Part shown: one piece after another, positions 1 through 64,000 of the stretch
Layout: each line of letters begins with the position of its first letter
Numbering within the stretch: the first letter of the stretch is position 1
Assembly (NCBI GenBank): GCA_021805985.1
Contig: JAJZDN010000011.1
Coordinates: 19,151 to 83,150 of the forward strand
Length of the DNA stretch: 64,000 nt
Reading direction: 5' to 3'
DNA from: Planctomycetota bacterium
GTDB lineage: Bacteria > Planctomycetota > Phycisphaerae > WQYP01
The notes under the pieces: model-generated
The model's database searches: none
Told to the model about the DNA's origin: nothing
Seen by the model: the letters and a program-made list of their open reading frames with translations, nothing else
Position numbers and translations under genes: made by a program

Positions 1-96
1 TAACGCAAACGGCGTGGCCAGACGCGTATCGGTATCGGCGATGGCTAAGCCGGTGCGTTTATCCCCGAAGTCGATTGCCATAATTCGTTGTGACAT
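1..96 (-). CDS. ruvX: Holliday junction resolvase-like protein RuvX/YqgF, 5' part (runs off window)
   Basis: Manual translation of the minus strand from ATG at 96 gives MSQRIMAIDFGDKRTGLAIADTDTRLATPFAL, matching the YqgF N-terminal motif (xxDxGxKRxGxA). Not in the ORF track. Confidence 0.85.
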   Translation of the reverse strand, partial: MSQRIMAIDFGDKRTGLAIADTDTRLATPFAL

Positions 97-109
97 AGTT
101 GTACCTGTT

Positions 110-220
110 GGAACCGAGAATTTGGAACCTGGAACCTGGAACCTGGAACCTCGCATCTGGCAAAATAGCCGCGCAGCGCTTCAAAACCTTCTAACTTCTA
201 ACTCCTAACTCCTAACTCCT
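110..220. repeat. Heptamer-tailed dispersed repeat element, copy E1
   Basis: (GGAACCT)x4 at 124-151, core CAAAATAGCCGCGCAGCGCTTC at 161-182, then (TTCTAAC/TCCTAAC)n to 220. Confidence 0.85.
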
Positions 221-1290
221 CACGTATACTTCTCCGGGTATTGTTGCTGGATCTGGGCTACCAGTTGTTTAATCTGCTCGGTTTTACTGGCCGGGCAGAT
301 CAATGTGGCGGCGGGGGTGTGGACGATTACCATGTCCTTCAGGCCGATGGTTGCAATGAGATGGTCGTTTTCGGATATCGCCAGTACTTCAGACGAATCC
401 AGGGACGCCAGTTGGCAGCCGATGGCGCGGTTGGCGGCGGCATCGGGGGAGACTGTGGCGGCTACGGAATTCCAGTTGCCTACATCCAGCCAATTCACTG
501 GCATGGGGACCATCGCAACATGTGTAGATTTCTCCATAACAGCATAGTCAATGCTGATCTTTGGCAGCGTGGGATATATTTCAGCCAGCACACGCTTAAA
601 ATCGCCGGTGCCCCAGGCGGCGGCGATTTTCATCACGCCTTCATACGATTGCGGTAAATGCGTTTGCAGTTGCTTTAATATGGTTTGCGTTTTCCAGACA
701 AACATGCCGCTGTTCCAGAAATACTTGCCGGATTGCACATATTGCCGGGCCACAGCTTCCACGGGCTTTTCCTTAAAGGCGGTGACTTTATACGCCCCGG
801 AACCCAGTTCGGTGCCGCGCTCCACATAGCCATAACCTGTTGCGGGATGCGTGGGTTTAATGCCAAAGGTTACCAGATATTCCGGGTATTGATCGACCAT
901 GTCAAAGGCGGTGCGCAGAGCGTTCTGAAAAACGTCCAACGGTTCAATAATATGATCCGCGGTGAGAATGGCCATGGCCGAGTCGGGCTGCACTTGGGCC
1001 AGCACGGCGGCTGAAAGGGCGACGGCATTGGCGGTATCGCGGCCCATGGGTTCACCGATGACTTGGCTTTCCGGCAACATCGCCAAATCCGCCAGCACTT
1101 GGTCGGAATAGTTTGCCGACGTACACACATACACGCCGGCGGGTTCAATGAGGCCCCGCAGTCGGCCTACCGCGATGGACAAAAGCGATTGGCCACCAAT
1201 AAAACGCAATAGCTGCTTGGGCCGCAAACGTGTGGACATCGGCCAAAGCCGCGTCCCAGAACCACCAGCCATAATCACCGCAAAACGCAT
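220..1290 (-). CDS. manC: Mannose-1-phosphate guanylyltransferase
   Basis: VIMAGGSGTRLWPMS, EPMGRDTA, TGYGY, FKEKP, WNSGMF, SIDYAVME, WLDVGNW motifs. Start moved to MRFAV (ATG 1290, AAGGA upstream). Confidence 0.92.
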   Translation of the reverse strand: MRFAVIMAGGSGTRLWPMSTRLRPKQLLRFIGGQSLLSIAVGRLRGLIEPAGVYVCTSANYSDQVLADLAMLPESQVIGEPMGRDTANAVALSAAVLAQVQPDSAMAILTADHIIEPLDVFQNALRTAFDMVDQYPEYLVTFGIKPTHPATGYGYVERGTELGSGAYKVTAFKEKPVEAVARQYVQSGKYFWNSGMFVWKTQTILKQLQTHLPQSYEGVMKIAAAWGTGDFKRVLAEIYPTLPKISIDYAVMEKSTHVAMVPMPVNWLDVGNWNSVAATVSPDAAANRAIGCQLASLDSSEVLAISENDHLIATIGLKDMVIVHTPAATLICPASKTEQIKQLVAQIQQQYPEKYT

Positions 1291-1433
1291 TCGAAAATCC
1301 TTTCGTCGTAGTAACATTGCCGTACCGCAGGCATCTTGCCCGCATGGTGGACGCGAGGGGGGCAGGCGGCACGCCTGCGTTTCAGTTAACTCCTGCAACC
1401 TAATAAAAGGTGTCAGACACCTTTTATCGGTAT

Positions 1434-1465
1434 TTCTAACTCCTAACTTCTAGCTCCTAACTCCT
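1434..1465. repeat. Heptamer tandem (TTCTAAC/TCCTAAC)n, copy E2
   Basis: TTCTAAC TCCTAAC TTCTAGC TCCTAAC TCCT, same unit as the tails at 190-220 and 7717-7761. Confidence 0.8.
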
Positions 1466-1565
1466 CCCCGCCACTCCTCGTTATAATCGATTTTCGGAAA
1501 GGTATAAATGGTGCCGGGTCATTAGCGCCCGGGCAGGCGATCCAGCGTATGAACGGGGACTAACG

Positions 1566-3185
1566 ATGATTCAATATTTTCGACTTCTTGGGGGTGTAAT
1601 TGTCGCTGCGGTATTGGTGGCGGGGGGTCTGGTCAACGCAGCCAACGCAACCAAACCGTTGGCACCCCCAGCGGATAACTCCATTGTATTAGCCACCCCC
1701 AGGATCGACGCACAGAAACATGAATTTACGATCCCAGCGGCTTTTTGGAATGAGCATCTCACAGATTGGTTGGATGTGGCATTATGCGGACGGCCCAGTA
1801 ATTTTCTTCATGAAACCGTGCTAAGTGTCCAAACCACGCGGCACATCCTTAAAACCGCATTTCTCCGCATTGGCTATCATTCGGCCACCAAGTGGTCACC
1901 GGACCTTAGCGATTTTGGTTTCATTCGCGGGCAGCCGGTGCTGATATTGGTGAAGTTCCGAAGCCCAGGCACTGGCAAGGAGCAGACCTTTCTTCTGGAT
2001 GAATTAATTGAATTCCGCGCCTGGCACATTTCCGTAGGGCCTTTCGGTTGGCTGTATCTGGGGACGCATAACCCGTACGGATCTGCGGTGCCGCAACCGC
2101 AGCCGCGGGCGGGGCAGCACGTTGATCCGGCGGTTATTCTGGCGGACGACCCGCAGGCGGCGATGCAGTTTCGCGGCATTCAACATGCCTCGCAAGCCCT
2201 GCTGGATTTTCCGCTTTGTTTTGATAACTGGATATTTCCTAATATCCGTTATCACCGTAATGTCGCGGTGCTTTCCATGAAGGTTTTCAACAGCAATGGG
2301 AAAGTGCCGGTGCAGTTGGTTGTTCGCCGGGTTTCGGAGGTGCAATATCTGCAGGCCGCGGAAAAATATTGGCACGATCCGGCGTTTGCAGCCTATATTC
2401 AGCAGCAGTTGCCGGTGGCAAAATATGTGGATGCGGCACGGCGAAAGTTGTGGCATGGGATTCACACAAAACATCTTTCATGGACGAATTGGCGGGTAGA
2501 ACGCTGTGTAGCGCAGTTGCAGTACGGATACGCGCAGCTTCAGGCGGCATGGGTGGCGTGGGATGTGGCCCATGCGCGATTCCGCGCCGCCAATAGTTTG
2601 TCAAAGGTGCAGGTGGCGGCGCAGGCAAAATTGTTTTTATCGCATCTGCAGCAGCTTGCGCAAAGCGATCATCAGCAATGGCTGGCGACGCAGGCATTTG
2701 ACCAATTGCGCCAACTTAAAAAATCGCACACGAAAGCGAATGCTGGGGCGATTCGGCGTTTGCAAGCGGCGGAATTGGCCGGCCGATCACAGGCGCTGCT
2801 GTATTCAAATAAGCAGGATTTGGAATTCTGGCAGCACAAAAAGCAGAACCTCAAACCCAATGATCCGCGAAAAATCTGGATACGCGATGTCAAGAGTCAA
2901 TGTGCCTTGGCCCAGGCTCAAAAAGCAATGGGGGAGGCAGGCTTGGCGTATGCGGCAGCGATGAAGGCCGGCGGGGCAGAGAAGGCACAGCACCAGTATC
3001 TTGCGGCGATTTTGCAGGTGTCTTTGGCCAAGGAAAAAGTGGCGTTGGTCAATGTGGATTTCCACGTTACCAATGATCAGGGCTTTGCCAGCGCCCGGCA
3101 TATGGCCGCGTTAAAAGCGCAAAAAGCGGCAATTGTCAAGCAAATTAAGCAGATTATCGCGCAGCTAAATAAGCTCAAGCGTTAG
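1566..3185 (+). CDS. Secreted hypothetical protein with YdjY-like N-terminal domain and helical C-terminal half
   Basis: 539-aa ORF with a signal peptide. LCGRPSNFLHETVL...AFLRIG...RGQPVLILV resembles YdjY-type domains. C-terminal half is Ala/Gln/Lys-rich. Confidence 0.6.
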   Translation: MIQYFRLLGGVIVAAVLVAGGLVNAANATKPLAPPADNSIVLATPRIDAQKHEFTIPAAFWNEHLTDWLDVALCGRPSNFLHETVLSVQTTRHILKTAFLRIGYHSATKWSPDLSDFGFIRGQPVLILVKFRSPGTGKEQTFLLDELIEFRAWHISVGPFGWLYLGTHNPYGSAVPQPQPRAGQHVDPAVILADDPQAAMQFRGIQHASQALLDFPLCFDNWIFPNIRYHRNVAVLSMKVFNSNGKVPVQLVVRRVSEVQYLQAAEKYWHDPAFAAYIQQQLPVAKYVDAARRKLWHGIHTKHLSWTNWRVERCVAQLQYGYAQLQAAWVAWDVAHARFRAANSLSKVQVAAQAKLFLSHLQQLAQSDHQQWLATQAFDQLRQLKKSHTKANAGAIRRLQAAELAGRSQALLYSNKQDLEFWQHKKQNLKPNDPRKIWIRDVKSQCALAQAQKAMGEAGLAYAAAMKAGGAEKAQHQYLAAILQVSLAKEKVALVNVDFHVTNDQGFASARHMAALKAQKAAIVKQIKQIIAQLNKLKR

Positions 3186-3202
3186 CGTCGCCCGTCAAGG
3201 CG

Positions 3203-3285
3203 TTGAAATTTGAAATTTGAAATTTCGCATTCACCCGCGCCAGCGCTTCCGTGTCCCTGTCCCCCGTAACCCGTCCCCCGTAACC
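3203..3285. repeat. Heptamer-tailed element, copy E5
   Basis: (TTGAAAT)x3 at 3203-3223, core GCGCCAGCGCTTCC at 3237-3250, then two GTCCCCCGTAACC copies. Lies between convergent genes. Confidence 0.7.
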
Positions 3286-4610
3286 TACACCCGTATATGC
3301 CCATTGCCCGTGACAATAAATTTATACGTGCATAAATCTGCGGCGCCCATGGGGCCGCGGGCATGGAGTTTATCCGTGCTGATGCCGATTTCTGCGCCTA
3401 AACCATATTCAAATCCATCCGCCCAGCGGGTGGATGCATTGACCATGACACTGGCGGAGTCCACGTTCTGGATGAATTTATTGGCCGCGGCAATATCGCC
3501 GGTAACAATGGCATCGGTGTGTTGTGAACCGTATTGCGTGATATGGGCAATGGCTTCATCAATGGAATTTACCTGCTTGATGGCCACAATCAAATCCAGA
3601 TATTCGGCTCCCCAGTCTGATTCCACCGCCAGTTTGGCGTTTTGCAAAAGCCCCTGGCTGCGGGCATCGGCACGCATTTCCACTTTGGCTTCGCGAAATT
3701 TGGCAGCCAGACGCGGTAGAATGCGTGCGGAAATATCTTTATGAACAAGAATACATTCCGCGGTGTTGCACACAGCGCAGCCATCGACTTTAGCGCTTAC
3801 TGCGATCGCCACAGCCATGTCAGCATCTGCATATTTATCAATATAGATGTGACAGACGCCTTTATAATGTTTAATAACCGGAATGGTGGCTTGATCCACC
3901 ACCGCACGAATCAGCGATTCGCCGCCACGGGGAATCGCCAGGTCCACCAAGCCTTCCGCGGTCACCAGCACGCCCACGGCCGCTCGGTCGGCTGTGGCGA
4001 TCAACTGTACGGCATCCGGGTTTACCTGCGCGGCCACCAGCGATTCACGGATAATTTTGGCAATCGCCGTATTGCTGTGCAAAGATTCCTTACCGCCGCG
4101 CAGGATGCAGGCATTGCCGCTTTTCAGACACAGGGCCGCCGCATCGCTGGTGACATTGGGCCGGCTTTCATAAATAATGGCAATAACGCCAATGGGAACG
4201 CGGCGTTTTTCAATGCGCAGTCCATTAGGACGGTCATACGCTTCCATGGTTTGGCCGACGGGATCCGTTTGGCCCGCGATTTCACGGACGCTGGCGGCCA
4301 TGGCTTCGAGTTTCTTTTCAGATAAAGTCAGCCGGGAAATCATGGGCAACGCCAGATTGCTGTTTTTGGCCTCTCGCAGGTCGATCACATTGGCCGCCAG
4401 GACTTCGGCTTTGTGGGCAATAAGGCCATCGGCAATGCGGAGCAGAGCTGCGTTGCGAACATTCCCGCTCAACGTGGCGAGTTGGCGTGCCGCCTGCCGC
4501 GCCTGCCGGGCCATGTGCATTACTTCCTGAGTAACATCAGCCGAATCGACCATGGGCTTATTGGCCGACTGATTTTCAGCATTCCGTTCTGTGGCACTTT
4601 CCATCATCAT
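3285..4610 (-). CDS. proA: Gamma-glutamyl phosphate reductase
   Basis: VPIGVIAIIYESRPNVT, CLKSGNACILRGGKE, VDLAIPRGG, CNTAE, VNASTRWADG, EIGISTDKLHARGPMG. Exact start uncertain. Confidence 0.96.
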   Translation of the reverse strand: MMMESATERNAENQSANKPMVDSADVTQEVMHMARQARQAARQLATLSGNVRNAALLRIADGLIAHKAEVLAANVIDLREAKNSNLALPMISRLTLSEKKLEAMAASVREIAGQTDPVGQTMEAYDRPNGLRIEKRRVPIGVIAIIYESRPNVTSDAAALCLKSGNACILRGGKESLHSNTAIAKIIRESLVAAQVNPDAVQLIATADRAAVGVLVTAEGLVDLAIPRGGESLIRAVVDQATIPVIKHYKGVCHIYIDKYADADMAVAIAVSAKVDGCAVCNTAECILVHKDISARILPRLAAKFREAKVEMRADARSQGLLQNAKLAVESDWGAEYLDLIVAIKQVNSIDEAIAHITQYGSQHTDAIVTGDIAAANKFIQNVDSASVMVNASTRWADGFEYGLGAEIGISTDKLHARGPMGAADLCTYKFIVTGNGHIRV

Positions 4611-4623
4611 TCCAATTGAAATA

Positions 4624-5112
4624 TCAGGTTAGCGAGCTGCTGCGATCGGTGTTCGGGGTTACCAGGGGTGCAGAGCCGGAAGTGGGTTGCGAACCATGGA
4701 GCACTTTCACCGCTGAAAATTCATCCAGGTTCAGAACCACCTTTTCGCCATCGTCTTTCTGGATAATCAGTCGATCCAGCCACAGGTGCTCTCCCTTGTT
4801 GCGGGCGAACCAACTGCCGCTTTCCTGCCGCTCCTGCCGAAGCACCGTACCGATCACGCTGATGGGGTATACGTGCGATCTCTGGGCGATCTGCTGTGTG
4901 ACCTCGACCCGCGTGCCGGGGATGTACAGCAGTGTTTTTTGAGAATCATTTAACGCGGCGGATGTTTGCGATTCATTCAAGGGTTCATCTCCTGCTCTTA
5001 GCACCCGCGCTTTGCTAAGCCTGATGCCAGAGAAATTCAAGCCGTGCAACATACCCTCTGGCCGCTGCGCAGGCAAGCGCGGGCAAATCGTGTGTATGGG
5101 CCGGGTTGTCAT
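4624..5112 (-). CDS. Conserved hypothetical protein
   Basis: 162-aa ORF upstream of and co-oriented with proA, with a protein-like core (PGTRVEVTQQI...GSWFARNKGEHLWLDRLIIQKDDGE). Start uncertain. Confidence 0.6.
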   Translation of the reverse strand: MTTRPIHTICPRLPAQRPEGMLHGLNFSGIRLSKARVLRAGDEPLNESQTSAALNDSQKTLLYIPGTRVEVTQQIAQRSHVYPISVIGTVLRQERQESGSWFARNKGEHLWLDRLIIQKDDGEKVVLNLDEFSAVKVLHGSQPTSGSAPLVTPNTDRSSSLT

Positions 5113-5224
5113 TGACGGGGGATAATGGTACTATGGATGGCTTGTCAGGGCATAAAAGATTTGCTTTTATGAACCTTGATGACTTTGCTGGAATTGTTAC
5201 AACAGAGGAAATCAGGTTTAACAC

Positions 5225-6154
5225 ATGACGACCACAACCGCAGCCCCAATCGTAAATACACCCATGCCACGCGACGCCGGCAAGGCCAAATCTCTTTTTG
5301 AGCAGGCTATGAAGTTGGCGCACGCCGGCAACATCGTACAAGCCGCTGAGAAGCTGGAAGAAGCCCATCAGGCTGATCCGGAAAATGAAGATATCGCATT
5401 CAAGCTCGCTTATTATGCCGATCTTCTCGGGGATGATGAATTGTCACTGTCCATCTATGAATCGTTGGCACAGCATCAACCAACCCGTGAAGGGGTGCTG
5501 CTGAATCTTTCCGTGTTGTATGAAGATGCCGGTTATTATGATGAAGCCGAAGAATGCCTGCACCGGCTTCTGTCAGTAAAACCCAATAATCCGCATGGAC
5601 GCATGTATTATGAACATGTGGACAGCTCAATGTATATGGAAGTGCAGGATGATTCTGATAAACGCATTCTGCCACGCAATATGCTTCTGGAATTGCCCAC
5701 TACTGATTTTGAACTTTCCGTACGTGCCCGCAATTGCCTGAAGAAAATGAATATCCGTACGCTGGGCGATTTAGTTCGCACCAGTGAGGCTGAGCTTATC
5801 AGCTATAAAAATTTTGGGGAAACCAGCCTGGATGAAATCCGGGAAATGCTTTCCAAGAAAGGCCTGCGACTGGGTCAGGCGGTGGATGAAGCCCGGCAGC
5901 AGCAGCGGCAGGAACTCATTAAGCAGGTGGCCGCCAAGGTCCCTGAAGCAGTATTGAATAAACTGGTCACGGAAATGGATCTTTCCGTTCGCGCCAGCAA
6001 GGCTTTGCAACGTCTGGGCATCAACACCCTGGGGGACCTGGCCAGCCGCACGGAAGCGGAACTCATGGGTGTGAAAAACTTCGGTCAGACCAGCTTGGAA
6101 GAAGTTAAGCAGAAGCTCACTGAGTTCGCACTGTCTTTACGCCGCGTTGAGTAA
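5225..6154 (+). CDS. TPR-repeat protein with two tandem RNA polymerase alpha C-terminal (alphaCTD) domains
   Basis: N-terminal TPR-like helices, then FELSVRARNCLKKMNIRTLGDLV...ELISYKNFGETSLDEI and MDLSVRASKALQRLGINTLGDLA...ELMGVKNFGQTSLEEV, both matching the alphaCTD signature. No alphaNTD. Confidence 0.88.
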   Translation: MTTTTAAPIVNTPMPRDAGKAKSLFEQAMKLAHAGNIVQAAEKLEEAHQADPENEDIAFKLAYYADLLGDDELSLSIYESLAQHQPTREGVLLNLSVLYEDAGYYDEAEECLHRLLSVKPNNPHGRMYYEHVDSSMYMEVQDDSDKRILPRNMLLELPTTDFELSVRARNCLKKMNIRTLGDLVRTSEAELISYKNFGETSLDEIREMLSKKGLRLGQAVDEARQQQRQELIKQVAAKVPEAVLNKLVTEMDLSVRASKALQRLGINTLGDLASRTEAELMGVKNFGQTSLEEVKQKLTEFALSLRRVE

Positions 6155-6376
6155 AAATTGCTTCGGCTAGTTCGGTCTGATGCGATCGGCTGCAAAGGCA
6201 ATAGTGGCAGAGGTACCATAGGCGTCCCGCCTGCTTTTATCGTGTTTTCGATGCCGGCAAGATGCCTGCTGAACCACGGCATTCCATCGCCTGTTTATCC
6301 CATGGGGTGGCGATCGGATTATGGTGTTGAAAACACCATCAAAGCGTGAACGCATTTTATTGCAAAGGGGTCATGG

Positions 6377-7618
6377 ATGATCCGTATCGCACGTCGCTTA
6401 CCACGTTTTGTTCCGTTAATCGGAGCCACTTTGACTGGCTTGCTGCTGTGCGGTTGCCAGACCACACCATCGACTATTTCCTATAATGCAGTTCCGTCGC
6501 CGCCCAGCGTCAGTTCCTTGACTCGAGAACCGGCGCCGCCCACGGTATCTCCTGTTATGCCACCGGCATTTCCTGCTGTGCCGGCTATTTTGCCAAAACC
6601 CAAAATTCTCGGGCCACTGTATCCGGGCATTATTCATTTAGCTTCGTGGATGCAAGAGCCATGGATTCGCGTGCGCATTACGCAGGAATCCGTCACGCCG
6701 CCTTACATCAATGCTCGCCTTTATCGCGGGACCGTACAAATCGTGCACCTGGCAGATGGGAAATATGCCGCCATCAATAGTTTGCCCATTGAAAGTTATC
6801 TGGCGGGCGTGCTTTCACGCGAATTGTATCGCAGTTGGCTGCCCGCCACTTATCGGGCACAAGCGGTTGCAGCACGAACGTATGCGCTTTATCAGATAGA
6901 GACCTTTGGCCGCACCCACGCCTGGGATGTTACTGGCGGTCAAAATTCTCAGGTGTATGGTGGGAAAAATGCGGAAACCCCACGTGCATGGAACGCCGTG
7001 CGGGCTACCGCCGGCGATATTATGGAAACCCGGGACAACCAGGAAATGGGGTTGTTCTGCGCCTTTTATTCAGCCTGTAATGGCGGCGCTTCACAAAGCG
7101 CAGCCGAAGCGTGGGGCGATGCTTCCGTGCCGGCTTTGGTCAACCGACTGTTTGGCACGCTGGATGCGAACTGCCCAAAATTTACCTGGCCGACAATGAC
7201 GTTGAGCCTGCAGCAAATCACGCAGGCCGTGACTTGGTGGGGCCAGAAAAATGACCTGCCGTATCTCGCGGAGCTTGGGCCTATTGTGTCAGTGCGCATT
7301 ACTCAACGAAACCCCATTACCCGCCGGCCTATGATTATTACGCTTCGAGATGTTGCAGGACATGTTGGGAAAATGCGCGCGGAGGAATTCCGGCTGGCTC
7401 TGGCACTGGATCCGATGCGGACCGTGCCGGCACCACCGAGCAGCTTTTTTATGATTCAACGCGATGGCAATAATATTCAACTCGTCGATGGGCATGGCTT
7501 TGGCCATGGCATTGGATTATCGCAGTGGGGAGCACAGACGCTGGCCCAACGCGGCTGGCCGGCGCGATCCATTTTGCAAACCTATTATCCGCACTCCTGG
7601 ATTCACAAGGAATGGTAA
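6377..7618 (+). CDS. SpoIID/LytB-domain peptidoglycan hydrolase-like protein (lipoprotein-like N-terminus)
   Basis: INSLPIESYLAGVLSRE, AQAVAARTYA, SQVYGG, FYSACNGG, GHGFGHGIGLSQWGA. LLLCGC lipobox-like segment. Confidence 0.9.
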   Translation: MIRIARRLPRFVPLIGATLTGLLLCGCQTTPSTISYNAVPSPPSVSSLTREPAPPTVSPVMPPAFPAVPAILPKPKILGPLYPGIIHLASWMQEPWIRVRITQESVTPPYINARLYRGTVQIVHLADGKYAAINSLPIESYLAGVLSRELYRSWLPATYRAQAVAARTYALYQIETFGRTHAWDVTGGQNSQVYGGKNAETPRAWNAVRATAGDIMETRDNQEMGLFCAFYSACNGGASQSAAEAWGDASVPALVNRLFGTLDANCPKFTWPTMTLSLQQITQAVTWWGQKNDLPYLAELGPIVSVRITQRNPITRRPMIITLRDVAGHVGKMRAEEFRLALALDPMRTVPAPPSSFFMIQRDGNNIQLVDGHGFGHGIGLSQWGAQTLAQRGWPARSILQTYYPHSWIHKEW

Positions 7619-7628
7619 GGATAGGACG

Positions 7629-7761
7629 AGGAGTTTAGGAGTTAGAAGTTAGAAGATTTTATGAAGCAGCATGTTTACCCGCTAGCAAAATAGAAGCGCC
7701 AGCGCTTCCAAAACATTCTAACTTCTAACTTCTAACCTCTAACTTCTAACTCCTAACTCCT
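7629..7761. repeat. Heptamer-tailed element, copy E3 (inverted heptamer arms)
   Basis: Left arm AGGAGTTTAGGAGTTAGAAGTTAGAAG, core CAAAATAGAAGCGCCAGCGCTTCCAAAACATTCTAAC, right arm (TTCTAAC/TCCTAAC)n. Lies between convergent genes. Confidence 0.88.
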
Positions 7762-7780
7762 GCGTTCTCGCCCGCCCAAC

Positions 7781-10357
<2,577 letters not shown>

Positions 10358-10484
10358 TTATGGCGGGATAACGGAGGGCAAAATACGTCAGAATAAGCCC
10401 GATTTTTCCGCTTTCCTCGCCGGGAATCCAAGTCCTTAGTATACCTGAAAATCAGCAGTTTTCCCAGCGGTATTCCAAGTGGAA

Positions 10485-11669
10485 TTAAATTCGTTGGCTT
10501 TCCTGGGCGAGGAAATTTCCCAGTGGAATGGCCTGGGTGTTGTGATTCAACATGAAGCTTTCAGTGCCGGGATATATGACGATTTTTCGCGTGGCTCCAA
10601 TGTCCTGACAAGCCGTGTGAAACCCCCGCGCCGGTGCGGGATTATTAATGGACCGTTTGACCTCAATGGCCCAGATGTCCTTGGGAGCGTGCTCAAGAAC
10701 CAAGTCGATCTCCGCTCCCGCGCTGGAACGATAAAAAGATGCCTGCGCCGATGGCGGTATAGCTGCAAGGATGTTCTCAATGACGAACCCTTCCCAACTC
10801 CAGCCGGAAATGGGATGGCCCAGTAACTCTTCCCCGTTGCGTATGCCCAGCAGGGCATGCACCAAGCCACTGTCACGGACATAAACCTTTGGAGATCGCG
10901 TTAAACGTTTTTTAGTATTGGCCAGATACGGAGGAAGGCGGCGCACCAGCAGAAGATCAACCATGATATCCAAGTATCGCGCTACGGTCTGGCCGCTGAT
11001 TCCGTTGGCTTGTGCGAGTTGTGCCGCATTGAGCAGTTGTCCCTGACTATGGGCAAGCATCTGCCAGAACCGGTGAAGCGTATGGGCGGGAATGCGCGGG
11101 CCAAGGGCGGGGACGTCCCGCTCCAGATAGGTTTGGATGAATTGCGCTCGCCACTGAAAACTCTCTGCATCAGTCGTGGCTAGAAAACTTTCCGGAAACC
11201 CACCCCGCGACCAGAGCATAGCCTCAGCATGCGTCACTGTAGAGGCTACCTCATTGGCCAGAAGGGGAGAAAGTTCAATGGACGCGATTCTGCCCGCCAG
11301 CGTTTCGGCGGACTGCTGCAACAAATCCATGGACGCCGAACCGAGAAGGAGAAAATGGCCTGCCTTCGAGCCGGCACGGCGGCGGCGGTCGATCAGCGCT
11401 CGCAGGGTTTGGAATATCCCAGGCAGGCGATGAATCTCATCAATAATGACTAATTTATCGGTGTGCCGCTGAAGATAAAGTTCCGGCTCCGTCAATTTGG
11501 CTAAATCCGAGGGCAACTCAAGATCAAGATAAATCTCGCTGCGATTTTGCGCCTCGGCGATGGAGTGAGCGAGTGTGGTTTTGCCTACCTGCCGTGGGCC
11601 AAGCAGGGCCACGGCGGGGAATGCCTTCAGAAGCGCCGCGACCCGGGTTTGAGCAATTCTGTGAATCAT
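10485..11669 (-). CDS. AAA_14 ATPase with DUF4143-type C-terminal domain
   Basis: GPRQVGKTT Walker A, IIDEIHR Walker B, LLGSAS, LWSRGGFPES, SPKVYVRDSGL, EIDLVL..IEVK. Start moved to MIHR (11669). Confidence 0.88.
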   Translation of the reverse strand: MIHRIAQTRVAALLKAFPAVALLGPRQVGKTTLAHSIAEAQNRSEIYLDLELPSDLAKLTEPELYLQRHTDKLVIIDEIHRLPGIFQTLRALIDRRRRAGSKAGHFLLLGSASMDLLQQSAETLAGRIASIELSPLLANEVASTVTHAEAMLWSRGGFPESFLATTDAESFQWRAQFIQTYLERDVPALGPRIPAHTLHRFWQMLAHSQGQLLNAAQLAQANGISGQTVARYLDIMVDLLLVRRLPPYLANTKKRLTRSPKVYVRDSGLVHALLGIRNGEELLGHPISGWSWEGFVIENILAAIPPSAQASFYRSSAGAEIDLVLEHAPKDIWAIEVKRSINNPAPARGFHTACQDIGATRKIVIYPGTESFMLNHNTQAIPLGNFLAQESQRI

Positions 11670-11821
11670 AACCTTGCAATTATGCCACGACATGGAAGAT
11701 TTACAAGGTTAAATTTGAAATTATGTCTTAATATTCACTATTAAGAATAAAATGGGCGGTCCAGTACGTGGATTCTGGCGCCATTGGGTGAGTGGCTTTC
11801 TCAGGTAAATATGGTCCCCGG

Positions 11822-13972
11822 TTAATGCCGACCTTTCGGCCCGCGCTTAAATTTGGTCTGCTGCGGCTTGGCGGTGGGGCGGTTGGCCAGGCGATTGGCG
11901 ATGCCTTCATCAATGGCCGCCGCCAACGCATGCTGGTGCTGCGCGTCGTGGTCGGTATTATTTCCCCCAGCCTCCGGCGGCGAAGCCCCGGAAGGACTCT
12001 GTGCGGCAGCATGGAGTTCCTTGATTCGGTCCCGCAAATCGGCAGCCTTTTCAAATTCCAGATTGTTAGCCGCCGTGAGCATTTCCTCCTCCAGCATGCG
12101 GATCATTTCCTGCTGGTCAAATTCCGATTCTGATTCCGAGATCATTTCCCGTGCCACGCGCCGGGCCTTGAGTTCCAGTTCAATGCCATGCCGGATGGCT
12201 TTCTGAACCGTCTGCGGGGTGATGCCGTTGGCGGTGTTCCAAGCTTCCTGAATCTTGCGGCGCCGAAGTGTTTCATCAATGGCCCGCTGCATGGCGGGAG
12301 TGATCTTATCGCCATATAAAAATACTTTGGCGTCCACATTTCGCGCGCAACGACCGATCATCTGAATCAGCGATGTTTCGCTGCGCAAAAAGCCCTGCTT
12401 ATCAGCATCCATGATGGCGACCATGGAAACTTCCGGCAAATCCAGGCCTTCCCGCAGCAGATTCACGCCAATCAGGCAGTCAAAGGCGCCTTCGCGTAAT
12501 TCCCGGAGAATATCAATGCGGTCAAATGTTTGTATTTCGCTGTGTAAATATTTACTGCGCAATCCTGCCTGCCCCAGATAGTGCGATAAATCCTCAGCCA
12601 GCCGCTTGGTCAGCGTTGTTACCAGGGTCCGCTGGCCATTTTGGGCCCGAAGTTTTGCTTCTTCCAGTAAATCGGCCACTTGTCCCTGTGCGGGCCGCAC
12701 TTCAATAACCGGATCAATCAGGCCGGTGGGCCGGATAATTTGTTCCACCACTTCCCCGCCAGTGAGTTCCAACTCATATTTGGCCGGTGTGGCAGATACA
12801 AACAGCACCTGGTTCCACATACCCGCAAATTCTTCAAAGCGCATCGGGCGGTTGTCCAGGGCCGAGGGTAAACGGAATCCATGTTCTACCAGCACTTCTT
12901 TGCGGTGGCGATCGGCGGAATACATGGCGTTGATCTGCGGAATGGTCACGTGCGATTCGTCAATCATCAGGATGTAATCCTTAGGGAAATAATCAACCAG
13001 CGTGGATGGCTTGGCCCCCGGCGCAGAGCCGGAAATGTGGCGGGAGTAATTCTCAATTCCCTGGCAAAACCCTGCCTCCAGCATCATTTCCATATCATAT
13101 TTGGTGCGGGCAAAGAGACGCTGGGCTTCCAGGAGTTTACCCTGTTGCCGCAGTTCCCGGCACCGTTGTTCGAGTTCCTGCTGAATATCGTGAACGGCAC
13201 GCACCATCGTGCTGTCATCGGCGACATAATGTTTGGCAGGAAACACAAACGCTGTAGCTTCTTCCGTAAGCCGCTCACCGCTGACGGGGTGGATATGCCA
13301 GATGGATTCAATGTCATCACCGAACATTTCCAGACGCAAGGCGGTGATTTCATACGCCGGAAATATTTCAATCACATCGCCGCGCACGCGAAATGTCCCA
13401 CGCTTAAATTCAATATCATTACGTTCATACTGCACGTCTATAAGTGCCCGCAAAAGTTCTTCCCGGCCCAGGGCCGCTCCGCGCTGCAGGGAGATAACCT
13501 TCTTTTTATATTGTTCCGGCGAGCCTAAACCGAATATACAACTCACGGAGGCTACCACCATCACATCCCGGCGGCTTATCAGAGCACTGGTGGTAGCTAA
13601 GCGCAAGCGGTCCAGATCATCGTTGCGCGCGGCATCTTTTTCAATGTAAATATCGCGCTGCGGAATATAGGCTTCCGGTTGATAGTAGTCATAGTAGCTG
13701 ACAAAATAATTGACCGCATTGTGCGGTAGAATCTCGCGAAATTCTTCATACAGTTGTGCGGCCAGCGTTTTGTTATGACTAACCACCAGCACGGGGCGGT
13801 TGAGTTGTGCGGCGACATGGGCCATGGTAAACGTCTTACCCGACCCCGTCACACCCATGAGAACCTGATATTTTTCCCCAGCGGAAAACGCTCGAGTAAT
13901 TTTTTCAATAGCCTGCGGCTGATCGCCCGTGGGCTTGAATGGGCTTTCAATTCTGTATTCCTGTACGGCCAT
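11822..13972 (-). CDS. uvrB: Excinuclease ABC subunit B
   Basis: PTGDQPQAI, GVTGSGKTFT, HNKTLAAQLY, YFVSYYDYYQPEAY, DESHVT, INLLREGLDLPEV, GRCARN, C-terminal UVR domain. Confidence 0.98.
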   Translation of the reverse strand: MAVQEYRIESPFKPTGDQPQAIEKITRAFSAGEKYQVLMGVTGSGKTFTMAHVAAQLNRPVLVVSHNKTLAAQLYEEFREILPHNAVNYFVSYYDYYQPEAYIPQRDIYIEKDAARNDDLDRLRLATTSALISRRDVMVVASVSCIFGLGSPEQYKKKVISLQRGAALGREELLRALIDVQYERNDIEFKRGTFRVRGDVIEIFPAYEITALRLEMFGDDIESIWHIHPVSGERLTEEATAFVFPAKHYVADDSTMVRAVHDIQQELEQRCRELRQQGKLLEAQRLFARTKYDMEMMLEAGFCQGIENYSRHISGSAPGAKPSTLVDYFPKDYILMIDESHVTIPQINAMYSADRHRKEVLVEHGFRLPSALDNRPMRFEEFAGMWNQVLFVSATPAKYELELTGGEVVEQIIRPTGLIDPVIEVRPAQGQVADLLEEAKLRAQNGQRTLVTTLTKRLAEDLSHYLGQAGLRSKYLHSEIQTFDRIDILRELREGAFDCLIGVNLLREGLDLPEVSMVAIMDADKQGFLRSETSLIQMIGRCARNVDAKVFLYGDKITPAMQRAIDETLRRRKIQEAWNTANGITPQTVQKAIRHGIELELKARRVAREMISESESEFDQQEMIRMLEEEMLTAANNLEFEKAADLRDRIKELHAAAQSPSGASPPEAGGNNTDHDAQHQHALAAAIDEGIANRLANRPTAKPQQTKFKRGPKGRH

Positions 13973-14083
13973 AGCGCATTTCCCAAAGCTTATCCAACCA
14001 ACATTATAGCAGCGCCCAGGACAGTTGCAGCAGGGGATGGGTTGAGGTTACAGGGGACAGATTACAGAGGCATGTGCCACAAA

Positions 14084-14104
14084 GCCGCCGGCTATGCCGG
14101 CGGT
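14084..14104. repeat. REP-like palindrome, copy 1
   Basis: GCCGCCGGC-TAT-GCCGGCGGT. Near-identical copies at 26944 and 41128. Confidence 0.75.
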
Positions 14105-14197
14105 GGAACCTGCTGGAAATATCCCGTAACCGATAATCTGATCCGGCCGTATGCTGCGATGTGAGACTGCCTGATTCAAGGCCACATTGAAAATGGA

Positions 14198-14431
14198 TTA
14201 GTTTCCGATTTTACCGCGCATGGCGCGAATGGCGCACCAGCTGTTGGCCGCTTGAAAAAGCAATGCCGCGGCGGCCACGGTGCAACCGGCGGTGGGCCAC
14301 CACAGCCAATTCCATCCGGTCAGCCAGGCTGCCAGAGCCAATAGGATCGCCAAGAGCATGATCAGCGTGCCGATGGTTCCGCGGACGCTGGATCCCTGGG
14401 CGTCAATATTGCATGCCAATTTCATTTTCAT
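14198..14431 (-). CDS. Small membrane protein, YgaP/DUF2892-like
   Basis: CNIDAQG..RGTIG followed by two hydrophobic helices and FQAANSWCAIRAMRGK. Confidence 0.65.
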   Translation of the reverse strand: MKMKLACNIDAQGSSVRGTIGTLIMLLAILLALAAWLTGWNWLWWPTAGCTVAAAALLFQAANSWCAIRAMRGKIGN

Positions 14432-14446
14432 TCCTGTTACGTAGCG

Positions 14447-16480
14447 TCACGGCACTGAGGCACTTCCCGGCAGCGCCACCAATGACTTACCGCCCGCCAC
14501 TATTTTAACCTTTAATACTGCCGCTTGCGATGCCGGCACGCATAGTCCCTGCGCGCCATCTGTGCAGTAAGCATAATATACTTTAACCTGCCAGGGTAAA
14601 AGCCTGTCCGCTTTTGCCATCGCCAAGGTGGCCGGCGTGATGTTGAAGTTTACAGGAATTTTGCCGTGGGCATTAACCGATTCTTCGGCGATAACATGTG
14701 AGCCGCTGGTGATGCGCAAACTAATTGGAATATCCGGAGTTAAGTGCGTTAAGGGAGGCAGCTTCGGATTAAATTGCAGCGTAAGTGTTTTAGCAGGATC
14801 CACCCGCACGGCTAAGGCTGGTCCACTCGGAGCCGATGTTACGCGCGATGCGATATGCACCGGTGCCTGCGGCGGAGTCAGGCCGGTAATAACTAATTGG
14901 TGCCAAGTTTTGGTAACAGCATCCATTTCGACAATCCGCTGGTTGTTGGTATCGGCGATAAAAATATCATGTCCGGACACGTTCAGGCCGCCCGGTTCAT
15001 TAAGTTTCAACGGGCCGCCGGGGTGGCCGGTTCCGGGTTTACCGTCGCCGGCATAGGTTGAAACCATCCGAGTCACTGGGTTAATAAGCCGCAATTTGTC
15101 GTTGTAAGTGTCGGCCACAAGAATATTGTGCCCCAGCATTGCTACACCTAAATCATGTTGCAGCAACGCTGTATTCGGGCCGCCATCTTTATCGCCGAAA
15201 TCAAACAATCCATGCCCGATCACGGTGAACACTTTCATGGTTTTCAGATTCAATCCGCGAACGGCACTATTTTCACTATCCGCAAAATACAGAATATTGC
15301 CGTGCAGCACCAGGCCCGATGGTTGCGCCAGCATCGCCTGATCGGCGGGGCCGTTTTGCAGTCCTTCGCCGCCGGTACCCGCTAATGCCGAAGCCCGATG
15401 CGTGAGCAGATTTTCGGTCCATAGCTGATGCTCGCCAGCCATTGCAATGTAAAGTGTATGGCCGCGGGCTGCCAAATCCCATGGCGAATTAATTCCCTGC
15501 TGCGTTCCAATGCCGCCGCCGGTGGTATCGTAAACCTCGTGTCCGTTTCCCAGCACCGTGGAAACGTTGCCCGTTTGTAAATTGATCTTGCGGATGTATT
15601 CCCCCATCGTGTCCGCCACATACAAAGCACCATGATCCACCGCCATCCCCTGCGGCGCATCAAACTCCGCCTGCTTAGCCGGGCCGTCCACGTGACCGCG
15701 TCGGCTATTGCCGTATATTGCGACAAGCTTGCAGTGGCCCAGTGCATCAGGCCATGTAGTTTCGACAATTCGATTGTGGCCCGTATCGGCAACAAGCAGG
15801 CGGTGAATTTTTGAATCCGCAATAATTTTTCCCGGAAACAGCAACCCGCTGGCGGACACCAGCGTGTGCTGCACAGGCAGATTCAGCCCGTGTGCCGCCA
15901 GCGTGCCGGCCTTGCGGTCGGCAGCAATTGTTTTTGCAATAACCCGCTTAAGCGAGCGGTAGCCGGCTTCGCCAGCCACCGAGCCAACTTCATGGCCTGA
16001 AGCATCCACCAGCACCAATGTCGGCCAGGCATTTACGCCGTACATATTCCATATCGTCATGTGCTGATCAACCACCACCGGGTTAGTAATGCCATAACGC
16101 AGCACCGCATCCCGCACGTGCGATGCGATTGCCTCATTGGTGAACTTGGCGCTTTCTACACCAATAATTTCAAAGGGCTCTTTGGCAAAATGATGCAAAA
16201 GCCGCTCTTCTGTTGGAATTAGGTGAATGCAGTTAATGCACCCATAAGTCCAAAAATCCAACAGCACCACCTGACCCTTCAACTGATGTTGAAAGCTTAG
16301 CGGTTCGGGCGTGTTGATCCATGTATAATCAGCCGGAAAATCCGGGGCCTTTATTCCCGTTGCCGCATCACCGAGCACCGGATTATTATTGGCGGTAAAA
16401 AAATTGTAGGTAAGCAATCCGACGCCGGCCAGGCCCAGGAACATCACCGCGGTTAACACACGATTCGCTTTGCTATACAT
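14447..16480 (-). CDS. Exported thioredoxin-like plus NHL-repeat protein (NHLRC2-like architecture)
   Basis: LLDFWTYGCINC, AWPTLVLVD, several NHL repeats (ADTGHNRI, PQGMAV, SPWDL, QPSGL, ADTYNDKLR, EPGGL). N-terminal TM segment. Start moved to MYSK (16480). Confidence 0.88.
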   Translation of the reverse strand: MYSKANRVLTAVMFLGLAGVGLLTYNFFTANNNPVLGDAATGIKAPDFPADYTWINTPEPLSFQHQLKGQVVLLDFWTYGCINCIHLIPTEERLLHHFAKEPFEIIGVESAKFTNEAIASHVRDAVLRYGITNPVVVDQHMTIWNMYGVNAWPTLVLVDASGHEVGSVAGEAGYRSLKRVIAKTIAADRKAGTLAAHGLNLPVQHTLVSASGLLFPGKIIADSKIHRLLVADTGHNRIVETTWPDALGHCKLVAIYGNSRRGHVDGPAKQAEFDAPQGMAVDHGALYVADTMGEYIRKINLQTGNVSTVLGNGHEVYDTTGGGIGTQQGINSPWDLAARGHTLYIAMAGEHQLWTENLLTHRASALAGTGGEGLQNGPADQAMLAQPSGLVLHGNILYFADSENSAVRGLNLKTMKVFTVIGHGLFDFGDKDGGPNTALLQHDLGVAMLGHNILVADTYNDKLRLINPVTRMVSTYAGDGKPGTGHPGGPLKLNEPGGLNVSGHDIFIADTNNQRIVEMDAVTKTWHQLVITGLTPPQAPVHIASRVTSAPSGPALAVRVDPAKTLTLQFNPKLPPLTHLTPDIPISLRITSGSHVIAEESVNAHGKIPVNFNITPATLAMAKADRLLPWQVKVYYAYCTDGAQGLCVPASQAAVLKVKIVAGGKSLVALPGSASVP

Positions 16481-16632
16481 AACCGTCCATCCTGGTAAAA
16501 GCCGACCCAGTTCAGGCAATCAACAAGCCCGCAGGCGCTGCTTATTATACGCAGACGCGCTGGGTCACGGATGTTTGGTCGTGTAAATTCTTACAGTCTT
16601 ACACAGGCCGTTAGTGTGCTGGCCTAAGTGCC

Positions 16633-17187
16633 CTATGCTCCGGCTCGTTGCGCGGGCACCGCCGGATGTTCATGAACGGCCCGCATATCACCTGCGGTGC
16701 TGCAATCCAGATACAGGCTGAAAACTTCGGGTATTGCGACAATGCCGTTACCTTTAAGAATCTGTGAGCTGTGTTGCAGCATCAATGGCCAGATCGCTTT
16801 ACGGTCTGATTCCGGAATAGGGCGCCGGGCAACTTCGGCAATTGGTACCCATTCCAGTCGCCCTTCAGGAATTTCCAACTCGGTCAATGTGATGCTGCGG
16901 ACAACTTCAAAACAGAACATCAACCAATGCGTGGCTCCTTCGTAGGCCTTTTCCGCCACAAGGCCGCAAAGTCGAATATCGCTGTATTCCAACGCCAAGC
17001 CTATTTCCTCTTGTACCTCCCGAATCGCGCACTGATAAGGCGACTCGCCGATGCCCCGTTCCAGCTTCCCACCGATGGGGGAGTACAACCCCTGATTGGG
17101 TGCCTTTTTACGGTGCAAAAGCAACGTATTTCCGCGCTCGTCAAAAATGTACACCAAAGTCGCAATTTTGTAGGGTAGTTCATCCAC
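16633..17187 (-). CDS. NUDIX hydrolase
   Basis: Nudix box GGKLERGIGESPYQCAIREVQEEIGL. Probable GTG start at 17187. Confidence 0.85.
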   Translation of the reverse strand: MDELPYKIATLVYIFDERGNTLLLHRKKAPNQGLYSPIGGKLERGIGESPYQCAIREVQEEIGLALEYSDIRLCGLVAEKAYEGATHWLMFCFEVVRSITLTELEIPEGRLEWVPIAEVARRPIPESDRKAIWPLMLQHSSQILKGNGIVAIPEVFSLYLDCSTAGDMRAVHEHPAVPAQRAGA

Positions 17188-17441
17188 GGCAATGCCTTCC
17201 TGAAGATCCCGTTGAATGCTTCTCCGCCGCCGGTCGGCAGTCAACGCGCTATATCCTGCAGGCAACCCAACTATCTTGCAAGGCTTGGACTTTCATGCTT
17301 GGACTTTCATGAGGGCACAACACTATTTCCACTAATCACCCATGGCGTTGCGACCGCATCGCGGGCAAGACAACCGCGCCGTTCCCCATAGTCATTTACG
17401 TGGTGCGTGGTTAAACGCACCACCTGAATAAAAACACGTGA

Positions 17442-19385
17442 CTATGGCGCATGTCCTGTTGCAGCGACTCTGTTTAAATACAATTTGTATGGTGCGCTAG
17501 AGCGTCCGGAAGGATCAATGGCGACACTGCGGATGACTACCGCCTTGCCGTATGTTAGGGGCACAGCAATGGCTTGGTTGTAGGGGGCTGAATGGGAATC
17601 AGGAATCAGGCCATTGCGGGTGTAGTAAATTTTTGCTCCCGGCACCGGATCAGTGATACGCACAGAGCCGGTGGGAGAAGTGGTGACAATTTCCACTGTG
17701 TTCCGGGCGGGAATGCGGGTAACAGTGGTGGAGGTGCCGCTGTCACCTGTGAAATGCAACGACGGTGGCGGAATGCGGAAGTTATAGTGATTGGCCTGCA
17801 ACCAGAGATACTGCCGGGCGGTGCGCTTAACAAAATCGGAATAATGCTGATCTTTTTTCGGTGTCCAACTGATTTCCGCCAGGGCCATTTCCCGCGGCAG
17901 GATCTGATAAAACAAATGGTGCGCGGAGGTAATGGCCTCGGTCCACACGCAGGCCTCGGTGCCCAGAATCCGTTGGCGCAATGTCTTGGGTAGCAGAGTA
18001 GCTGGATTAAAATTATAAGTTTGTCGTAACGTATTAACCAAACCGACTGCATGGGGTTCATACTTGCGATACCCCTGGCAAAAGTTGAAATAAAGTCTGA
18101 GTTCGTTCGCGACAATCACATCATGGCCCAGGCGGGCGTCCTTGAGAACAATACTCGAACTGTTCCAGGTCCAGCATTCGATCACCGCGCTCTTTGGCAG
18201 ATACTCAGCGGGCACATCATTCCAAACCACAGCCCTCCGCCCTTTGGACGCCAAAAACCGGGCTAACCTGCGCGCAAAATAGCCATGGACCTGATCCAGC
18301 GTCCAGTGTCGCTGCTGCATGAGTTTTTCCGCTGCCGAATTGTGCAGCCATGCCTGCTGAGCGACTTCATCGCCTCCCAGATGGATGAACCGGCTTGGAA
18401 ACAACGTCGTTAGATCCCCGAAGACAGTGGTGAGAAATTTGAAAGTTCTGGCATCCGGCGACAGGGTATCGACCTGCGGCATAGCGGCCAGCCACGGATA
18501 GGACGCAATCGCAGCCCAGCTATGTCCGGGGATGTCTATTTCCGGAACCACTGTTACATAGCGCCGGTGCGCGTAGGCGACAATCTGGCTGATCTGGGCG
18601 TCTGTGTAATAGCCCCCATAGCGCGGCCCATTATTCTTGGCCGGAGGCCCAATCAAGGGGCTGGAACCTGGCCGCCATGCGCCAATTTTTGTGAGATTCG
18701 GGTATTGCGGGATTTCAATACGCCACCCTTGGTCATCAGTAAGGTGCCAGTGAAACATATTCAGCTTGTAATGTGCCGCCACACGAATAAATTTCTCCAC
18801 CACAGGCACGGGAAAAAAATGACGCACGCAATCCAGCATGATGCCGCGCCAGCGATAGCGTGGCCAATCGGTAATTGAAACTTCGTGAATGGCATTATCC
18901 GAGGGCTTGGCCGGGTTAAATAGCTGCTCAAATGTTTGCAGGGCGTAAAACAGGCCATGGCCTGCATTGGCGGTCAGCGCCGCACCGTGGCTGGAAATGT
19001 TCAGCTGGTAGCCCTCCGGGCCAAGTTGTGTATCGGCAGCCGTGGTGGAAAGTGTGATTTGGGCCGGGCCGGTGGCAACGATTTTTGCGGCAATGCCACG
19101 GTGTTTCAAAAAGCGTTGCAAAAAGCGGGCAACATCGCGTTGCGCTGGGTTATCAGCGGCGATGCGGACAGCATCAGGGATGTGCCATCTGGCTTCGTAT
19201 GCGGTGATGTGGCGGGGCAGCGGTATCAGACCAAGTTTATAAACGGGAAAAGTGTTGGGGTGCTCTGCCGCTTGGGTGATTCCTCCGGTGCTAGTCAAAG
19301 CCAGCAGGACGCCCAGCAGAACCAAGCTGCGCCTGTAAGGCTTAAGTAACACCCGCAACATCTTGCGCCGATGGGCCATGCACAT
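17442..19385 (-). CDS. GH20 beta-N-acetylhexosaminidase, paralogue 2, with C-terminal Fn3/chitobiase-type domain
   Basis: DWPRYRWRGIMLDCVRHF, FHWHLTDDQGWR, PEIDIPGH, catalytic HLGGDE, C-terminal IYYTRNGLIP. Start uncertain (19385/19379/19361). Confidence 0.92.
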   Translation of the reverse strand: MCMAHRRKMLRVLLKPYRRSLVLLGVLLALTSTGGITQAAEHPNTFPVYKLGLIPLPRHITAYEARWHIPDAVRIAADNPAQRDVARFLQRFLKHRGIAAKIVATGPAQITLSTTAADTQLGPEGYQLNISSHGAALTANAGHGLFYALQTFEQLFNPAKPSDNAIHEVSITDWPRYRWRGIMLDCVRHFFPVPVVEKFIRVAAHYKLNMFHWHLTDDQGWRIEIPQYPNLTKIGAWRPGSSPLIGPPAKNNGPRYGGYYTDAQISQIVAYAHRRYVTVVPEIDIPGHSWAAIASYPWLAAMPQVDTLSPDARTFKFLTTVFGDLTTLFPSRFIHLGGDEVAQQAWLHNSAAEKLMQQRHWTLDQVHGYFARRLARFLASKGRRAVVWNDVPAEYLPKSAVIECWTWNSSSIVLKDARLGHDVIVANELRLYFNFCQGYRKYEPHAVGLVNTLRQTYNFNPATLLPKTLRQRILGTEACVWTEAITSAHHLFYQILPREMALAEISWTPKKDQHYSDFVKRTARQYLWLQANHYNFRIPPPSLHFTGDSGTSTTVTRIPARNTVEIVTTSPTGSVRITDPVPGAKIYYTRNGLIPDSHSAPYNQAIAVPLTYGKAVVIRSVAIDPSGRSSAPYKLYLNRVAATGHAP

Positions 19386-19555
19386 GCGTTTGAAACATGT
19401 TTCACTCTGCGGCGTGACGTTGTACGGGGCCTGGCGCCCATGCGACGCCATGGACAAACACGCCATGCCTCGCAGGCCTACCAAGAGATCCATTTGAGGT
19501 GTTGTGTCTAATGTCGTCATTTTTGCTCCTATTCCACGCGGGTCCGCTGCACGTA

Positions 19556-21472
19556 TCAGCGGTGTATATTCCATTGAACCAATAATTTCGAGGGCGGGCT
19601 GGATTGCCCGAAAGTACAAGTTGCCACACTTCGGATAACCACTGGCTTGCCAGGCATACACTGCACGTGAATCGGGCCCGTGTACCGTGTGGATTTCGTG
19701 CCAGGAATTAATCCATTGAGCGTGTAGTAAATGACTGTGCCGGGTACCGGATCAGTCATACGTATCACGGCGGCAGGTAACGCGCACTGTATATTCATCG
19801 CGTTATGGCTGGGATCGCGAGTGCCGGTGAATGGGCCGCCGTTATCGGTGAAATGGAACGACGGCGGTGGAATGCGGAAGTTATAGTGATTGGCCCGCAA
19901 CCAGAGATACTGTCGGGCGGTGCGTTGAACAAAATCGGAATAATGCTGATCTTTTTTCGGTGTCCAACTGATTTCCGCCAGAGCCATTTCCCGCGGCAGG
20001 AGCTGATAAAACAAATGGTGGGCCGTGGGAATGGCCTCCGACCATAAACAGGCTTCGGTCCCCAACAGCTCTGGCCGCAGTGGCTTAGGCAGCAACGAGG
20101 ATGGATTAAAAGCATAAACGTCCCGTAGAGTGTCAACGGATCCGACCGGATAGCGCTCATATTTGGGGTCACCCTGACAAAAGTTCAGATAGAGATTGGA
20201 TTCATCGGCGACAATAACATCATGGCCCAGGCTGGCATCCTTCCGGACAATGCTGGAACTGTCCCAGCATTCCACCGCGGTTCCCTTTGGTAAACCGATC
20301 GCGGGCACATCGTTCCAAACTTCGGATCTCCGCCCTTTGGATGCCAGAAAGCGAGCCATCGTGGCAGGAAAATAATCGTGAAGTTGCTCGGCCGACCAGT
20401 GGTGTTGCCGCATAAGTTTCTCGGCCGCAGGGTCATGGGCCCAGACGCCCATGGCTTTCAGCGACACTTCATCCCCGCCGAGATGAATATATTTTCCCGG
20501 AAATAGGGCAACCAAGTCGCCAAACACGGTGTCTAGAAAACGAAACGTGCGGGCACTGGGATTTAATGGAACATTACTGATCCCCCATGTCTCCCGTACT
20601 TGAAATGGCCCCTTAGCCGCCGCCAGCCACGGATATGCCGCCAGCGCCGCCGTGCAATGGCCCGGTATATCAATTTCCGGGACAACGGTGACATAGCGCC
20701 GTCGGGCGTAGTGGACAATCTGGCGTATTTCGTTATCCGTATAAAATCCGCCGTAGCGCTGGTGGTTTATATCCTTGGGGTCGCCGTGCATTTCCGTGCC
20801 CGCCCGCCAGGCCCCGATTTTGGTCAGCAGGGGATATTGGGGAATTTCGATGCGCCAGCCCTGATCATCCGTTAAATGCCAGTGAAATACATTGAGCTTG
20901 TAATGAGCCGCGATACGAATAAATTTCTCCACCACTGGGACCGGAAAAAAATGGCGGGAACAATCCAGCAATATGCCGCGCCAGCGATAGCGCGGCCAGT
21001 CGGTAATTGAAACTTCGTGAATGGCATTATCTGACGGCTTGGCCGGATTAAATAACTGCTCAAATGTTTGAAGTGCATAAAACAGGCCCCGGCCCGTATT
21101 GGCGCTAAGGGAAGCTACGTGGTTGGAAATTTTCAGCCGATAGCCTTCTGCACCGAGTTGCCTATCATTTGCCGTGGTGGAAAGTCTGATCTGCGCAGTG
21201 CCAGAGGTGGCAAATGTTACAATAATTCCGCGACTTTTGAGAAAGCGCAGCAGTACACGCCCGGCGCGACGTTCCGCCGGATTTGCAGTCGAGACACGGA
21301 TCGTCGCCGGCACTTGCCAGGTGGCTTTATAAGCTGTGACATGGCGCGGCAGCGGAATCAGCCCCAATGCGCTTGCCGCAATTGTGGTGCTATTCTGTAG
21401 TGCTCGCACGGACGTGGTGGATAATCCCAGGACAAGCATGGTTACCGCTGGTCGAAATAATGATTGTCGCAT
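19556..21472 (-). CDS. GH20 beta-N-acetylhexosaminidase, paralogue 1
   Basis: Signal peptide, RGILLDCSRHF, HWHLTDDQGWR, PEIDIPGH, HLGGDE, IYYTLNGLIP. Confidence 0.93.
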   Translation of the reverse strand: MRQSLFRPAVTMLVLGLSTTSVRALQNSTTIAASALGLIPLPRHVTAYKATWQVPATIRVSTANPAERRAGRVLLRFLKSRGIIVTFATSGTAQIRLSTTANDRQLGAEGYRLKISNHVASLSANTGRGLFYALQTFEQLFNPAKPSDNAIHEVSITDWPRYRWRGILLDCSRHFFPVPVVEKFIRIAAHYKLNVFHWHLTDDQGWRIEIPQYPLLTKIGAWRAGTEMHGDPKDINHQRYGGFYTDNEIRQIVHYARRRYVTVVPEIDIPGHCTAALAAYPWLAAAKGPFQVRETWGISNVPLNPSARTFRFLDTVFGDLVALFPGKYIHLGGDEVSLKAMGVWAHDPAAEKLMRQHHWSAEQLHDYFPATMARFLASKGRRSEVWNDVPAIGLPKGTAVECWDSSSIVRKDASLGHDVIVADESNLYLNFCQGDPKYERYPVGSVDTLRDVYAFNPSSLLPKPLRPELLGTEACLWSEAIPTAHHLFYQLLPREMALAEISWTPKKDQHYSDFVQRTARQYLWLRANHYNFRIPPPSFHFTDNGGPFTGTRDPSHNAMNIQCALPAAVIRMTDPVPGTVIYYTLNGLIPGTKSTRYTGPIHVQCMPGKPVVIRSVATCTFGQSSPPSKLLVQWNIHR

Positions 21473-21482
21473 TCGTTACACC

Positions 21483-23330
21483 TTATTCATGTCCAGTAGA
21501 TCGCACGTGTTCCGGTGCCGTTTGCAAGGTTGCACACTTGGTGCCGCTAAAGATTGCCGCAATTTCTTCAAGGGTTTTGTTCTTTGTTTCCGGCAACAGG
21601 AACGTGGCGGTCAGGAAATAGATCACCGTACAGCCTGCAAAAATAAAGAATACCGTAGCGTAGCCATATTTGCCCACAGTTGGGAGAAATACTGCCGCGA
21701 TGATGGTCGAAACGCTCTGATTTATTAGCAGTGCTATGCTCATTCCAGACGATCGAATCCGCGTGGGCATCAATTCCGATAACGCCAGCCATACACAAAC
21801 TCCAGGCCCGGCGGCGTAGAAGGCGATGAACATCAGCAATGTAAAGGCCGTTAAGTCGCCCATAAATTCGCTGGGAACCGCCGTGATCCAGGCGTGGTCA
21901 ATTTTCAATGGCGCTTTGCGCGCTGCCGCCAGGTTGGCCAATGGATTGGAGAAAAAAGCGATGACCCCATTAGCCGGGATACTTGTGGATCGGGCAATAT
22001 GAATGGGTTTAGCACCGGAACTGTCAGATCGCACGGCGTTGGTGGCACTATTAAAATCTCCGTAGGAGTAGATAACAGTCAGCGTGACCGGATGCGCCAA
22101 GCTCGCGCGGCCAACGGCGTTTGTCCCATGAAGCAACTTCTCAGCCATCGCGGAATTAAAGGAAAGCGTTAAGCTCTGGTGCGGCGTTATCATCGCAGTT
22201 AAGGCGCTTGCGCAATCGCGGCGGTGGCTCTGTGCGTGTTGAAACAGCAGCGCCGTGCAGACCAGCGATACAATGATTCCCGCACTGCCGATGGAAAGCA
22301 GTTTCTTGCGGCCAATACGGTCCACCAGTAAAACACCGACAACCGTCATAAGGAAATTCAGGGTGGTAAAAATCAGATAACCCCAATGGGCCTGCACATC
22401 CGATAGACCTGCCTGAATAAGAATGGTCGCGTTGTAGGCGATGATGGAGTTTATGCCGGTCGCCTGATTGCAGGCCAGAATGACGCATGCCAGAATAAAT
22501 GGCAGCACATAGCGGCGGTGCAAAAGAGAGTCGCGCCTGGTGGGGGCGCTCGGCGCGGCCTGCCTACTTTCGCCTTGGGCCACGGACTGCATTTCCGCCA
22601 ATTCAATGCCCGCCTGATCCGGATGACGTGATTTCAGCAACGCCCCACGGGCGGCAGCATGATGACCCTTCTTAAACAGCCAGCGTGGAGACTCAGCCAA
22701 AAAAAAGCTGCCGACAACAAACAGTACGCCCGGCAGCAACGTCGTCCAAAAAATACTCCGCCACGCCATATCCTTGAACGCAAATAATTCCGCCGGGTTA
22801 TGCAGTTTGGCAACCTCCGCAACACGTATTGAGAAATACATGGCGATCGCCGCGGAAGTGGCGATTCCCAGCGTTAAGAGCCATTGGAAAATGGCCGTGC
22901 CCCGGCCACGGCTCTCCGGCGTGAGGCACTCCGCCAGGTAAAGCGGCACCACCACGCCGATAAAGCCAGCGCTGATTCCCTGCAAAAGCCGGCCCAGCAG
23001 CAGGGGGGCATATCCATGAGATAAGGCTATCATCGGGATGCTTGCCACGAACAGCAGACCGCTGATAATCATCAGTGGCTTGCGGCCCAGCGTGTCCGCC
23101 AGCAGGCCTGCAAAGAGTGTCGCAATAACGCTGCCCAGCAGAACGGCCGCGACGACAATGGATATTTGCCCCGCATTCAGGCCCGATGTCGCTTCCAGAT
23201 ACGGCAACGCCCCGGCAATAATGCCGACATCCACACCATAAAGCAATCCCCCAAGACCGGCCACGAGCAACAACATAAGGTTGTAACGGTGCACGGTAGC
23301 CGAGCTGTTCTGAATTGGAGGTGTGTCCAT
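21483..23330 (-). CDS. MFS sugar porter
   Basis: GGLLYGVD, ADTLGRK, GRLLQG, PLYLAE, ESPRWL, NQATGINSIIAY, VDRIGRK, SELMPTRIRS, PETKNKTLEEI. Start moved to MDTPP (23330). Confidence 0.93.
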   Translation of the reverse strand: MDTPPIQNSSATVHRYNLMLLLVAGLGGLLYGVDVGIIAGALPYLEATSGLNAGQISIVVAAVLLGSVIATLFAGLLADTLGRKPLMIISGLLFVASIPMIALSHGYAPLLLGRLLQGISAGFIGVVVPLYLAECLTPESRGRGTAIFQWLLTLGIATSAAIAMYFSIRVAEVAKLHNPAELFAFKDMAWRSIFWTTLLPGVLFVVGSFFLAESPRWLFKKGHHAAARGALLKSRHPDQAGIELAEMQSVAQGESRQAAPSAPTRRDSLLHRRYVLPFILACVILACNQATGINSIIAYNATILIQAGLSDVQAHWGYLIFTTLNFLMTVVGVLLVDRIGRKKLLSIGSAGIIVSLVCTALLFQHAQSHRRDCASALTAMITPHQSLTLSFNSAMAEKLLHGTNAVGRASLAHPVTLTVIYSYGDFNSATNAVRSDSSGAKPIHIARSTSIPANGVIAFFSNPLANLAAARKAPLKIDHAWITAVPSEFMGDLTAFTLLMFIAFYAAGPGVCVWLALSELMPTRIRSSGMSIALLINQSVSTIIAAVFLPTVGKYGYATVFFIFAGCTVIYFLTATFLLPETKNKTLEEIAAIFSGTKCATLQTAPEHVRSTGHE

Positions 23331-23494
23331 CGCTTTATTCCTGTCGGGCACCATACTGCCATGGAGATGCGTGATACACAAATGTCACGCCGCCAAGGTT
23401 CAATTATCGGCCTTACGCATGCGCGTGCCCATTCCGGCGGCCAGAATAACGGCTTTTCTCGCCGGATGCACAGAACGATCCGAACTGGAATGCA

Positions 23495-25489
23495 TCATTG
23501 GCGCGCCGAACTCCATTTCACAAATCCTTCAATGGCTTCATATTCCGCCAGGCCCAGACGGTTGAAAATATCGGCGGTTCCGCGGTTCCGATCCTCGGCA
23601 CGCTGCCAGAATTCTCTTTGATCGGTTCCCGGAAACATGGCCCGGTCCTTTTGACTTTGATGTTTGAAAATTGCTTCACGTTTGCGTGCCAGTTCACCAG
23701 GGCTAAGAGGAATCGCCATGTCAATCGATTCCGGTTCCCACTCCTGCCATGCGCCGCGATAAAGCCACACTTCAGGCGGCGTCTTGCCCGAATCTCTGTT
23801 AAATATCTCAATTGCCTGCACCAGTGCCTCAAGGCACATGCGGTGCGTACCGTGCGGATCAGATAAATCGCCGGCCGCGTAAACCTGGTGCGGCTGCAAT
23901 TTCTGGAGTAACTCCAGGATGATCTGTACATCCGCCTGACTGATCGGGTCCTTGCGGATCAGACCGGTTTCATAAAATGGCAAATCCAGAAAATGGACCT
24001 GCTGGGGAGGTATGCCGCAGGCTCGGGCACCCGCGCGCGCTTCGCATCGCCGAATCAAGGTTTTAATGGTGCGTAACGGTGGCGAATCGGAATCACCGGC
24101 CTTTTTGCCGATCACCAATTCCTCCAATTGCCGTTCCATGCGTTCCGCGGATACCGCGTCCAAACCAAATCCGCGGTTGAACTCCCGGACAAAGTCCGCG
24201 TAACGCAAAGCGTCCGCGTCAAATACCGCAATATTTCCGCTGGTCTGGTAGGCGATATGCACATCATGTCCCTGATCCACCATGCGGATAATCGTGCCCC
24301 CCATGCTGATGACATCATCATCGGGATGCGGGCTGAAAACCAGAATTTTCTTGGGAAATACGGCATCACCGGGACGACGGATATCGCCGGGACGCAGCAA
24401 GGATTCTGGTTTGCCGGCGGGCCACCCCGTGATTTTGCCCACTAGATCGCGAAACACCTTCAGATTTATTTCATACGCCGGACCTTGACCGGCTAACAAA
24501 TCCTGCAGGCCGTGCTCTCCAAAATCCTCATCCGTCAATTTCAGGATCGCTTTATTGACCTTCCGGGCCAGCCAGATAACGGCCCGTTTTGTCATTTCTT
24601 CATTCCACTGAATCGGCTCGGATAGCCACGGTGATTTCACCCGCGTTAATTCCGCTGCCGCCGCGAAATCAAGCACGCATTGAATCTGTGGATGTTGTTG
24701 CAAATAGCTGGCGGGAATATTAGCAGTAATCGGCCCTTCAACCGCCTGCGCCACCGTGGCGGATTTATTTTCCCCAAAGGCCATGAGGATAATACGCCGT
24801 GATTCCATGATCGTACCGACGCCCATGGTAATGGCCCGGCGCGGCACGAAGTGTTCACCATAAAAATCACTGGCTGCATCCAGCCTTGTCACACGATCCA
24901 ACGCGATCAGGCGCGTTCGGCTATCTGCCGGAGATCCCGGTTCATTGAACCCGATGTGTCCGGTTCTTCCAATGCCCAGCAGTTGCAGATCCAAGCCGCC
25001 GGCCTCGCGAATTTGAGCTTCATAAGATTGGCAGTAAGCGGCCAATCCTTCCGGGGGCAATTGGCCGTCCGGAATATGCACATTTTCTGGCCGAATATCA
25101 ATATGGGAAAATAAGTTCTCCCACATAAAGCGATGGTAACTCTGGTGGGCTTCGCGCGCGAGGGGGTAATATTCATCCAGATTAAATGTTACAACATCCT
25201 GAAAGCTCAGGGATTCCATCTGATGAAGTCGCACCAGTTCCCGGTAAACGCCCAATGGTGTGGAACCGGTGGCCAAGCCCAGCACACACTTTTGACGCGT
25301 CGTCGAACGCGATCTTATTAACCGGGCTATTTCATGGGCCACTACAAGGCTGGCATCTTCAGCGTGTTGAAATTCTGTCACCGCTAATCGCTCGTTGCCC
25401 CGCAATTGCGTGGAAAGGCTCAAAGCCCCGGATCTTATATGCTTGGCCACCGGAGCGGCGGGCGTAGAAGACCAGTGTGAACGTGTCAT
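23495..25489 (-). CDS. nagB: Glucosamine-6-phosphate deaminase, long form with C-terminal PIG-L/deacetylase-like domain
   Basis: VLGLATGSTP, TFNLDEYYP, LLGIGRTGHIGFNEPGS, AITMGVGTI. C-terminal FSPHPDDD and DLSDPHGTH. Confidence 0.94.
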   Translation of the reverse strand: MTRSHWSSTPAAPVAKHIRSGALSLSTQLRGNERLAVTEFQHAEDASLVVAHEIARLIRSRSTTRQKCVLGLATGSTPLGVYRELVRLHQMESLSFQDVVTFNLDEYYPLAREAHQSYHRFMWENLFSHIDIRPENVHIPDGQLPPEGLAAYCQSYEAQIREAGGLDLQLLGIGRTGHIGFNEPGSPADSRTRLIALDRVTRLDAASDFYGEHFVPRRAITMGVGTIMESRRIILMAFGENKSATVAQAVEGPITANIPASYLQQHPQIQCVLDFAAAAELTRVKSPWLSEPIQWNEEMTKRAVIWLARKVNKAILKLTDEDFGEHGLQDLLAGQGPAYEINLKVFRDLVGKITGWPAGKPESLLRPGDIRRPGDAVFPKKILVFSPHPDDDVISMGGTIIRMVDQGHDVHIAYQTSGNIAVFDADALRYADFVREFNRGFGLDAVSAERMERQLEELVIGKKAGDSDSPPLRTIKTLIRRCEARAGARACGIPPQQVHFLDLPFYETGLIRKDPISQADVQIILELLQKLQPHQVYAAGDLSDPHGTHRMCLEALVQAIEIFNRDSGKTPPEVWLYRGAWQEWEPESIDMAIPLSPGELARKREAIFKHQSQKDRAMFPGTDQREFWQRAEDRNRGTADIFNRLGLAEYEAIEGFVKWSSARQ

Positions 25490-25656
25490 GAAATCATACC
25501 TCTACTTATATTGTCCTTGACCCATTCGGGTTTTGAGGCAGCCTGCAGGGCTTGCAACTGCCGTGATCGTTGGTTTTTGCAGCCTCATCCATAATCACTA
25601 TACCTAACCGCGGCGTAAATAACGTCAGCACATAAGCCCACAAACAATTATATAAT

Positions 25657-25683
25657 ACTTTTTATCACAAATAATATAAAAGT
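25657..25683. promoter_or_regulatory. Candidate ROK-family operator
   Basis: ACTTTT-N15-AAAAGT in an AT-rich patch between divergent nagB and the ROK gene. Adjacent to the palindrome ATTATATAAT (25647-25656), which gives TATAAT on both strands. Confidence 0.45.
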
Positions 25684-25752
25684 CAAGCATCCGCCGGAGA
25701 TAATCCCTATAAGACGCTGGACATTGCGCCCCGTGGCATGTAGAACCTTGGC

Positions 25753-26892
25753 ATGATAATTGATGCTTCACAACGGGCCATCCTGCGAGCGCTTTGGTTT
25801 AATGGGCAGTTAAGCCGATCAGAACTGCATGATTTAACCGGTATGACGCCCAATGCGGTGGGCAATGAAATTTCCCAGCTACAGCGTCTCGGCCTGGTTA
25901 AGGAACTCGAGCCAAAACCCTCTACGGGCGGCCGTCCGCAAATTCCCTTGATACTGGACCCCTCTTCGCGGCGTATTCTCGGAATATCCATTGAGCCGGG
26001 CCAGGTTGAAATTGCCGAACTCGGACTCAACGGTGAATTAACCCTGGCTCCGATTTCCAAAGCCGTCCAACAGGAGAGTCGATTGTTGCCCGCGGCCACA
26101 CGACTTGCCAAGGCTTATTGCGCGCGTCGGACCTTCATGGCCGCTGCCTCCATCACCGGTTTAATTGATCACGCCACCGGCAGCATTCTTTTAAGCTCAT
26201 CGGCACCACACCAGAGCCACCTCAACACGTCCGTGCTGCTGAAAGGCCTTGATGATGTACCGCTGATCATCGCAAATGATTTACACGCTGCCGCCGGGCG
26301 CTGGGCGGTTACACACCGTTCGCAGATACAGCAGGACACACTGCTGATCGCATTTGATGACGGACGCATGGGGGCGGTCATGGTCATCAACGGGCGGCCC
26401 AACCATGGCTGCATTATGGGTGCCAATGAACTGGGACACACCCGCTTTCCCGTCAATACGCCGTTGTGTTTTTGCGGCCAGACCGGCTGTATGGAAAGAA
26501 TATTCAGCAGTGCTTTTCTTGGCCCGGCGATCACTTCCGCAGAATTTTCCAGGCGCGTTGAGACCGCCGATGTGCACGATAATAAGTTTACGGAAATGTT
26601 GAATCTGCTGGTCATGGCGTTTTCCAACACCGTAAATTTTGTCCGCCCCTCCCGCTTGGTTCTGGCCAGCCGGTTCATGGCGGGCGAAGCCTTTGCGGAC
26701 CGCCTGACGGGCGGAATCCGCGCTGCCTTGCTTCCACATTTTTCCGAACGTGTCACTATTGATGCCTGGAATATAAAGGTTTCCGGCTCCGCCGAATCTG
26801 CCGCATGGTTTGGATTAGCAACTCTACTTTTTGATTCATGGGAAGCTTATTCGCCGCCCTCGGCAACCGCCCAGCAAACGCCTGTCACTTAG
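25753..26892 (+). CDS. ROK family transcriptional regulator (NagC/XylR-like)
   Basis: N-terminal HTH (LSRSELHDLTGMTPNAV), STGGRP, ANDLHAAA, ANELGH, CFCGQTGCME. Confidence 0.9.
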   Translation: MIIDASQRAILRALWFNGQLSRSELHDLTGMTPNAVGNEISQLQRLGLVKELEPKPSTGGRPQIPLILDPSSRRILGISIEPGQVEIAELGLNGELTLAPISKAVQQESRLLPAATRLAKAYCARRTFMAAASITGLIDHATGSILLSSSAPHQSHLNTSVLLKGLDDVPLIIANDLHAAAGRWAVTHRSQIQQDTLLIAFDDGRMGAVMVINGRPNHGCIMGANELGHTRFPVNTPLCFCGQTGCMERIFSSAFLGPAITSAEFSRRVETADVHDNKFTEMLNLLVMAFSNTVNFVRPSRLVLASRFMAGEAFADRLTGGIRAALLPHFSERVTIDAWNIKVSGSAESAAWFGLATLLFDSWEAYSPPSATAQQTPVT

Positions 26893-26943
26893 GAACGGGT
26901 CCGAAACAACTTCCCCAAAACCCGGCGCGTGGTCTCTCACAAA

Positions 26944-26964
26944 GCCGCCGGCTCCGCCGGCGGT
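26944..26964. repeat. REP-like palindrome, copy 2
   Basis: GCCGCCGGC-TCC-GCCGGCGGT between convergent ROK and fumC genes. Confidence 0.75.
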
Positions 26965-27055
26965 GCCGCTTGAGAGTGCAGCGCAAATCGGGAAATTATT
27001 TTGGTGTTGTTCCTTAATTGCTACGGATCTGCCCCAAAGGATGGCCCCTGATGCC

Positions 27056-28489
27056 TTATCCCGACACCGGCAGGATGCGGTCTGACGGGTCTACCATGGT
27101 CGCTGGATCCAGCAATTCAGAAAGTTCTGCCGCGGAGAGCTTGGTTTTTTCCAACGCTACTTCTCGAATGGTTTTGTTGCGGGCGGCTGCTTCCTTGGCC
27201 AGCGAGGCCGCCGCCTCATAACCGATTGTCGGTGCCAAGGCTGTCGCCAGCATGAGTCCTGCTTCCACCAATTCCGGGCCGCGCAATGTGGGCTTAATGC
27301 CCGCAACGCATTGAACAGCCAGATTGGAACTGGCATTTCCCAGCAAGCGGATGGATTCCAGCAGGGCGGCACCTGCCACCGGCATGGCGACAATTAATTC
27401 AAAATTTCCGCTCGTCGCCGACGCCGTGACCGTGGTGTCATTGCCGATCACCCGTTGGCATACCATTAATACACTTTCGGCAATAACCGGATTCACCTTG
27501 CCCGGCATAATTGAACTGCCCGGCTGCACCGCCGGAATTTCTATTTCACCCAATCCGGCACGCGGGCCGCAACTCATCCAACGGATATCGTTGGCAATTT
27601 TGGTCAAACTGATGGCGATATTTTTCATCACACCGGATGCGAACGCCACACTATCCAGCGTGGACTGCGCCTGAAAATGATTGGTGGTTTCCTGTACATG
27701 AATGCCCAGCCATTCGGATAAATACCGGCACACTTCTCCCGCGAACTTCGGATGAGCGTTAATGCCCGTTCCCACTGCTGTTCCGCCCAGGGCCACTTCC
27801 GACAATTCATTTTCCGCGGCTTGCAGGCGTCGCCCGGCGCGTTGAATTTGTCCGGCAAATCCCAGAAATTCCTGTCCCATGCGAATGGGAGTCGCATCCT
27901 GCAAATGCGTGCGACCCGTTTTAATAATCCCCCATGTCGCTTCTTTCTGCTGCAACAATGCGTTTTCCAACTCCACCAGCCCGGGCCGCAGAACCCGTTT
28001 GATCTCAACCAGTGCCGCCACATGCAGCGTGGTGGGAATGGTATCATTGCTGGATTGCCCCATATTGACATGATCATTGGGATGGACTGGTGCTTTATCT
28101 CCCCGCTTGCCGCCCAGCAATTCATTGGCCCGGCTGGCGATGACTTCATTAACATTCATGTTCGTGCTGGTGCCCGAACCCGTCTGGTAGATATCAACCG
28201 GAAATTGATCTGCCAATTTTCCCGATGCGATCTCATCAGCCGCAGCCGCTATAGTCTGGGCAATTTTGGCATCCAGCAATCCCAGTTGCTCATTGGTCAG
28301 TGCTGCAGCTTTCTTTAATAGCGCATGAGCGCGAATAAACGTTTCCGGCATGGGACAACCGGAAATTGGAAAATTATGCATCGCCCGTAGCGTCTGCACG
28401 CCATAATACGCATCCGCAGGAACCTCCAGTGGCCCCATGGAATCTTTTTCAATGCGCATCTTTTTGCTGGGGACTTCCTGTGACATCAT
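27056..28489 (-). CDS. fumC: Class II fumarate hydratase
   Basis: YYGVQT, QTGSGTSTNMNVNEV, HPNDHVNMGQSSND, GRTHLQDATP, GSSIMPGKVNP. Aspartase is the less likely alternative. Confidence 0.88.
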   Translation of the reverse strand: MMSQEVPSKKMRIEKDSMGPLEVPADAYYGVQTLRAMHNFPISGCPMPETFIRAHALLKKAAALTNEQLGLLDAKIAQTIAAAADEIASGKLADQFPVDIYQTGSGTSTNMNVNEVIASRANELLGGKRGDKAPVHPNDHVNMGQSSNDTIPTTLHVAALVEIKRVLRPGLVELENALLQQKEATWGIIKTGRTHLQDATPIRMGQEFLGFAGQIQRAGRRLQAAENELSEVALGGTAVGTGINAHPKFAGEVCRYLSEWLGIHVQETTNHFQAQSTLDSVAFASGVMKNIAISLTKIANDIRWMSCGPRAGLGEIEIPAVQPGSSIMPGKVNPVIAESVLMVCQRVIGNDTTVTASATSGNFELIVAMPVAGAALLESIRLLGNASSNLAVQCVAGIKPTLRGPELVEAGLMLATALAPTIGYEAAASLAKEAAARNKTIREVALEKTKLSAAELSELLDPATMVDPSDRILPVSG

Positions 28490-28529
28490 TTACAAACTCC
28501 TTGTTCCAACAGCAATGTTTGCCGAGGTC

Positions 28530-29546
28530 TTAAAATTCAATAACGGCTTTGATAACGCCAGTTTCCGGTAAAGTAAAGCTGGTAAACTGCTCCAACACCT
28601 GACCCGCACTGCAACGATGCGTAATCCACGGTTTGGTGTTAATTTGCCCTGATTCAATCATGTTAATGATTTTGGGAAAGTCATCGGGCAACGCGTTGCG
28701 GCTGGAAAGCAGTGTCGTTTCATGCCGATGAAAGTCCGGATCATTAAGTGAAAAATCGCCCACAAACAGTCCCACATAAACCAGCTTTCCGCCGTGCGCC
28801 ATGAAGGATAATCCACCACCCATTGATTTCGGATTGCCGGTGGCGTCTATCACTACGGTGGCCATATCGCCATCGGTAAGTTTTGCAAGGCTCCTGGCCG
28901 GCTCATGCCCGGCATGCAGGCAATCTTCTACGCCCAGTTGCGCACGGCAAAAATCCAGGCGCTGTTCACTTAAGTCCATGACCATCACGTGGCTTCCCGC
29001 AGCCTGCGCAAACTGAATCACCGACAACCCAATCGGGCCGGCTCCGATAACCAGCACCGTATCGGTTTTGCCAACTTGCGCCCGCTCAACGGCATGACAG
29101 CCAATGGCTAGCGTTTCCACCAGCGCAATGTCGTCATAAGATAGTGCGGCAGCTTTGTGCAACTTGCGAATCGGCACATGGATCAGCTCGCTCATCCCGC
29201 CGTCAATATGCACCCCCATGACCTTCAGATTCACACAGCAATTAGGTTTGTTACGCCGACACGCAATACATGTGCCGCAATTAAGGTAAGGTTCCACTGA
29301 ACATCTGTCGCCAACTTTTAAGGCTTTGTCATTGGGACCTACGGCAACAATTTCCACGCCCAATTCATGGCCCAGAATTCTCGGATAGGTAAAAAACGGT
29401 TGCTTTCCCCGGAACGCATGTAAATCCGTTCCACACACCCCCACGCGATGCACACGCACCAAGGCATCGTCAGGTCCTGGTGTCCCGGGTTCATCAATGG
29501 TTGTCCATTCAAATTTTCCGGGTTCACGAAGTAACAGAGTTTGCAT
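28530..29546 (-). CDS. Zn-dependent medium-chain dehydrogenase (L-galactonate dehydrogenase-like)
   Basis: GVCGTD, ILGHE, CxxCxxC...C structural Zn site, GAGPIG. Confidence 0.85.
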   Translation of the reverse strand: MQTLLLREPGKFEWTTIDEPGTPGPDDALVRVHRVGVCGTDLHAFRGKQPFFTYPRILGHELGVEIVAVGPNDKALKVGDRCSVEPYLNCGTCIACRRNKPNCCVNLKVMGVHIDGGMSELIHVPIRKLHKAAALSYDDIALVETLAIGCHAVERAQVGKTDTVLVIGAGPIGLSVIQFAQAAGSHVMVMDLSEQRLDFCRAQLGVEDCLHAGHEPARSLAKLTDGDMATVVIDATGNPKSMGGGLSFMAHGGKLVYVGLFVGDFSLNDPDFHRHETTLLSSRNALPDDFPKIINMIESGQINTKPWITHRCSAGQVLEQFTSFTLPETGVIKAVIEF

Positions 29547-29621
29547 GGTTTTATCCTTCTTTGGCCGTGGGGTCTGGCATGGGGATCAGCGGCAGCCTGA
29601 ATATATCCTTGCCTATCGCGG

Positions 29622-30557
29622 TTAATTATTTTCTTTTCGGCCGCTGGGCCAGGACTTTCCTTGAATCGGCTTAAGAATTTCCAGAACTTCCGCTAGAAGT
29701 TGATGGTCCATCGGTTCATCCGCCCACTGAGCGTTCAACCGGATATTTTGTTCCTTCGCGGTACCCACCAGCGTCGTGGCAATATCGGCATTGGCCAATG
29801 AATATTGCAACGCCAGTTTGGAAATATTGGCTCCACGACTCCGGCAATGTTCGACCGCCTTAGCGCAGGCCGCTTGAACGTCCGCCGGTGCCGGATGCCA
29901 CGTCGGCGGCCCCTGGTCACTAAGTAGTCCCATCGACAGCGGCGAAGCGCTGATAACCCCAACACCTTTCTGTTTCAGCAGAGGAATCAACTGGGACAGT
30001 GACGAATCGTTAAGCGAATACCGGCAATACGACAAGATCACATCCACGTGATTATGCGCCAGAACCTCCCTAAATATTTTTAAGGGCAGCCCGGTAATAC
30101 CTACATATCGGACCTTCCCGGTATCACGTAATTTCAACAGCGCGGGAATAGTTTCATGAATAACCTGCTCCAATGATCCAAACTCAATATCATGACATTG
30201 AATTAAATCAACATATTCCAGCCCCAGACGCCCGAGACTTTCATCCACGCTGGCAATGACCCGTTTCGCTGAAAAATCAAAATCCCCGGCATCGTTCCCG
30301 TACCGCCCAACTTTTGTGGATAGATAATAGCGGTCACGTTTTACGGTTTTCAGCGCCTTGCCCAAAAGGGTTTCCGCTTTTGTCAGGCCATAAAATGGAG
30401 AGACATCAATAAGGTTGATTCCGCAGTCCAGAGCAGCATGAACAGTAGAAATACCATCTTCTTCCCGAACCGGCCCAAACACCGATCCCAGCGGCGAGGC
30501 ACCGTAGCTAAGGCGGGAGACCCGTAAATCCGTATTACCCAATAAATTGTACTGCAT
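29622..30557 (-). CDS. Aldo/keto reductase (L-galactose/L-fucose dehydrogenase-like)
   Basis: GINLIDVSPFYG, YLSTKVGRY, DESLGRLG..VDLIQCHD, IGITG, ASPLSMGLL. GGAGG RBS 8 nt before ATG 30557. The longer track ORF merely reads through a MITE. Confidence 0.9.
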   Translation of the reverse strand: MQYNLLGNTDLRVSRLSYGASPLGSVFGPVREEDGISTVHAALDCGINLIDVSPFYGLTKAETLLGKALKTVKRDRYYLSTKVGRYGNDAGDFDFSAKRVIASVDESLGRLGLEYVDLIQCHDIEFGSLEQVIHETIPALLKLRDTGKVRYVGITGLPLKIFREVLAHNHVDVILSYCRYSLNDSSLSQLIPLLKQKGVGVISASPLSMGLLSDQGPPTWHPAPADVQAACAKAVEHCRSRGANISKLALQYSLANADIATTLVGTAKEQNIRLNAQWADEPMDHQLLAEVLEILKPIQGKSWPSGRKENN

Positions 30558-30587
30558 GGTCATATCCTCCTTGCGGCTGGTACCCTT

Positions 30588-30867
30588 AGGAGCCTGTCCG
30601 AGTAATCGCCGGGTTGCGACGGCGTGATTTTTGGCCACCATCAAGAAACGGCGACGATGGCGTACCTGACACGGATGGTACTCCGAGGAGCCGCGCCGCC
30701 GAGGGGGGCCAAAAAGCACACCGCCCCGCAGGGTGGGCCTGAAATGCCCCGCCTGCTTTGTTGTCGGATCTCGCAGACTCATTATTAAGAGTCGGCTCGA
30801 TCCTCCGTCGCGCATACGGGACATTTCAGACCCATCGCAATCCCGGCCATTACTCGGACAGGCTCCT
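30588..30867. mobile_element. MITE (non-autonomous IS derivative), copy 1, 280 bp
   Basis: Perfect 19-bp TIRs AGGAGCCTGTCCGAGTAAT / ATTACTCGGACAGGCTCCT. No transposase. Homologous inverted copy at 56608-56886. Confidence 0.9.
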
Positions 30868-30936
30868 GGCGGACGTTTCCGCCCAAACTTCGCAGTGTAC
30901 GGCTCCTGCAGTGATTCATCAACAATTAACGACGAT

Positions 30937-30966
30937 TTGCCACAATCAGGCGGTTGGGGCTATAAT
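30937..30966 (+). promoter_or_regulatory. sigma70-type promoter of tRNA-Met/rpmE
   Basis: TTGCCA-N18-TATAAT, 16 nt before the tRNA. Confidence 0.7.
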
Positions 30967-30982
30967 GCGGGGCTTGAAATCC

Positions 30983-31055
30983 GGCGGCGTAGCTCAGTTG
31001 GTAGAGCGCGGGATTCATAAGCCCAAGGTCTCCGGTTCGAATCCGGACGCCGCTA
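30983..31055 (+). tRNA. tRNA with CAT anticodon (elongator Met most likely; Ile2 not excluded)
   Basis: Cloverleaf: GGCGGCG/CGCCGCT acceptor, GCTC/GAGC D stem, TTCATAA loop, TCCGG-TTCGAAT-CCGGA T arm. CCA not encoded. Confidence 0.92.
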
Positions 31056-31146
31056 GTAACAGTGCCGCACGTGCGGAATGCGGCCAGACTGGCATTAATT
31101 TCGGCCCTATAATAGGGCCAGGTGAACAGATACGAAAGGATCCATC

Positions 31147-31377
31147 ATGAAAGAAAAAGTCCATCCCGATTACAATTTTGTCAAAGCCCATTGTGCTTGC
31201 GGCAATACCTTTGAAACCGGATCGGCATCCAAACGCATCGAAGTTGATATTTGCGGCGTTTGTCATCCGTTTTATACCGGTAAACAGAAATTTGTCGATA
31301 CGGCCGGACGCGTGGAACGCTTCCAGAAAAAGTATGCGAATTTTGATGTGAAAAAGGCCATGCAATCCACCAAGTAG
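31147..31377 (+). CDS. rpmE: 50S ribosomal protein L31 (Zn-binding type)
   Basis: [39 protein letters not shown]. Confidence 0.97.
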
Positions 31378-31397
31378 CATGGGCTTGCTAAAAACTT

Positions 31398-31440
31398 AAA
31401 ACGTCGCGTCCGCCGTAAGGCTGGGCGCGACGTTTTTATT
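31398..31440 (+). terminator. Rho-independent terminator after rpmE
   Basis: AAAACGTCGCG...CGCGACGTTTT stem followed by a T-rich tract. Confidence 0.8.
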
Positions 31441-31496
31441 TATGCAGAATTAATCACTTTTGCCCCCCAGAGTTTTAAATTTCAGGATTTGGCGAT

Positions 31497-32621
31497 ATGT
31501 CGGATACGGTGCGCACGAAAGGCCATGAATTGGTGCTACAAAAGCTCCACGGCATGAATGAGCGGCAGGGGGCCGTACAACGCGAATTAGAAGAAGCCAG
31601 TGCCACCACCAATTCTGCCAGGCTGGTGGAATTATCACGTGAGAACGGGCGGCTTGAAAAAGCTCTGGCGCTCTATCGCACGTATATCAAACTTCATGCC
31701 GATGCCATGGAAGCCCGGCAGATCGCGGATGATGCCGCTGAAGATCAGGACTTTCGTTATCTGGCCGCCACGCAGCTTTTGGAACTAAACCACCGCATAG
31801 ATCCTTTACTGGACCAGATGCTGGATGAATTTCTCGCCGGGCAACGCGGCGCTTCTGATTCCATGATGCTGGAAATCCGCGCAGGCACCGGGGGAGATGA
31901 AGCCGCCTTATTTGCCAGAGACCTCGCGGATATGTATCGGCGATTCAGTGAAAAAAACAACTGGCGCTTTGATGTGCTGGATTTTTCCCCCACCGAACAT
32001 GGCGGCTTTCGCGAATTCATCGCCAATGTCCGTGGCTCCGGCGTGGTTGAACTCCTGGCCATGGAGTCGGGCGGCCACCGTGTACAACGGGTGCCGGAAA
32101 CTGAAACGCAGGGCCGCGTCCACACCAGCGCTGCCACGGTGGCTGTCCTGCCGGAACCAGACGTGTCCGCCATTGAAATAAATCCTGCGGATGTTCGCGA
32201 GGATGTTTCGCGAGCGGGCGGGCCGGGCGGACAGAATGTCAATAAGGTTGAGTCCGCCGTGCAATTAACGCATTTGCCCACCGGTATTACCGTGCGTATG
32301 CGGGACGAACGCAGTCAACATAAAAACCGCGATAAAGCCTGGCGAATTTTACGATCACGCGTTTTTGAATTCTTTGATCAGCAGCGTCGTGCCCAGCGTT
32401 CCGACGCACGCCGTGAAATGATCGGCAGCGGTGATCGCAATGAACGCATCCGCACCTATAACTTTCCCCAGAACCGCCTGACCGACCACCGCCTGAACCG
32501 CAACTTCCCCCTGGAAAATATCGTCGCCGGCGAAATGTCCGATCTCCTGCTGGCCCTGCGTGATCTAGCCCGCGAACGCCAACTCGAATCCATGCTCGAT
32601 TCCACAACCCCCAGCCCATAG
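31497..32621 (+). CDS. prfA: Peptide chain release factor 1
   Basis: EIRAGTGGDEA, ESGGHRVQRVPETE (PxT motif), GGPGGQNVNK, ERIRTYNFPQNRLTDHR. Confidence 0.96.
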   Translation: MSDTVRTKGHELVLQKLHGMNERQGAVQRELEEASATTNSARLVELSRENGRLEKALALYRTYIKLHADAMEARQIADDAAEDQDFRYLAATQLLELNHRIDPLLDQMLDEFLAGQRGASDSMMLEIRAGTGGDEAALFARDLADMYRRFSEKNNWRFDVLDFSPTEHGGFREFIANVRGSGVVELLAMESGGHRVQRVPETETQGRVHTSAATVAVLPEPDVSAIEINPADVREDVSRAGGPGGQNVNKVESAVQLTHLPTGITVRMRDERSQHKNRDKAWRILRSRVFEFFDQQRRAQRSDARREMIGSGDRNERIRTYNFPQNRLTDHRLNRNFPLENIVAGEMSDLLLALRDLARERQLESMLDSTTPSP

Positions 32622-32649
32622 TCGCTGCTGTGCTTCCCCGCCCCGACGA

Positions 32650-33163
32650 CACCGGATAAATAATCCGGCGGTTGATCCAGTACCGCCAACCAACCACCGG
32701 AATATCACCACGGTGCCCTATGCCACGATACGCCCCGGGAGCACCGGATGATTAATCCGGTGGTTGATCCAGTGCCGCCAACCAACCACCGGGCTATCAC
32801 CACAGTGCTCTATGCCACGAGACGCCCCGGGAGCACCGGATGATAATCCGGTGGTTGATCCAATGCCGCCAACCAATCACCGGGTTATCACCACGGTGCT
32901 CAATGCCACGAGACGCCCCGGGAGCACCGGATGATAATCCGGTGGTTGACCCAGTGCCCAACCAACCACCGGGCTATCACCAAGGTGCCCTATGCCGCGC
33001 CCCGGGAGCACCGGATGATTAATCCGGTGGTTGATGCAGTAACACCAACCAACCCCCGGTTTATCACCACAGTGCCCTATGCCGCGACGCTCCCCGATAG
33101 CACCGGATGATTAATCCGGCGGTTGATCCAGTGCCACCAACCAACCCCCGGGCTATCACCACG
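32650..33163. repeat. Tandem array of six ~92-bp palindrome-rich units
   Basis: Units start at 32650, 32742, 32834, 32925, 33009 and 33101 (last one partial). Consensus CACCGGATGATTAATCCGGTGGTTGATCCAGTGCCGCCAACCAACCACCGGGCTATCACCACGGTGCCCTATGCCACGAGACGCCCCGGGAG. Confidence 0.95.
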
Positions 33164-33293
33164 ACTGCCTTCTGTCTGCCGCGTTAATCCCCGCAATATG
33201 CTCTTGCGGCATCCCGCTAGTTTTGACGGTGGCCTCTGATCTCTCTTTGTCGGTAGAAGCACACAAATCCTCATAACATGAACTAACCTCAGC

Positions 33294-33596
33294 CTATCGC
33301 ATATTGCCATGTGTCACCGCGTCTCGTCCATCTCTTAGTAACCAATTGATTCGGCCTGTCATAATTATAAAAATGGCAAAACATATTGCCGTTAGGATTG
33401 TCAACGGCCAAAAACCATATTTGCCAAGTAGATAGATTACAAGGGAGACGGAGTGCGCATTACGCGAACCATCAGCAATCGCGTAATATCCTATAGAATT
33501 GGAAAAGTAAAAATCTTGGCTGCTGCCAGGTATGCAAAGATTAAGAAAGATACTCGCGAATCCCACCCAAAACGATCCCATTTGCAGTACCGTCAT
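33294..33596 (-). CDS. Hypothetical small membrane protein
   Basis: 100-aa hydrophobic ORF with no family recognised. Confidence 0.35.
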   Translation of the reverse strand: MTVLQMGSFWVGFASIFLNLCIPGSSQDFYFSNSIGYYAIADGSRNAHSVSLVIYLLGKYGFWPLTILTAICFAIFIIMTGRINWLLRDGRDAVTHGNMR

Positions 33597-33752
33597 CCAT
33601 TTTGGGCAAAGCCGCCATTGGGGCGCAAACGAGCGAGAGCGTATATATTGAAGCCGTACACGGCGTCAGGGAAAACCTGTGACCTTGTAACCTGCATAGC
33701 TACATCGCCATCCCGGCGATACGCAACCAGACCCACCGCTGTCCCGCAAGGC

Positions 33753-34100
33753 TTATTTGGCCGCACTTATCGCAGTGGTCTCCATGGCGAATGTTGCATG
33801 GACCGTATTGCCCGCGAACGCCACGGATTTAGTCCCTGATGCCGCCGGTACTAGCGCGGCGGGGGGGTGAATCAGTGGCGGACTAATTTGGGGCGGGGCG
33901 GACATAACCCAGTTACACAACGTCATTATAATAAGCAGCAATACCAGAATATAGCCGGGAATAATGAAGACTGTCGCAAGCATCCGGATAAGACCGGGAC
34001 TTGCTAATTTCTCCCACGCTTCAGGATCCAGTGTTTTCCTGCCTTTTCGGGCCTTGGGAAAAGAATCAGACCAATCCATTTTGAAGGGAATCTGTAGCAT
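33753..34100 (-). CDS. Hypothetical single-TM protein
   Basis: 115-aa ORF with AAGGAG RBS 8 nt before the ATG and one hydrophobic segment. Confidence 0.45.
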   Translation of the reverse strand: MLQIPFKMDWSDSFPKARKGRKTLDPEAWEKLASPGLIRMLATVFIIPGYILVLLLIIMTLCNWVMSAPPQISPPLIHPPAALVPAASGTKSVAFAGNTVHATFAMETTAISAAK

Positions 34101-34602
34101 CGCTGGTACTCCTTATGAAAGCTTACCGATGCCTGGCCTCCGTCCCACCTGAAAATTCGGCCGCAACATACGGTTGCCGCCACACACATGGATGTGTAGA
34201 TGCAAATGCTGTGCCAAAATATTGTCCGTGCCGATATTGTTTGCCAGAAGGGACTCCTGAAGTGACAGGTTGACTACTTCTTGACCTGGGACGGCAATAA
34301 TCCTATAGCAATGACGAATAAATGCTTAATTAGCGGGTGGTATCGCGTGCAGAATTAATTTACCACATAAAAAACGCTGCCCACAGATTCAACGTGCTTC
34401 CATTTTCTGTGCATAAAACAGGCAGATGGTGAACTTAAGTACCCCGCATTATCGCCTGATCTCCTGGCACGCAGGCAAGCGCTTCAACCGCCCAATAGTT
34501 GCAAGTCCGCAAGTATTGCTGCGCAGGTTCCCGCTTTTCTTCTACGATTTTCTTCCACCATGGCCCCGCCTGCCGGTTAATACGGTAGAATCTGCAGGTG
34601 CT

Positions 34603-35721
34603 ATGATTGATCAGACCAGTGAGTTAACCCCTTTGCATCTTGCCCTGTGGCTGGATTGGCGCCAACTTCCGCAGGAGGCGGGGTTTATTTATTCCCTGGC
34701 GGTGGCCGCAAAAGCCGAAGGATGCCGTATTTCCATCATCGCGCCAGCGGGTGCCGATTTAAGTTTTCTGCCTGACCTTGGCACACCGATTTTATTAGTG
34801 CCCAATCCATCTGGGCCGCTTTGGTTGGAATCAATCCGCCGGCCATCCATGGACATTATTAATCAGTTAAAAAAAGCGATGGTCGATGTGGTACTGCAAT
34901 TCGCACCGCGCACCGCGCACAATTCACTGCAATTGCGCTTGGCACAGGAATTTCCCGTGGTGCGGTGGATTTGGGATTCTTCGGATTTGAGACCCAATGC
35001 CGGGCAGATTATTGACGGGGCACAGTTGGTGGTAGTCTCGCAGCATGCCAAGGATCAATGTGGCAAAGAACGCACCGACGTATCTTTAATTCACCCGGGT
35101 GTTTTAGTACACGATTCTCTTCCGCCGCAATTCGGTGCAGCCGACCGGCCCGCACTTATGGTCTGTTTGGATCTGATTTCAGATTATCAGTTATTCGCCG
35201 ACCTGCTTGACGCCTGCCGACGGCTAATGGACGAAAAAGCCGATTTTCTTCTGGTTCTCTGCGATGCCGGAAAAGAGGCGCACAACGTATGGAAACTCTC
35301 CAATGATTTAGGATTGCTTGATCGCATCAGCTTTATTCCCTATCGCTATGATATTGATCCATTGCTCACCCAGGTGGATGTTTATATCCAGCTCACAGCG
35401 GCCTCGCGGTACAACTACACCACGCTTCGGGCGATGGCTCGGCGAATTCCAGTTGTTGCCAATCCGGGTGTTAATGACGAGTTCTGCATCGATGGACAAA
35501 CATGTCATGTATTTGACCGCAGCCGACCCGACATGCTTTCTGCTGCGCTGGCAGACATGTTGGCGCATCCGGCGGCGGGCCGTGAAATGGCCCAGCGCGC
35601 CGCCACCCATTTACAGCGGCATTACAGCATGAGCAACGCAGTGCAGCGCCTGATCGCCCTGTGCCGCCAAGCCGCAGGCATTCCGCTGACCCTGCCCAAA
35701 GCACCGCCGTCGATTGCATAG
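34603..35721 (+). CDS. Glycosyltransferase, GT-B/GT4-like
   Basis: LIHPGV, LLDRISFI, TLRAMARRIPVVA, LSAALADMLAHP. Start moved to MIDQ (34603). Confidence 0.75.
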   Translation: MIDQTSELTPLHLALWLDWRQLPQEAGFIYSLAVAAKAEGCRISIIAPAGADLSFLPDLGTPILLVPNPSGPLWLESIRRPSMDIINQLKKAMVDVVLQFAPRTAHNSLQLRLAQEFPVVRWIWDSSDLRPNAGQIIDGAQLVVVSQHAKDQCGKERTDVSLIHPGVLVHDSLPPQFGAADRPALMVCLDLISDYQLFADLLDACRRLMDEKADFLLVLCDAGKEAHNVWKLSNDLGLLDRISFIPYRYDIDPLLTQVDVYIQLTAASRYNYTTLRAMARRIPVVANPGVNDEFCIDGQTCHVFDRSRPDMLSAALADMLAHPAAGREMAQRAATHLQRHYSMSNAVQRLIALCRQAAGIPLTLPKAPPSIA

Positions 35722-35899
35722 GCATTGAAGACTCCAGCCGCAACGCCATGCGAAACTCACAAAACTGCGTTGGGAAACGCTATTGCGAGAAAAGCTGCGG
35801 TAAAAAGCTGCGGGAAAAGCTGCGGCCTTGGCAAATGGCCTTATTAAATTTATCATCAGGATATTGGCGGATTTCCGCCTCGTAAAGGAATTGCTTTTG

Positions 35900-37105
35900 A
35901 TGAACGTAAAATCCTCGACCGCGGCAGCATTGCAGCACCATCCCCGCGGCATTGCCGTGCTAGGCAGCACCGGCTCGATTGGCACCAACACGCTTAACGT
36001 CATGGCTCATCTGGCCACGCAGGGCCAGCCGTTTGAAGTTATTGGACTTGCTGCTGCGTCTAATTGGCAGAAGCTGGCGCAGCAGGCGTTGGAGTTTAAG
36101 CCGAAAGTTGCCGTTTTAAGCCAGCCGGCAGCGGCGACAGATTTATCTGAACTAAAAAAGGCTTTGGCCCATACAGATATTCAGGTACTGACCGGCGACG
36201 CGGCGGTAGCGGAATTAGCGCGGCGGGATGATGTGTCCGTGGTCGCGGCTTCGGTGGTAGGGGCGGCAGGGTTGGCCCCGGTATTAGCGGCGGCCGAGGC
36301 TGGCAAATGGATTGCTCTGGCGAATAAAGAGGCACTCGTGGTAGCAGGTTGCCTGGTTATGCCGCTGGCCGAGAAATACGGGGCTACAATACTACCGGTG
36401 GACTCCGAGCATTCCGCCATATTTCAGTCTCTCCGTTCGGGCGAATCGCGGGAGATTGACCGCATCATCCTTACGGCCAGCGGCGGTCCGTTCCGCAGTT
36501 GGCCCGCTGAAAAGATGCAGACAGCCACGGTCGATGAGGCGTTAAATCATCCTAATTGGCGGATGGGCCCCAAGATAACCATTGATTCCGCCACGTTGAT
36601 GAACAAGGCCCTGGAAATCGTTGAAGCGCACTGGCTTTTTAATCTGCCGGCGGAAAGTATTGATGTGCTGGTGCATCCACAGTCGATTATTCACAGTATG
36701 ATTGAATTTGTGGATGGCAGCATCATCGCACAACTTGGAACACCCGATATGCGAACAGCCATTCAATATGCCCTTACCCACCCGCAACGCCATCAGGGTT
36801 GCAGTTCCCGGCTGGATTGGACCAAAATTAAAGAAATGACCTTTGAACAGCCGGACGGGCGATTCCCGGCACTGGACATAGGCTATGAAGTGATTCGCCG
36901 GGGAGGAACCAGCGGTGCTGTGGCCAATGCCGCCAATGAAACGGCCAATGCTCTTTTCCGTGATGGAAAAATTAAGTTCGGTAAAATTATTGAAATAACA
37001 TCCAGCATATTGAAGAAACATCTGGCTAACGGTTTTGTAGCCCGGCCCCAGCTTGCCGATTTATTGGCGGCGGACGCCTGGGCACGTGCGGAGGCGGCTC
37101 TATGA
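35900..37105 (+). CDS. dxr: 1-deoxy-D-xylulose-5-phosphate reductoisomerase
   Basis: LGSTGSIGTNTL, LANKEALV, PVDSEHSAIFQ, LTASGGPF, HPNWRMGPKITIDSAT. AAAGGA RBS before ATG 35900. Confidence 0.97.
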   Translation: MNVKSSTAAALQHHPRGIAVLGSTGSIGTNTLNVMAHLATQGQPFEVIGLAAASNWQKLAQQALEFKPKVAVLSQPAAATDLSELKKALAHTDIQVLTGDAAVAELARRDDVSVVAASVVGAAGLAPVLAAAEAGKWIALANKEALVVAGCLVMPLAEKYGATILPVDSEHSAIFQSLRSGESREIDRIILTASGGPFRSWPAEKMQTATVDEALNHPNWRMGPKITIDSATLMNKALEIVEAHWLFNLPAESIDVLVHPQSIIHSMIEFVDGSIIAQLGTPDMRTAIQYALTHPQRHQGCSSRLDWTKIKEMTFEQPDGRFPALDIGYEVIRRGGTSGAVANAANETANALFRDGKIKFGKIIEITSSILKKHLANGFVARPQLADLLAADAWARAEAAL

Positions 37106-39219
37106 CAACCCGACAGGTTCAACTTACAGCTCACAAATTGCAACGAAACCTTAAGCGCGGCCGCGTGATGCTTTTTTCAATCGGGCTGCCGCTGGTTCTG
37201 GCCTATTCTTTGGCTACGGCGGCCGGAAGTGTTTGGAAATCGCTTCTGGTGCTGATCGGCTTTGGCTCAGTTATTTTCTTTCATGAACTGGGGCATTTTC
37301 TTGCGGCCAAGGCCTTTCGCGTCCGCTGTGATGTTTTTGCTGTGGGTATCGGCCCACGGTTGTGCGGCTGGCGAAAAGGAGCGGGATTCTCCTTTGGAGA
37401 AGTGGAAATCGGGCCGGCAAAATCTGATGCCGCAACCGCCTCCGTTGACACGTCTGAAGCGGATGGCTTGGCAAAAAAGCCGGAACTGGGAGAAACAGAT
37501 TATCGCCTGGCCTGGCTGCCCTTCGGCGGGTATGTTCGCATGTTGGGGCAGGATGATATGGATCCCGCCAAGGTCAGTGAAGACCCCGCCTCCTTTGGTA
37601 AAAAGCCCATCTGGCAGCGTATGGTTATTATTTCTGCCGGCGTGACGATGAATATCCTTTTCGCCATAGTTGTATTTGCCATCGTCTTTCGGATGGGCTT
37701 AGAAGTGCAGCCGGCGATTATTGGCTCGGTGGCATACAACAGCCCGGCACAAAAAGCAGGCTTGCATGTAGGCGATGAAATTATTTCCATTAACCATAAA
37801 AAACCGCGCGGCTTTCTGGAATTTCCCGATTTACAAATGGCGGCGGCCCTGGGCAGCCTCGGGCAGACGATTAACCTGCAATATCATCCCAACGGCAGTC
37901 AACAGATTCGTGATGTTTCACTCAAGGCGGTCATTCCGCCCGACGGTGGTTTGCTTGCTATCGGTGTGGCTTCTGCGCCGTCGTTGAATATCCCGCCCAT
38001 GTCAAAATCAAACTTCCAAAAGCTTGTCAAACTGGATCCCCAGCAGGCGGCATTCACGCCGGGCTGTCGCATTGTGGCATGTGATGGCATGGCGGTCCAT
38101 GATTGGGGGCAACTTTATAAGGTTATTCAGGCTTCCAATGGCCAGACAATGCACTTTACGCTGCGGTCCAAACACGGAAAAATATACCATAGCACAGGTA
38201 AAGCGACGCTATTTCCGCGGGGCTGGGTGACTTCGATGCCGCCAATTTTAGGACTGTATCCGCGTATTATTTTAGACGCCGTGGAGTCGGGAAGCGCTGG
38301 AGCCAAGGCTGGTCTTCAAGCCGGGGATGTCATATTGCGAATCGGCACGCTGACCAATCCGGATGTCAACTCGTTCCGCAAGAGTATTGAAGAAAATGCG
38401 GGACAAAACATTGCCGTGGAAGTATTGCGCGGAAAAAAACGAATAACATTAAATTGCACACCGGCAAGTCAATCCGGCAAGGGATTTCTTGGTGTGGCAA
38501 TGGGATTGGATTTTGCGTCTCCCGTGGTAGGAAGTGTGTCGCGCCCGATGGCTGCTCTGGGTATCAGGCCAGGGTCAACCCTATCGGCCATCGGACCGGT
38601 GGGAACGCCAGTGTCCAAACTGGAGAATGTTAAAAACTGGTATGACCTGTTCGGGGCAGCCAAAAAATTCAACGGACAGACCGTTCAGCTATCCTTTGAC
38701 GGGAAATCCAAGCCCGTGACCTTACCGTTGCGCGGCAAGTTGATGAACTTTTTACAGCAGTATCATTATCGCATCGGGTTAGCCCTGCTGCCGGCCATGC
38801 GGGTGCAAAAAAGCCACAGCGTCTACGGTGCCGTGGCCATGGGATTAAATCACACTTGGCATTGGGTGTTGCGTACGTATTCCACGTTGCGCGGACTGGG
38901 TTCCGGCACGGTTCCAGCCCATGAATTGCATGGCGTAGTGGGTATTGTGCCAATTCTCTATGAATCGGAAAGCATGGGCAATACCATGCTGCTTTATTTT
39001 CTGGGATTAATTTCCGTGAATCTGGCGGTGATCAATTTCCTGCCCCTGCCGGTATTGGACGGGGGGCTATTTGTGATGCTGATCATTGAAAAAATCCGGG
39101 GGCGGCCGCTGTCAGTGAAGGTTCAAACCGCTATTCAGCTTGTGGGCATCACTCTCATCGCGGGTATATTTTTATATGTGACCATCTTCAATGACCTGCC
39201 AAGCTTTTTTGGCCATTGA
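37102..39219 (+). CDS. rseP: Site-2 (M50) membrane metalloprotease with multiple PDZ domains
   Basis: HELGH, PFGGYVRM, AGVTMN, PDZ repeats, NFLPLPVLDGG. ATGA overlap with dxr. Confidence 0.92.
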   Translation: MTTRQVQLTAHKLQRNLKRGRVMLFSIGLPLVLAYSLATAAGSVWKSLLVLIGFGSVIFFHELGHFLAAKAFRVRCDVFAVGIGPRLCGWRKGAGFSFGEVEIGPAKSDAATASVDTSEADGLAKKPELGETDYRLAWLPFGGYVRMLGQDDMDPAKVSEDPASFGKKPIWQRMVIISAGVTMNILFAIVVFAIVFRMGLEVQPAIIGSVAYNSPAQKAGLHVGDEIISINHKKPRGFLEFPDLQMAAALGSLGQTINLQYHPNGSQQIRDVSLKAVIPPDGGLLAIGVASAPSLNIPPMSKSNFQKLVKLDPQQAAFTPGCRIVACDGMAVHDWGQLYKVIQASNGQTMHFTLRSKHGKIYHSTGKATLFPRGWVTSMPPILGLYPRIILDAVESGSAGAKAGLQAGDVILRIGTLTNPDVNSFRKSIEENAGQNIAVEVLRGKKRITLNCTPASQSGKGFLGVAMGLDFASPVVGSVSRPMAALGIRPGSTLSAIGPVGTPVSKLENVKNWYDLFGAAKKFNGQTVQLSFDGKSKPVTLPLRGKLMNFLQQYHYRIGLALLPAMRVQKSHSVYGAVAMGLNHTWHWVLRTYSTLRGLGSGTVPAHELHGVVGIVPILYESESMGNTMLLYFLGLISVNLAVINFLPLPVLDGGLFVMLIIEKIRGRPLSVKVQTAIQLVGITLIAGIFLYVTIFNDLPSFFGH

Positions 39220-39356
39220 TTTTACCAAGACGGGCCACGCTCCCGCGGGCCGAGCCGGAAATCTTGGCAGTTGGAATTCGCAGCAGACCATGACCATGCG
39301 AAGTCGCAACGTGATCAGCAGTTTCCCATGAGGACAAAGGCGATTATGCTATCGGC

Positions 39357-39932
39357 ATGAAGCAACGAAACTTTATAACGCTGGCTCTTTTAATCACGGC
39401 CATGGCATTGGCCGGATGCAAATCATTCGGGCCTATGCGCATTAAACCGCTCCGTTCCAGCAGCGGTGCCGCCTTACGCCCGAACTTTACCAGCGGATAT
39501 TTCCGCTTTAGCCGTGATCAGGTCTATCATTTTATTCTTTTTGCCACCACTAAAACACCTCATGGCGGCACGGTGCGGCAGGTTATGATTCTCCGCGTCT
39601 TCTGGACACCGGTGCCGGGCGTGACACCCATTGTCCGCACCGCCATCAATACCACGATACGCTATGTGATTTTTACACCTCACGGCTGCGGTATGTACCA
39701 GGGAGCCGGCTTTGTCCGATTGCATAACAGTCCGCGTGACCGAAAAATGCACGCCTCTTTGGTACAAGGTGATTTACGCTTGTCCGGTGCCAGCGGAAAT
39801 TTTATCGACGCGATCGGGCCGTCACGGATAACCGGCGATTTTACCGCCCTTCGCTCGGCGGAAAGAACGTTGACGCTGACACTGCGCACCAAGCGCCAGT
39901 TTTTCGCCGCCACGCTGGCCAACCGCCGCTAA
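39357..39932 (+). CDS. Hypothetical lipoprotein
   Basis: Lipobox ALAGC. No family recognised. Confidence 0.75.
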   Translation: MKQRNFITLALLITAMALAGCKSFGPMRIKPLRSSSGAALRPNFTSGYFRFSRDQVYHFILFATTKTPHGGTVRQVMILRVFWTPVPGVTPIVRTAINTTIRYVIFTPHGCGMYQGAGFVRLHNSPRDRKMHASLVQGDLRLSGASGNFIDAIGPSRITGDFTALRSAERTLTLTLRTKRQFFAATLANRR

Positions 39933-39955
39933 GGAGCCGTCACAGGAGAATTCAA

Positions 39956-41053
39956 ATGCTCATCGGTGTGCCAAAAGAAGTTAAAAGTGATGAATACCGC
40001 GTGGCCATGATACCCGCCGAGGTGGAATTCCTGACGCACCACGGTCATCGGGTGGTAGTGCAGGCGCAGGCTGGCATGGGCAGCGGTATTGAAGATTCGC
40101 AGTATCTTGAGGCCGGCGGTGAAATTGTTCCGGCTGCGGAAAATGTGTGGCGGCAGGCAGAATTAATTGTGAAGGTCAAAGAACCACAGCCCACGGAATA
40201 TCCGTTGATGCTGTCGGGTCAAACGGTGTTGACCTATTTTCATTTTGCCGCAGCGCCCCAGTTAGCCATGGAGTGTATTTCCCGCGGCATAACCGCCATT
40301 GCCTACGAAACCATTCGTGATAAGCGAGGGCTTTTGCCGTGCCTGACGCCCATGAGTGAAATAGCGGGAAAAATGTCAATTCAGGAAGGTGCCAAATACC
40401 TGGAGAAGCCCATGATGGGCCGGGGAATTCTTTTGGGTGGCGTACCGGGCGTAGCCCCGGCCAATGTGGTGATTCTGGGCGCAGGGATCGTCGGGCAGAA
40501 TGCCGCCAAAGTTGCTGCGGGCCTCGGTGCACGGGTAACGCTGATGGATATTAACCTTGAACGCCTGCGATATCTAAGTGATGTTTCGCCCGCGAACGTG
40601 ACTACGGTTTACTCCGACGCCCAAACTGTCCGTGAAGCATTAACCCATGCTGATCTGGTAGTTGGGGCGGTTTTAATTCCTGGTGACCGCGCACCTCATT
40701 TGGTTTCGCGCGAAGATCTAAAGCGTATGAAAAATGGAAGTGTGCTGGTGGACGTGGCGATTGATCAGGGCGGCTGCACGGAAACCAGCCGACCCACGAC
40801 GCATCACGAGCCGACTTATATCATGGATGGCGTCGTGCATTATTGCGTAACCAATATGCCCGGAGCGGTGGGCCGCACCAGCACCTTCGCTTTGTGCAAC
40901 GCGACATTTCCCTATGTCGCCGCCATTGCACAAAACGGTTGGGAAAAAGCAGCCAGGAATGATCCTGGCCTGATGGATGGATTAAATATCCACGCCGGCA
41001 AGATCACCAACGCCGCCGTGGAAAAAGCTCTGGGATCGGCGCATAACCGTTAG
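39956..41053 (+). CDS. ald: Alanine dehydrogenase
   Basis: IGVPKEVK..EYRVA, VKVKEP, TYFHFAA, PMSEIAG, GILLGGVPGV, DVAIDQGGC, HYCVTNMPGAV. Confidence 0.97.
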   Translation: MLIGVPKEVKSDEYRVAMIPAEVEFLTHHGHRVVVQAQAGMGSGIEDSQYLEAGGEIVPAAENVWRQAELIVKVKEPQPTEYPLMLSGQTVLTYFHFAAAPQLAMECISRGITAIAYETIRDKRGLLPCLTPMSEIAGKMSIQEGAKYLEKPMMGRGILLGGVPGVAPANVVILGAGIVGQNAAKVAAGLGARVTLMDINLERLRYLSDVSPANVTTVYSDAQTVREALTHADLVVGAVLIPGDRAPHLVSREDLKRMKNGSVLVDVAIDQGGCTETSRPTTHHEPTYIMDGVVHYCVTNMPGAVGRTSTFALCNATFPYVAAIAQNGWEKAARNDPGLMDGLNIHAGKITNAAVEKALGSAHNR

Positions 41054-41127
41054 TGCATGGCACCGCCGGCCCAGGAACACTTTGCAAACACCCCCCCCCG
41101 AAAACTTAAGTTACCGTCCGTCACATA

Positions 41128-41148
41128 GCCGCCGGCTCTGCCGGTGGT
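41128..41148. repeat. REP-like palindrome, copy 3
   Basis: GCCGCCGGC-TCT-GCCGGTGGT between convergent genes. Confidence 0.7.
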
Positions 41149-41179
41149 AGAGCCTCGGGTCGCAGCGCAGTTTGGCAAA

Positions 41180-41911
41180 TTATTTCGTGGTACTCTTCCC
41201 TAACATCGCGCGTGGCCCCGCCAGCAACTTCCGCCAGTGGATCAGCGGCAACCGGCGCGTCAGTCCTGCGGCATAATGCACAATGGCCGGGGTTACTTTC
41301 AGCATAACGGATTTTACATAAACTACCGATGAAAGTTTCTCCCCCAGCTTGCCTTCCACGCGCTTGTACAGAATCAGATTGAAAGTATGGCCGCCCACGC
41401 GGACGAACAAGGGGGCATCAAGCGTGCCGGTGATGGTCTTGCCATGCAGCGTGGTAAAGCGATAGGCAAAGCTGATGCGCGGCCGGGTTTTTCCCGAATA
41501 ATTTTTAATATCGCTGCCCTCCTGCTGGTATCGCCAATCTCGGATTTCTTTGGCCTTGAGCACGCGCACCTGAATCGTTTTAATTAAACGTATATCAATG
41601 TCACGATATTGCTTGATATCCGCAAGCCAGACGCGAAAAGGTGTTTTCAGCGTCTTCCATACCTGCCCGGAAAGTACCTTGCCATTACTTAATGTGACGA
41701 TTCCAGTTCGCACCGCCAGCGATGTCGTGCTGTTGGATGTGCCAAAGGGGTGCACATTTTCGTTGGGTTTGAATTGTCCGTTGCCGGGAGCTTTGGCATT
41801 CTGAGCCTGGGACAGAATACTGTTAAGGCTCTGGCCAGATGCCAGTGGCGCAGTTAATAGAAATAGAATCGTCGCCAGAGTTAACACGATTGCTGTAACA
41901 GGTCTGGGCAT
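41180..41911 (-). CDS. Secreted hypothetical protein
   Basis: Signal-peptide-like start MPRPVTAIVLTLATILFLLTAPLASG (ATG 41911). Basic mature domain. Confidence 0.65.
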   Translation of the reverse strand: MPRPVTAIVLTLATILFLLTAPLASGQSLNSILSQAQNAKAPGNGQFKPNENVHPFGTSNSTTSLAVRTGIVTLSNGKVLSGQVWKTLKTPFRVWLADIKQYRDIDIRLIKTIQVRVLKAKEIRDWRYQQEGSDIKNYSGKTRPRISFAYRFTTLHGKTITGTLDAPLFVRVGGHTFNLILYKRVEGKLGEKLSSVVYVKSVMLKVTPAIVHYAAGLTRRLPLIHWRKLLAGPRAMLGKSTTK

Positions 41912-42080
41912 CCGCACGGCGACATAATATTTCACCGACCGTTGCGGGACGCCGCTGTTGAAAATGCGGTGCAGCAGCCTGCTGGCTCGCTGCCGTGTGC
42001 CGAATTTCTTGCGGGCAATGATGGATAGCCGCAACAACGCTATGCCGTTAAGATACCGTTGGTATTTCATAGGAAGTATT

Positions 42081-43130
42081 ATGCCCTCACCTGCCGGCCT
42101 TGTTCAAGAGCTTGATCAATATCTGCACCGTCGGAGGTTGCTTGTGCCACGGATGCGCCTGCTGGTGGCGTGTTCCGGCGGGGCGGATAGCGTGGCATTA
42201 TTATCGCTTTTGCAGGCGATTAACCAATCGGACTATTGGCATTGGGAATTGATCGTTGGGCATGTGAACCATCAACTTCGCGGCATGGACTCCAAACGCG
42301 ATGAAGCGTATGTCCGAAATCTGGCCAAATCGCTGGACCTGCCGTTCCGGGTAAAAAAACTTAATCTTAAAGAAACGGGAGCTAATCGCGTCGTCAGTGA
42401 AAACGCAGCGCGCGAGGGGCGGTATAAGGCGTTATTGGCCATGGCTGCTTCGGACCGATGTAATGCTGTGCTGTTGGCCCACCATGCCGATGATCAGGCG
42501 GAGACGATTCTTATGCGTTTACTGCGTGGGGCCGGCGTGACGGGGCTGGCGGGCATGAATGAAAAAGAATGGCGCGGAAAGTTAGAACTGGTGCGTCCAT
42601 TATTACCGTGGCCCGGCGGTGAATTAAAGAAATGGCTTATCGAAAACAATCGGCCGTGGAGGGAGGATTTGAGCAACAACAATACACACTATTTGCGCAA
42701 CCGAATCCGGCATGAGTTGTTGCCGGCGCTGGAAAACTACCAGCCGCGAATTCGTGAGTTACTCCAGCGCAACGCCCGCCACGACAGAGCATCTGCAGAT
42801 TTTCTTAAACTTCATGCCAGAAAATTGCTGCGCGAAGGGCGTTATCGCCGGGGGCGTTATTCGGTAAGCGTTTCGATCAATACTGTGGCCCAAGCCCATC
42901 CAGCACCAGCCGCGCTGGCGTTGCGTATGGCAATTGTAGATGCCGGGGGGGATGAAGATGGCATTAACACCACGACATTACTGGACGTATTGGATAAACT
43001 TCAAGCTCGATCTCTGGCCGGGGAAATTCAGTTTGCTCGGGCGATAAGGCTGAAGGTAATCAGCGGTCGTATTAACATATTTCGCGTTGGCAGAAGCGGT
43101 GAGAAAATCCGGAGGCCGATCACATGCTGA
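42081..43130 (+). CDS. tilS: tRNA(Ile)-lysidine synthetase
   Basis: VACSGGADS, HVNHQLRG, AREGRY, HHADDQAET, RNRIRHELLP. Start moved to 42081. Confidence 0.95.
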   Translation: MPSPAGLVQELDQYLHRRRLLVPRMRLLVACSGGADSVALLSLLQAINQSDYWHWELIVGHVNHQLRGMDSKRDEAYVRNLAKSLDLPFRVKKLNLKETGANRVVSENAAREGRYKALLAMAASDRCNAVLLAHHADDQAETILMRLLRGAGVTGLAGMNEKEWRGKLELVRPLLPWPGGELKKWLIENNRPWREDLSNNNTHYLRNRIRHELLPALENYQPRIRELLQRNARHDRASADFLKLHARKLLREGRYRRGRYSVSVSINTVAQAHPAPAALALRMAIVDAGGDEDGINTTTLLDVLDKLQARSLAGEIQFARAIRLKVISGRINIFRVGRSGEKIRRPITC

Positions 43131-44371
43131 CTCGCTACGTTCGGATTTGGAAGCAGGTTGATTCCTGGGCTGCAGACGCCGTGCATTTTCGCCGTGCGGT
43201 GCTGGGGATATTTCTTTTTGCGCTAATCCTGCGTGTGGTCGCCGCCGTCGTGCATCCGTATTATCTGCCGGATTCTGCGGATTATTCTGCGTTGGCCAAG
43301 GCCATCGCCACGGGCCACCGTTATGAAGTTCACGGGCAGTTTGCACGACGAATGCCGGGGTATCCCGTTTTCATGGCGGGTTTTTATGCCTTGTTTGGGT
43401 TTCACCATTTGCCGATCCTGCTGGTGCAGGCAATGTTTAGTGCGTTAACTACGAGTTTTTGCGCTCTATTTGGCCGATATGTTTCTCCCGCGACCGGTTT
43501 ACTCGCCGGGGCCTTGGCGGCAGTGGATCCGTTGGGAATCGGATTTTCTGCTTCCTTGCTGACCGAACCGCTGTTTACTTTTGTGTTTGTGGTGAGTCTT
43601 TATCTGTTTTTCAAAATTATGCAGCGCCCGAACCGCTGGGGTCTTTGGGTCAGTTTTGCCGCTTTCTGGGCAGTGGGTGTCTATATTCGCGCTGAGGTTT
43701 CACTGTGCTTGTTTCCGCTACTTCTCTGGAGTGTTTTGGTTGCTTCGCGGGGGTCGGATCGGAAAAACAGCGCCTTGGGCGGTATTTTGGCAGTGCTTCT
43801 GGTGGGCGTATGTCTTTTGCCATGGTGGATTCGTAATGATCGACTGTTCCATCAGGATTTTTTCCGATTCACTACCTTGCAGGGGATCAGTCTTTACGAA
43901 TCGGTTTATTCTGGCGCTACCGGTGGACCGCGACAATCTGATCTGATCATACCGCCTTCGATTCAGCGGCTTAATGAAAGTCAGCGCGACCTGGCGTGGA
44001 CTCATCGAGCCTTTACAGATATCTTCCAACACCCATTGCGTGTGCTGGGCTTAGCATTTGTTAAAATCGCCCGTACCTGGTCTCCGTGGTTGCACGCTAG
44101 AGGATATGCCAGCCTCTGGCTTAATATCGTGCTGACCCTTTGGTATACTCCGCTATTTATTCTTGCGATAATCGGATTATTCCGGTACCCCATGTGGTCG
44201 CCTTTATTTGGAGTCCTGCTGGTTCCAATCGTATACTTTACATTAATGCATGCGGTGTTTCTCGGGTCGGTGCGGTACCGGGTTCCGGTTATGCCGCTGG
44301 TAGTGGTTTTTACGGCCATGGGTATGGCCCCTGCGATACGGCGAAAGCAAGATTCCGCACGCGTTGCGTGA
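43124..44371 (+). CDS. GT39/ArnT-like multi-pass membrane glycosyltransferase
   Basis: PDSADY, RMPGYPVF, LLTEPLF, PWWIRN, GSVRYRVP, about 11 TM segments. Confidence 0.8.
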   Translation: MLTRYVRIWKQVDSWAADAVHFRRAVLGIFLFALILRVVAAVVHPYYLPDSADYSALAKAIATGHRYEVHGQFARRMPGYPVFMAGFYALFGFHHLPILLVQAMFSALTTSFCALFGRYVSPATGLLAGALAAVDPLGIGFSASLLTEPLFTFVFVVSLYLFFKIMQRPNRWGLWVSFAAFWAVGVYIRAEVSLCLFPLLLWSVLVASRGSDRKNSALGGILAVLLVGVCLLPWWIRNDRLFHQDFFRFTTLQGISLYESVYSGATGGPRQSDLIIPPSIQRLNESQRDLAWTHRAFTDIFQHPLRVLGLAFVKIARTWSPWLHARGYASLWLNIVLTLWYTPLFILAIIGLFRYPMWSPLFGVLLVPIVYFTLMHAVFLGSVRYRVPVMPLVVVFTAMGMAPAIRRKQDSARVA

Positions 44372-44393
44372 ATCATTGATGTGGTGTTTGTTC

Positions 44394-47300
44394 ATGGCTG
44401 AATTTCCCCGTGCCAGTCCCGCCAAGTGGTGGAAAACCGCCTCCATCGGCCGCGTGCATCGATCGCCCCATGCCATGTTCGTCGGACGGATGCGCCGTAT
44501 AATTTCCATATCCATCTTACTGCTGCTTACGTTAATCATCGGTGCGGTCTGGTATCTGACCAACCCCAGGCGTTTAAGTGCCATGTCCGGATTGCTGCTC
44601 TCGCATGTGCTGGGCACGCGGGTAACCGTGCAAACCGCCCAACTTTCCTGGAATGGAACATTACGCCTGGGCGGCGTACGGTTGCGAACCAATCCGGGGA
44701 AAATGCCGTCGACCACCTTATTTTCCGCAGACCAGGTGGCAGTGAGTTTTAACTGGCTGGGACTGCTTAGCGGGCGACTGCACGCTTCGCAGATTACTGC
44801 TGTTCGCCCCATGCTGAATTTGGTCAATGATATTGCCGCCCGGCAATGGAACTATGAAGGATTTGCTCATTCCGCCACCGCGCTGTCGCGGACAACTTCG
44901 GCTCCCGCCTATCACAACAGTCGTCCCATGCAGTTACCCTCAATTAATTTGCAGGATGCTGTTGTGCGCTGGGGAGAAATTCGCCACGGCACTTATAAAA
45001 TTCTCGGCCAGAGTCTGATCAACGCTGAAATGGGGCCAAGTCCTGAATCTCATTCGACCTATCAAATAGATATGGAGCAACAGAGCTTTGATCGGCATCC
45101 GGGTATTGATCTAACCGGGCTATACAACATCAGCACACGTGAATTTTCCGCCCGGATCAATCAGATTCAGTTCAGCCGGAGCTTTCGCCAAACATTGCCT
45201 GCGCCGGTGCAGCAACTTTGGCGTAAGTTACATTTGCATGGGGGCTTGCGGAATATTGTCTTTCGGGTCAGCCCCGGTACGGGCGTGCATGTGCACGCGA
45301 TGCTTGATGGCGTATCGCTTGTGATCGTTGCGCCAAGCCACCGATTGGGACCACAAATTATTCCATTAAATAATCTCAAGGGGGCTGTGGCAATCAGCGG
45401 TACTGCTTTGACCATTGATCATTTAAGCGGCGCGGTGCTGGGTTGGAAATTCCAGGTGCCTGGCGCCCACTTTGATGGCTTTGAATCCGGTGCTCCATTT
45501 CATGCGACCGTCAAGCTTTCTAACGTCAATATTCCTTTGCCTTACCCGAAGATTTTTTCAACGCGTGATTTTTCACTGGCCCAGGCCATTTTTCACCGGT
45601 TGCGTCCCAGCGGGTTGCTGAACATCACGGTACATGTGGACCGCAGCCAATTACATGCTGCACCAGTCGTACACGGGGAAATTAACTGCAAGGATGTGCA
45701 TGCGCGATATATCAATTTTCCGTACCCGATGGACCATGTGCATGGGTTGATCCGTTTTACAACCCACCATATCAGCTTTGTCAATGTTCAGGCCAGTGCC
45801 GAGGCGTTCCCCGTGTCGCTCAATGGCAGCGTGGCAATCAACGAAAATGATGGTCCGATTCATCTGGTTATCAGTTCGCCGCACGCCTATTTTGATCGCA
45901 GGCTTGCAGCGAGCCTGCCCGCCAGCATTCGGCCTATCTGGAACCGGTTTAACCCGGTGGGGGTGGGCGGATTTGTCTGCGATGTAACGCACGCCGCCGG
46001 CACGCGTGGCGGTCCACAGATTGTGCTGCATATTTTTCCGCAGGATGTTTCCGGCGATTACCGTGATTTGCCGTATCCGCTGAAACATGTCCACGGCTCT
46101 CTGATATTTACAGATCACGAAACGAAAATCATTAAGCTCGAAGCTCCGGTGGGCAAGACGGGACATATTATATTTACCGGCAAAGTGACATATTCGCCGC
46201 ATAACCTCGCCAAGCTTCAGCCGATGGTTCATCTGCAGGCCGTTAATGTGCCGATTAATTCCACCTTAACCGGAAGTCTCCCAGCGTCCTGGGCCAAATG
46301 GATCAAATTGCTGCATGTCCAATCCGGCAATGCTGACCTTGATGCCATGATTACCCGCGGCACGGGTGGAAATCCATCGGTGCAGGGGAATGTGACGGTG
46401 GATCAGGGTGTAATGGCTCCGACGCAACTGCCATGGCCGGTGCGTGGCGTCACGGCTTTGGCACATATCAGTTCCGGCGGGTTAATCATCAATAGTGTTA
46501 CCGGGCGGACCGGATCCGATGGCAACGGTACGCTTACGGTGATGGGAGCCATCGCGGAACCAAATACCGGGCCGGTGCATGTGAGCATGAATGGAGGCTG
46601 GAAGAACGTTCGGATTGCTGCCGCGGCCCCCGCCAGCGTGCCTAAAGTCCTGGCGGATTTTTGGAACAAATGGAAAGTTCGCGGCTCCAGTAACGGAACG
46701 TTTACCTATTCGGTTAATGCACTCAAGAACCCGCTTACCGGAATCACCGCGATGCAGGATCAGCAATATCATGTGCTTATGCAACCGGATGGGATGACGG
46801 TGAAGCCGGCCTTTCTGCCGGCACCCCTATCCGGGGTCACCGGTGATGTGGATGTGACCGCCGGATCCATTCGTATGAAAAATATTCAGGCTAGCGCGGG
46901 GGCCCAGCACCTGAAGCTTTCCGGCGTTTATCATACCGGATCCGACTCTTTGGGACTTTCCGTCATTGCCCAGGGGCCGCACCTGTCCAAACGATGGTTG
47001 TCTTTAATTCCCGGGTCCACTGGCCAGTTTATCGACGGACTTCAACCGCATGCAAGCTGGCTTCTTGAACTGCCCAAGTTGAAGCGCATCAAGGTGGGCA
47101 AGGCCTATCGCTGGCATGTTACCGGATCATTGGTGCTTAATAATCTTGCCACGATGGGCGATATTAAACTCAAAGCAAAACAGGCAACGGTTACCATCGC
47201 ACTGGATCTGTCCCCCGGCAATTCTTTCCCCATGCTCGATGGGCAGTTTGGCGTGACGCGCTTAAATTGGAAAGGCAGAATTGCCAATCCGTTGACCGGA

Positions 47301-47978
47301 GAAATTACCGCTAATTCGTCCACCCACGTGATCACCATTGATAAAATCAATGGAATGGTCGATGGCGGCAAGCTGACCGGAAAAATTCATATCCATACGG
47401 GAAAGGAGGCATCTTATGATGTCGCCTGCCAGTTGCATGGCTCACAATTAGCCCAACTTTTAAGCACTTCCGCGCACGCCGGCGCGGCCAAAGGCATCCA
47501 GACCAGTACGGGACTTGTCGACGCCTCCCTGAATTTAAGTGCGGTATTAGGCCAACATCCGACCCGGCAAGGCAGCGGGCAACTGGTGATTCATAGCGCC
47601 CGCATTTATGACGTACCCATGGCCATGGGTCTTATGCAAATTGTAACCCTGCGCTTACCCATCAGCTCGGATTTTCAGCACGCGCACGTACAATACTTCA
47701 TCAACAACAATATGGTGCGCTTTAATCCCATTTCCTTAAGCAGCCCGGGTGTTAATCTGGTGGGCGAAGGCTCCTTGAATTTACAAAGCTCTGATCTGGA
47801 TCTGCGATTTATAACGCAATCTCCCCACGGCACGCGTGTGCCGCTGCTGGGGTTCATTTTTGGACTTGCCCGATCGCAACTTCTCGAGTTGCGCGTTTCC
47901 GGCACCCTGGCCCATCCGGTCATAGCACCGGTCCCCTTACGCTTCCTGACCTGGCCCTTCACAGGTTTTGGGCAATAA
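44394..47978 (+). CDS. AsmA/TamB-like envelope protein
   Basis: N-terminal TM anchor, long beta-strand-rich body, AsmA-type C-terminus (NLVGEGSLNL...LRVSGTLAHP). Start uncertain (44394/44475/44490). Confidence 0.75.
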   Translation: MAEFPRASPAKWWKTASIGRVHRSPHAMFVGRMRRIISISILLLLTLIIGAVWYLTNPRRLSAMSGLLLSHVLGTRVTVQTAQLSWNGTLRLGGVRLRTNPGKMPSTTLFSADQVAVSFNWLGLLSGRLHASQITAVRPMLNLVNDIAARQWNYEGFAHSATALSRTTSAPAYHNSRPMQLPSINLQDAVVRWGEIRHGTYKILGQSLINAEMGPSPESHSTYQIDMEQQSFDRHPGIDLTGLYNISTREFSARINQIQFSRSFRQTLPAPVQQLWRKLHLHGGLRNIVFRVSPGTGVHVHAMLDGVSLVIVAPSHRLGPQIIPLNNLKGAVAISGTALTIDHLSGAVLGWKFQVPGAHFDGFESGAPFHATVKLSNVNIPLPYPKIFSTRDFSLAQAIFHRLRPSGLLNITVHVDRSQLHAAPVVHGEINCKDVHARYINFPYPMDHVHGLIRFTTHHISFVNVQASAEAFPVSLNGSVAINENDGPIHLVISSPHAYFDRRLAASLPASIRPIWNRFNPVGVGGFVCDVTHAAGTRGGPQIVLHIFPQDVSGDYRDLPYPLKHVHGSLIFTDHETKIIKLEAPVGKTGHIIFTGKVTYSPHNLAKLQPMVHLQAVNVPINSTLTGSLPASWAKWIKLLHVQSGNADLDAMITRGTGGNPSVQGNVTVDQGVMAPTQLPWPVRGVTALAHISSGGLIINSVTGRTGSDGNGTLTVMGAIAEPNTGPVHVSMNGGWKNVRIAAAAPASVPKVLADFWNKWKVRGSSNGTFTYSVNALKNPLTGITAMQDQQYHVLMQPDGMTVKPAFLPAPLSGVTGDVDVTAGSIRMKNIQASAGAQHLKLSGVYHTGSDSLGLSVIAQGPHLSKRWLSLIPGSTGQFIDGLQPHASWLLELPKLKRIKVGKAYRWHVTGSLVLNNLATMGDIKLKAKQATVTIALDLSPGNSFPMLDGQFGVTRLNWKGRIANPLTGEITANSSTHVITIDKINGMVDGGKLTGKIHIHTGKEASYDVACQLHGSQLAQLLSTSAHAGAAKGIQTSTGLVDASLNLSAVLGQHPTRQGSGQLVIHSARIYDVPMAMGLMQIVTLRLPISSDFQHAHVQYFINNNMVRFNPISLSSPGVNLVGEGSLNLQSSDLDLRFITQSPHGTRVPLLGFIFGLARSQLLELRVSGTLAHPVIAPVPLRFLTWPFTGFGQ

Positions 47979-48020
47979 CCCGATAAATGGTTATAATTTC
48001 CGCCAGACCCGGACATACCG

Positions 48021-48094
48021 GCGCCCGTAGCTCAGTTGGATAGAGCGGTGGTTTCCTAAACTGCAGGTCACAGGTTCGATCCCTGTCGGGCGCA
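48021..48094 (+). tRNA. tRNA-Arg (CCT)
   Basis: GCGCCCG/CGGGCGC acceptor, GCTC/GAGC D stem, TTCCTAA loop, ACAGG-TTCGATC-CCTGT T arm. TATAAT at 47992. Confidence 0.95.
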
Positions 48095-48097
48095 TTG

Positions 48098-48402
48098 GGC
48101 CAAAGGCCCAATAGAGCAGGAGAATTTAGAACAGGTGAACAGGAGAGCAAATAAGGCTGGAACATAAGAGAGGCTGTCGCCGAGACGAGAAAACCGATCC
48201 TGCGGTCACCTGTTCACCTGATCCGCGCATCAGGCCAAAGGCCCGATAGAGCAGAGAATTTAGAGAGTTTAGCAGGAGAGCAAATAAGGCTGGAACAAAA
48301 GAGAGGCTGTGGCCGAGACGAGAAAACCCATCCTGCGGTCTACTACCCTACTCTCTACTGCTCAAGGCTCGATAGTGCAGAATCGGGCTGGCACCCGATT
48401 AG
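48098..48402. repeat. Tandem 135-bp repeat (2 copies plus partial third) directly after tRNA-Arg
   Basis: GGCCAAAGGCCC(A/G)ATAGAGCAG...GGAGAGCAAATAAGGCTGGAAC...GAGACGAGAAAACC..TCCTGCGGTC starting at 48098 and 48233. Confidence 0.9.
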
Positions 48403-48538
48403 GGGAAAGAGCTGTGCGGCTTACTACCGAGTTTGCAATCGACCCTTTAGCCGAAATAGAAGTGTCACCCCCAGTCCGGGATATACGGGGCAGCACGGAT
48501 TAATTACCGGAGCGAGGTTTTCTCAATATGGTACCTAA
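48401..48538 (+). pseudogene. Possible orphan toxin C-terminal tip remnant
   Basis: Start-less frame ...SCAAYYRVCNRPFSRNRSVTPSPGYTGQHGLITGARFSQYGT* whose last codons overlap the SMI1 gene start (ATG 48528, TAA 48536-48538). Confidence 0.35.
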
Positions 48539-48998
48539 CATTGAATCATTACTGGATCGCGTGCTGGCTATTCCAGAAATTGAACACGGTACCGGAGCGA
48601 CAGGCCATGAGATTGAAGAGGCTGAGCAATTGCTCTGTTTGAAAATTCCAGTGGACTATTGTGTTATGCTTCGTCGGGCCGGGTGGCTGGCAATCGGCCA
48701 TCAGGAATTCTGGGGACTTGGACCGGACGTGCCCAAGCATCTCCATCTGGTTCGCGCTACTCAATTGTGGCGGACAAACCAGTGGGTGGGGTTGCCGGGC
48801 CATCTGCTACCGATAAAAGAGGACGGCGGCGGAAATCTGTTTTGCCTGGATTGCTCGCACCCTGATCTGAACGAGCATCCTATCATTTTTCAGAGCCGTG
48901 ATGCAGAGCCTGCTAACCGCAGTAGTTTCTGGGCCGCAACGCTCTGTGAATTTGTCGAGGATTATGTCGACGAATTTCTGGCGGAAGAGTTACAGTAG
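48528..48998 (+). CDS. SMI1/KNR4 (SUKH) family immunity protein
   Basis: GATGHEIEEAEQLLCLKIPVDY..ML, EFWGLG, LLPIKEDGGGNLFCLD. Confidence 0.9.
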   Translation: MVPNIESLLDRVLAIPEIEHGTGATGHEIEEAEQLLCLKIPVDYCVMLRRAGWLAIGHQEFWGLGPDVPKHLHLVRATQLWRTNQWVGLPGHLLPIKEDGGGNLFCLDCSHPDLNEHPIIFQSRDAEPANRSSFWAATLCEFVEDYVDEFLAEELQ

Positions 48999-49025
48999 TA
49001 AAAGGCGAGGCTGGCCCTTCGGGAA

Positions 49026-49229
49026 GTGAAACTTGGCTGCGCCGGCTGGCCGTGGCAGGCGATGGTAAAGCGAAACTTGGAGTATACAATACATTCCGAA
49101 GGGCGACCCGTAGGCCCAACCGGAGGCCTAATAATGAAACAAGGACTTGCCTCCCCAGATTGCTTCATCAGTCGCAAACAACCGATTGGTCTGAATAAGG
49201 CCATGTATCCAGAGGCTTTTAACAAATGA
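49026..49229 (+). pseudogene. Possible orphan toxin tip / gene remnant
   Basis: Short ORF ending PIGLNKAMYPEAFNK with an ATGA stop/start overlap onto the next gene. Confidence 0.35.
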
Positions 49230-49624
49230 ACGCTAAAGAATTTATCCAGGGGGTGATCAAACACATGCGGTCAGGGACGGAAGGGGCGATCTCTTTTATA
49301 GGTTCTCCGCCCCCGGGCAGAAAACCTCTTCCGAAAGGGATGGAAATGCACAATTGGTACCGAGGCTTATCCAACATCGATAAGGAGATGGTGAACAAGC
49401 TAATCAATGAAGTGACCGAGGGAACTGTTTACGGGCTGCTGATGGTTCTCGATCACAAGATGTTCGTGGAGGGCTATGGCGAGAAGGGTGTGCTGGAACT
49501 GCACTATCGCGATCGTGATGGCAAGGCCGTCCGTCTGAATCCGCTTGGCGGAGAGAATGGGAAGGATTTGGAATATTATTTCAAGGAATTCCGTGATTCG
49601 GGAAGCAATATGGGGAATGGCTAG
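49226..49624 (+). CDS. Hypothetical protein, immunity-protein-like
   Basis: 132 aa, PPPGRKP...WYRGLS..DKEMV...GTVYGLLMVLD...LELHY..LN pattern. Island context. Confidence 0.7.
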   Translation: MNAKEFIQGVIKHMRSGTEGAISFIGSPPPGRKPLPKGMEMHNWYRGLSNIDKEMVNKLINEVTEGTVYGLLMVLDHKMFVEGYGEKGVLELHYRDRDGKAVRLNPLGGENGKDLEYYFKEFRDSGSNMGNG

Positions 49625-50068
49625 GTTGGCCTGTTGCAGAGCCTCACCGAGTTGGGAAGAATTAAGCCCCAATGGATCGCGGAACCTTGGAAAGGGTGAC
49701 GCCCGTCGATTCCGAACCCTACCGGGGCCGAAAGATAAGCCCGAAAGAGGCCGCCGCGGGCCTTTGGCGGCTGTTGGTTGACTGCGGCAAGCAGTTATCT
49801 GGTTGCGTCGGGTTTCGCTTCGTCAGCGAAAGTCGAAGCCAGCCCCTTGGCACCGAATCGCGGCCGCGCCGGACGATGGTAAACTTAAGCTCGGGGCGTA
49901 CAATATGCTCAATAAGGCGATCCATGTGGGCCAGACAGGGCGGTCTAAAATGATCCGCGTACCCGTTTCGCTTCGCCAAATCTGGAGCGGGCGGAGAGAA
50001 TGGGGAAGGTAGCGGCTGGCCATCTGTCCACGAGAATCCGAGAAAATCCAAAAGGGGTCCGTTGAGAT

Positions 50069-51301
50069 ATGCCAACTGAACTGGAAGAACTCAAACAGAT
50101 TTACGCTGAATTATCCGAGCTTGCCAAGTGCGGTGCCGGATTCCATGCGCAAATTGAAAAGTGGCCTCTGCTCTATAAGCGGAAGCCAGCGAGTGCGAGG
50201 CAGACTCATCAGCCCCCCGGCATAGTCGCGTACGCCGGCGCCCTTCTCTCAGATACGCTGCCCATCGCTGGCGAATTCGAACCCGACGGGCGGCCCTGGC
50301 TGGACGCCAACGGAAACCCAATCGTAAACAGCGTCGGAAGACCGTTTCGCATGATCCCGGGCTGGAAAGCATCGGTATGCTTGGTGGATGAGACAATAGG
50401 CCCATCGGCCGACGCCCAAGAAATTAGGAAAAAGATAACCGAGATGCTCAAAATGCTTGGGCGTTTCCTTCCCGCAGAGGCATCGTCAATGAAGTTGAGC
50501 GGCGATTCGGTGGGGCCTTGGCTGCTCCACTTGGCCCAGAAGTGTGCCTCCGGTGCCGCGGGTAAGCGGCACCAGACGCAGTGGGCGCAGTTCGGATGGA
50601 CAGACAACGGCTGCCTCGTGCAAGTGGTAGACGCTACCCCAGAGTGGCCACCTCCGGGAATTGCGCGTTCTCTTGGGGATCCGCCACCCCAGATGGTCGA
50701 GATCGCGGATGTCGCCGGTGCCAGTCGAGTTGTGCTATCCGAGTGGATCTCAGAGATGGAGTCGAGGCAGGGAAGCCAACTCCCGGAAGCTGGACCGATC
50801 GCCGACACCGCTACGCATAAGTTTGCTGTGGCATTCACCTTCCCCGGCGAGAAAAGGTCGTACGTGGAAAAAGTGGATAAGGCGCTTCAGATATTACTTG
50901 GGCCGGATCAGATATTTTACGACAAGCGTTACGAGCACGAATTGGCAAGGCTGGATTTGGACACCTACCTCCAATCGCTTTACCACGACCGGGCTGAGCT
51001 AATCGTGGTCTTCTTATGCAGCGAATATAATCGCAAGGACTGGTGCGGAATTGAGTGGCGGGCCGTTCGTGACATCATAAAGAAAAGGCAAGGGGATAGC
51101 GTTATGCCGTTTCGATTCGACAACGCTAATATTCCCGGGCTACTCTCAATTGATGGGTACATCGACGCCGCCGCCACCGCGACGGAGAAGGCCGCCGAGC
51201 TTATCCAGAAACGGCTTTTGGCTAACCGCCGTGCGTCCAGCGCCGCCGTTCCTAGTCGCGATACGCCGCCGGCCAACCTTGGCCCCGCAGCAGATTCGTA
51301 G
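50069..51301 (+). CDS. TIR-domain protein with uncharacterised N-terminal region
   Basis: C-terminal FAVAFTFPGEKRSYV...IFYDKRYE...LDTYLQSLY...LIVVFLCSEY.RKDWCGIEW...MPFRFDNANIPG, with the catalytic-position Glu in WCGIEW. Confidence 0.85.
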   Translation: MPTELEELKQIYAELSELAKCGAGFHAQIEKWPLLYKRKPASARQTHQPPGIVAYAGALLSDTLPIAGEFEPDGRPWLDANGNPIVNSVGRPFRMIPGWKASVCLVDETIGPSADAQEIRKKITEMLKMLGRFLPAEASSMKLSGDSVGPWLLHLAQKCASGAAGKRHQTQWAQFGWTDNGCLVQVVDATPEWPPPGIARSLGDPPPQMVEIADVAGASRVVLSEWISEMESRQGSQLPEAGPIADTATHKFAVAFTFPGEKRSYVEKVDKALQILLGPDQIFYDKRYEHELARLDLDTYLQSLYHDRAELIVVFLCSEYNRKDWCGIEWRAVRDIIKKRQGDSVMPFRFDNANIPGLLSIDGYIDAAATATEKAAELIQKRLLANRRASSAAVPSRDTPPANLGPAADS

Positions 51302-51399
51302 GCCGCCACGGAAGTGCTCGCGCTTCTGCGCCTGGAGCGGCAACTGGACCAGAGATTTATGACGCCCCGGGACCGGGCGTGTTGCAACTAGGAGCAACA

Positions 51400-51657
51400 A
51401 TGAGGCTGATCGAAATCATTCGGGATTTGGAACTCCTTGAGAACGAAGGCACTATTTGCGTGCTCAAACCTTGGACGGAAAATTCTCCGGCAGTTGTCGC
51501 AGTGAAGCCCGAGGCCGCAGACTCTGGGATGGAATACTTCATGGATGTTTTTATCGCTCGCGAATTCTTGGATGGCTGGGCCTCTAATCTCGACACGCAT
51601 CCAACCCTTGAGGAAAAATGTTTGAGATTAATCCAGTACGCAATTAATGACGCGTGA
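51400..51657 (+). CDS. Small acidic protein, DUF7716-like / putative immunity protein
   Basis: AGGAG RBS before ATG 51400. Contains MEYFMDVFIAREFL and ends LIQYAINDA. Confidence 0.6.
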   Translation: MRLIEIIRDLELLENEGTICVLKPWTENSPAVVAVKPEAADSGMEYFMDVFIAREFLDGWASNLDTHPTLEEKCLRLIQYAINDA

Positions 51658-51949
51658 GGGCGTCTGGTGCAAGAGCCCCGCAGAGTGTGCGTATTGCGGC
51701 GGCTTGGCGAGGTGAGCGGGTGTCGAATTTCATAATAATGGACGGCCTGGTGCACGCCCCGCAGTGCCGTGATATGGAACTAAGGCCGTATGTTGAACAA
51801 TATTCGCGGGCTGGCGTATCGGCGCGTATCTGCCGCCGGCGTGGCCGCAAATATGATTCATAGGCAGAGCAAATATAAAGGAAATCACGCGAGGTCGTGT
51901 GGGACGAACACTTTCACCAAAACGGCACGAAGGCAAAATGCCGTTGGCG

Positions 51950-52099
51950 TTGCGGCGGTGAATCTGTGGAATCTTGAAAATCTGTGGATGTTTACTGTTG
52001 ATGGATGCGCGGTTTAGTGTTGGCCAGCAGTGGGCGACGGCTTCGGGGTAGGCGAGGCATTCTTGTTCGGAGACGCGGCAGGCCAATATTTCCGCGGTA
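51950..52099 (-). pseudogene. Degenerate duplicate of the purN 3' end and its downstream flank
   Basis: Translates TAEILACRVSEQECLAYPEAVAHC versus purN TAEILAHRVFEQECIAYPEAIARC. The downstream AATCTGTGGA..GAAAATCTGTGGATGTTTAC is shared with 53271-53418. Confidence 0.88.
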
Positions 52100-52133
52100 G
52101 GGGATTTTGTAATTTAATTTAGTTATTTAAGGC

Positions 52134-52162
52134 TTGCATATACGTATCCCATGGGATACAAT
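52134..52162 (+). promoter_or_regulatory. TA promoter with operator palindrome
   Basis: TTGCAT-N17-TACAAT enclosing the perfect 16-bp palindrome GTATCCCATGGGATAC (52144-52159). Confidence 0.75.
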
Positions 52163-52167
52163 GGGGA

Positions 52168-52458
52168 GTGCCGGAGATACGCCAGACCGAGCAATATGAG
52201 CAATGGTTCGACGGCCTGCGTGACCGGCAGGCGAAGGCGCGCATCGACGTTCGTATCCGGCGGTTGTCGTTGGGTAATCCGAGCGATGCAAGGTCGGTTG
52301 GCCAGGGCGTATCGGAATTGCGGATTGAATACGGCCCCGGATACCGGGTGTACTTTACGCGGCGCGGCGAATGGGTCGTAATCCTACTTGTCGGCGGCGA
52401 TAAACGCACACAAGGGCGGGACATTAAGACGGCGATTGAACTGGCCCGCAATCTGTAG
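52168..52458 (+). CDS. Type II TA toxin, RelE/HigB-like (addiction module killer protein)
   Basis: WFDGLRDRQAKARI..RIRRLSLGN, VSELRIEYGPGYRVYF, LLVGGDKRTQ.RDI. Confidence 0.92.
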   Translation: MPEIRQTEQYEQWFDGLRDRQAKARIDVRIRRLSLGNPSDARSVGQGVSELRIEYGPGYRVYFTRRGEWVVILLVGGDKRTQGRDIKTAIELARNL

Positions 52459-52467
52459 GAGATTACC

Positions 52468-52749
52468 ATGGCAAAAACTAAAACCCGTCGCTGGGACGCG
52501 GCCGATCATCTTAAAACCAACGCTGATATGACCGCTTATCTGGAAGCGGCGCTGCAGGATGGCGACGCGACCGTCATTACCGCGGCGCTGGGCGATATTG
52601 CCCGCGCTAAGGGTATGACGCGCATTGCACGCAGCGCGGGCTTGGGGCGGGAGAGTTTATACAAGGCGCTTTCACCGGACGGGCGACCGGAATTCGCAAC
52701 GGTATTGAAGGTGGTTCGGGCGTTAGGACTAACGCTCCACGCGGCATAG
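52468..52749 (+). CDS. Type II TA antitoxin, HTH (addiction module antidote protein)
   Basis: YLEAALQDGD...AALGDIARAKGMT.IARSAGLGRESLYKALSPDGRPEFATV. Confidence 0.92.
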   Translation: MAKTKTRRWDAADHLKTNADMTAYLEAALQDGDATVITAALGDIARAKGMTRIARSAGLGRESLYKALSPDGRPEFATVLKVVRALGLTLHAA

Positions 52750-52829
52750 GGCTTAATCTTCAGCCAACCCATGCGGCCTTAACGCCTTGGGGTCGGCCAC
52801 GCCGATCAGGCCGTGTTTGGTGCGGCACA

Positions 52830-52913
52830 CATCTGTATTGGCCGGCCCTTGATGTGGATTTGTCGCTGGATCAAATTCAGCACCCGGAACAATTTCCACT
52901 GATTGCGAAGTAG
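52830..52913 (+). pseudogene. DUF2442-like C-terminal remnant
   Basis: Manual translation HLYWPALDVDLSLDQIQHPEQFPLIAK*, matching the DUF2442 C-terminal pattern as recalled. No start or N-terminus. Confidence 0.55.
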
Positions 52914-53086
52914 ATTGCCAAAAGACCGCGGATCACGCGGATAAACGCCGGGCTTCACAAAAGCCCCAAATCTGGAATTTGAAATCACACAGTTCGCGAT
53001 ATTTAAGGCGTGAGAATGGAACGTAAATAGTGGACCGCAGGCCGGCGTTCTTGTCTGGGCGACAGCCACCCTTTTGCGCCAGCCGA

Positions 53087-53183
53087 ATTTGCTCTACTGC
53101 TCAACTCTCTCGTGTCACCTGCTCTAATCGGGCCGCAGCCCGATTCGCTCTACTGTTCAACTCTCTAAATCCTCTGCTGCTCT
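53087..53183. repeat. Inverted copy of the repeat family found after tRNA-Arg
   Basis: The reverse complement contains AGAGCAG..ATTTAGAGAGTT...AGAGCAAAT and GAATCGGGCTG...CCCGATTAG, as at 48250-48290 and 48380-48402. Confidence 0.75.
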
Positions 53184-53331
53184 GTCGGCGGTTCTCTCCC
53201 GTTGCTATCGTAAATAAAATAATCGCCGTGGGCTTTTTAGCGGCGGGAAGCTACGGTGTGCTGCGCGATCTTGCGGCGAATCTGTGGAATTCCGAAAATC
53301 TGTGGATGTTTACCGCCAACGGCTACGCCCT

Positions 53332-53934
53332 TCACTGGTGGGCTATGCAGCGGGCGATTGCTTCGGGATAGGCGATGCATTCTTGTTCAAACACGCGATG
53401 GGCCAGTATTTCTGCGGTGTCACCGGGTAGAACGGGGCAGGTGCGTTGAAGAAGAATTGGGCCGTGGTCGTACTGATTATCGGCGTAATGCACAGTGCAG
53501 CCGGAGATGGTTTCGCCGGCGTCAATGACCGCCTGATGCACCTTTAGGCCGTGCATGCCGCGGCCGCCGTATTTCGGCAACAGGGCGGGGTGGATATTCA
53601 GGACGCGGTTTTCAAATGTCGGCGGAATGGGCAGCAGCGATAAAAAGCCGGCCATGATGACTAAATCCACCTGGTGTTTGCCAATCGCTGTGAAGACCGC
53701 ATCGGAAAATGCGAAGGCGTCGGTAAAACTGCGGCGCGAAATGACTTCATGCGGCAAGCCCAGTTTTTCGGCCCGGACCAGGCCGTAGACCTCGGGCCGG
53801 CTGGAAATCACACAGGCAATAGAAGCGGATAATTTCCCATCCGCAATTGAACTAGCCAGATTTTCCAACGTGGTACCGGAACCTGAAATCAGAATTGCCA
53901 ATCGCCTGGCAGGTGGTGTGTGTTGTTGCTTCAT
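53332..53934 (-). CDS. purN: Phosphoribosylglycinamide formyltransferase
   Basis: ILISGSGTTL, VIMAGFL, LNIHPALLP, SGCTVH, YDHGPILLQ. Confidence 0.97.
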   Translation of the reverse strand: MKQQHTPPARRLAILISGSGTTLENLASSIADGKLSASIACVISSRPEVYGLVRAEKLGLPHEVISRRSFTDAFAFSDAVFTAIGKHQVDLVIMAGFLSLLPIPPTFENRVLNIHPALLPKYGGRGMHGLKVHQAVIDAGETISGCTVHYADNQYDHGPILLQRTCPVLPGDTAEILAHRVFEQECIAYPEAIARCIAHQ

Positions 53935-55217
53935 GTTGCCGTGTTCGCGTCCTGTTTAATGTTTACTTCGCTGGCCGCAGCCCCCAAGCCTTTTGCCCGG
54001 CGTGCCATTACGGCCATCACGCCGCCGCCGATGGTCAAAATAACAAACATGGTGATGGCTTTGGGCGTGACCGAATCTGGTGATCCCGAGATCGCCGCCA
54101 CGCCCGGCCCCAGCACCGTACCGATGCCGATCAGGCTTTCGTGAATTCCTGCGTTGGCACCTGATCCCTGGCTAAGGTGCATGGCATAATAAAGCGATCC
54201 GGAGTAAAGCATGGCAACCGCAACGCCAAAAATCGCTTCAGATAATATCAGCATAAATACCGATTGACTTAACAGCAGGGCCACTGTTCCCAGCATCAAT
54301 GCCGCAAAAGAAATCATCATCCAGTGCACCCGATAATGCCAGCCCGTCCAGAAGCTGGTAAGTAAAAAACCGCCGATGCGGGTTAAGGCCCACACCGACG
54401 CCAAGGCCGTGGCCAAGGCATAGGATTTTATTCCCAGGGCGATGGTAATGGTGGGCAAGACGGCCACAACCGTATTGGCCGCCACATAAGAAAGCATGTT
54501 GGAAAGCCACGCCATGTGCAACAATGTTTTGGATTTTGGCGAAGCGAGAATCGCCTGGCTGCGGGCCAGTTCTTCCGGGGAATCTTCAACATGGCCGGCA
54601 TGAATTTGCGATTGCGGAACAGAAAACAGAGCAATAATGATCCAGACCATCAGGCTGATAATCGCGGCGATAATAAAAACCGCGGCCCAGGAAAGCCACA
54701 AGGCCAGCGAACCCACGATGGCGCCGGCGATAAAGCCGGTGGTGGACCAGTTGATATTATAGATTGTGATGCGTTTGGTTAAACGTAATTTTCCTGATAC
54801 ACACGTCAGGGCAGATTCAACGGCGGGCCACAGCGGGGCGGTGAAAAAATTGAGCATCAGCAGAAAAATAAACACGCCCCCCAAGCTGCGCTGCACCACC
54901 GCCAATGTTCCAAACGCACATACGGGAATACATATCAACGCCATGTAACTTCCCAGACGGCGTTGCCCCAGCCGATCCACCATGCGGCCGCCGTAAAATG
55001 CTCCTATCGTATAGACCAGTCCCCCGGCGGCAACCATACCGAGTTGCACTTCCGCCGGTTGATGCAATTCATACGCGGCAAAGAAAAAAACCGCATTGGA
55101 AGTTAAGGATGTCATAAACGACGCCAGCCAATGGGCGATGTACCACGGCAGCAGCGGCGAGCGCCAATACATCGCTCTGGGACGGGTGGACGTTGATGAA
55201 ACTGGAATCTGGCTCAC
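53931..55217 (-). CDS. MFS transporter
   Basis: About 12 TM segments, GRMVDRLGQRR motif A. Confidence 0.85.
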   Translation of the reverse strand: MSQIPVSSTSTRPRAMYWRSPLLPWYIAHWLASFMTSLTSNAVFFFAAYELHQPAEVQLGMVAAGGLVYTIGAFYGGRMVDRLGQRRLGSYMALICIPVCAFGTLAVVQRSLGGVFIFLLMLNFFTAPLWPAVESALTCVSGKLRLTKRITIYNINWSTTGFIAGAIVGSLALWLSWAAVFIIAAIISLMVWIIIALFSVPQSQIHAGHVEDSPEELARSQAILASPKSKTLLHMAWLSNMLSYVAANTVVAVLPTITIALGIKSYALATALASVWALTRIGGFLLTSFWTGWHYRVHWMMISFAALMLGTVALLLSQSVFMLILSEAIFGVAVAMLYSGSLYYAMHLSQGSGANAGIHESLIGIGTVLGPGVAAISGSPDSVTPKAITMFVILTIGGGVMAVMARRAKGLGAAASEVNIKQDANTAT

Positions 55218-56533
55218 GGAAAAATACCCCGCTGCTTATAAGCGCGTGTCACATGTTCCACCGCTACACAAAAAGCTGCCGTGGAAAGGTCTGTATCATA
55301 TTGATGCGCGGCCAGGCGCACCCGCCGTGCCGCCAGAACAATGGTTTGTTGCAGTTCACGGTCCACCCGGCTGAGGTCCCAATGCACGCCGGCCTTGTTC
55401 TGCACCCATTCCAGGTAACTCACCGTTACCCCGCCGGCATTGCACAATATTGCCGGCAACAGCGCAATGCCGCGCTGCCGCAGAACTTGCGCCCCCGCGG
55501 GCGTCACCGGGCCATTACCCCCTTCGGCCAGCACCCGGGCGTTGAGCCACTGGGCTTCGGGTGCATCAATCATGCGTTCCAGCGCCGCGGGGATAAACAC
55601 ATCCACTTCCGTGCGGTAAAACGCTTCCCGATCAATAATCTCCACGCCTGAAGCGGTGAAGCCCGCCAAGCCTCCGGTCTGTTGCACGTGCTGTTGTAAC
55701 TCCGTTATCGGCAGGCCTTGGATATTGCGCAGTGCACACGTATGATCCATCACTGAAATCAGCTTGGCACCATGTACGCCAAGCGCTTGCGCGGTGTTAC
55801 TGCCGACATTGCCAAAGCCCAGAATGCCCAGCCGCAGGCCAGCCGGTTTCAGGCGAAATTCCGGCAGCAATTCCAGCAGCACATAACAAAGTCCCTGCCC
55901 GGTGGCCTTTTCGCGCCCTTCACTGCCGCCGCAGCCGACGGATTTCCCGGTTACCACATTGAGCATCCCCTGCTGGCGGCCTTCCTGATGGGTGTTGAGA
56001 TACGTATCCATCATCCAGTCCATAATCTGGGCATTGGTTCCCACATCGGGAGCAGGGATATCAATTTCCGGGCCGATGTTCCCGCCCAGTGCGGAAGTAA
56101 ACCGACGGGTCATGCGCATGAGTTCACTTGGTGAAAGTTGTCGAGGGTCCACTTTAATTCCCCCCTTGGCCCCGCCGAAAGGCAGCCGCATGACCGCACA
56201 CTTCATGGTCATCCAGACCGACAATGCCTTGACATCATCAAGACTCACATCCGGATGGTAACGTATGCCGCCCTTATACGGCCCCAAGATATTGTTATGC
56301 TGAATTCGGTAGCCCTTGAACAGGCGATAACGCCCGTCATCCATCATCACCGGGAAATGAACCATCAATTCATTTTTCGGTTGCGATACGATAGCTTTTA
56401 CAAAATCAGGGGCTTGAATAACTCCGCAGGCATCGTTAACCGACTCCACGGCCATGGCAAAAAGCGAATCCGGATCTGTCGGCTCCAATGCTTGCGCATG
56501 TGGCAGTGGCGTTGAAATGTTCTGCATAGGCAT
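55214..56533 (-). CDS. gdhA: Glutamate dehydrogenase (Glu/Leu/Phe/Val family)
   Basis: GYRIQHNN.LGPYKGGIRY, MTMKCA..LPFGGAKGG, DIPAPDVGT, VTGK, ATGQG, GFGNVG, ILCNAGGVTVSYLEWVQN. Confidence 0.93.
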   Translation of the reverse strand: MPMQNISTPLPHAQALEPTDPDSLFAMAVESVNDACGVIQAPDFVKAIVSQPKNELMVHFPVMMDDGRYRLFKGYRIQHNNILGPYKGGIRYHPDVSLDDVKALSVWMTMKCAVMRLPFGGAKGGIKVDPRQLSPSELMRMTRRFTSALGGNIGPEIDIPAPDVGTNAQIMDWMMDTYLNTHQEGRQQGMLNVVTGKSVGCGGSEGREKATGQGLCYVLLELLPEFRLKPAGLRLGILGFGNVGSNTAQALGVHGAKLISVMDHTCALRNIQGLPITELQQHVQQTGGLAGFTASGVEIIDREAFYRTEVDVFIPAALERMIDAPEAQWLNARVLAEGGNGPVTPAGAQVLRQRGIALLPAILCNAGGVTVSYLEWVQNKAGVHWDLSRVDRELQQTIVLAARRVRLAAHQYDTDLSTAAFCVAVEHVTRAYKQRGIFP

Positions 56534-56607
56534 AACTTATCTCCGTCGGGCAAAGGCGCCTTGAATCAGCGACGCAACATCATACCCGTGAAGGGTCCGC
56601 TGTGGCT

Positions 56608-56886
56608 AGGAGCCTGTCCGAGTAATGGCCGGGATTGCGATGGGTCTGAAATGTCCCGTATGCGCGGCGGAGGATCGAGCCGACTCTTAATGATGAGTCT
56701 GCGAGATACGACAACAAAGCAGGCGGGGCATTTCAGGCCCACCCGCAGGGCGGCGTGCTTTTTGGCTCCCCTCTGCGGCGCGGCTCCTCGGAGTACCATC
56801 CGTGTCAGGTACGCCATCGTCGCCGCTGCTTGATGGGAGCCAAAAATCACGCCGTCGCAACCCGGCGATTACCCGGACAGGCTCCT
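56608..56886. mobile_element. MITE, copy 2 (inverted relative to copy 1), 279 bp
   Basis: TIRs AGGAGCCTGTCCGAGTAAT / ATTACCCGGACAGGCTCCT. Internal sequence is the near-identical reverse complement of 30588-30867. Confidence 0.9.
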
Positions 56887-56914
56887 GGGACGGGGGCGGG
56901 CGGGGGAGGAAATG

Positions 56915-57132
56915 AGGAGTTGGGAGTTAGAAGTTAGAATTCTTTGGAAGCGCTGGCGCTGCTGAATGCGACATGCGGGAGTCCGCAGGTTTTTCAGCCG
57001 AACAAAATAGCAGCGCCAGCGCTTCCGAAACATTCTAACTGCCAACTCCTCGCTTCTAACTTCTTCCCCGGTCCCCTGTTCCAGATTCCAGGTTCCAGGT
57101 TCTAGATTCCAAGTCCCAAGTCCCAAGTCCCC
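56915..57132. repeat. Heptamer-tailed element, copy E4
   Basis: ~31-bp inverted arms GTTAGAAT..TT.GGAAGCGCTGGCGCTGCT / AGCAGCGCCAGCGCTTCCGAAACATTCTAAC, followed by TTCCAGA/TTCCAGG/TCCCAAG heptamers. Confidence 0.88.
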
Positions 57133-57221
57133 GTCGGAGCCGATCGTTATTCTGCCTTTTTGACAACTGGAGGATTAAAACGCTCAGGTTGCCCCTGCCA
57201 GCGCGGCAGAAAAGTGGTGGA

Positions 57222-57324
57222 AATGTCCCAGGACATTCAGCGAAGAAAAATGCATAAGTTATTGTAAAAAATGGGTTTATGTATTTATGAGCAAGCCAGA
57301 TACAGTGCTGGCATAGAAGTTGCA
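57222..57324 (+). promoter_or_regulatory. Putative sigma54 promoter with upstream palindrome and IHF-like site
   Basis: -24/-12 box TGGCATAGAAGTTGCA (57309-57324, exact GG-N10-GC spacing). AATGTCC-CA-GGACATT palindrome at 57222-57237. TAAGTTATTGTAA at 57255-57267. Confidence 0.65.
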
Positions 57325-57327
57325 TAG

Positions 57328-59166
<1,839 letters not shown>

Positions 59167-59257
59167 TCCGGGTGTGTGGCTCGGATGCGAAACGTTCTGG
59201 AATAAAGCGGTGTAACGCCGCGTAAGATAGACAACAACCTAACAGGAGAAAAAGAAT

Positions 59258-59548
59258 ATGAAGCTTAGTCCCTTAGATGATCGGCTTGTCATTAAACCTG
59301 CTGCGGCGGAAACCAAAACAGCCACCGGCATTGTCTTGCCCGAGACGGCTAAAGAAAAGCCCACGCGCGGTAAGGTTCTTCATACCGGACCGGGGCGCAT
59401 GCTGGACAGCGGCGTGCGGGCAGCGATGTGTGTCAAAGTTGGCGATGAAGTTTACTACGGCAAGTACGCCGGAACGGAAATCAAAATCAATGACGAGGCG
59501 TTCGTGATTGTTCGCGAAAGCGACCTGTTGGGCGTTGTTGAGAAATAA
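59258..59548 (+). CDS. groES: Co-chaperonin GroES
   Basis: PLDDRLVIK, TATGIVLPETAKEKP, VKVGDEV.YGKYAGTE. Confidence 0.98.
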   Translation: MKLSPLDDRLVIKPAAAETKTATGIVLPETAKEKPTRGKVLHTGPGRMLDSGVRAAMCVKVGDEVYYGKYAGTEIKINDEAFVIVRESDLLGVVEK

Positions 59549-59643
59549 TGTAACAGGTGGGCATCAGGCTGGGCCACAATCCTACAGCTCGGCGGATGCA
59601 GGCGTTGAATATACAGAAGTAAAATTTACTAGAGGTGCATACC

Positions 59644-61257
59644 ATGGCAGCTAAACAATTAATGTTCGATCAGGCGGCGCGTCAAAAAGTTCAAGAAGGT
59701 CTTTCCAAACTCGCCCGTGCAGTGAAAGTCACGCTGGGGCCTTCCGGCCGCAATGTAGTGATTTCCAAAAGCTGGGGCTCGCCCCAGGTAACACGTGATG
59801 GTGTCACAGTGGCCAAGGAAGTTGAACTCCCGGAACCCTTTGAAAACATGGGTGCCAAGCTGGTCAACGAAGTGGCCAACAAGACCAACGATATTGCCGG
59901 TGACGGCACCACCACTGCCACCGTACTGGCCGAAGCCATTTACTCCGCTGGCCTGCGGCATGTCACCACGGGTATGAACCCTGTGGTCGTCAAGCGCGGG
60001 ATTGATAAAGCCGTGGAAGCCGCTACGGAAGCCATTAAAGCCTCTGCTCGCAAGGTCAGCGGCAAGGACGATCTGCGTAAGGTTGCGACCATCTCGGCCA
60101 ATTCGGACGTGGCGATCGGCAATCTGATTGCCGATGCCCTGGATCGTGTGGGTAAAGATGGCGTGGTAACCATTGAAGAAGGCAAAAGCACGGAAACCAC
60201 CATGGATGTGGTGGAAGGCATGGCCTTTGATAAAGGTTATTTATCCCCATATTTCATGACCAATCCCGGCACGCTGGAATGTGTTCTGGAAGATGCCTAC
60301 ATTGTGCTGTTTGAAAAGAAAATCAGCACCATCAGCGAAATTCTTCCGCTGTTAAACAAAATTGTCACCGCGGCCAAGCCTCTGCTGATTATCGCAGAAG
60401 ATGTGGAAGCCGAGGCCTTGGCCACGCTGGTGGTCAATCGTCTGCGAAGCATCCTGCAGGTTTGTGCGGTTAAAGCGCCGGGCTTCGGGGATCGCCGCAA
60501 GGCCATTATGGGTGATCTGGCGGTTGTGACCGGCGGTAAATTTATCAGCGAAGATCTGGGTGCCAAACTCGATTCGCTGGAATTATCCGATCTGGGCCGC
60601 GCCAAACGCGTCGTGATTGATAAAGACAACACGACGATTATCGAAGGTGCGGGCAAGAAAAAAGATATTGAATCGCGGGTGGCGCAAATCCGGCTGCAAG
60701 TCGAAAAGACCACCAGCGATTATGACCGTGAAAAACTCCAGGAACGTCTGGCGAAGCTCACCGGCGGCGTGGCGGTGCTACGTGTCGGCGGAGCTACGGA
60801 AACGGCCATGAAGGAATGCAAATTCCGCGTGGAAGACGCTCTTCATGCCACCCGTGCAGCTGCCGAAGAAGGCATTGTAGCCGGCGGCGGTGTAGCGTTT
60901 CTGCGGGCCATGTCCGCCGTGGAAGCCGCTAAGTCCAAAGCCCGTGGTGATGAAAAAGTCGGCTTTGATATTATCCTCTCCGCGTTGCGGGCACCGACGA
61001 TTCAGATCTGCGAGAACGCGGGCGAGGACGGCACGGTGGTGGTAGACGGCATTCTTGAAAAAGAAGGTTCCTACGGCTACAACGCCGCTTCGGGTGAATA
61101 TGGTGACATGTTCAAACTCGGCATTGTTGATCCGGCCAAGGTGGCACGCACCGCCTTACAAAATGCCGCATCGGTTGCCGGGCTTTTGCTGACCACAGAT
61201 GTGCTGGTCACGGAAGTTAAGGATGAAAAGGAAACCATCGCCGGAGCAGTGCGATAA
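59644..61257 (+). CDS. groEL: Chaperonin GroEL, copy 2 (no GGM tail)
   Basis: [40 protein letters not shown]. Ends [10 protein letters not shown]. Confidence 0.98.
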
Positions 61258-61319
61258 GCTTTCCTTTGCGTGGTGCGCCGCGGCAAGAGCGGTATAATCA
61301 CCTAGCCTGAAAATCTCGG

Positions 61320-61348
61320 AGCCCAGAGATCGCAATGGTCTCTGGGCT
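61320..61348 (+). terminator. Strong hairpin between groEL2 and dnaJ (terminator/attenuator or processing site)
   Basis: 12-bp stem AGCCCAGAGATC-GCAAT-GGTCTCTGGGCT followed by TCAGTTT. Confidence 0.55.
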
Positions 61349-61381
61349 TCAGTTTGTAAAGCCCGGAGCGAAATCCATACA

Positions 61382-62539
61382 ATGGCCACAAAACGTGATT
61401 ACTATGAGATTCTGGAACTGCAGCGCACAGCTTCCGGCGAGGAAGTCAAGAAAGCCTACCGTAAGGCCGCTTTGAAATTTCATCCGGATAAAAATCCGGG
61501 AGATAAAGAAGCGGAAGTCCGCTTCAAGGAATGTTCCGAAGCCTACGAAGTGCTATCCGATTCTGAAAAACGCTCACGTTATGATCAGTACGGCCATGAT
61601 GGTCTGCGCGGCTCGGCGGTGCATGATTATCAGAACATGCAGTATGACGATATTTTCTCCATGTTCAACGATATATTCAGCGGCGCGGGCGGCGGAAGAG
61701 CCTCGCAGGCCCGGCGGCCCAATCGGGGCTTCGATCTTGAAACACTGACGGAAATCACCCTTCAGGATGTCGCCCGCGGGTGTGAACGTGAAGTGGAATT
61801 CACCCGGCAGGATTTGTGCAAAACTTGTGAGGGTACCGGTGCCAAGGCGGGGACAAAGCGTAAAATCTGTTCCACCTGCGGCGGCCGTGGGCAAGTGGTG
61901 CAGCGTGGCTTTGGTGGCATGTTTCAAATGGTGGGTACCTGCCCGGCCTGTATGGGGCAAGGTTCCACGGTGGATAAGCCCTGCCCGGATTGTGACGGCA
62001 GCGGCCGATCTCCGTTGAATCGGAAAATCGTGGTAAAAATTCCCGCCGGCATACATGATGGCCAGGCCGTGCGCGTGCGGGGTGAAGGTGAACCCGGCGA
62101 AGGCGGAAACAATCGCGGTGATCTGCACGTGTATGTGAAGGTCAAGGAGCATCCATTTTTCCAACGGCAGGATGATCACCTGCTAATGGAAGTGCCCATC
62201 AGCATGGCGCAGGCTGCTCTGGGGGCGGATGTGGAAATTCCCACACTTTTTGGAAAATCCTCGCTGCATGTGGCACCCGGTACCCAACCGGGGCAGGTGC
62301 TGAAGGTCAAGGGCCTGGGCCTGCCGGATTTGCGCGGCGGTCGCACCGGCGATCTCATTGCGGCGATTACCCTGGAAGTTCCGCGAAAATTAAATAAAAA
62401 GCAGGAGCAGTTGCTGCGCGAATTTGCCGCCACGGAGGAACGTGATGTCCTGCCCGCGCAGACGAGTTTTTTTGACAAACTAAAAGATTATCTGGTAGGT
62501 ACACAGGAACCCAGCGAGGCTCCAACCGAAAAAAAATAA
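61382..62539 (+). CDS. dnaJ: Chaperone DnaJ
   Basis: J domain with HPD, four CxxCxGxG repeats, [16 protein letters not shown]. Confidence 0.98.
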
Positions 62540-62582
62540 TTCCTGATGAACATCGGCACGTATATAATTCAGAGGTGAATAC

Positions 62583-63137
62583 ATGGTCAATAAACGTCAA
62601 CATCCCGAATCAGACCCGACCGATGAATCCTCGTCGGCCAATCCAGAGCAGCCATCCACCACCGAAGAGGAATCGCGCCAGAACGATGCGCTGACCAGCG
62701 CGATCGCCGAAGCCAACGATTTACGTGAACGACTTTTGCGGTGGCAGGCGGATTTTGACAATCTGCGCAGGCGCAGCAGTGGCGAAATTCTTGAAACCCG
62801 CCGCAATGCGGAAGGGGGCTTTGCCAAAGATCTCCTGGATGTGCTGGATCATTTTGAAACCGCGCTGGCGGTTGACCCCGCCAAAACGGATGCGGCCACA
62901 CTGTTGCAGGGCGTTCGGATCACCTACGACGAATTGAAAAAAGTGCTCCAACGTCGCGGCATTGAAAGTTTTGACCCCACCGGGCAGGCCTTTGATCCCA
63001 ATCTGCATGAGGCCATCGCACGGGAAGTCAACGCAGAGGTCGAACCGATGGCCATCGTGCAGTGCTTCCAGCGCGGCTACATGATGGGCGACAAAATTCT
63101 GCGGCCTGCAAAAGTAAAAGTCAGCACGAAGGATTAA
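62583..63137 (+). CDS. grpE: Nucleotide exchange factor GrpE
   Basis: LRWQADFDNLRRR, LLDVLDHFE, FDPNLHEAI, QRGY..GDKILRPAKVKV. Confidence 0.97.
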   Translation: MVNKRQHPESDPTDESSSANPEQPSTTEEESRQNDALTSAIAEANDLRERLLRWQADFDNLRRRSSGEILETRRNAEGGFAKDLLDVLDHFETALAVDPAKTDAATLLQGVRITYDELKKVLQRRGIESFDPTGQAFDPNLHEAIAREVNAEVEPMAIVQCFQRGYMMGDKILRPAKVKVSTKD

Positions 63138-63254
63138 CGTTTCCGTAACGGAAGTTTCCGGCGCAGCAATGTCCTACGCGGGGGCCTGTGCCGCCATTGG
63201 TGAACCGTTGGGTAAATGCTTCGCAACTGCCTTGGAATTCATGGAGACAAAACA

Positions 63255-63677
63255 ATGCCAACGTATGAATATCGCTGTGAAAAGTGCGGCCATGAGTTTG
63301 AAGAATTTCAATCTATCACGGCCAAGCCGATAAAAAAATGTCCGAAGTGCGGCAAGCCGGCAGTCAAGCGGCTGATCTCGGCGGGGGTGGGGATTATATT
63401 TCGCGGCAGCGGCTTTTATGAAACGGATTATCGCTCGGATCAATATAAGCAGGCGGCTAAAAAAGAATCGGAAGCCGGCAAACCGGAAACCACCGCCACC
63501 GATGCGAAAGCTGACGGCAAAGCCGGCGCAAAATCAGACGCTACACCCGATGCCAAGCCCGATTCTAAGTCCGGTGAAAAAACTGAATCTAAAACACCTC
63601 CTCCCACCGCCAGTACGCCCGCGGTGGAAAAAAAATCCGCACCGGCACCCAAGGCATCAAAATCAGCGAAAAAATAA
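63255..63677 (+). CDS. FmdB-family zinc-ribbon protein with low-complexity tail
   Basis: MPTYEYRCEKCGHEFE...CPKCG...IIFRGSGFYETDY. GGAG RBS. Confidence 0.9.
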   Translation: MPTYEYRCEKCGHEFEEFQSITAKPIKKCPKCGKPAVKRLISAGVGIIFRGSGFYETDYRSDQYKQAAKKESEAGKPETTATDAKADGKAGAKSDATPDAKPDSKSGEKTESKTPPPTASTPAVEKKSAPAPKASKSAKK

Positions 63678-63716
63678 CGGATATACAATTAACCGCCCGC
63701 AAGGAACGCTTGGCAA

Positions 63717-63932
63717 ATGACTGATTCACAACATCCTGCTCCGCAACGCGTGTGCCCAATATGCAAAGCGCCCGCGGATATAAACAACCAGGCGTTTCCT
63801 TTTTGCAGTCCGCGTTGCCGACTCATTGACTTGAACCAGTGGATGGAAGGGCGCTATAGCGTTACGCGGCCCTTGGATCCACAGGATATTGATGAAGGTC
63901 AAACGGGCGGCGACGACGTTGCGCCCCCGTGA
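63717..63932 (+). CDS. yacG: DNA gyrase inhibitor YacG
   Basis: CPIC...FPFCSPRCRLIDLNQW.EGRY. Confidence 0.92.
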   Translation: MTDSQHPAPQRVCPICKAPADINNQAFPFCSPRCRLIDLNQWMEGRYSVTRPLDPQDIDEGQTGGDDVAPP

Positions 63933-64000
63933 CGTATTTCCGGATAGGCGTAAGCTGCGCCCCCGGCAGAAAATCAGACCGTTCACACTCGCTATCGGAT

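Follow-up and report, generated by a model that had tools for sequence, protein, structure and literature searches.

A probable BIME-2-like tandem array of a dispersed palindromic repeat behind prfA in a Phycisphaerae planctomycete

Immediately behind prfA, the genome (a MAG) of an uncultured planctomycete of the Phycisphaerae/Phycisphaerales carries a tandem array of palindromic units, which is probably a BIME-2-like or REPIN-cluster-like amplification of a lineage-specific, non-coding repeat that is dispersed over the same genome. Clusters of REP, BIME and REPIN sequences have long been known in E. coli and Pseudomonas. On present evidence the family described here is real but ordinary in kind, and neither the failure to find a recognisable cognate RAYT nor the nesting of its elements falls outside known biology. 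The findings extend this type of architecture to an uncultured genus of the Phycisphaerae (Planctomycetota) and provide a consensus with a clear anatomy. All positions refer to the window, i.e. the complete stretch of 64,000 nucleotides that was analysed.

The array behind prfA and the anatomy of its unit

Tandem Repeats Finder recovered the array at positions 32650-33163 with a period of 92, 5.7 copies, 86% matches and a score of 734, and returned the same figures as the initial annotation, which had described six units of ~92 bp with the lengths given in Table 1. The units, split at CACCGGAT, lie head-to-tail and the first one starts 28 nt past the stop codon of prfA. Their lengths, noted as not divisible by 3, break every reading frame and all ORFs that cross the array are at most 60 aa long, in agreement with the earlier claim that the array is non-coding. 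Pairwise identity among the units is 78-93%, and the array is therefore not recent. Unit 2 shares 98% with the query unit (BLAST) and, across columns 1-64, 95% with the family consensus. Three other readings of the array were dropped: i) a CRISPR array, because the ~21-nt 'spacers' recur and resemble one another, and so are not unique; ii) integron attC sites, because no cassette ORFs are present; and iii) terminators, because no T-run follows the hairpins.

Table 1. Coordinates of the features at the prfA locus and of the two coreless T elements in the window
Feature	Position	Strand	Description or basis
T-short	30588-30867		coreless T element
prfA (peptide chain release factor 1)	31497..32621	+	PCRF and RF-1 domains
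Lineage-specific insert	32604..33749	.	1,146 bp; holds array and low-GC patch; BLASTN synteny, junction sequences
Putative spacer-like remnant	32622..32649	+	ends in GTGCTTCCCCGCCCCGACGA; resembles 3' end of a further unit, judged by eye against the internal array spacers (..GTGCTCTATGCCACGAGACGCCCCGGGAG)
Unit 1	32650..32741	+	92 bp; core hairpin and spacer; one mismatch each in H1 and H2 (ATCCGGCG)
Unit 2	32742..32833	+	92 bp; nearest to the TRF/array consensus
Unit 3	32834..32924	+	91 bp
Unit 4	32925..33008	+	84 bp; deletions in central loop and spacer
Unit 5	33009..33100	+	92 bp; best match (88%) to the single orthologous unit of G009
Unit 6	33101..33163	+	truncated, 63 bp; ends at position 63, where the low-GC patch starts
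Low-GC patch	33164..33749	.	586 bp, 42-48% GC; absent from sister species
Hydrophobic ORF in low-GC patch	33294-33596	-	100 aa; no family match
Conserved small membrane-protein gene	33753..34100	-	
T-short	56608-56886		coreless T element

Each unit consists of a core of ~71 nt, in which two inverted arms make up one long imperfect hairpin, and a spacer of ~21 nt (TATGCCACGAGACGCCCCGG). The core palindrome has the order GAGCACCG-GATGATAATCCGGTGGTTG-(16-nt loop)-CAACCACCGGGTTATCACC-A-CGGTGCTC and its ends form a terminal inverted repeat of 8-10 bp. The alignment of 118 distinct copies yielded the family consensus (A)GAGCACCGGATGATAATCCGGTGGTTG ATCCAGTGCCGCCAAC CAACCACCGGGTTATCACC A CGGTGCTC(TATGACGC), which is a single hairpin of ~27 pairs with one bulge and two fixed non-Watson-Crick positions. 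The initial annotation had described three interlocking, mutually exclusive inverted repeats per unit: H1 (CACCGGAT/ATCCGGTG), H2 (CCGGTGGTTG/CAACCACCGG) and H3 (GGTGCYC/GAGCACC). All three exist, but not as independent devices, as they are all parts of the one imperfect palindrome of ~71 nt: H2 is the inner and H3 the outer section of the long stem, and H1 is a local hairpin within the left arm that has a weaker counterpart in the right arm. Since the three are sub-helices of one palindrome, their 'interlocking, mutually exclusive' nature amounts to the two folds of any inverted doublet. The pairing of H3 across the unit junction, as originally proposed, may indeed bridge two units within arrays, but in the single copies found elsewhere H3 encloses the core.

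Written as a REP doublet, the arrangement that serves as the replicative unit of REPINs, the left arm is GAG-CACCGGAT-loop-ATCCGGTG-GTTG, the right arm is inverted and slightly different, and the linker is 16 nt long. The doublet is predicted to fold either as one hairpin of 27 bp or as a 'clover', with a separate fold for each arm; the H1 'clover' has a calculated cost of ~17 kcal/mol (RNA) or ~8 kcal/mol (DNA) relative to the long hairpin. The fold energy of the consensus is -45.6 kcal/mol for the + strand and -50.5 kcal/mol for the - strand, and the array as a whole gave z-scores against shuffled sequence of -6.3 (+ strand) and -10.3 (- strand), with 0/100 shuffles folding as well. The + strand of the array is rich in C, with a GC skew between about -0.14 and -0.27, and its G-rich complement therefore gains G-U pairs.

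The same anatomy is found in the REPINs of Pseudomonas fluorescens SBW25 (PMC3116915), which are likewise REP doublets with a hairpin of ~71 nt, and for which Bertels and Rainey have drawn both the 'hairpin' and the 'clover' fold (PMC3116915, Fig. S11 legend). Tandem REPIN clusters take in flanking sequence (PMC3116915), as the array does here, and the reiteration of dimers in tandem together with flanking DNA is general for large REP clusters (PMC3733652); also alike is that singlets resemble decayed doublets. The systems differ in that each REPIN group of SBW25 adjoins its own single-copy RAYT, an arrangement that was not seen here, and in that the largest SBW25 cluster counts 4 REPINs, against 5.7 units in the array and ~24 in a sister species.

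The BIME-2 elements of E. coli are composed of a REP, an inverted REP (iREP), a short linker between them and a second, flanking linker, and their number in tandem varies by locus and strain (PMC3333891). The array shares with them (PMC3333891, PMC2817692) the palindromic arms of alternating orientation, the two alternating linkers and the head-to-tail arrangement, as well as an extragenic location, a high copy number and unit numbers that vary by locus and by strain or species. The likeness to REP that the initial annotation saw in CCGGAT..ATCCGG holds, as the arm stem contains this motif like the REP of E. coli does. In contrast to BIME-2, the pair of arms forms a much longer and near-perfect hairpin of 27 bp and the host is a Phycisphaerae planctomycete. 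H1 is a perfect stem of 8 bp, whereas the RayT of E. coli needs a mismatch in the stem.

Dispersal of the family and the variable site behind prfA

BLAST with the unit gave 66 matches in the source genome (4.68 Mb in 197 contigs) and an nhmmer profile of the six units gave 120, which correspond to ~116 copies, spread over 76 loci and both strands, once the self-antisense matches that a palindrome yields are subtracted. In a k-mer count of the same genome, AATCCGGTGGTTGATC was the commonest 16-mer outside the heptamer arrays (80 copies). The genome-wide search for the unit, which the initial annotation had suggested as a check, thus bears directly on its fall-back explanation, a neutral minisatellite, taken here as one that arose by chance duplication and is unique to the prfA locus. 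Such an origin would suit an array that is truncated and whose units have already diverged from each other (78-93% identity), but it is refuted by the ~116 copies in the source genome and the spread across the whole genus.

Nearly all copies are intergenic, and the ORFs that overlap them are mostly short and lie inside the repeats. Gene contexts were counted by hand on the basis of crude calls (longest non-overlapping ORFs): 17 of the contexts were convergent, 7 divergent and 40 tandem. Within the tandem contexts the repeat was closer to the 3' end of the upstream gene in 28 of the 40 cases, and its orientation relative to the genes was evenly divided (20 vs 20). The recurrent neighbours of the 76 loci comprised only pseudo-ORFs derived from the repeats and a prepilin-type family; no recurrent transposase-like neighbour was found within 2 kb of the loci.

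A set of 40 relatives included 9 further species of the genus, of which 8 carry the family, and it also occurs, in a diverged form, in one other genus; the remaining relatives lacked it or gave single weak matches (3 genera). A scan of 185,579 species genomes with exact patterns gave matches solely in MAGs of the Planctomycetota/Phycisphaerae, and the viral contigs that were searched contained no match to the family. A cyanobacterial origin was rejected, as the HIP1 palindrome GCGATCGC is not enriched (186 copies). The family is dispersed and intergenic and predates the species splits, and it is restricted to one genus apart from the diverged copies in one other. For practical purposes, many of the spurious ORFs in these MAGs, and many of the points where their contigs break, are explained by it.

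Of the 9 further genomes of the genus, 8 yielded prfA. In five species (G006, G003, G005, G004 and G002) prfA ends in ...LDS-stop, has no unit behind it and is directly followed by the convergent gene for a small membrane protein. The closest relative, G009, whose prfA is 96% identical, carries one unit, behind which come the right end of a T element (see below) and then different, defence-island-like genes that encode a YhcG/DUF1016 nuclease and a DUF1156 methyltransferase-like protein. In the source genome, the lineage-specific insert (Table 1) stands in place of 16 bp of G006, which aligns to 30868-32603 and resumes at 33750. The insert supplies, from 32604, the last five codons of prfA (TTPSP) and the stop, so that RF1 is lengthened by five codons, an extension that the source genome has in common with G009. 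As the site differs across relatives, it is a variable region with the repeat at its left edge; the earlier description of the array as the left edge of an accessory patch is thereby borne out, the patch being the 1,146-bp insert. The repeat, which marks the edges of variable regions such as this one, lies exactly at the breakpoint behind prfA, an observation that would also fit a replicator of the kind considered in the last section.

Behind prfA the number of units is 0, 1 or 5.7, depending on the species, and it also differs between species at other orthologous sites (e.g. 2 vs 1); copy number could act as a strain marker. At a place where the family consensus reads ATGAC, units 1 to 5 and the unit of G009 all read ATGCC, and such locus-specific bases argue for duplication in place and against serial insertion. 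Arrays are not confined to prfA: the source genome contains others of 2-4 units (C33, C74, C190, C116, C167, C105, C191 and C101) and, at C3, 8 cores with a period of ~155 bp; G009 has an array of 4.0 x 91 bp with 95% identity (C198), and G004 has ~2.2 kb of 89-90-bp units, or ~24 copies (C145). Growth of arrays to ~24 units is again something that would fit the replicator discussed below. A comparison of filled and empty sites, made against 62 repeat clusters in the 71 loci from other MAGs, gave no pair clean enough to reveal a target duplication, because the intergenic DNA is too diverged (57-85%) for clean junctions, and mobility itself is accordingly deduced from the distribution of the copies.

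The larger element T and the nesting of palindromes

A larger element, which we call T, surrounds many of the single cores, and most single cores carry T-like flanks. T has terminal inverted repeats (TIRs) of ~19-35 bp that begin with AGGAGCCTGTCCGAGTAAT, and it occurs without a core (T-short, ~280 bp; two of these lie in the window), with one core plus spacer (T-core, ~370 bp) and with three units (C33:102580-102896). These forms could mean that a BOX-like modular MITE holds the unit as its internal module, open to amplification. The 280-bp TIR element would then have been moved by a cut-and-paste (DDE) transposase, the number of modules would shift by slippage, as in boxB, and the prfA array would be a T element minus both of its ends. 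We consider this unlikely. T-short and T-core differ by ~92 bp, which is the length of one core plus spacer, but on sequence comparison their junction is more than a simple insertion. The T-like flanks of most single cores, the T element with three internal units and the orthologous site of G009 behind prfA, where the right end of T comes after the single unit, all agree with a modular element, whereas arrays or cores without any T end occur in the window array, at C3, C116 and C167 and in G004. BOX provides a precedent in its A-Bn-C structure, with boxB in tandem and in variable number (PMC3049150), but no autonomous element with the TIRs of T was found, and the search for a parent IS with the same ends gave no T ends spaced 1-3 kb from each other. 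The one clear empty site of T shows no clean target duplication, and the unit is built internally like a REP doublet, down to a partial GTAG tag. Pneumococcal BOX, boxA-(boxB)n-boxC (PMC3049150), is the nearest counterpart of the T-(core)n-T form: both are modular composites that form stem-loops, are non-autonomous, hold an inner module in a variable tandem array and vary in length between strains. The two differ in that they have no sequence relationship, boxB is 45 bp long and not itself an inverted doublet, and the arrays described here also occur without the outer modules.

In several copies the loop of the core carries yet another palindromic element of ~145-200 bp, which is rich in heptamer repeats and polymorphic: at one orthologous site it is present in another species and absent from the source genome. 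Earlier work reported REP dimers inserted within longer palindromes, as well as TIRYT/TIR repeat families (PMC3733652), and these also resemble the present case in that divergent Y1 genes with their own flanking repeats occur in the same genome. The nesting observed here has three levels (TIR element > core > heptamer palindrome in the core loop) and is deeper than in the examples given there. Elements thus sit at the apex of one another's hairpins, with the innermost insertion polymorphic between species, a configuration that would likewise fit the replicator considered below.

Conservation, transposase genes and the mode of spread

In the family alignment most stem columns are ~90% or more conserved, against ~50-80% in the central loop and the spacer, so that the pattern that had been noticed within the array (conserved stems, change in loops and linkers) holds at the level of the family. 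The named structures were tested on 66 distinct copies, including those of the subfamily in the other genus. The long hairpin (26 pairs) is paired in 89% of the cells and shows no covariation beyond that of column shuffles. Its changes are one-sided, and G-T and A-C changes are similar in number, a few near-fixed wobble positions aside, so that neither RNA strand appears favoured. Like REPs, which are short (20-40 nt) imperfect palindromes, the arms can pair on their own: 96% of the cells do so in the left arm, CACCGGAT-N4/5-ATCCGGTG, and the right arm has a local stem of 5 bp. Covariation in the arm hairpins exceeded that of 500 out of 500 shuffles, but the signal is mainly due to a single inherited exchange of G-C for C-G in the subfamily of the other genus (CACCGCAT...ATGCGGTG), which keeps H1 and gives 8 of the 11 cells with a double change; in the subfamily of G004, GAGCACC has become GAACACC/GCACACC, with both arms altered. 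The alignment thus offers modest evidence that the arms may be read as hairpins, or that both arms may be read by one protein, and the arm covariation does not amount to evidence of a functional RNA.

The initial annotation had also entertained a repeated structured RNA. More broadly, the unit could be a functional structured element under selection, acting either as RNA (a stabiliser or terminator in the 3'-UTR of prfA, or precursors of small RNAs) or as an array of protein-binding sites (gyrase-, IHF- or NAP-like), with copy number tuning the effect. BIME-2 elements are bound by DNA gyrase or other host proteins. The very stable folds are in line with this, but the long hairpin lacks covariation above shuffles and favours neither RNA strand. 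Similarly, the bias of tandem-context repeats towards the 3' end of the upstream gene (28/40) is offset by the absence of any orientation preference with respect to transcription (20 against 20), and the paired changes, i.e. the H1-preserving swap in the other genus and GAGCACC to GAACACC on both arms in G004, are single inherited events that would be no less likely if both arms were read by one protein. A search of positions 31000-35000 against Rfam (E ≤ 1) gave no family match, only spurious matches to miRNA hairpins with 26-27 bits, against gathering scores of 48-94, and a terminator scan found none in the array, in which no U-tract follows the hairpins. The unit is moreover missing behind prfA in 5 of the 7 informative sister species, and is therefore not needed there. 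Orthologous cores are 84-98% identical and their 240 bp of flank 57-85%, a difference that is compatible with constraint, with gene conversion or with alignment loss in the flanks; the better-kept cores could indicate selection or gene conversion instead of neutrality. The REP and BIME elements of E. coli have side-roles of the kind proposed (PMC3333891). Taken together, we regard a selected function as very improbable, and the structured-RNA reading, without an Rfam match, orientation bias or long-hairpin covariation and with little covariation in the arm hairpins, finds no support. The array is most likely selfish or near-neutral DNA overall. It is probably co-transcribed as the 3' untranslated region of prfA, where its effects would at most be REP-like (a 3'-exonuclease barrier or partial terminator), next to its presumed role as a recombination-prone edge of the variable region.

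For the preferred reading, a BIME-2-like or REPIN-cluster-like amplification, the history of the array may be pictured as follows. The element would first have spread as single-stranded hairpin DNA that was handled in trans by one of the divergent Y1 (HUH) transposase-like proteins of the genome. The shared bases indicate that the six units behind prfA arose by duplication in place of the core together with its spacer of ~21 nt; this may have happened through Y1 cleavage and strand transfer, or simply through slippage or unequal crossing-over between units. A later rearrangement that brought in the 586-bp low-GC patch cut the right end of the array. Strand transfer by TnpA-REP in vitro 'can assemble tandem BIME copies' (PMC3333891), and it is solely by this analogy that amplification by an HUH enzyme, as suggested in the initial annotation, is plausible: unit-flanked Y1_Tnp genes were found at 0 of the 35 loci inspected (10 genomes of the genus, ~1.5 kb of flank, in fragmented MAGs with contigs that often end at repeats). 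A tblastn search of the Y1-like proteins of the source genome against the 71 repeat-bearing loci of other MAGs gave no partner either. The sole exception was a short remnant of a Y1 gene beside one T-core element (L052), which was judged coincidental and rejected as a partner. The PF01797 search yielded 8 Y1_Tnp matches in the source genome, none of them flanked by the unit, and its Y1-like proteins scored at most 54 bits against the NCBIfam model for REP-associated tyrosine transposases, which has a cut-off of 80. Unlike in E. coli, then, a repeat-flanked cognate RAYT was not found. The reading as a BIME-like array thus stands on its architecture (inverted arms, two linkers, head-to-tail order, high-copy extragenic location and variable number) and not on a unit-flanked Y1/RAYT gene, and membership of the RAYT-REP system is not established, as the architecture matches and the partner test failed.

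The sequence next to the arms gives a similar picture. The TnpA-REP (RayT) of E. coli requires GTAG (PMC3333891), and many single copies of the family carry GTAG 5' of one arm, a partial likeness to BIME-2. In contrast to BIME-2, the tag lies 2 nt from the foot of the hairpin and precedes the left arm in only 25 of 62 single copies (~40%), whereas the 23 array units lack it; at the right arm, 15/62 carry ATAG and 4/62 GTAG. In REPs and REPINs a conserved tetranucleotide, GTAG or CGTC, adjoins the foot of the hairpin. The GTAG may just be part of the surrounding T element.

A slim possibility is that the family is a REPIN-like replicator without a dedicated flanking RAYT, in which the hairpins, and not a sequence tag, are acted on. 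If true, this would imply structure-specific copying or recombination (hairpin-tip targeting, fold-back synthesis), and the same process would also shuffle accessory gene blocks in the Phycisphaerae. A family with palindromes nested three deep and no recognisable cognate RAYT found bears on how REPIN and BIME clusters form. Those Y1 genes of the source genome that do have flanking repeats have other ones than the unit: around the gene at C58 lies another REP-like palindrome, AAAGCCGCCGGCTCTGCCGGCGGTGG, of ~45 copies, those at C137 and C6 have GTGAAACGGGGACGTGAC-type repeats in their flanks, as an inverted pair around the former, and the gene at C172 carries its own hairpins.

The 3' flank of prfA

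The original stop codon of prfA was replaced by the lineage-specific insertion (window 32604-32621), and RF1 of the window's own genome and of its closest relative, sister species G009, is extended by five C-terminal residues (TTPSP) that are coded by the inserted DNA. In G009 (locus L120) prfA is followed by one 92-bp unit and an end of the MITE-like element T, and then by a further set of genes, in which what looks like an N-terminal helicase fragment precedes nuclease and methyltransferase-like genes (see table). The gene set found there is defence-island-like, and the 3' flank of prfA is a variable hotspot. In the window itself, the low-GC patch to the right of the array contains a hydrophobic ORF for which no Pfam match was found, with two terminator-like hairpins on the same strand (33408-33375); it may represent a small accessory membrane protein, or no gene at all.

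Element T and arrays in a sister species

The commonest setting of the 92-bp repeat elsewhere in the own genome is inside T, with at least one unit per T. The two window copies listed have terminal inverted repeats (AGGAGCCTGTCCGAGTAAT...) and enclose nested hairpins. The first copy has tRNA-Met (30983-31055) on one side and a gene for an aldo/keto reductase on the other. Sister species G006 lacks this copy, and no clean target duplication is seen at its empty site. In sister species G004 two arrays are formed by a subfamily of the repeat, in which GAACACC/GCACACC replaces GAGCACC on both arms.

Several half-units of the 92-bp repeat (model positions 1-54 or 34-71) were observed on contigs C133 and C114 of the own genome, where they adjoin paralogous genes encoding prepilin-type proteins (N-terminal methylation motif).

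Other palindromic elements

In some cores the apical loop is the precise location of a third palindromic element (~145-200 bp), which contains many heptamer repeats (GGTTACA, AGGAGTT and GGTTCCA among them). Another species has this element at one orthologous site where the own genome lacks it. The second REP-like palindrome, AAGCCGCCGGCTCTGCCGGCGGTGG, is unrelated to the 92-bp repeat and occurs in ~45 copies across the own genome, where it also flanks a divergent Y1/RAYT-like gene (C58:598-1203).

Coordinates of the repeat-associated features and neighbouring genes
Feature	Location	Strand	Remarks
T copy	window 30588-30867		280 bp, MITE-like
T copy	window 56608-56886		280 bp, MITE-like
Hydrophobic ORF	window 33294-33596	-	100 aa; 586-bp low-GC patch
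YhcG/DUF1016 PDDEXK nuclease + DUF1156 methyltransferase-like gene	L120 (G009:C211) 985-3047	-	
Large array, 89-90-bp repeat	L182 (G004:C145) ~1299-3513		~2.2 kb, ~24 units, single intergenic region
Second array	L182 (G004:C145) 5788-6037		2.8 units, ~2.3 kb from large array
Third element in core loop	own genome C5:110452-110694		
Third element in core loop	own genome C42:14965-15381		
Third element in core loop	own genome C116:33710-33995		
Third element in core loop	L098:5984-6208		
AAGCCGCCGGCTCTGCCGGCGGTGG palindrome	window 14082-14106		
AAGCCGCCGGCTCTGCCGGCGGTGG palindrome	window 26942-26966		
AAGCCGCCGGCTCTGCCGGCGGTGG palindrome	window 41126-41150

Follow-up and report, generated by a model that had tools for sequence, protein, structure and literature searches.

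Systems related to the locus

Orphan immunity genes, and arrays of toxin tips with their immunity genes, are known from the polymorphic toxin loci of the Rhs, CDI and T6SS types (PMC10539506, PMC12247911). The locus analyzed here is a variable, strain-specific islet of 4.7 kb located beside purN in an uncultured mine-drainage planctomycete of the Phycisphaerales, and it occupies 48.1-52.8 kb of the window, the whole stretch of 64 kb that was analyzed. Like those arrays, the islet has immunity genes without a full toxin gene, a short remnant of a toxin 3' end, a start-stop overlap and variation among strains, and the role presumed for both is protection from the toxins of non-kin. Unlike them, it has no rhs, cdiA or secretion gene nearby, and a TIR gene and a toxin-antitoxin (TA) pair are mixed in among its immunity genes. 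To our knowledge, Rhs/CDI-type toxin systems have not been studied in planctomycetes of the Phycisphaerales.

The second related system is that of the acquired interbacterial defence clusters (AID and rAID) of the Bacteroidales (PMC10470768). These resemble the islet: they are free-standing groups of orphan immunity genes in which pieces of toxins remain, they are acquired horizontally, and they are common to co-resident lineages. AID clusters lie on mobile elements or beside a tyrosine recombinase and have conserved intergenic repeats, whereas the islet has no recombinase and the repeats between its modules are at chance level. The islet also resembles the defence islands, in which anti-phage genes, TA pairs and the scars of mobile elements are combined, since it has a TIR gene, a HigBA pair and a DUF2442 remnant at a variable site, and GmrSD and methylase genes are found beside the homologues of its TIR gene; however, its TIR protein fits no named system, and the N-terminal domain of this protein is almost unique.

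Orphan immunity genes in variable defence islets are well described in other phyla, and the islet is of this familiar kind in a little-studied phylum. We consider it likely that this strain-specific islet guards the cell against its neighbours, and probably against phages, and that it was assembled piecemeal. No sign of an attack function encoded by the islet was found.

Position and gene content of the islet

A preliminary description had placed the locus between tRNA-Arg(CCT) and purN, with every recognisable gene on the + strand, and its gene list for the islet proved largely right. The left neighbour is indeed tRNA-Arg(CCT), at 48021-48094 on the + strand (ARAGORN; Rfam tRNA, 62.9 bits), the working purN gene lies at 53332-53934 on the - strand (Formyl_trans_N, 2.6e-45), and all recognisable genes between them are on the + strand. 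The same description had seen no integrase and no full toxin gene. In agreement with this, the frames scanned contain no integrase domain, none occurs among the genes called from 43.3 to 60.3 kb, no Rhs or other toxin gene was found within the 64-kb window, and a YD-repeat remnant was undetectable throughout it.

Immunity-type genes and their toxin partners

The gene at 48528-48998 (+), earlier read as SMI1/KNR4, encodes a protein of 156 aa that belongs to the SUKH/SMI1-KNR4 superfamily according to three Pfam models that score above their cutoffs: SUKH_5 (43.1 bits, cutoff 27, E 4.7e-11), SMI1_KNR4 (41 bits, cutoff 25.4, E 3.4e-10) and SUKH_6 (37.9 bits, cutoff 27, E 3e-9), with Pfam model coverage of 16-140 of 142. 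It appears to be an immunity-type gene with no toxin alongside, and it is its family membership that suggests a link to toxins; the metagenome and plasmid searches returned no close SUKH relatives for comparison. The start-less frame in front of it ("fragment 1", 48403-48538, +) had been called a toxin tip, a reading that gained no support. Over 48155-48538 the fragment has zero Pfam matches at E up to 5, runs mostly through a repeat cluster, and offers no start codon that yields 30 aa or more.

The second start-less fragment of the preliminary description is real but short. It corresponds to a toxin stub (49170-49229, +) formed by the final 20 codons of an Rhs/YD toxin tip (...SRKQPIGLNKAMYPEAFNK*), identical at 49 of 60 nt to the 3' end of the Rhs toxin gene of contig L088, while just upstream only 31 of 90 nt agree; blastn homology begins at 49169. 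The toxins of the contigs end in ...LIDLNTAMYQGAFDK (L088) and ...LINMNRTMYPGAFGR (L092). The stub sits within an ORF of 31 aa (49134-49229); a GGAGG ribosome-binding site belongs to this ORF, which overlaps the following gene by ATGA. This gene (49226-49624, +) encodes 132 aa, and its family is paired with an Rhs C-terminal toxin that carries the motif IHHxGQGHP. The homologue P0102 is 81% identical. Homologues lie directly 3' of Rhs/YD toxin genes, with the ATGA overlap, in both distinct contexts found, L088-L091 and L092-L093 (six contigs), and the toxins of both contexts have the motif PxxxxDPxGL at the end of the Rhs core (...YYANARYYSPTLGRFISEDP...DPTGL) followed by a common tip. Contig L091, with a complete toxin and an 81%-identical immunity gene, shares its sample of origin with the islet contig L004. 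The 132-aa protein has in addition a weak match to DUF6547 (E 0.035). We interpret this gene as a probable immunity gene of an Rhs tip that is orphan at this locus, where 60 nt of the toxin 3' end are left and the window is free of toxin genes; the label "orphan" would be wrong if matching toxins are encoded elsewhere in the genome, as they may be.

The third candidate immunity gene (51400-51657, +) is assigned by its conserved neighbourhood to Rhs tips of the WHH/colicin-DNase type and is likewise orphan. Its product has 85 aa if counted from the ATG at 51400, and 92 aa if the GTG at 51379 is the start. Its homologues P0114, P0123 and P0131 are located directly 3' of WHH/Colicin-DNase toxin genes in all three contexts (L094, L096 and L098), a conserved neighbourhood which shows that the gene belongs to a family encoded directly after toxin tips. 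The toxin domains are Colicin-DNase and WHH in L094; YD-shell, Colicin-DNase and WHH in L096; and DUF6443 and WHH in the 1267-aa toxin of L098. Compared with these homologues, the alignment of the islet protein has an internal deletion of 7 aa, and its structure model (pLDDT 87.7) has no fold match in the PDB. The previous label "DUF7716-like" stands only as a distant likeness of its relatives: the window protein itself has no Pfam match, but DUF7716 (PF24832) is weakly recognised in 10 of 29 family members, with a best E of about 7e-4 (6.8e-4). Membership in DUF7716 was rejected, as the Pfam gathering score is not reached. As a separate observation, true Rhs arrays in L096 and L098 contain members of the same immunity families.

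The TIR-domain gene and the order of arrival

The TIR protein reported at 50069-51301 (+) is confirmed by TIR_2, with 31 bits against a cutoff of 28 (E 3.9e-7). It has 410 aa up to a premature TAG, and it joins a rare N-terminal domain of 270 aa to a TIR domain at the C-terminus. The latter bears the invariant motif WCGxE: among 38 sequences, W81 and E85 never vary, and C82 and G83 hardly do. The glutamate of the WxxxE motif of TIR domains is catalytic. The full-length homologues P0002-P0005 are 51-66% identical to the protein, and a set of 1.84 billion proteins yields only 2 representative clusters for its N-terminal domain; the structure model is poor (pLDDT 49.5). The homologues adjoin GmrSD and an Eco57I/MmeI-type (type IIG-like) methylase. 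PADLOC gave no match for the TIR protein or its neighbours, and Thoeris and the other named TIR systems were rejected on this result and on the lack of a conserved partner gene (e.g. ThsA) in L085-L087.

In the DNA alignment with L085, a CAA codon stands opposite the TAG at 51299-51301 and homology continues to about 51363, which places the dead rest of the C-terminal tail (AATEVLALLRLERQ...) in frame past the stop codon, at 51302-51363 (+). The tail breaks off 27 nt short of the WHH-immunity module, and the TIR gene, left without its 130-aa tail, is possibly inactive. Since the WHH-immunity module is set into the TIR tail, it came later than the TIR gene.

This order of arrival bears on another possible origin of the islet, a decayed Rhs locus that once held a full rhs gene with an orphan string of tips and immunity genes; after deletion of the core and the tips, the immunity genes would be leftovers of the cell's own weapon. 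Such a history would fit the toxin 3' stub that remains joined to the 132-aa gene, and the same immunity families do occupy Rhs arrays in L096 and L098. We nevertheless regard it as improbable, because the WHH-immunity module arrived after the TIR gene, the three immunity genes are non-contiguous, with long spacers and the TIR gene between them, and their GC varies (0.48 to 0.52), no YD-repeat remnant is detectable in the window, and the relatives have no Rhs gene after purN.

The HigBA pair and the DUF2442 remnant

The RelE/HigB TA pair of the preliminary description is present as a type II pair at 52168-52749 (+), with both of its genes above the model cutoffs. The HigB/RelE-type toxin gene (52168-52458) matches TIGR02683 (2.3e-38, 130.5 bits, cutoff 62.85; Gp49), and the gene of the HTH antitoxin (52468-52749) matches TIGR02684 (1.2e-36, 124.8 bits, cutoff 53.7; dnstrm_HI1420). 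Their arrangement is the HigB/HigA (HI1419/HI1420) order, in which the toxin gene comes first, with a gap of 9 nt to the antitoxin gene. A putative higBA promoter, TTGCAT-17-TACAAT, can be read from the sequence at 52133-52161 (+), and the perfect 16-nt palindrome GTATCCCATGGGATAC detected by self-blast at 52144-52159 is the likely operator. A variant with higB deleted is present in two runs.

The DUF2442 remnant (52824-52913, +; DUF2442 E 0.0012) was also correctly recognised. It consists of the last 29 codons and the stop codon of a gene that is intact in the relative L005 (86 aa, DUF2442 E 1.8e-13), to which it is 92% identical in nucleotides. The junction between the islet and the remnant falls between 52822 and 52823, and two intact DUF2442 alleles from the same metagenomes extend leftwards beyond 52823.

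Truncations of this kind could suggest that the islet is functionless debris, an accumulation of broken accessory genes that no longer serve any role: the TIR gene has a stop codon, DUF2442 is down to 29 codons and the toxin tip to 20, the 85-aa gene has lost 7 aa, and the higB-deleted variant occurs in two runs. Against this, the islet contains six intact reading frames that span their family models nearly end to end, and its immunity genes retain ribosome-binding sites and ATGA coupling. Moreover, the islet is identical among contigs of at least six assemblies and is therefore real. We consider debris without function extremely unlikely.

Repeats and the displaced end of purN

The strong repeats of the locus are a multi-copy REP-like family present at both ends of the islet. 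Two tandem hairpin-bearing units of 133 nt and a further hairpin occupy 48090-48402 (+) and begin in the last 5 nt of the tRNA; for the tandem pair (48090-48345), TRF gives 1.9 copies with 89% matches, and self-blast an E of 3e-39. Inverted copies of this post-tRNA family lie at 53028-53183 (-; 78% over 108 nt, E 2e-16, and 84% over 43 nt), and copies after purN are also found in the relatives L005 and L007. In Logan contigs, the repeat after the tRNA is covered 5-10 times as deeply as the islet and is joined to many different flanks; read depth is high over the inverted copies too. The proposal that degenerate repeats separate the modules is weak: the only inter-module pair (49048-49091 and 49862-49905; 73% identical over 44 nt) has an E of 0.31, which is chance level, and the significant repeats lie elsewhere.

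Two known kinds of element were rejected on these data. An integron or CALIN array disagrees with the absence of an integrase and with the single inter-module similarity that self-blast gave (described above), and a tRNA-integrated genomic island with the absence of an integrase and with a tRNA repeat of 5 nt (GCGCA) that belongs to the tandem repeat family.

At the other end of the islet, purN with its 3' end and a motif just past its stop codon, GTAAACATCCACAGATTTTC..ATTCCACAGATT, covers 53273-53934 (-), and the motif is conserved in L005-L008. A displaced and degenerate copy of the purN 3' end, comprising the last 87 nt of the coding sequence, lies together with the conserved downstream motif at 51955-52098 (-). 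These 144 nt are 77% identical to 53273-53418 (self-blast, E 3e-27), correspond by tblastn to purN residues 173-196 at 79%, and agree at 91% with the end of purN in L007, which makes them an L007-type allele. For R-M gene complexes, cassettes have been reported to insert together with a long duplication of the target that derives from another allele. In these insertions, as in the islet, the working 3' end of a gene and a displaced, diverged copy of it bracket the cargo; in contrast to them, the cargo in the islet is a TA pair with native downstream DNA, and the duplication stops at a conserved motif.

The 144-nt direct repeat also resembles the usual surrogate gene end left by an integrative element. 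According to this alternative, an element targeting tRNA-Arg or purN brought all the genes at once and then eroded, losing its integrase, and the purN duplicates are its attL and attR. The duplication stops right at the conserved motif, which bears two TCCACAGATT half-sites, and L005 holds another insert exactly between the purN stop codon and this motif, both of which would suit such an element. However, neither an integrase nor a remnant of one was found in any frame scanned, the DNA between the purN copies (spacer, repeats and DUF2442) is not that of an element but what natively follows purN in L005 and L007, the repeat at the tRNA is 5 nt only, and the modules differ in their homology edges and GC, all of which make this origin very unlikely.

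Mosaic composition and variability among relatives

The edges of homology within the islet are sharp (49169-49615, 50069-51363 and 51391-51662). GC is heterogeneous: islet genes range from 0.48 to 0.60, whereas the core has 0.539 ± 0.013. The distance in tetranucleotide usage is highest over 47.5-52.5 kb. Sharp edges and heterogeneous GC, together with the cut TIR tail, the cut DUF2442 gene and the displaced purN end, bear out the earlier suggestion of an assembly from separate small pieces.

Gene content after purN is not shared among relatives. None of the seven relatives with 77-92% identical PurN carries any of the six islet genes after purN; in place of the islet genes, L005 has a HicB-like gene and a gene of unknown kind. 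The searches recovered neither an empty site nor the tRNA side of the locus in relatives. The tRNA side of the hotspot proposed earlier gained no support; in relatives, purN has neither a tRNA-Arg nor an AsmA gene in its vicinity. In a second lineage, a tract of more than 5 kb that includes the islet and purN is identical, with a flank that is only about 80% identical.

The earlier proposal of a stand-alone depot of immunity and defence genes at this locus holds in its core. The conserved toxin-immunity neighbourhoods, the stub, the toxin-free window and the genes that adjoin the TIR homologues speak for it. The toxin tip in fragment 1 and the repeats as separators are not supported.

A model for the function and assembly of the islet

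We propose that the islet protects its host in the following way. The SUKH, 132-aa and 85-aa proteins would act as antidotes to Rhs-type polymorphic toxins that come from neighbours, other bacteria of the same mine-drainage community: they would attach to the C-terminal toxin domains and so block them. One of the toxin types would be a WHH-type nuclease. The TIR protein would serve as an NAD-consuming anti-phage or abortive-infection protein with its N-terminal domain as the sensor, and HigBA would be an addiction module that may also keep the islet in place. The modules probably entered through recombinational exchange with the DNA of related strains, at the variable site that follows purN, and an islet-encoded integrase would have no part in this exchange.

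A more general mechanism can be imagined, in which cassettes are captured without an integrase in Phycisphaerae, with the 3' ends of core genes as landing pads and the islet as one product. The landing pad here would be purN with the conserved TCCACAGATT-repeat motif and the flanking REP-like repeats; cargo alleles of related strains would enter by one-sided homologous and illegitimate recombination, and displaced gene ends would remain. We offer this generalization as a speculative idea that is, on the present evidence, rather unlikely.

As for the guarding islet itself, the analysis brings to light two regions that no library covers, the Rhs toxin tip IHHxGQGHP...AMYxGAFxK and the N-terminal domain of the TIR protein, and two unannotated protein families receive a likely role in toxin immunity. 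The analysis indicates that Planctomycetota of acid-mine environments take part in Rhs-type contact warfare, and that they would do so by stockpiling antidotes, with a presumably protective effect, beside anti-phage genes.

Gene content of the islet

The source of the window is an uncultured Phycisphaerales (Planctomycetota) bacterium. All of the nearest relatives of its PurN come from metagenome-assembled genomes labeled Phycisphaerales or Planctomycetota, and the sequencing runs bearing the region are mine-drainage metagenomes. The islet lies between tRNA-Arg(CCT) (48021-48094), the only element returned by an Rfam search of the region, and purN (53332-53934, minus strand). As the preliminary description stated, the recognizable genes of this interval are all on the + strand. 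They comprise a SUKH/SMI1-KNR4 gene (48528-48998; three Pfam models, with scores above their cutoffs), a 132-aa gene (49226-49624), a 410-aa TIR-domain gene (50069-51301; TIR_2), a small gene of 85 aa (51400-51657, with a GTG at 51379 as an alternative start), a HigB/RelE-type toxin gene (52168-52458; TIGR02683, 2e-38) and its HTH antitoxin partner (52468-52749; TIGR02684, 1e-36), and a DUF2442 gene reduced to its final 29 codons (52824-52913); the complete 86-aa version is found in L005, one of the relatives compared at purN.

The islet sequence is 100% identical across contigs of at least six separate assemblies and is therefore no assembly accident. In Logan contigs of metagenome runs X3 and X4, a minority variant has AA in place of most of higB (52204-52458) and retains higA alone. 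The GC content of the islet genes ranges from 0.48 to 0.60, against 0.539 ± 0.013 in 29 core genes, and tetranucleotide distance is highest across 47.5-52.5 kb. Module homology has sharp edges, with one set for each module (49169-49615, 50069-51363, and 51391-51662). A 92-nt tandem array at 32650-33163 (5.7 copies, 86% matches) has no connection to the islet.

Repeats around the islet

Two 133-nt units lie directly 3’ of the tRNA (48090-48345), each opening with GCGCA and a GGGCC-AAA-GGCCC hairpin, and inverted copies are present at 53028-53183; the window holds no further copies. Contigs of this repeat have 5-10 times the depth of the islet, many different sequences adjoin its edge at 53058, and the family also occurs 3’ of purN in the relatives L005 and L007. 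The likeliest reading of these repeats is a dispersed REP-like family rather than islet ends. Nor do degenerate repeats separate the modules, as had been proposed: 49048-49091 and 49862-49905 are 73% identical over 44 nt, with an E value of 0.31, which is at chance level. A promoter-like motif, GATGGTAAA...TACAAT, upstream of two modules was likewise rejected as being at chance level, and was missed by a consensus scan.

Predicted immunity genes and a toxin stub

The start-less fragment preceding the SUKH gene, initially taken for a toxin tip, consists mostly of the repeat cluster and matches no family even at E 5. For SUKH relatives, a metagenome scan and a tblastn search against plasmids were both empty.

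The second start-less fragment is a different case. The 132-aa protein that follows it has only about 12 relatives, whose genes overlap the stop codon of a toxin by ATGA in both distinct toxin contexts (L088-L091 and L092-L093; six contigs). These toxins are composed of the end of an Rhs/YD core (...YYSPTLGRFISEDP...DPTGL), a variable C-terminal region, and a common tip of about 100 aa (...DDLSIHHVGQGHP...LNTAMYQGAFDK-stop). In the window, the 60 nt that end at the ATGA match the toxin 3’ end of L088 at 49 positions, against only 31 of the preceding 90 nt. Because of this match, and because blastn homology upstream of the 132-aa gene starts at 49169, the fragment is a genuine 20-codon toxin stub, and here the toxin-tip proposal was right; the stub sits within a 31-aa ORF that has its own GGAGG site. 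The neighborhood thus shows the 132-aa gene to be the predicted immunity gene of an Rhs toxin tip.

The C-terminal tip family (...DDLSIHHVGQGHP...AMYxGAFxK-stop; L088 6526-8004, L092 3-1463) matches nothing in Pfam at E values up to 10, and its IHH motif hints at a nuclease of the HNH/EndoVII type. No toxin homologue was found anywhere within the 64-kb window, consistent with the earlier observation that a full toxin gene is absent. The sample that yielded the islet contig L004 also yielded contig L091, with a full toxin and an immunity gene of 81% identity; therefore, the matching weapon occurs in the community.

Relatives of the 85-aa protein number about 30, each of 90-96 aa. In all three contexts (L094, L096, and L098), they are encoded directly 3’ of WHH/Colicin-DNase tips carried on YD-shell or Rhs-type proteins, a neighborhood that shows this gene, too, to be a predicted immunity gene. 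The initial DUF7716-like label was a fair guess, as 10 of 29 family members match DUF7716, although weakly. The structure model is confident (pLDDT 87.7), and a Foldseek search with it against solved structures gave no match (best E 0.34). A candidate WHH stub before the gene was rejected because the match covered only 29 aa (E 0.77) and was wrongly spaced.

The TIR gene

Five full-length TIR relatives have in common the N-terminus MPTELEEL... and the entire 270-aa N-domain, which is near-unique, with two representative clusters in 1.84 billion proteins. The TIR domain itself has many relatives, in which the W and E of WCGxE are invariant (n=38 sequences); this glutamate is the predicted catalytic residue of the window protein, presumably as in established TIR enzymology. 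In L085 a homologue neighbors a GmrSD enzyme, and in L087 one neighbors an Eco57I/MmeI-type methylase; these settings fit a putative anti-phage role. No named defense-system model matches the protein, and querying PDB sequences with the TIR domain, as a single sequence or as a profile, found nothing; the AlphaFold model (pLDDT 49.5) is too poor for a fold search.

Homologues P0002 and P0004 have in common an extra C-terminal tail of 130 aa, P0003 has a different one of about 105 aa with no relation to it, and P0005 has none, ending naturally just past the TIR domain. The tails of the family are interchangeable; none of them received a clear family assignment. At 51299-51301 the window has a TAG in place of the CAA of L085, and tail homology stays in frame past it to about 51363 and then ends, 27 nt before the start of the WHH-immunity module at 51391. 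The TIR gene is therefore truncated, with the immunity module inserted into its tail. Since P0005 ends naturally just past the TIR domain, the truncated protein may still be functional.

Scars at the purN end

The purN 3’ end, with its conserved downstream motif, has a 144-nt copy within the islet (51955-52098). This copy shares 77% identity with the working end (53273-53418) and 91% with the corresponding end in L007. Between the two copies lie higBA and a spacer, repeats, and DUF2442, the latter three being native purN downstream DNA in L005 and L007. As the inter-copy DNA includes this native region, an integrase-borne element is not the simplest reading; the exchange of a relative’s allele, by homologous recombination on the purN side and illegitimate joining between 52098 and 52099, would fit better.

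The DUF2442 gene is cut between 52822 and 52823. Two other alleles, present in all four metagenomes, continue leftward (...EQIFAVELYH) as an intact DUF2442 gene, and all Logan contigs of the islet end at 52853. One X2 contig has 183 extra letters between 52933 and 52949, an insertion variant in the spacer beside the DUF2442 remnant. The joints 51996>53320 and 53276>51954 were rejected as higBA excision or circle junctions, as their source contigs are 90-93% alike and they are lost at 93%; they match instead the product of the mosaic purN end of an L007-like relative. The joint 48292>51956 might mark an empty site, although its sides are just 28-34 nt long and fall within a repeat.

The motif AATCTGTGGAAT...GAAAATCTGTGGATGTTTAC, directly past the purN stop (53279-53313; inner copy 51961-51995), is conserved in L005-L008 as well as in the two copies of the window, and the L005 insert lies exactly between the purN stop codon and this motif. 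The two TCCACAGATT half-sites of the motif look like DnaA boxes. About 1 kb past purN, L011 has a 462-aa ORF with an N-terminus that is DnaA-like by eye.

Comparison with relatives and strains

Across seven genomes with PurN 77-92% identical, the GDH-MFS-purN order is kept and none of the six islet genes is present. Core genes directly follow purN in L009-L011. In L007, the motif and repeats alone precede an AMP-binding enzyme gene, and L005 (3399-4449) has an uncharacterized 238-aa gene, an 80-aa HicB-like antitoxin lacking a visible HicA partner, and the intact DUF2442; the contigs of L006 and L008 stop within 410 nt of purN. These differences in post-purN content make the purN side a variable site in the closest clade. 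For the tRNA flank, neither tRNA-Arg nor an AsmA-like gene was found near purN in the relatives, and a metagenome scan with the AsmA-like C-terminus returned nothing.

Two contigs carrying islet sequence, L002 (ENA) and L003 (GCA_027428595.1), were compared over window positions 49338-56547. A single difference (52886) separates them from the window between about 49.3 kb and position 54399, which lies in the MFS gene; past that point, mismatches rise to about 20 per 100 nt. This break reflects either a recent transfer or recombination tract (islet and purN) between lineages or a strain switch by the assembler.

A stand-alone immunity and defense stock

The islet was put together stepwise, with no detectable integrase, in agreement with the main idea of the preliminary description, that of a stand-alone immunity/defense depot. 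To our knowledge, such an islet has not been described before in Planctomycetota. Judged by gene content and neighborhood, it is a stand-alone stock of predicted orphan immunity genes, a TIR gene, and a toxin-antitoxin pair, of a kind already known; orphan immunity arrays at Rhs, CDI, and T6SS loci, AID clusters, and defense islands are all comparable.
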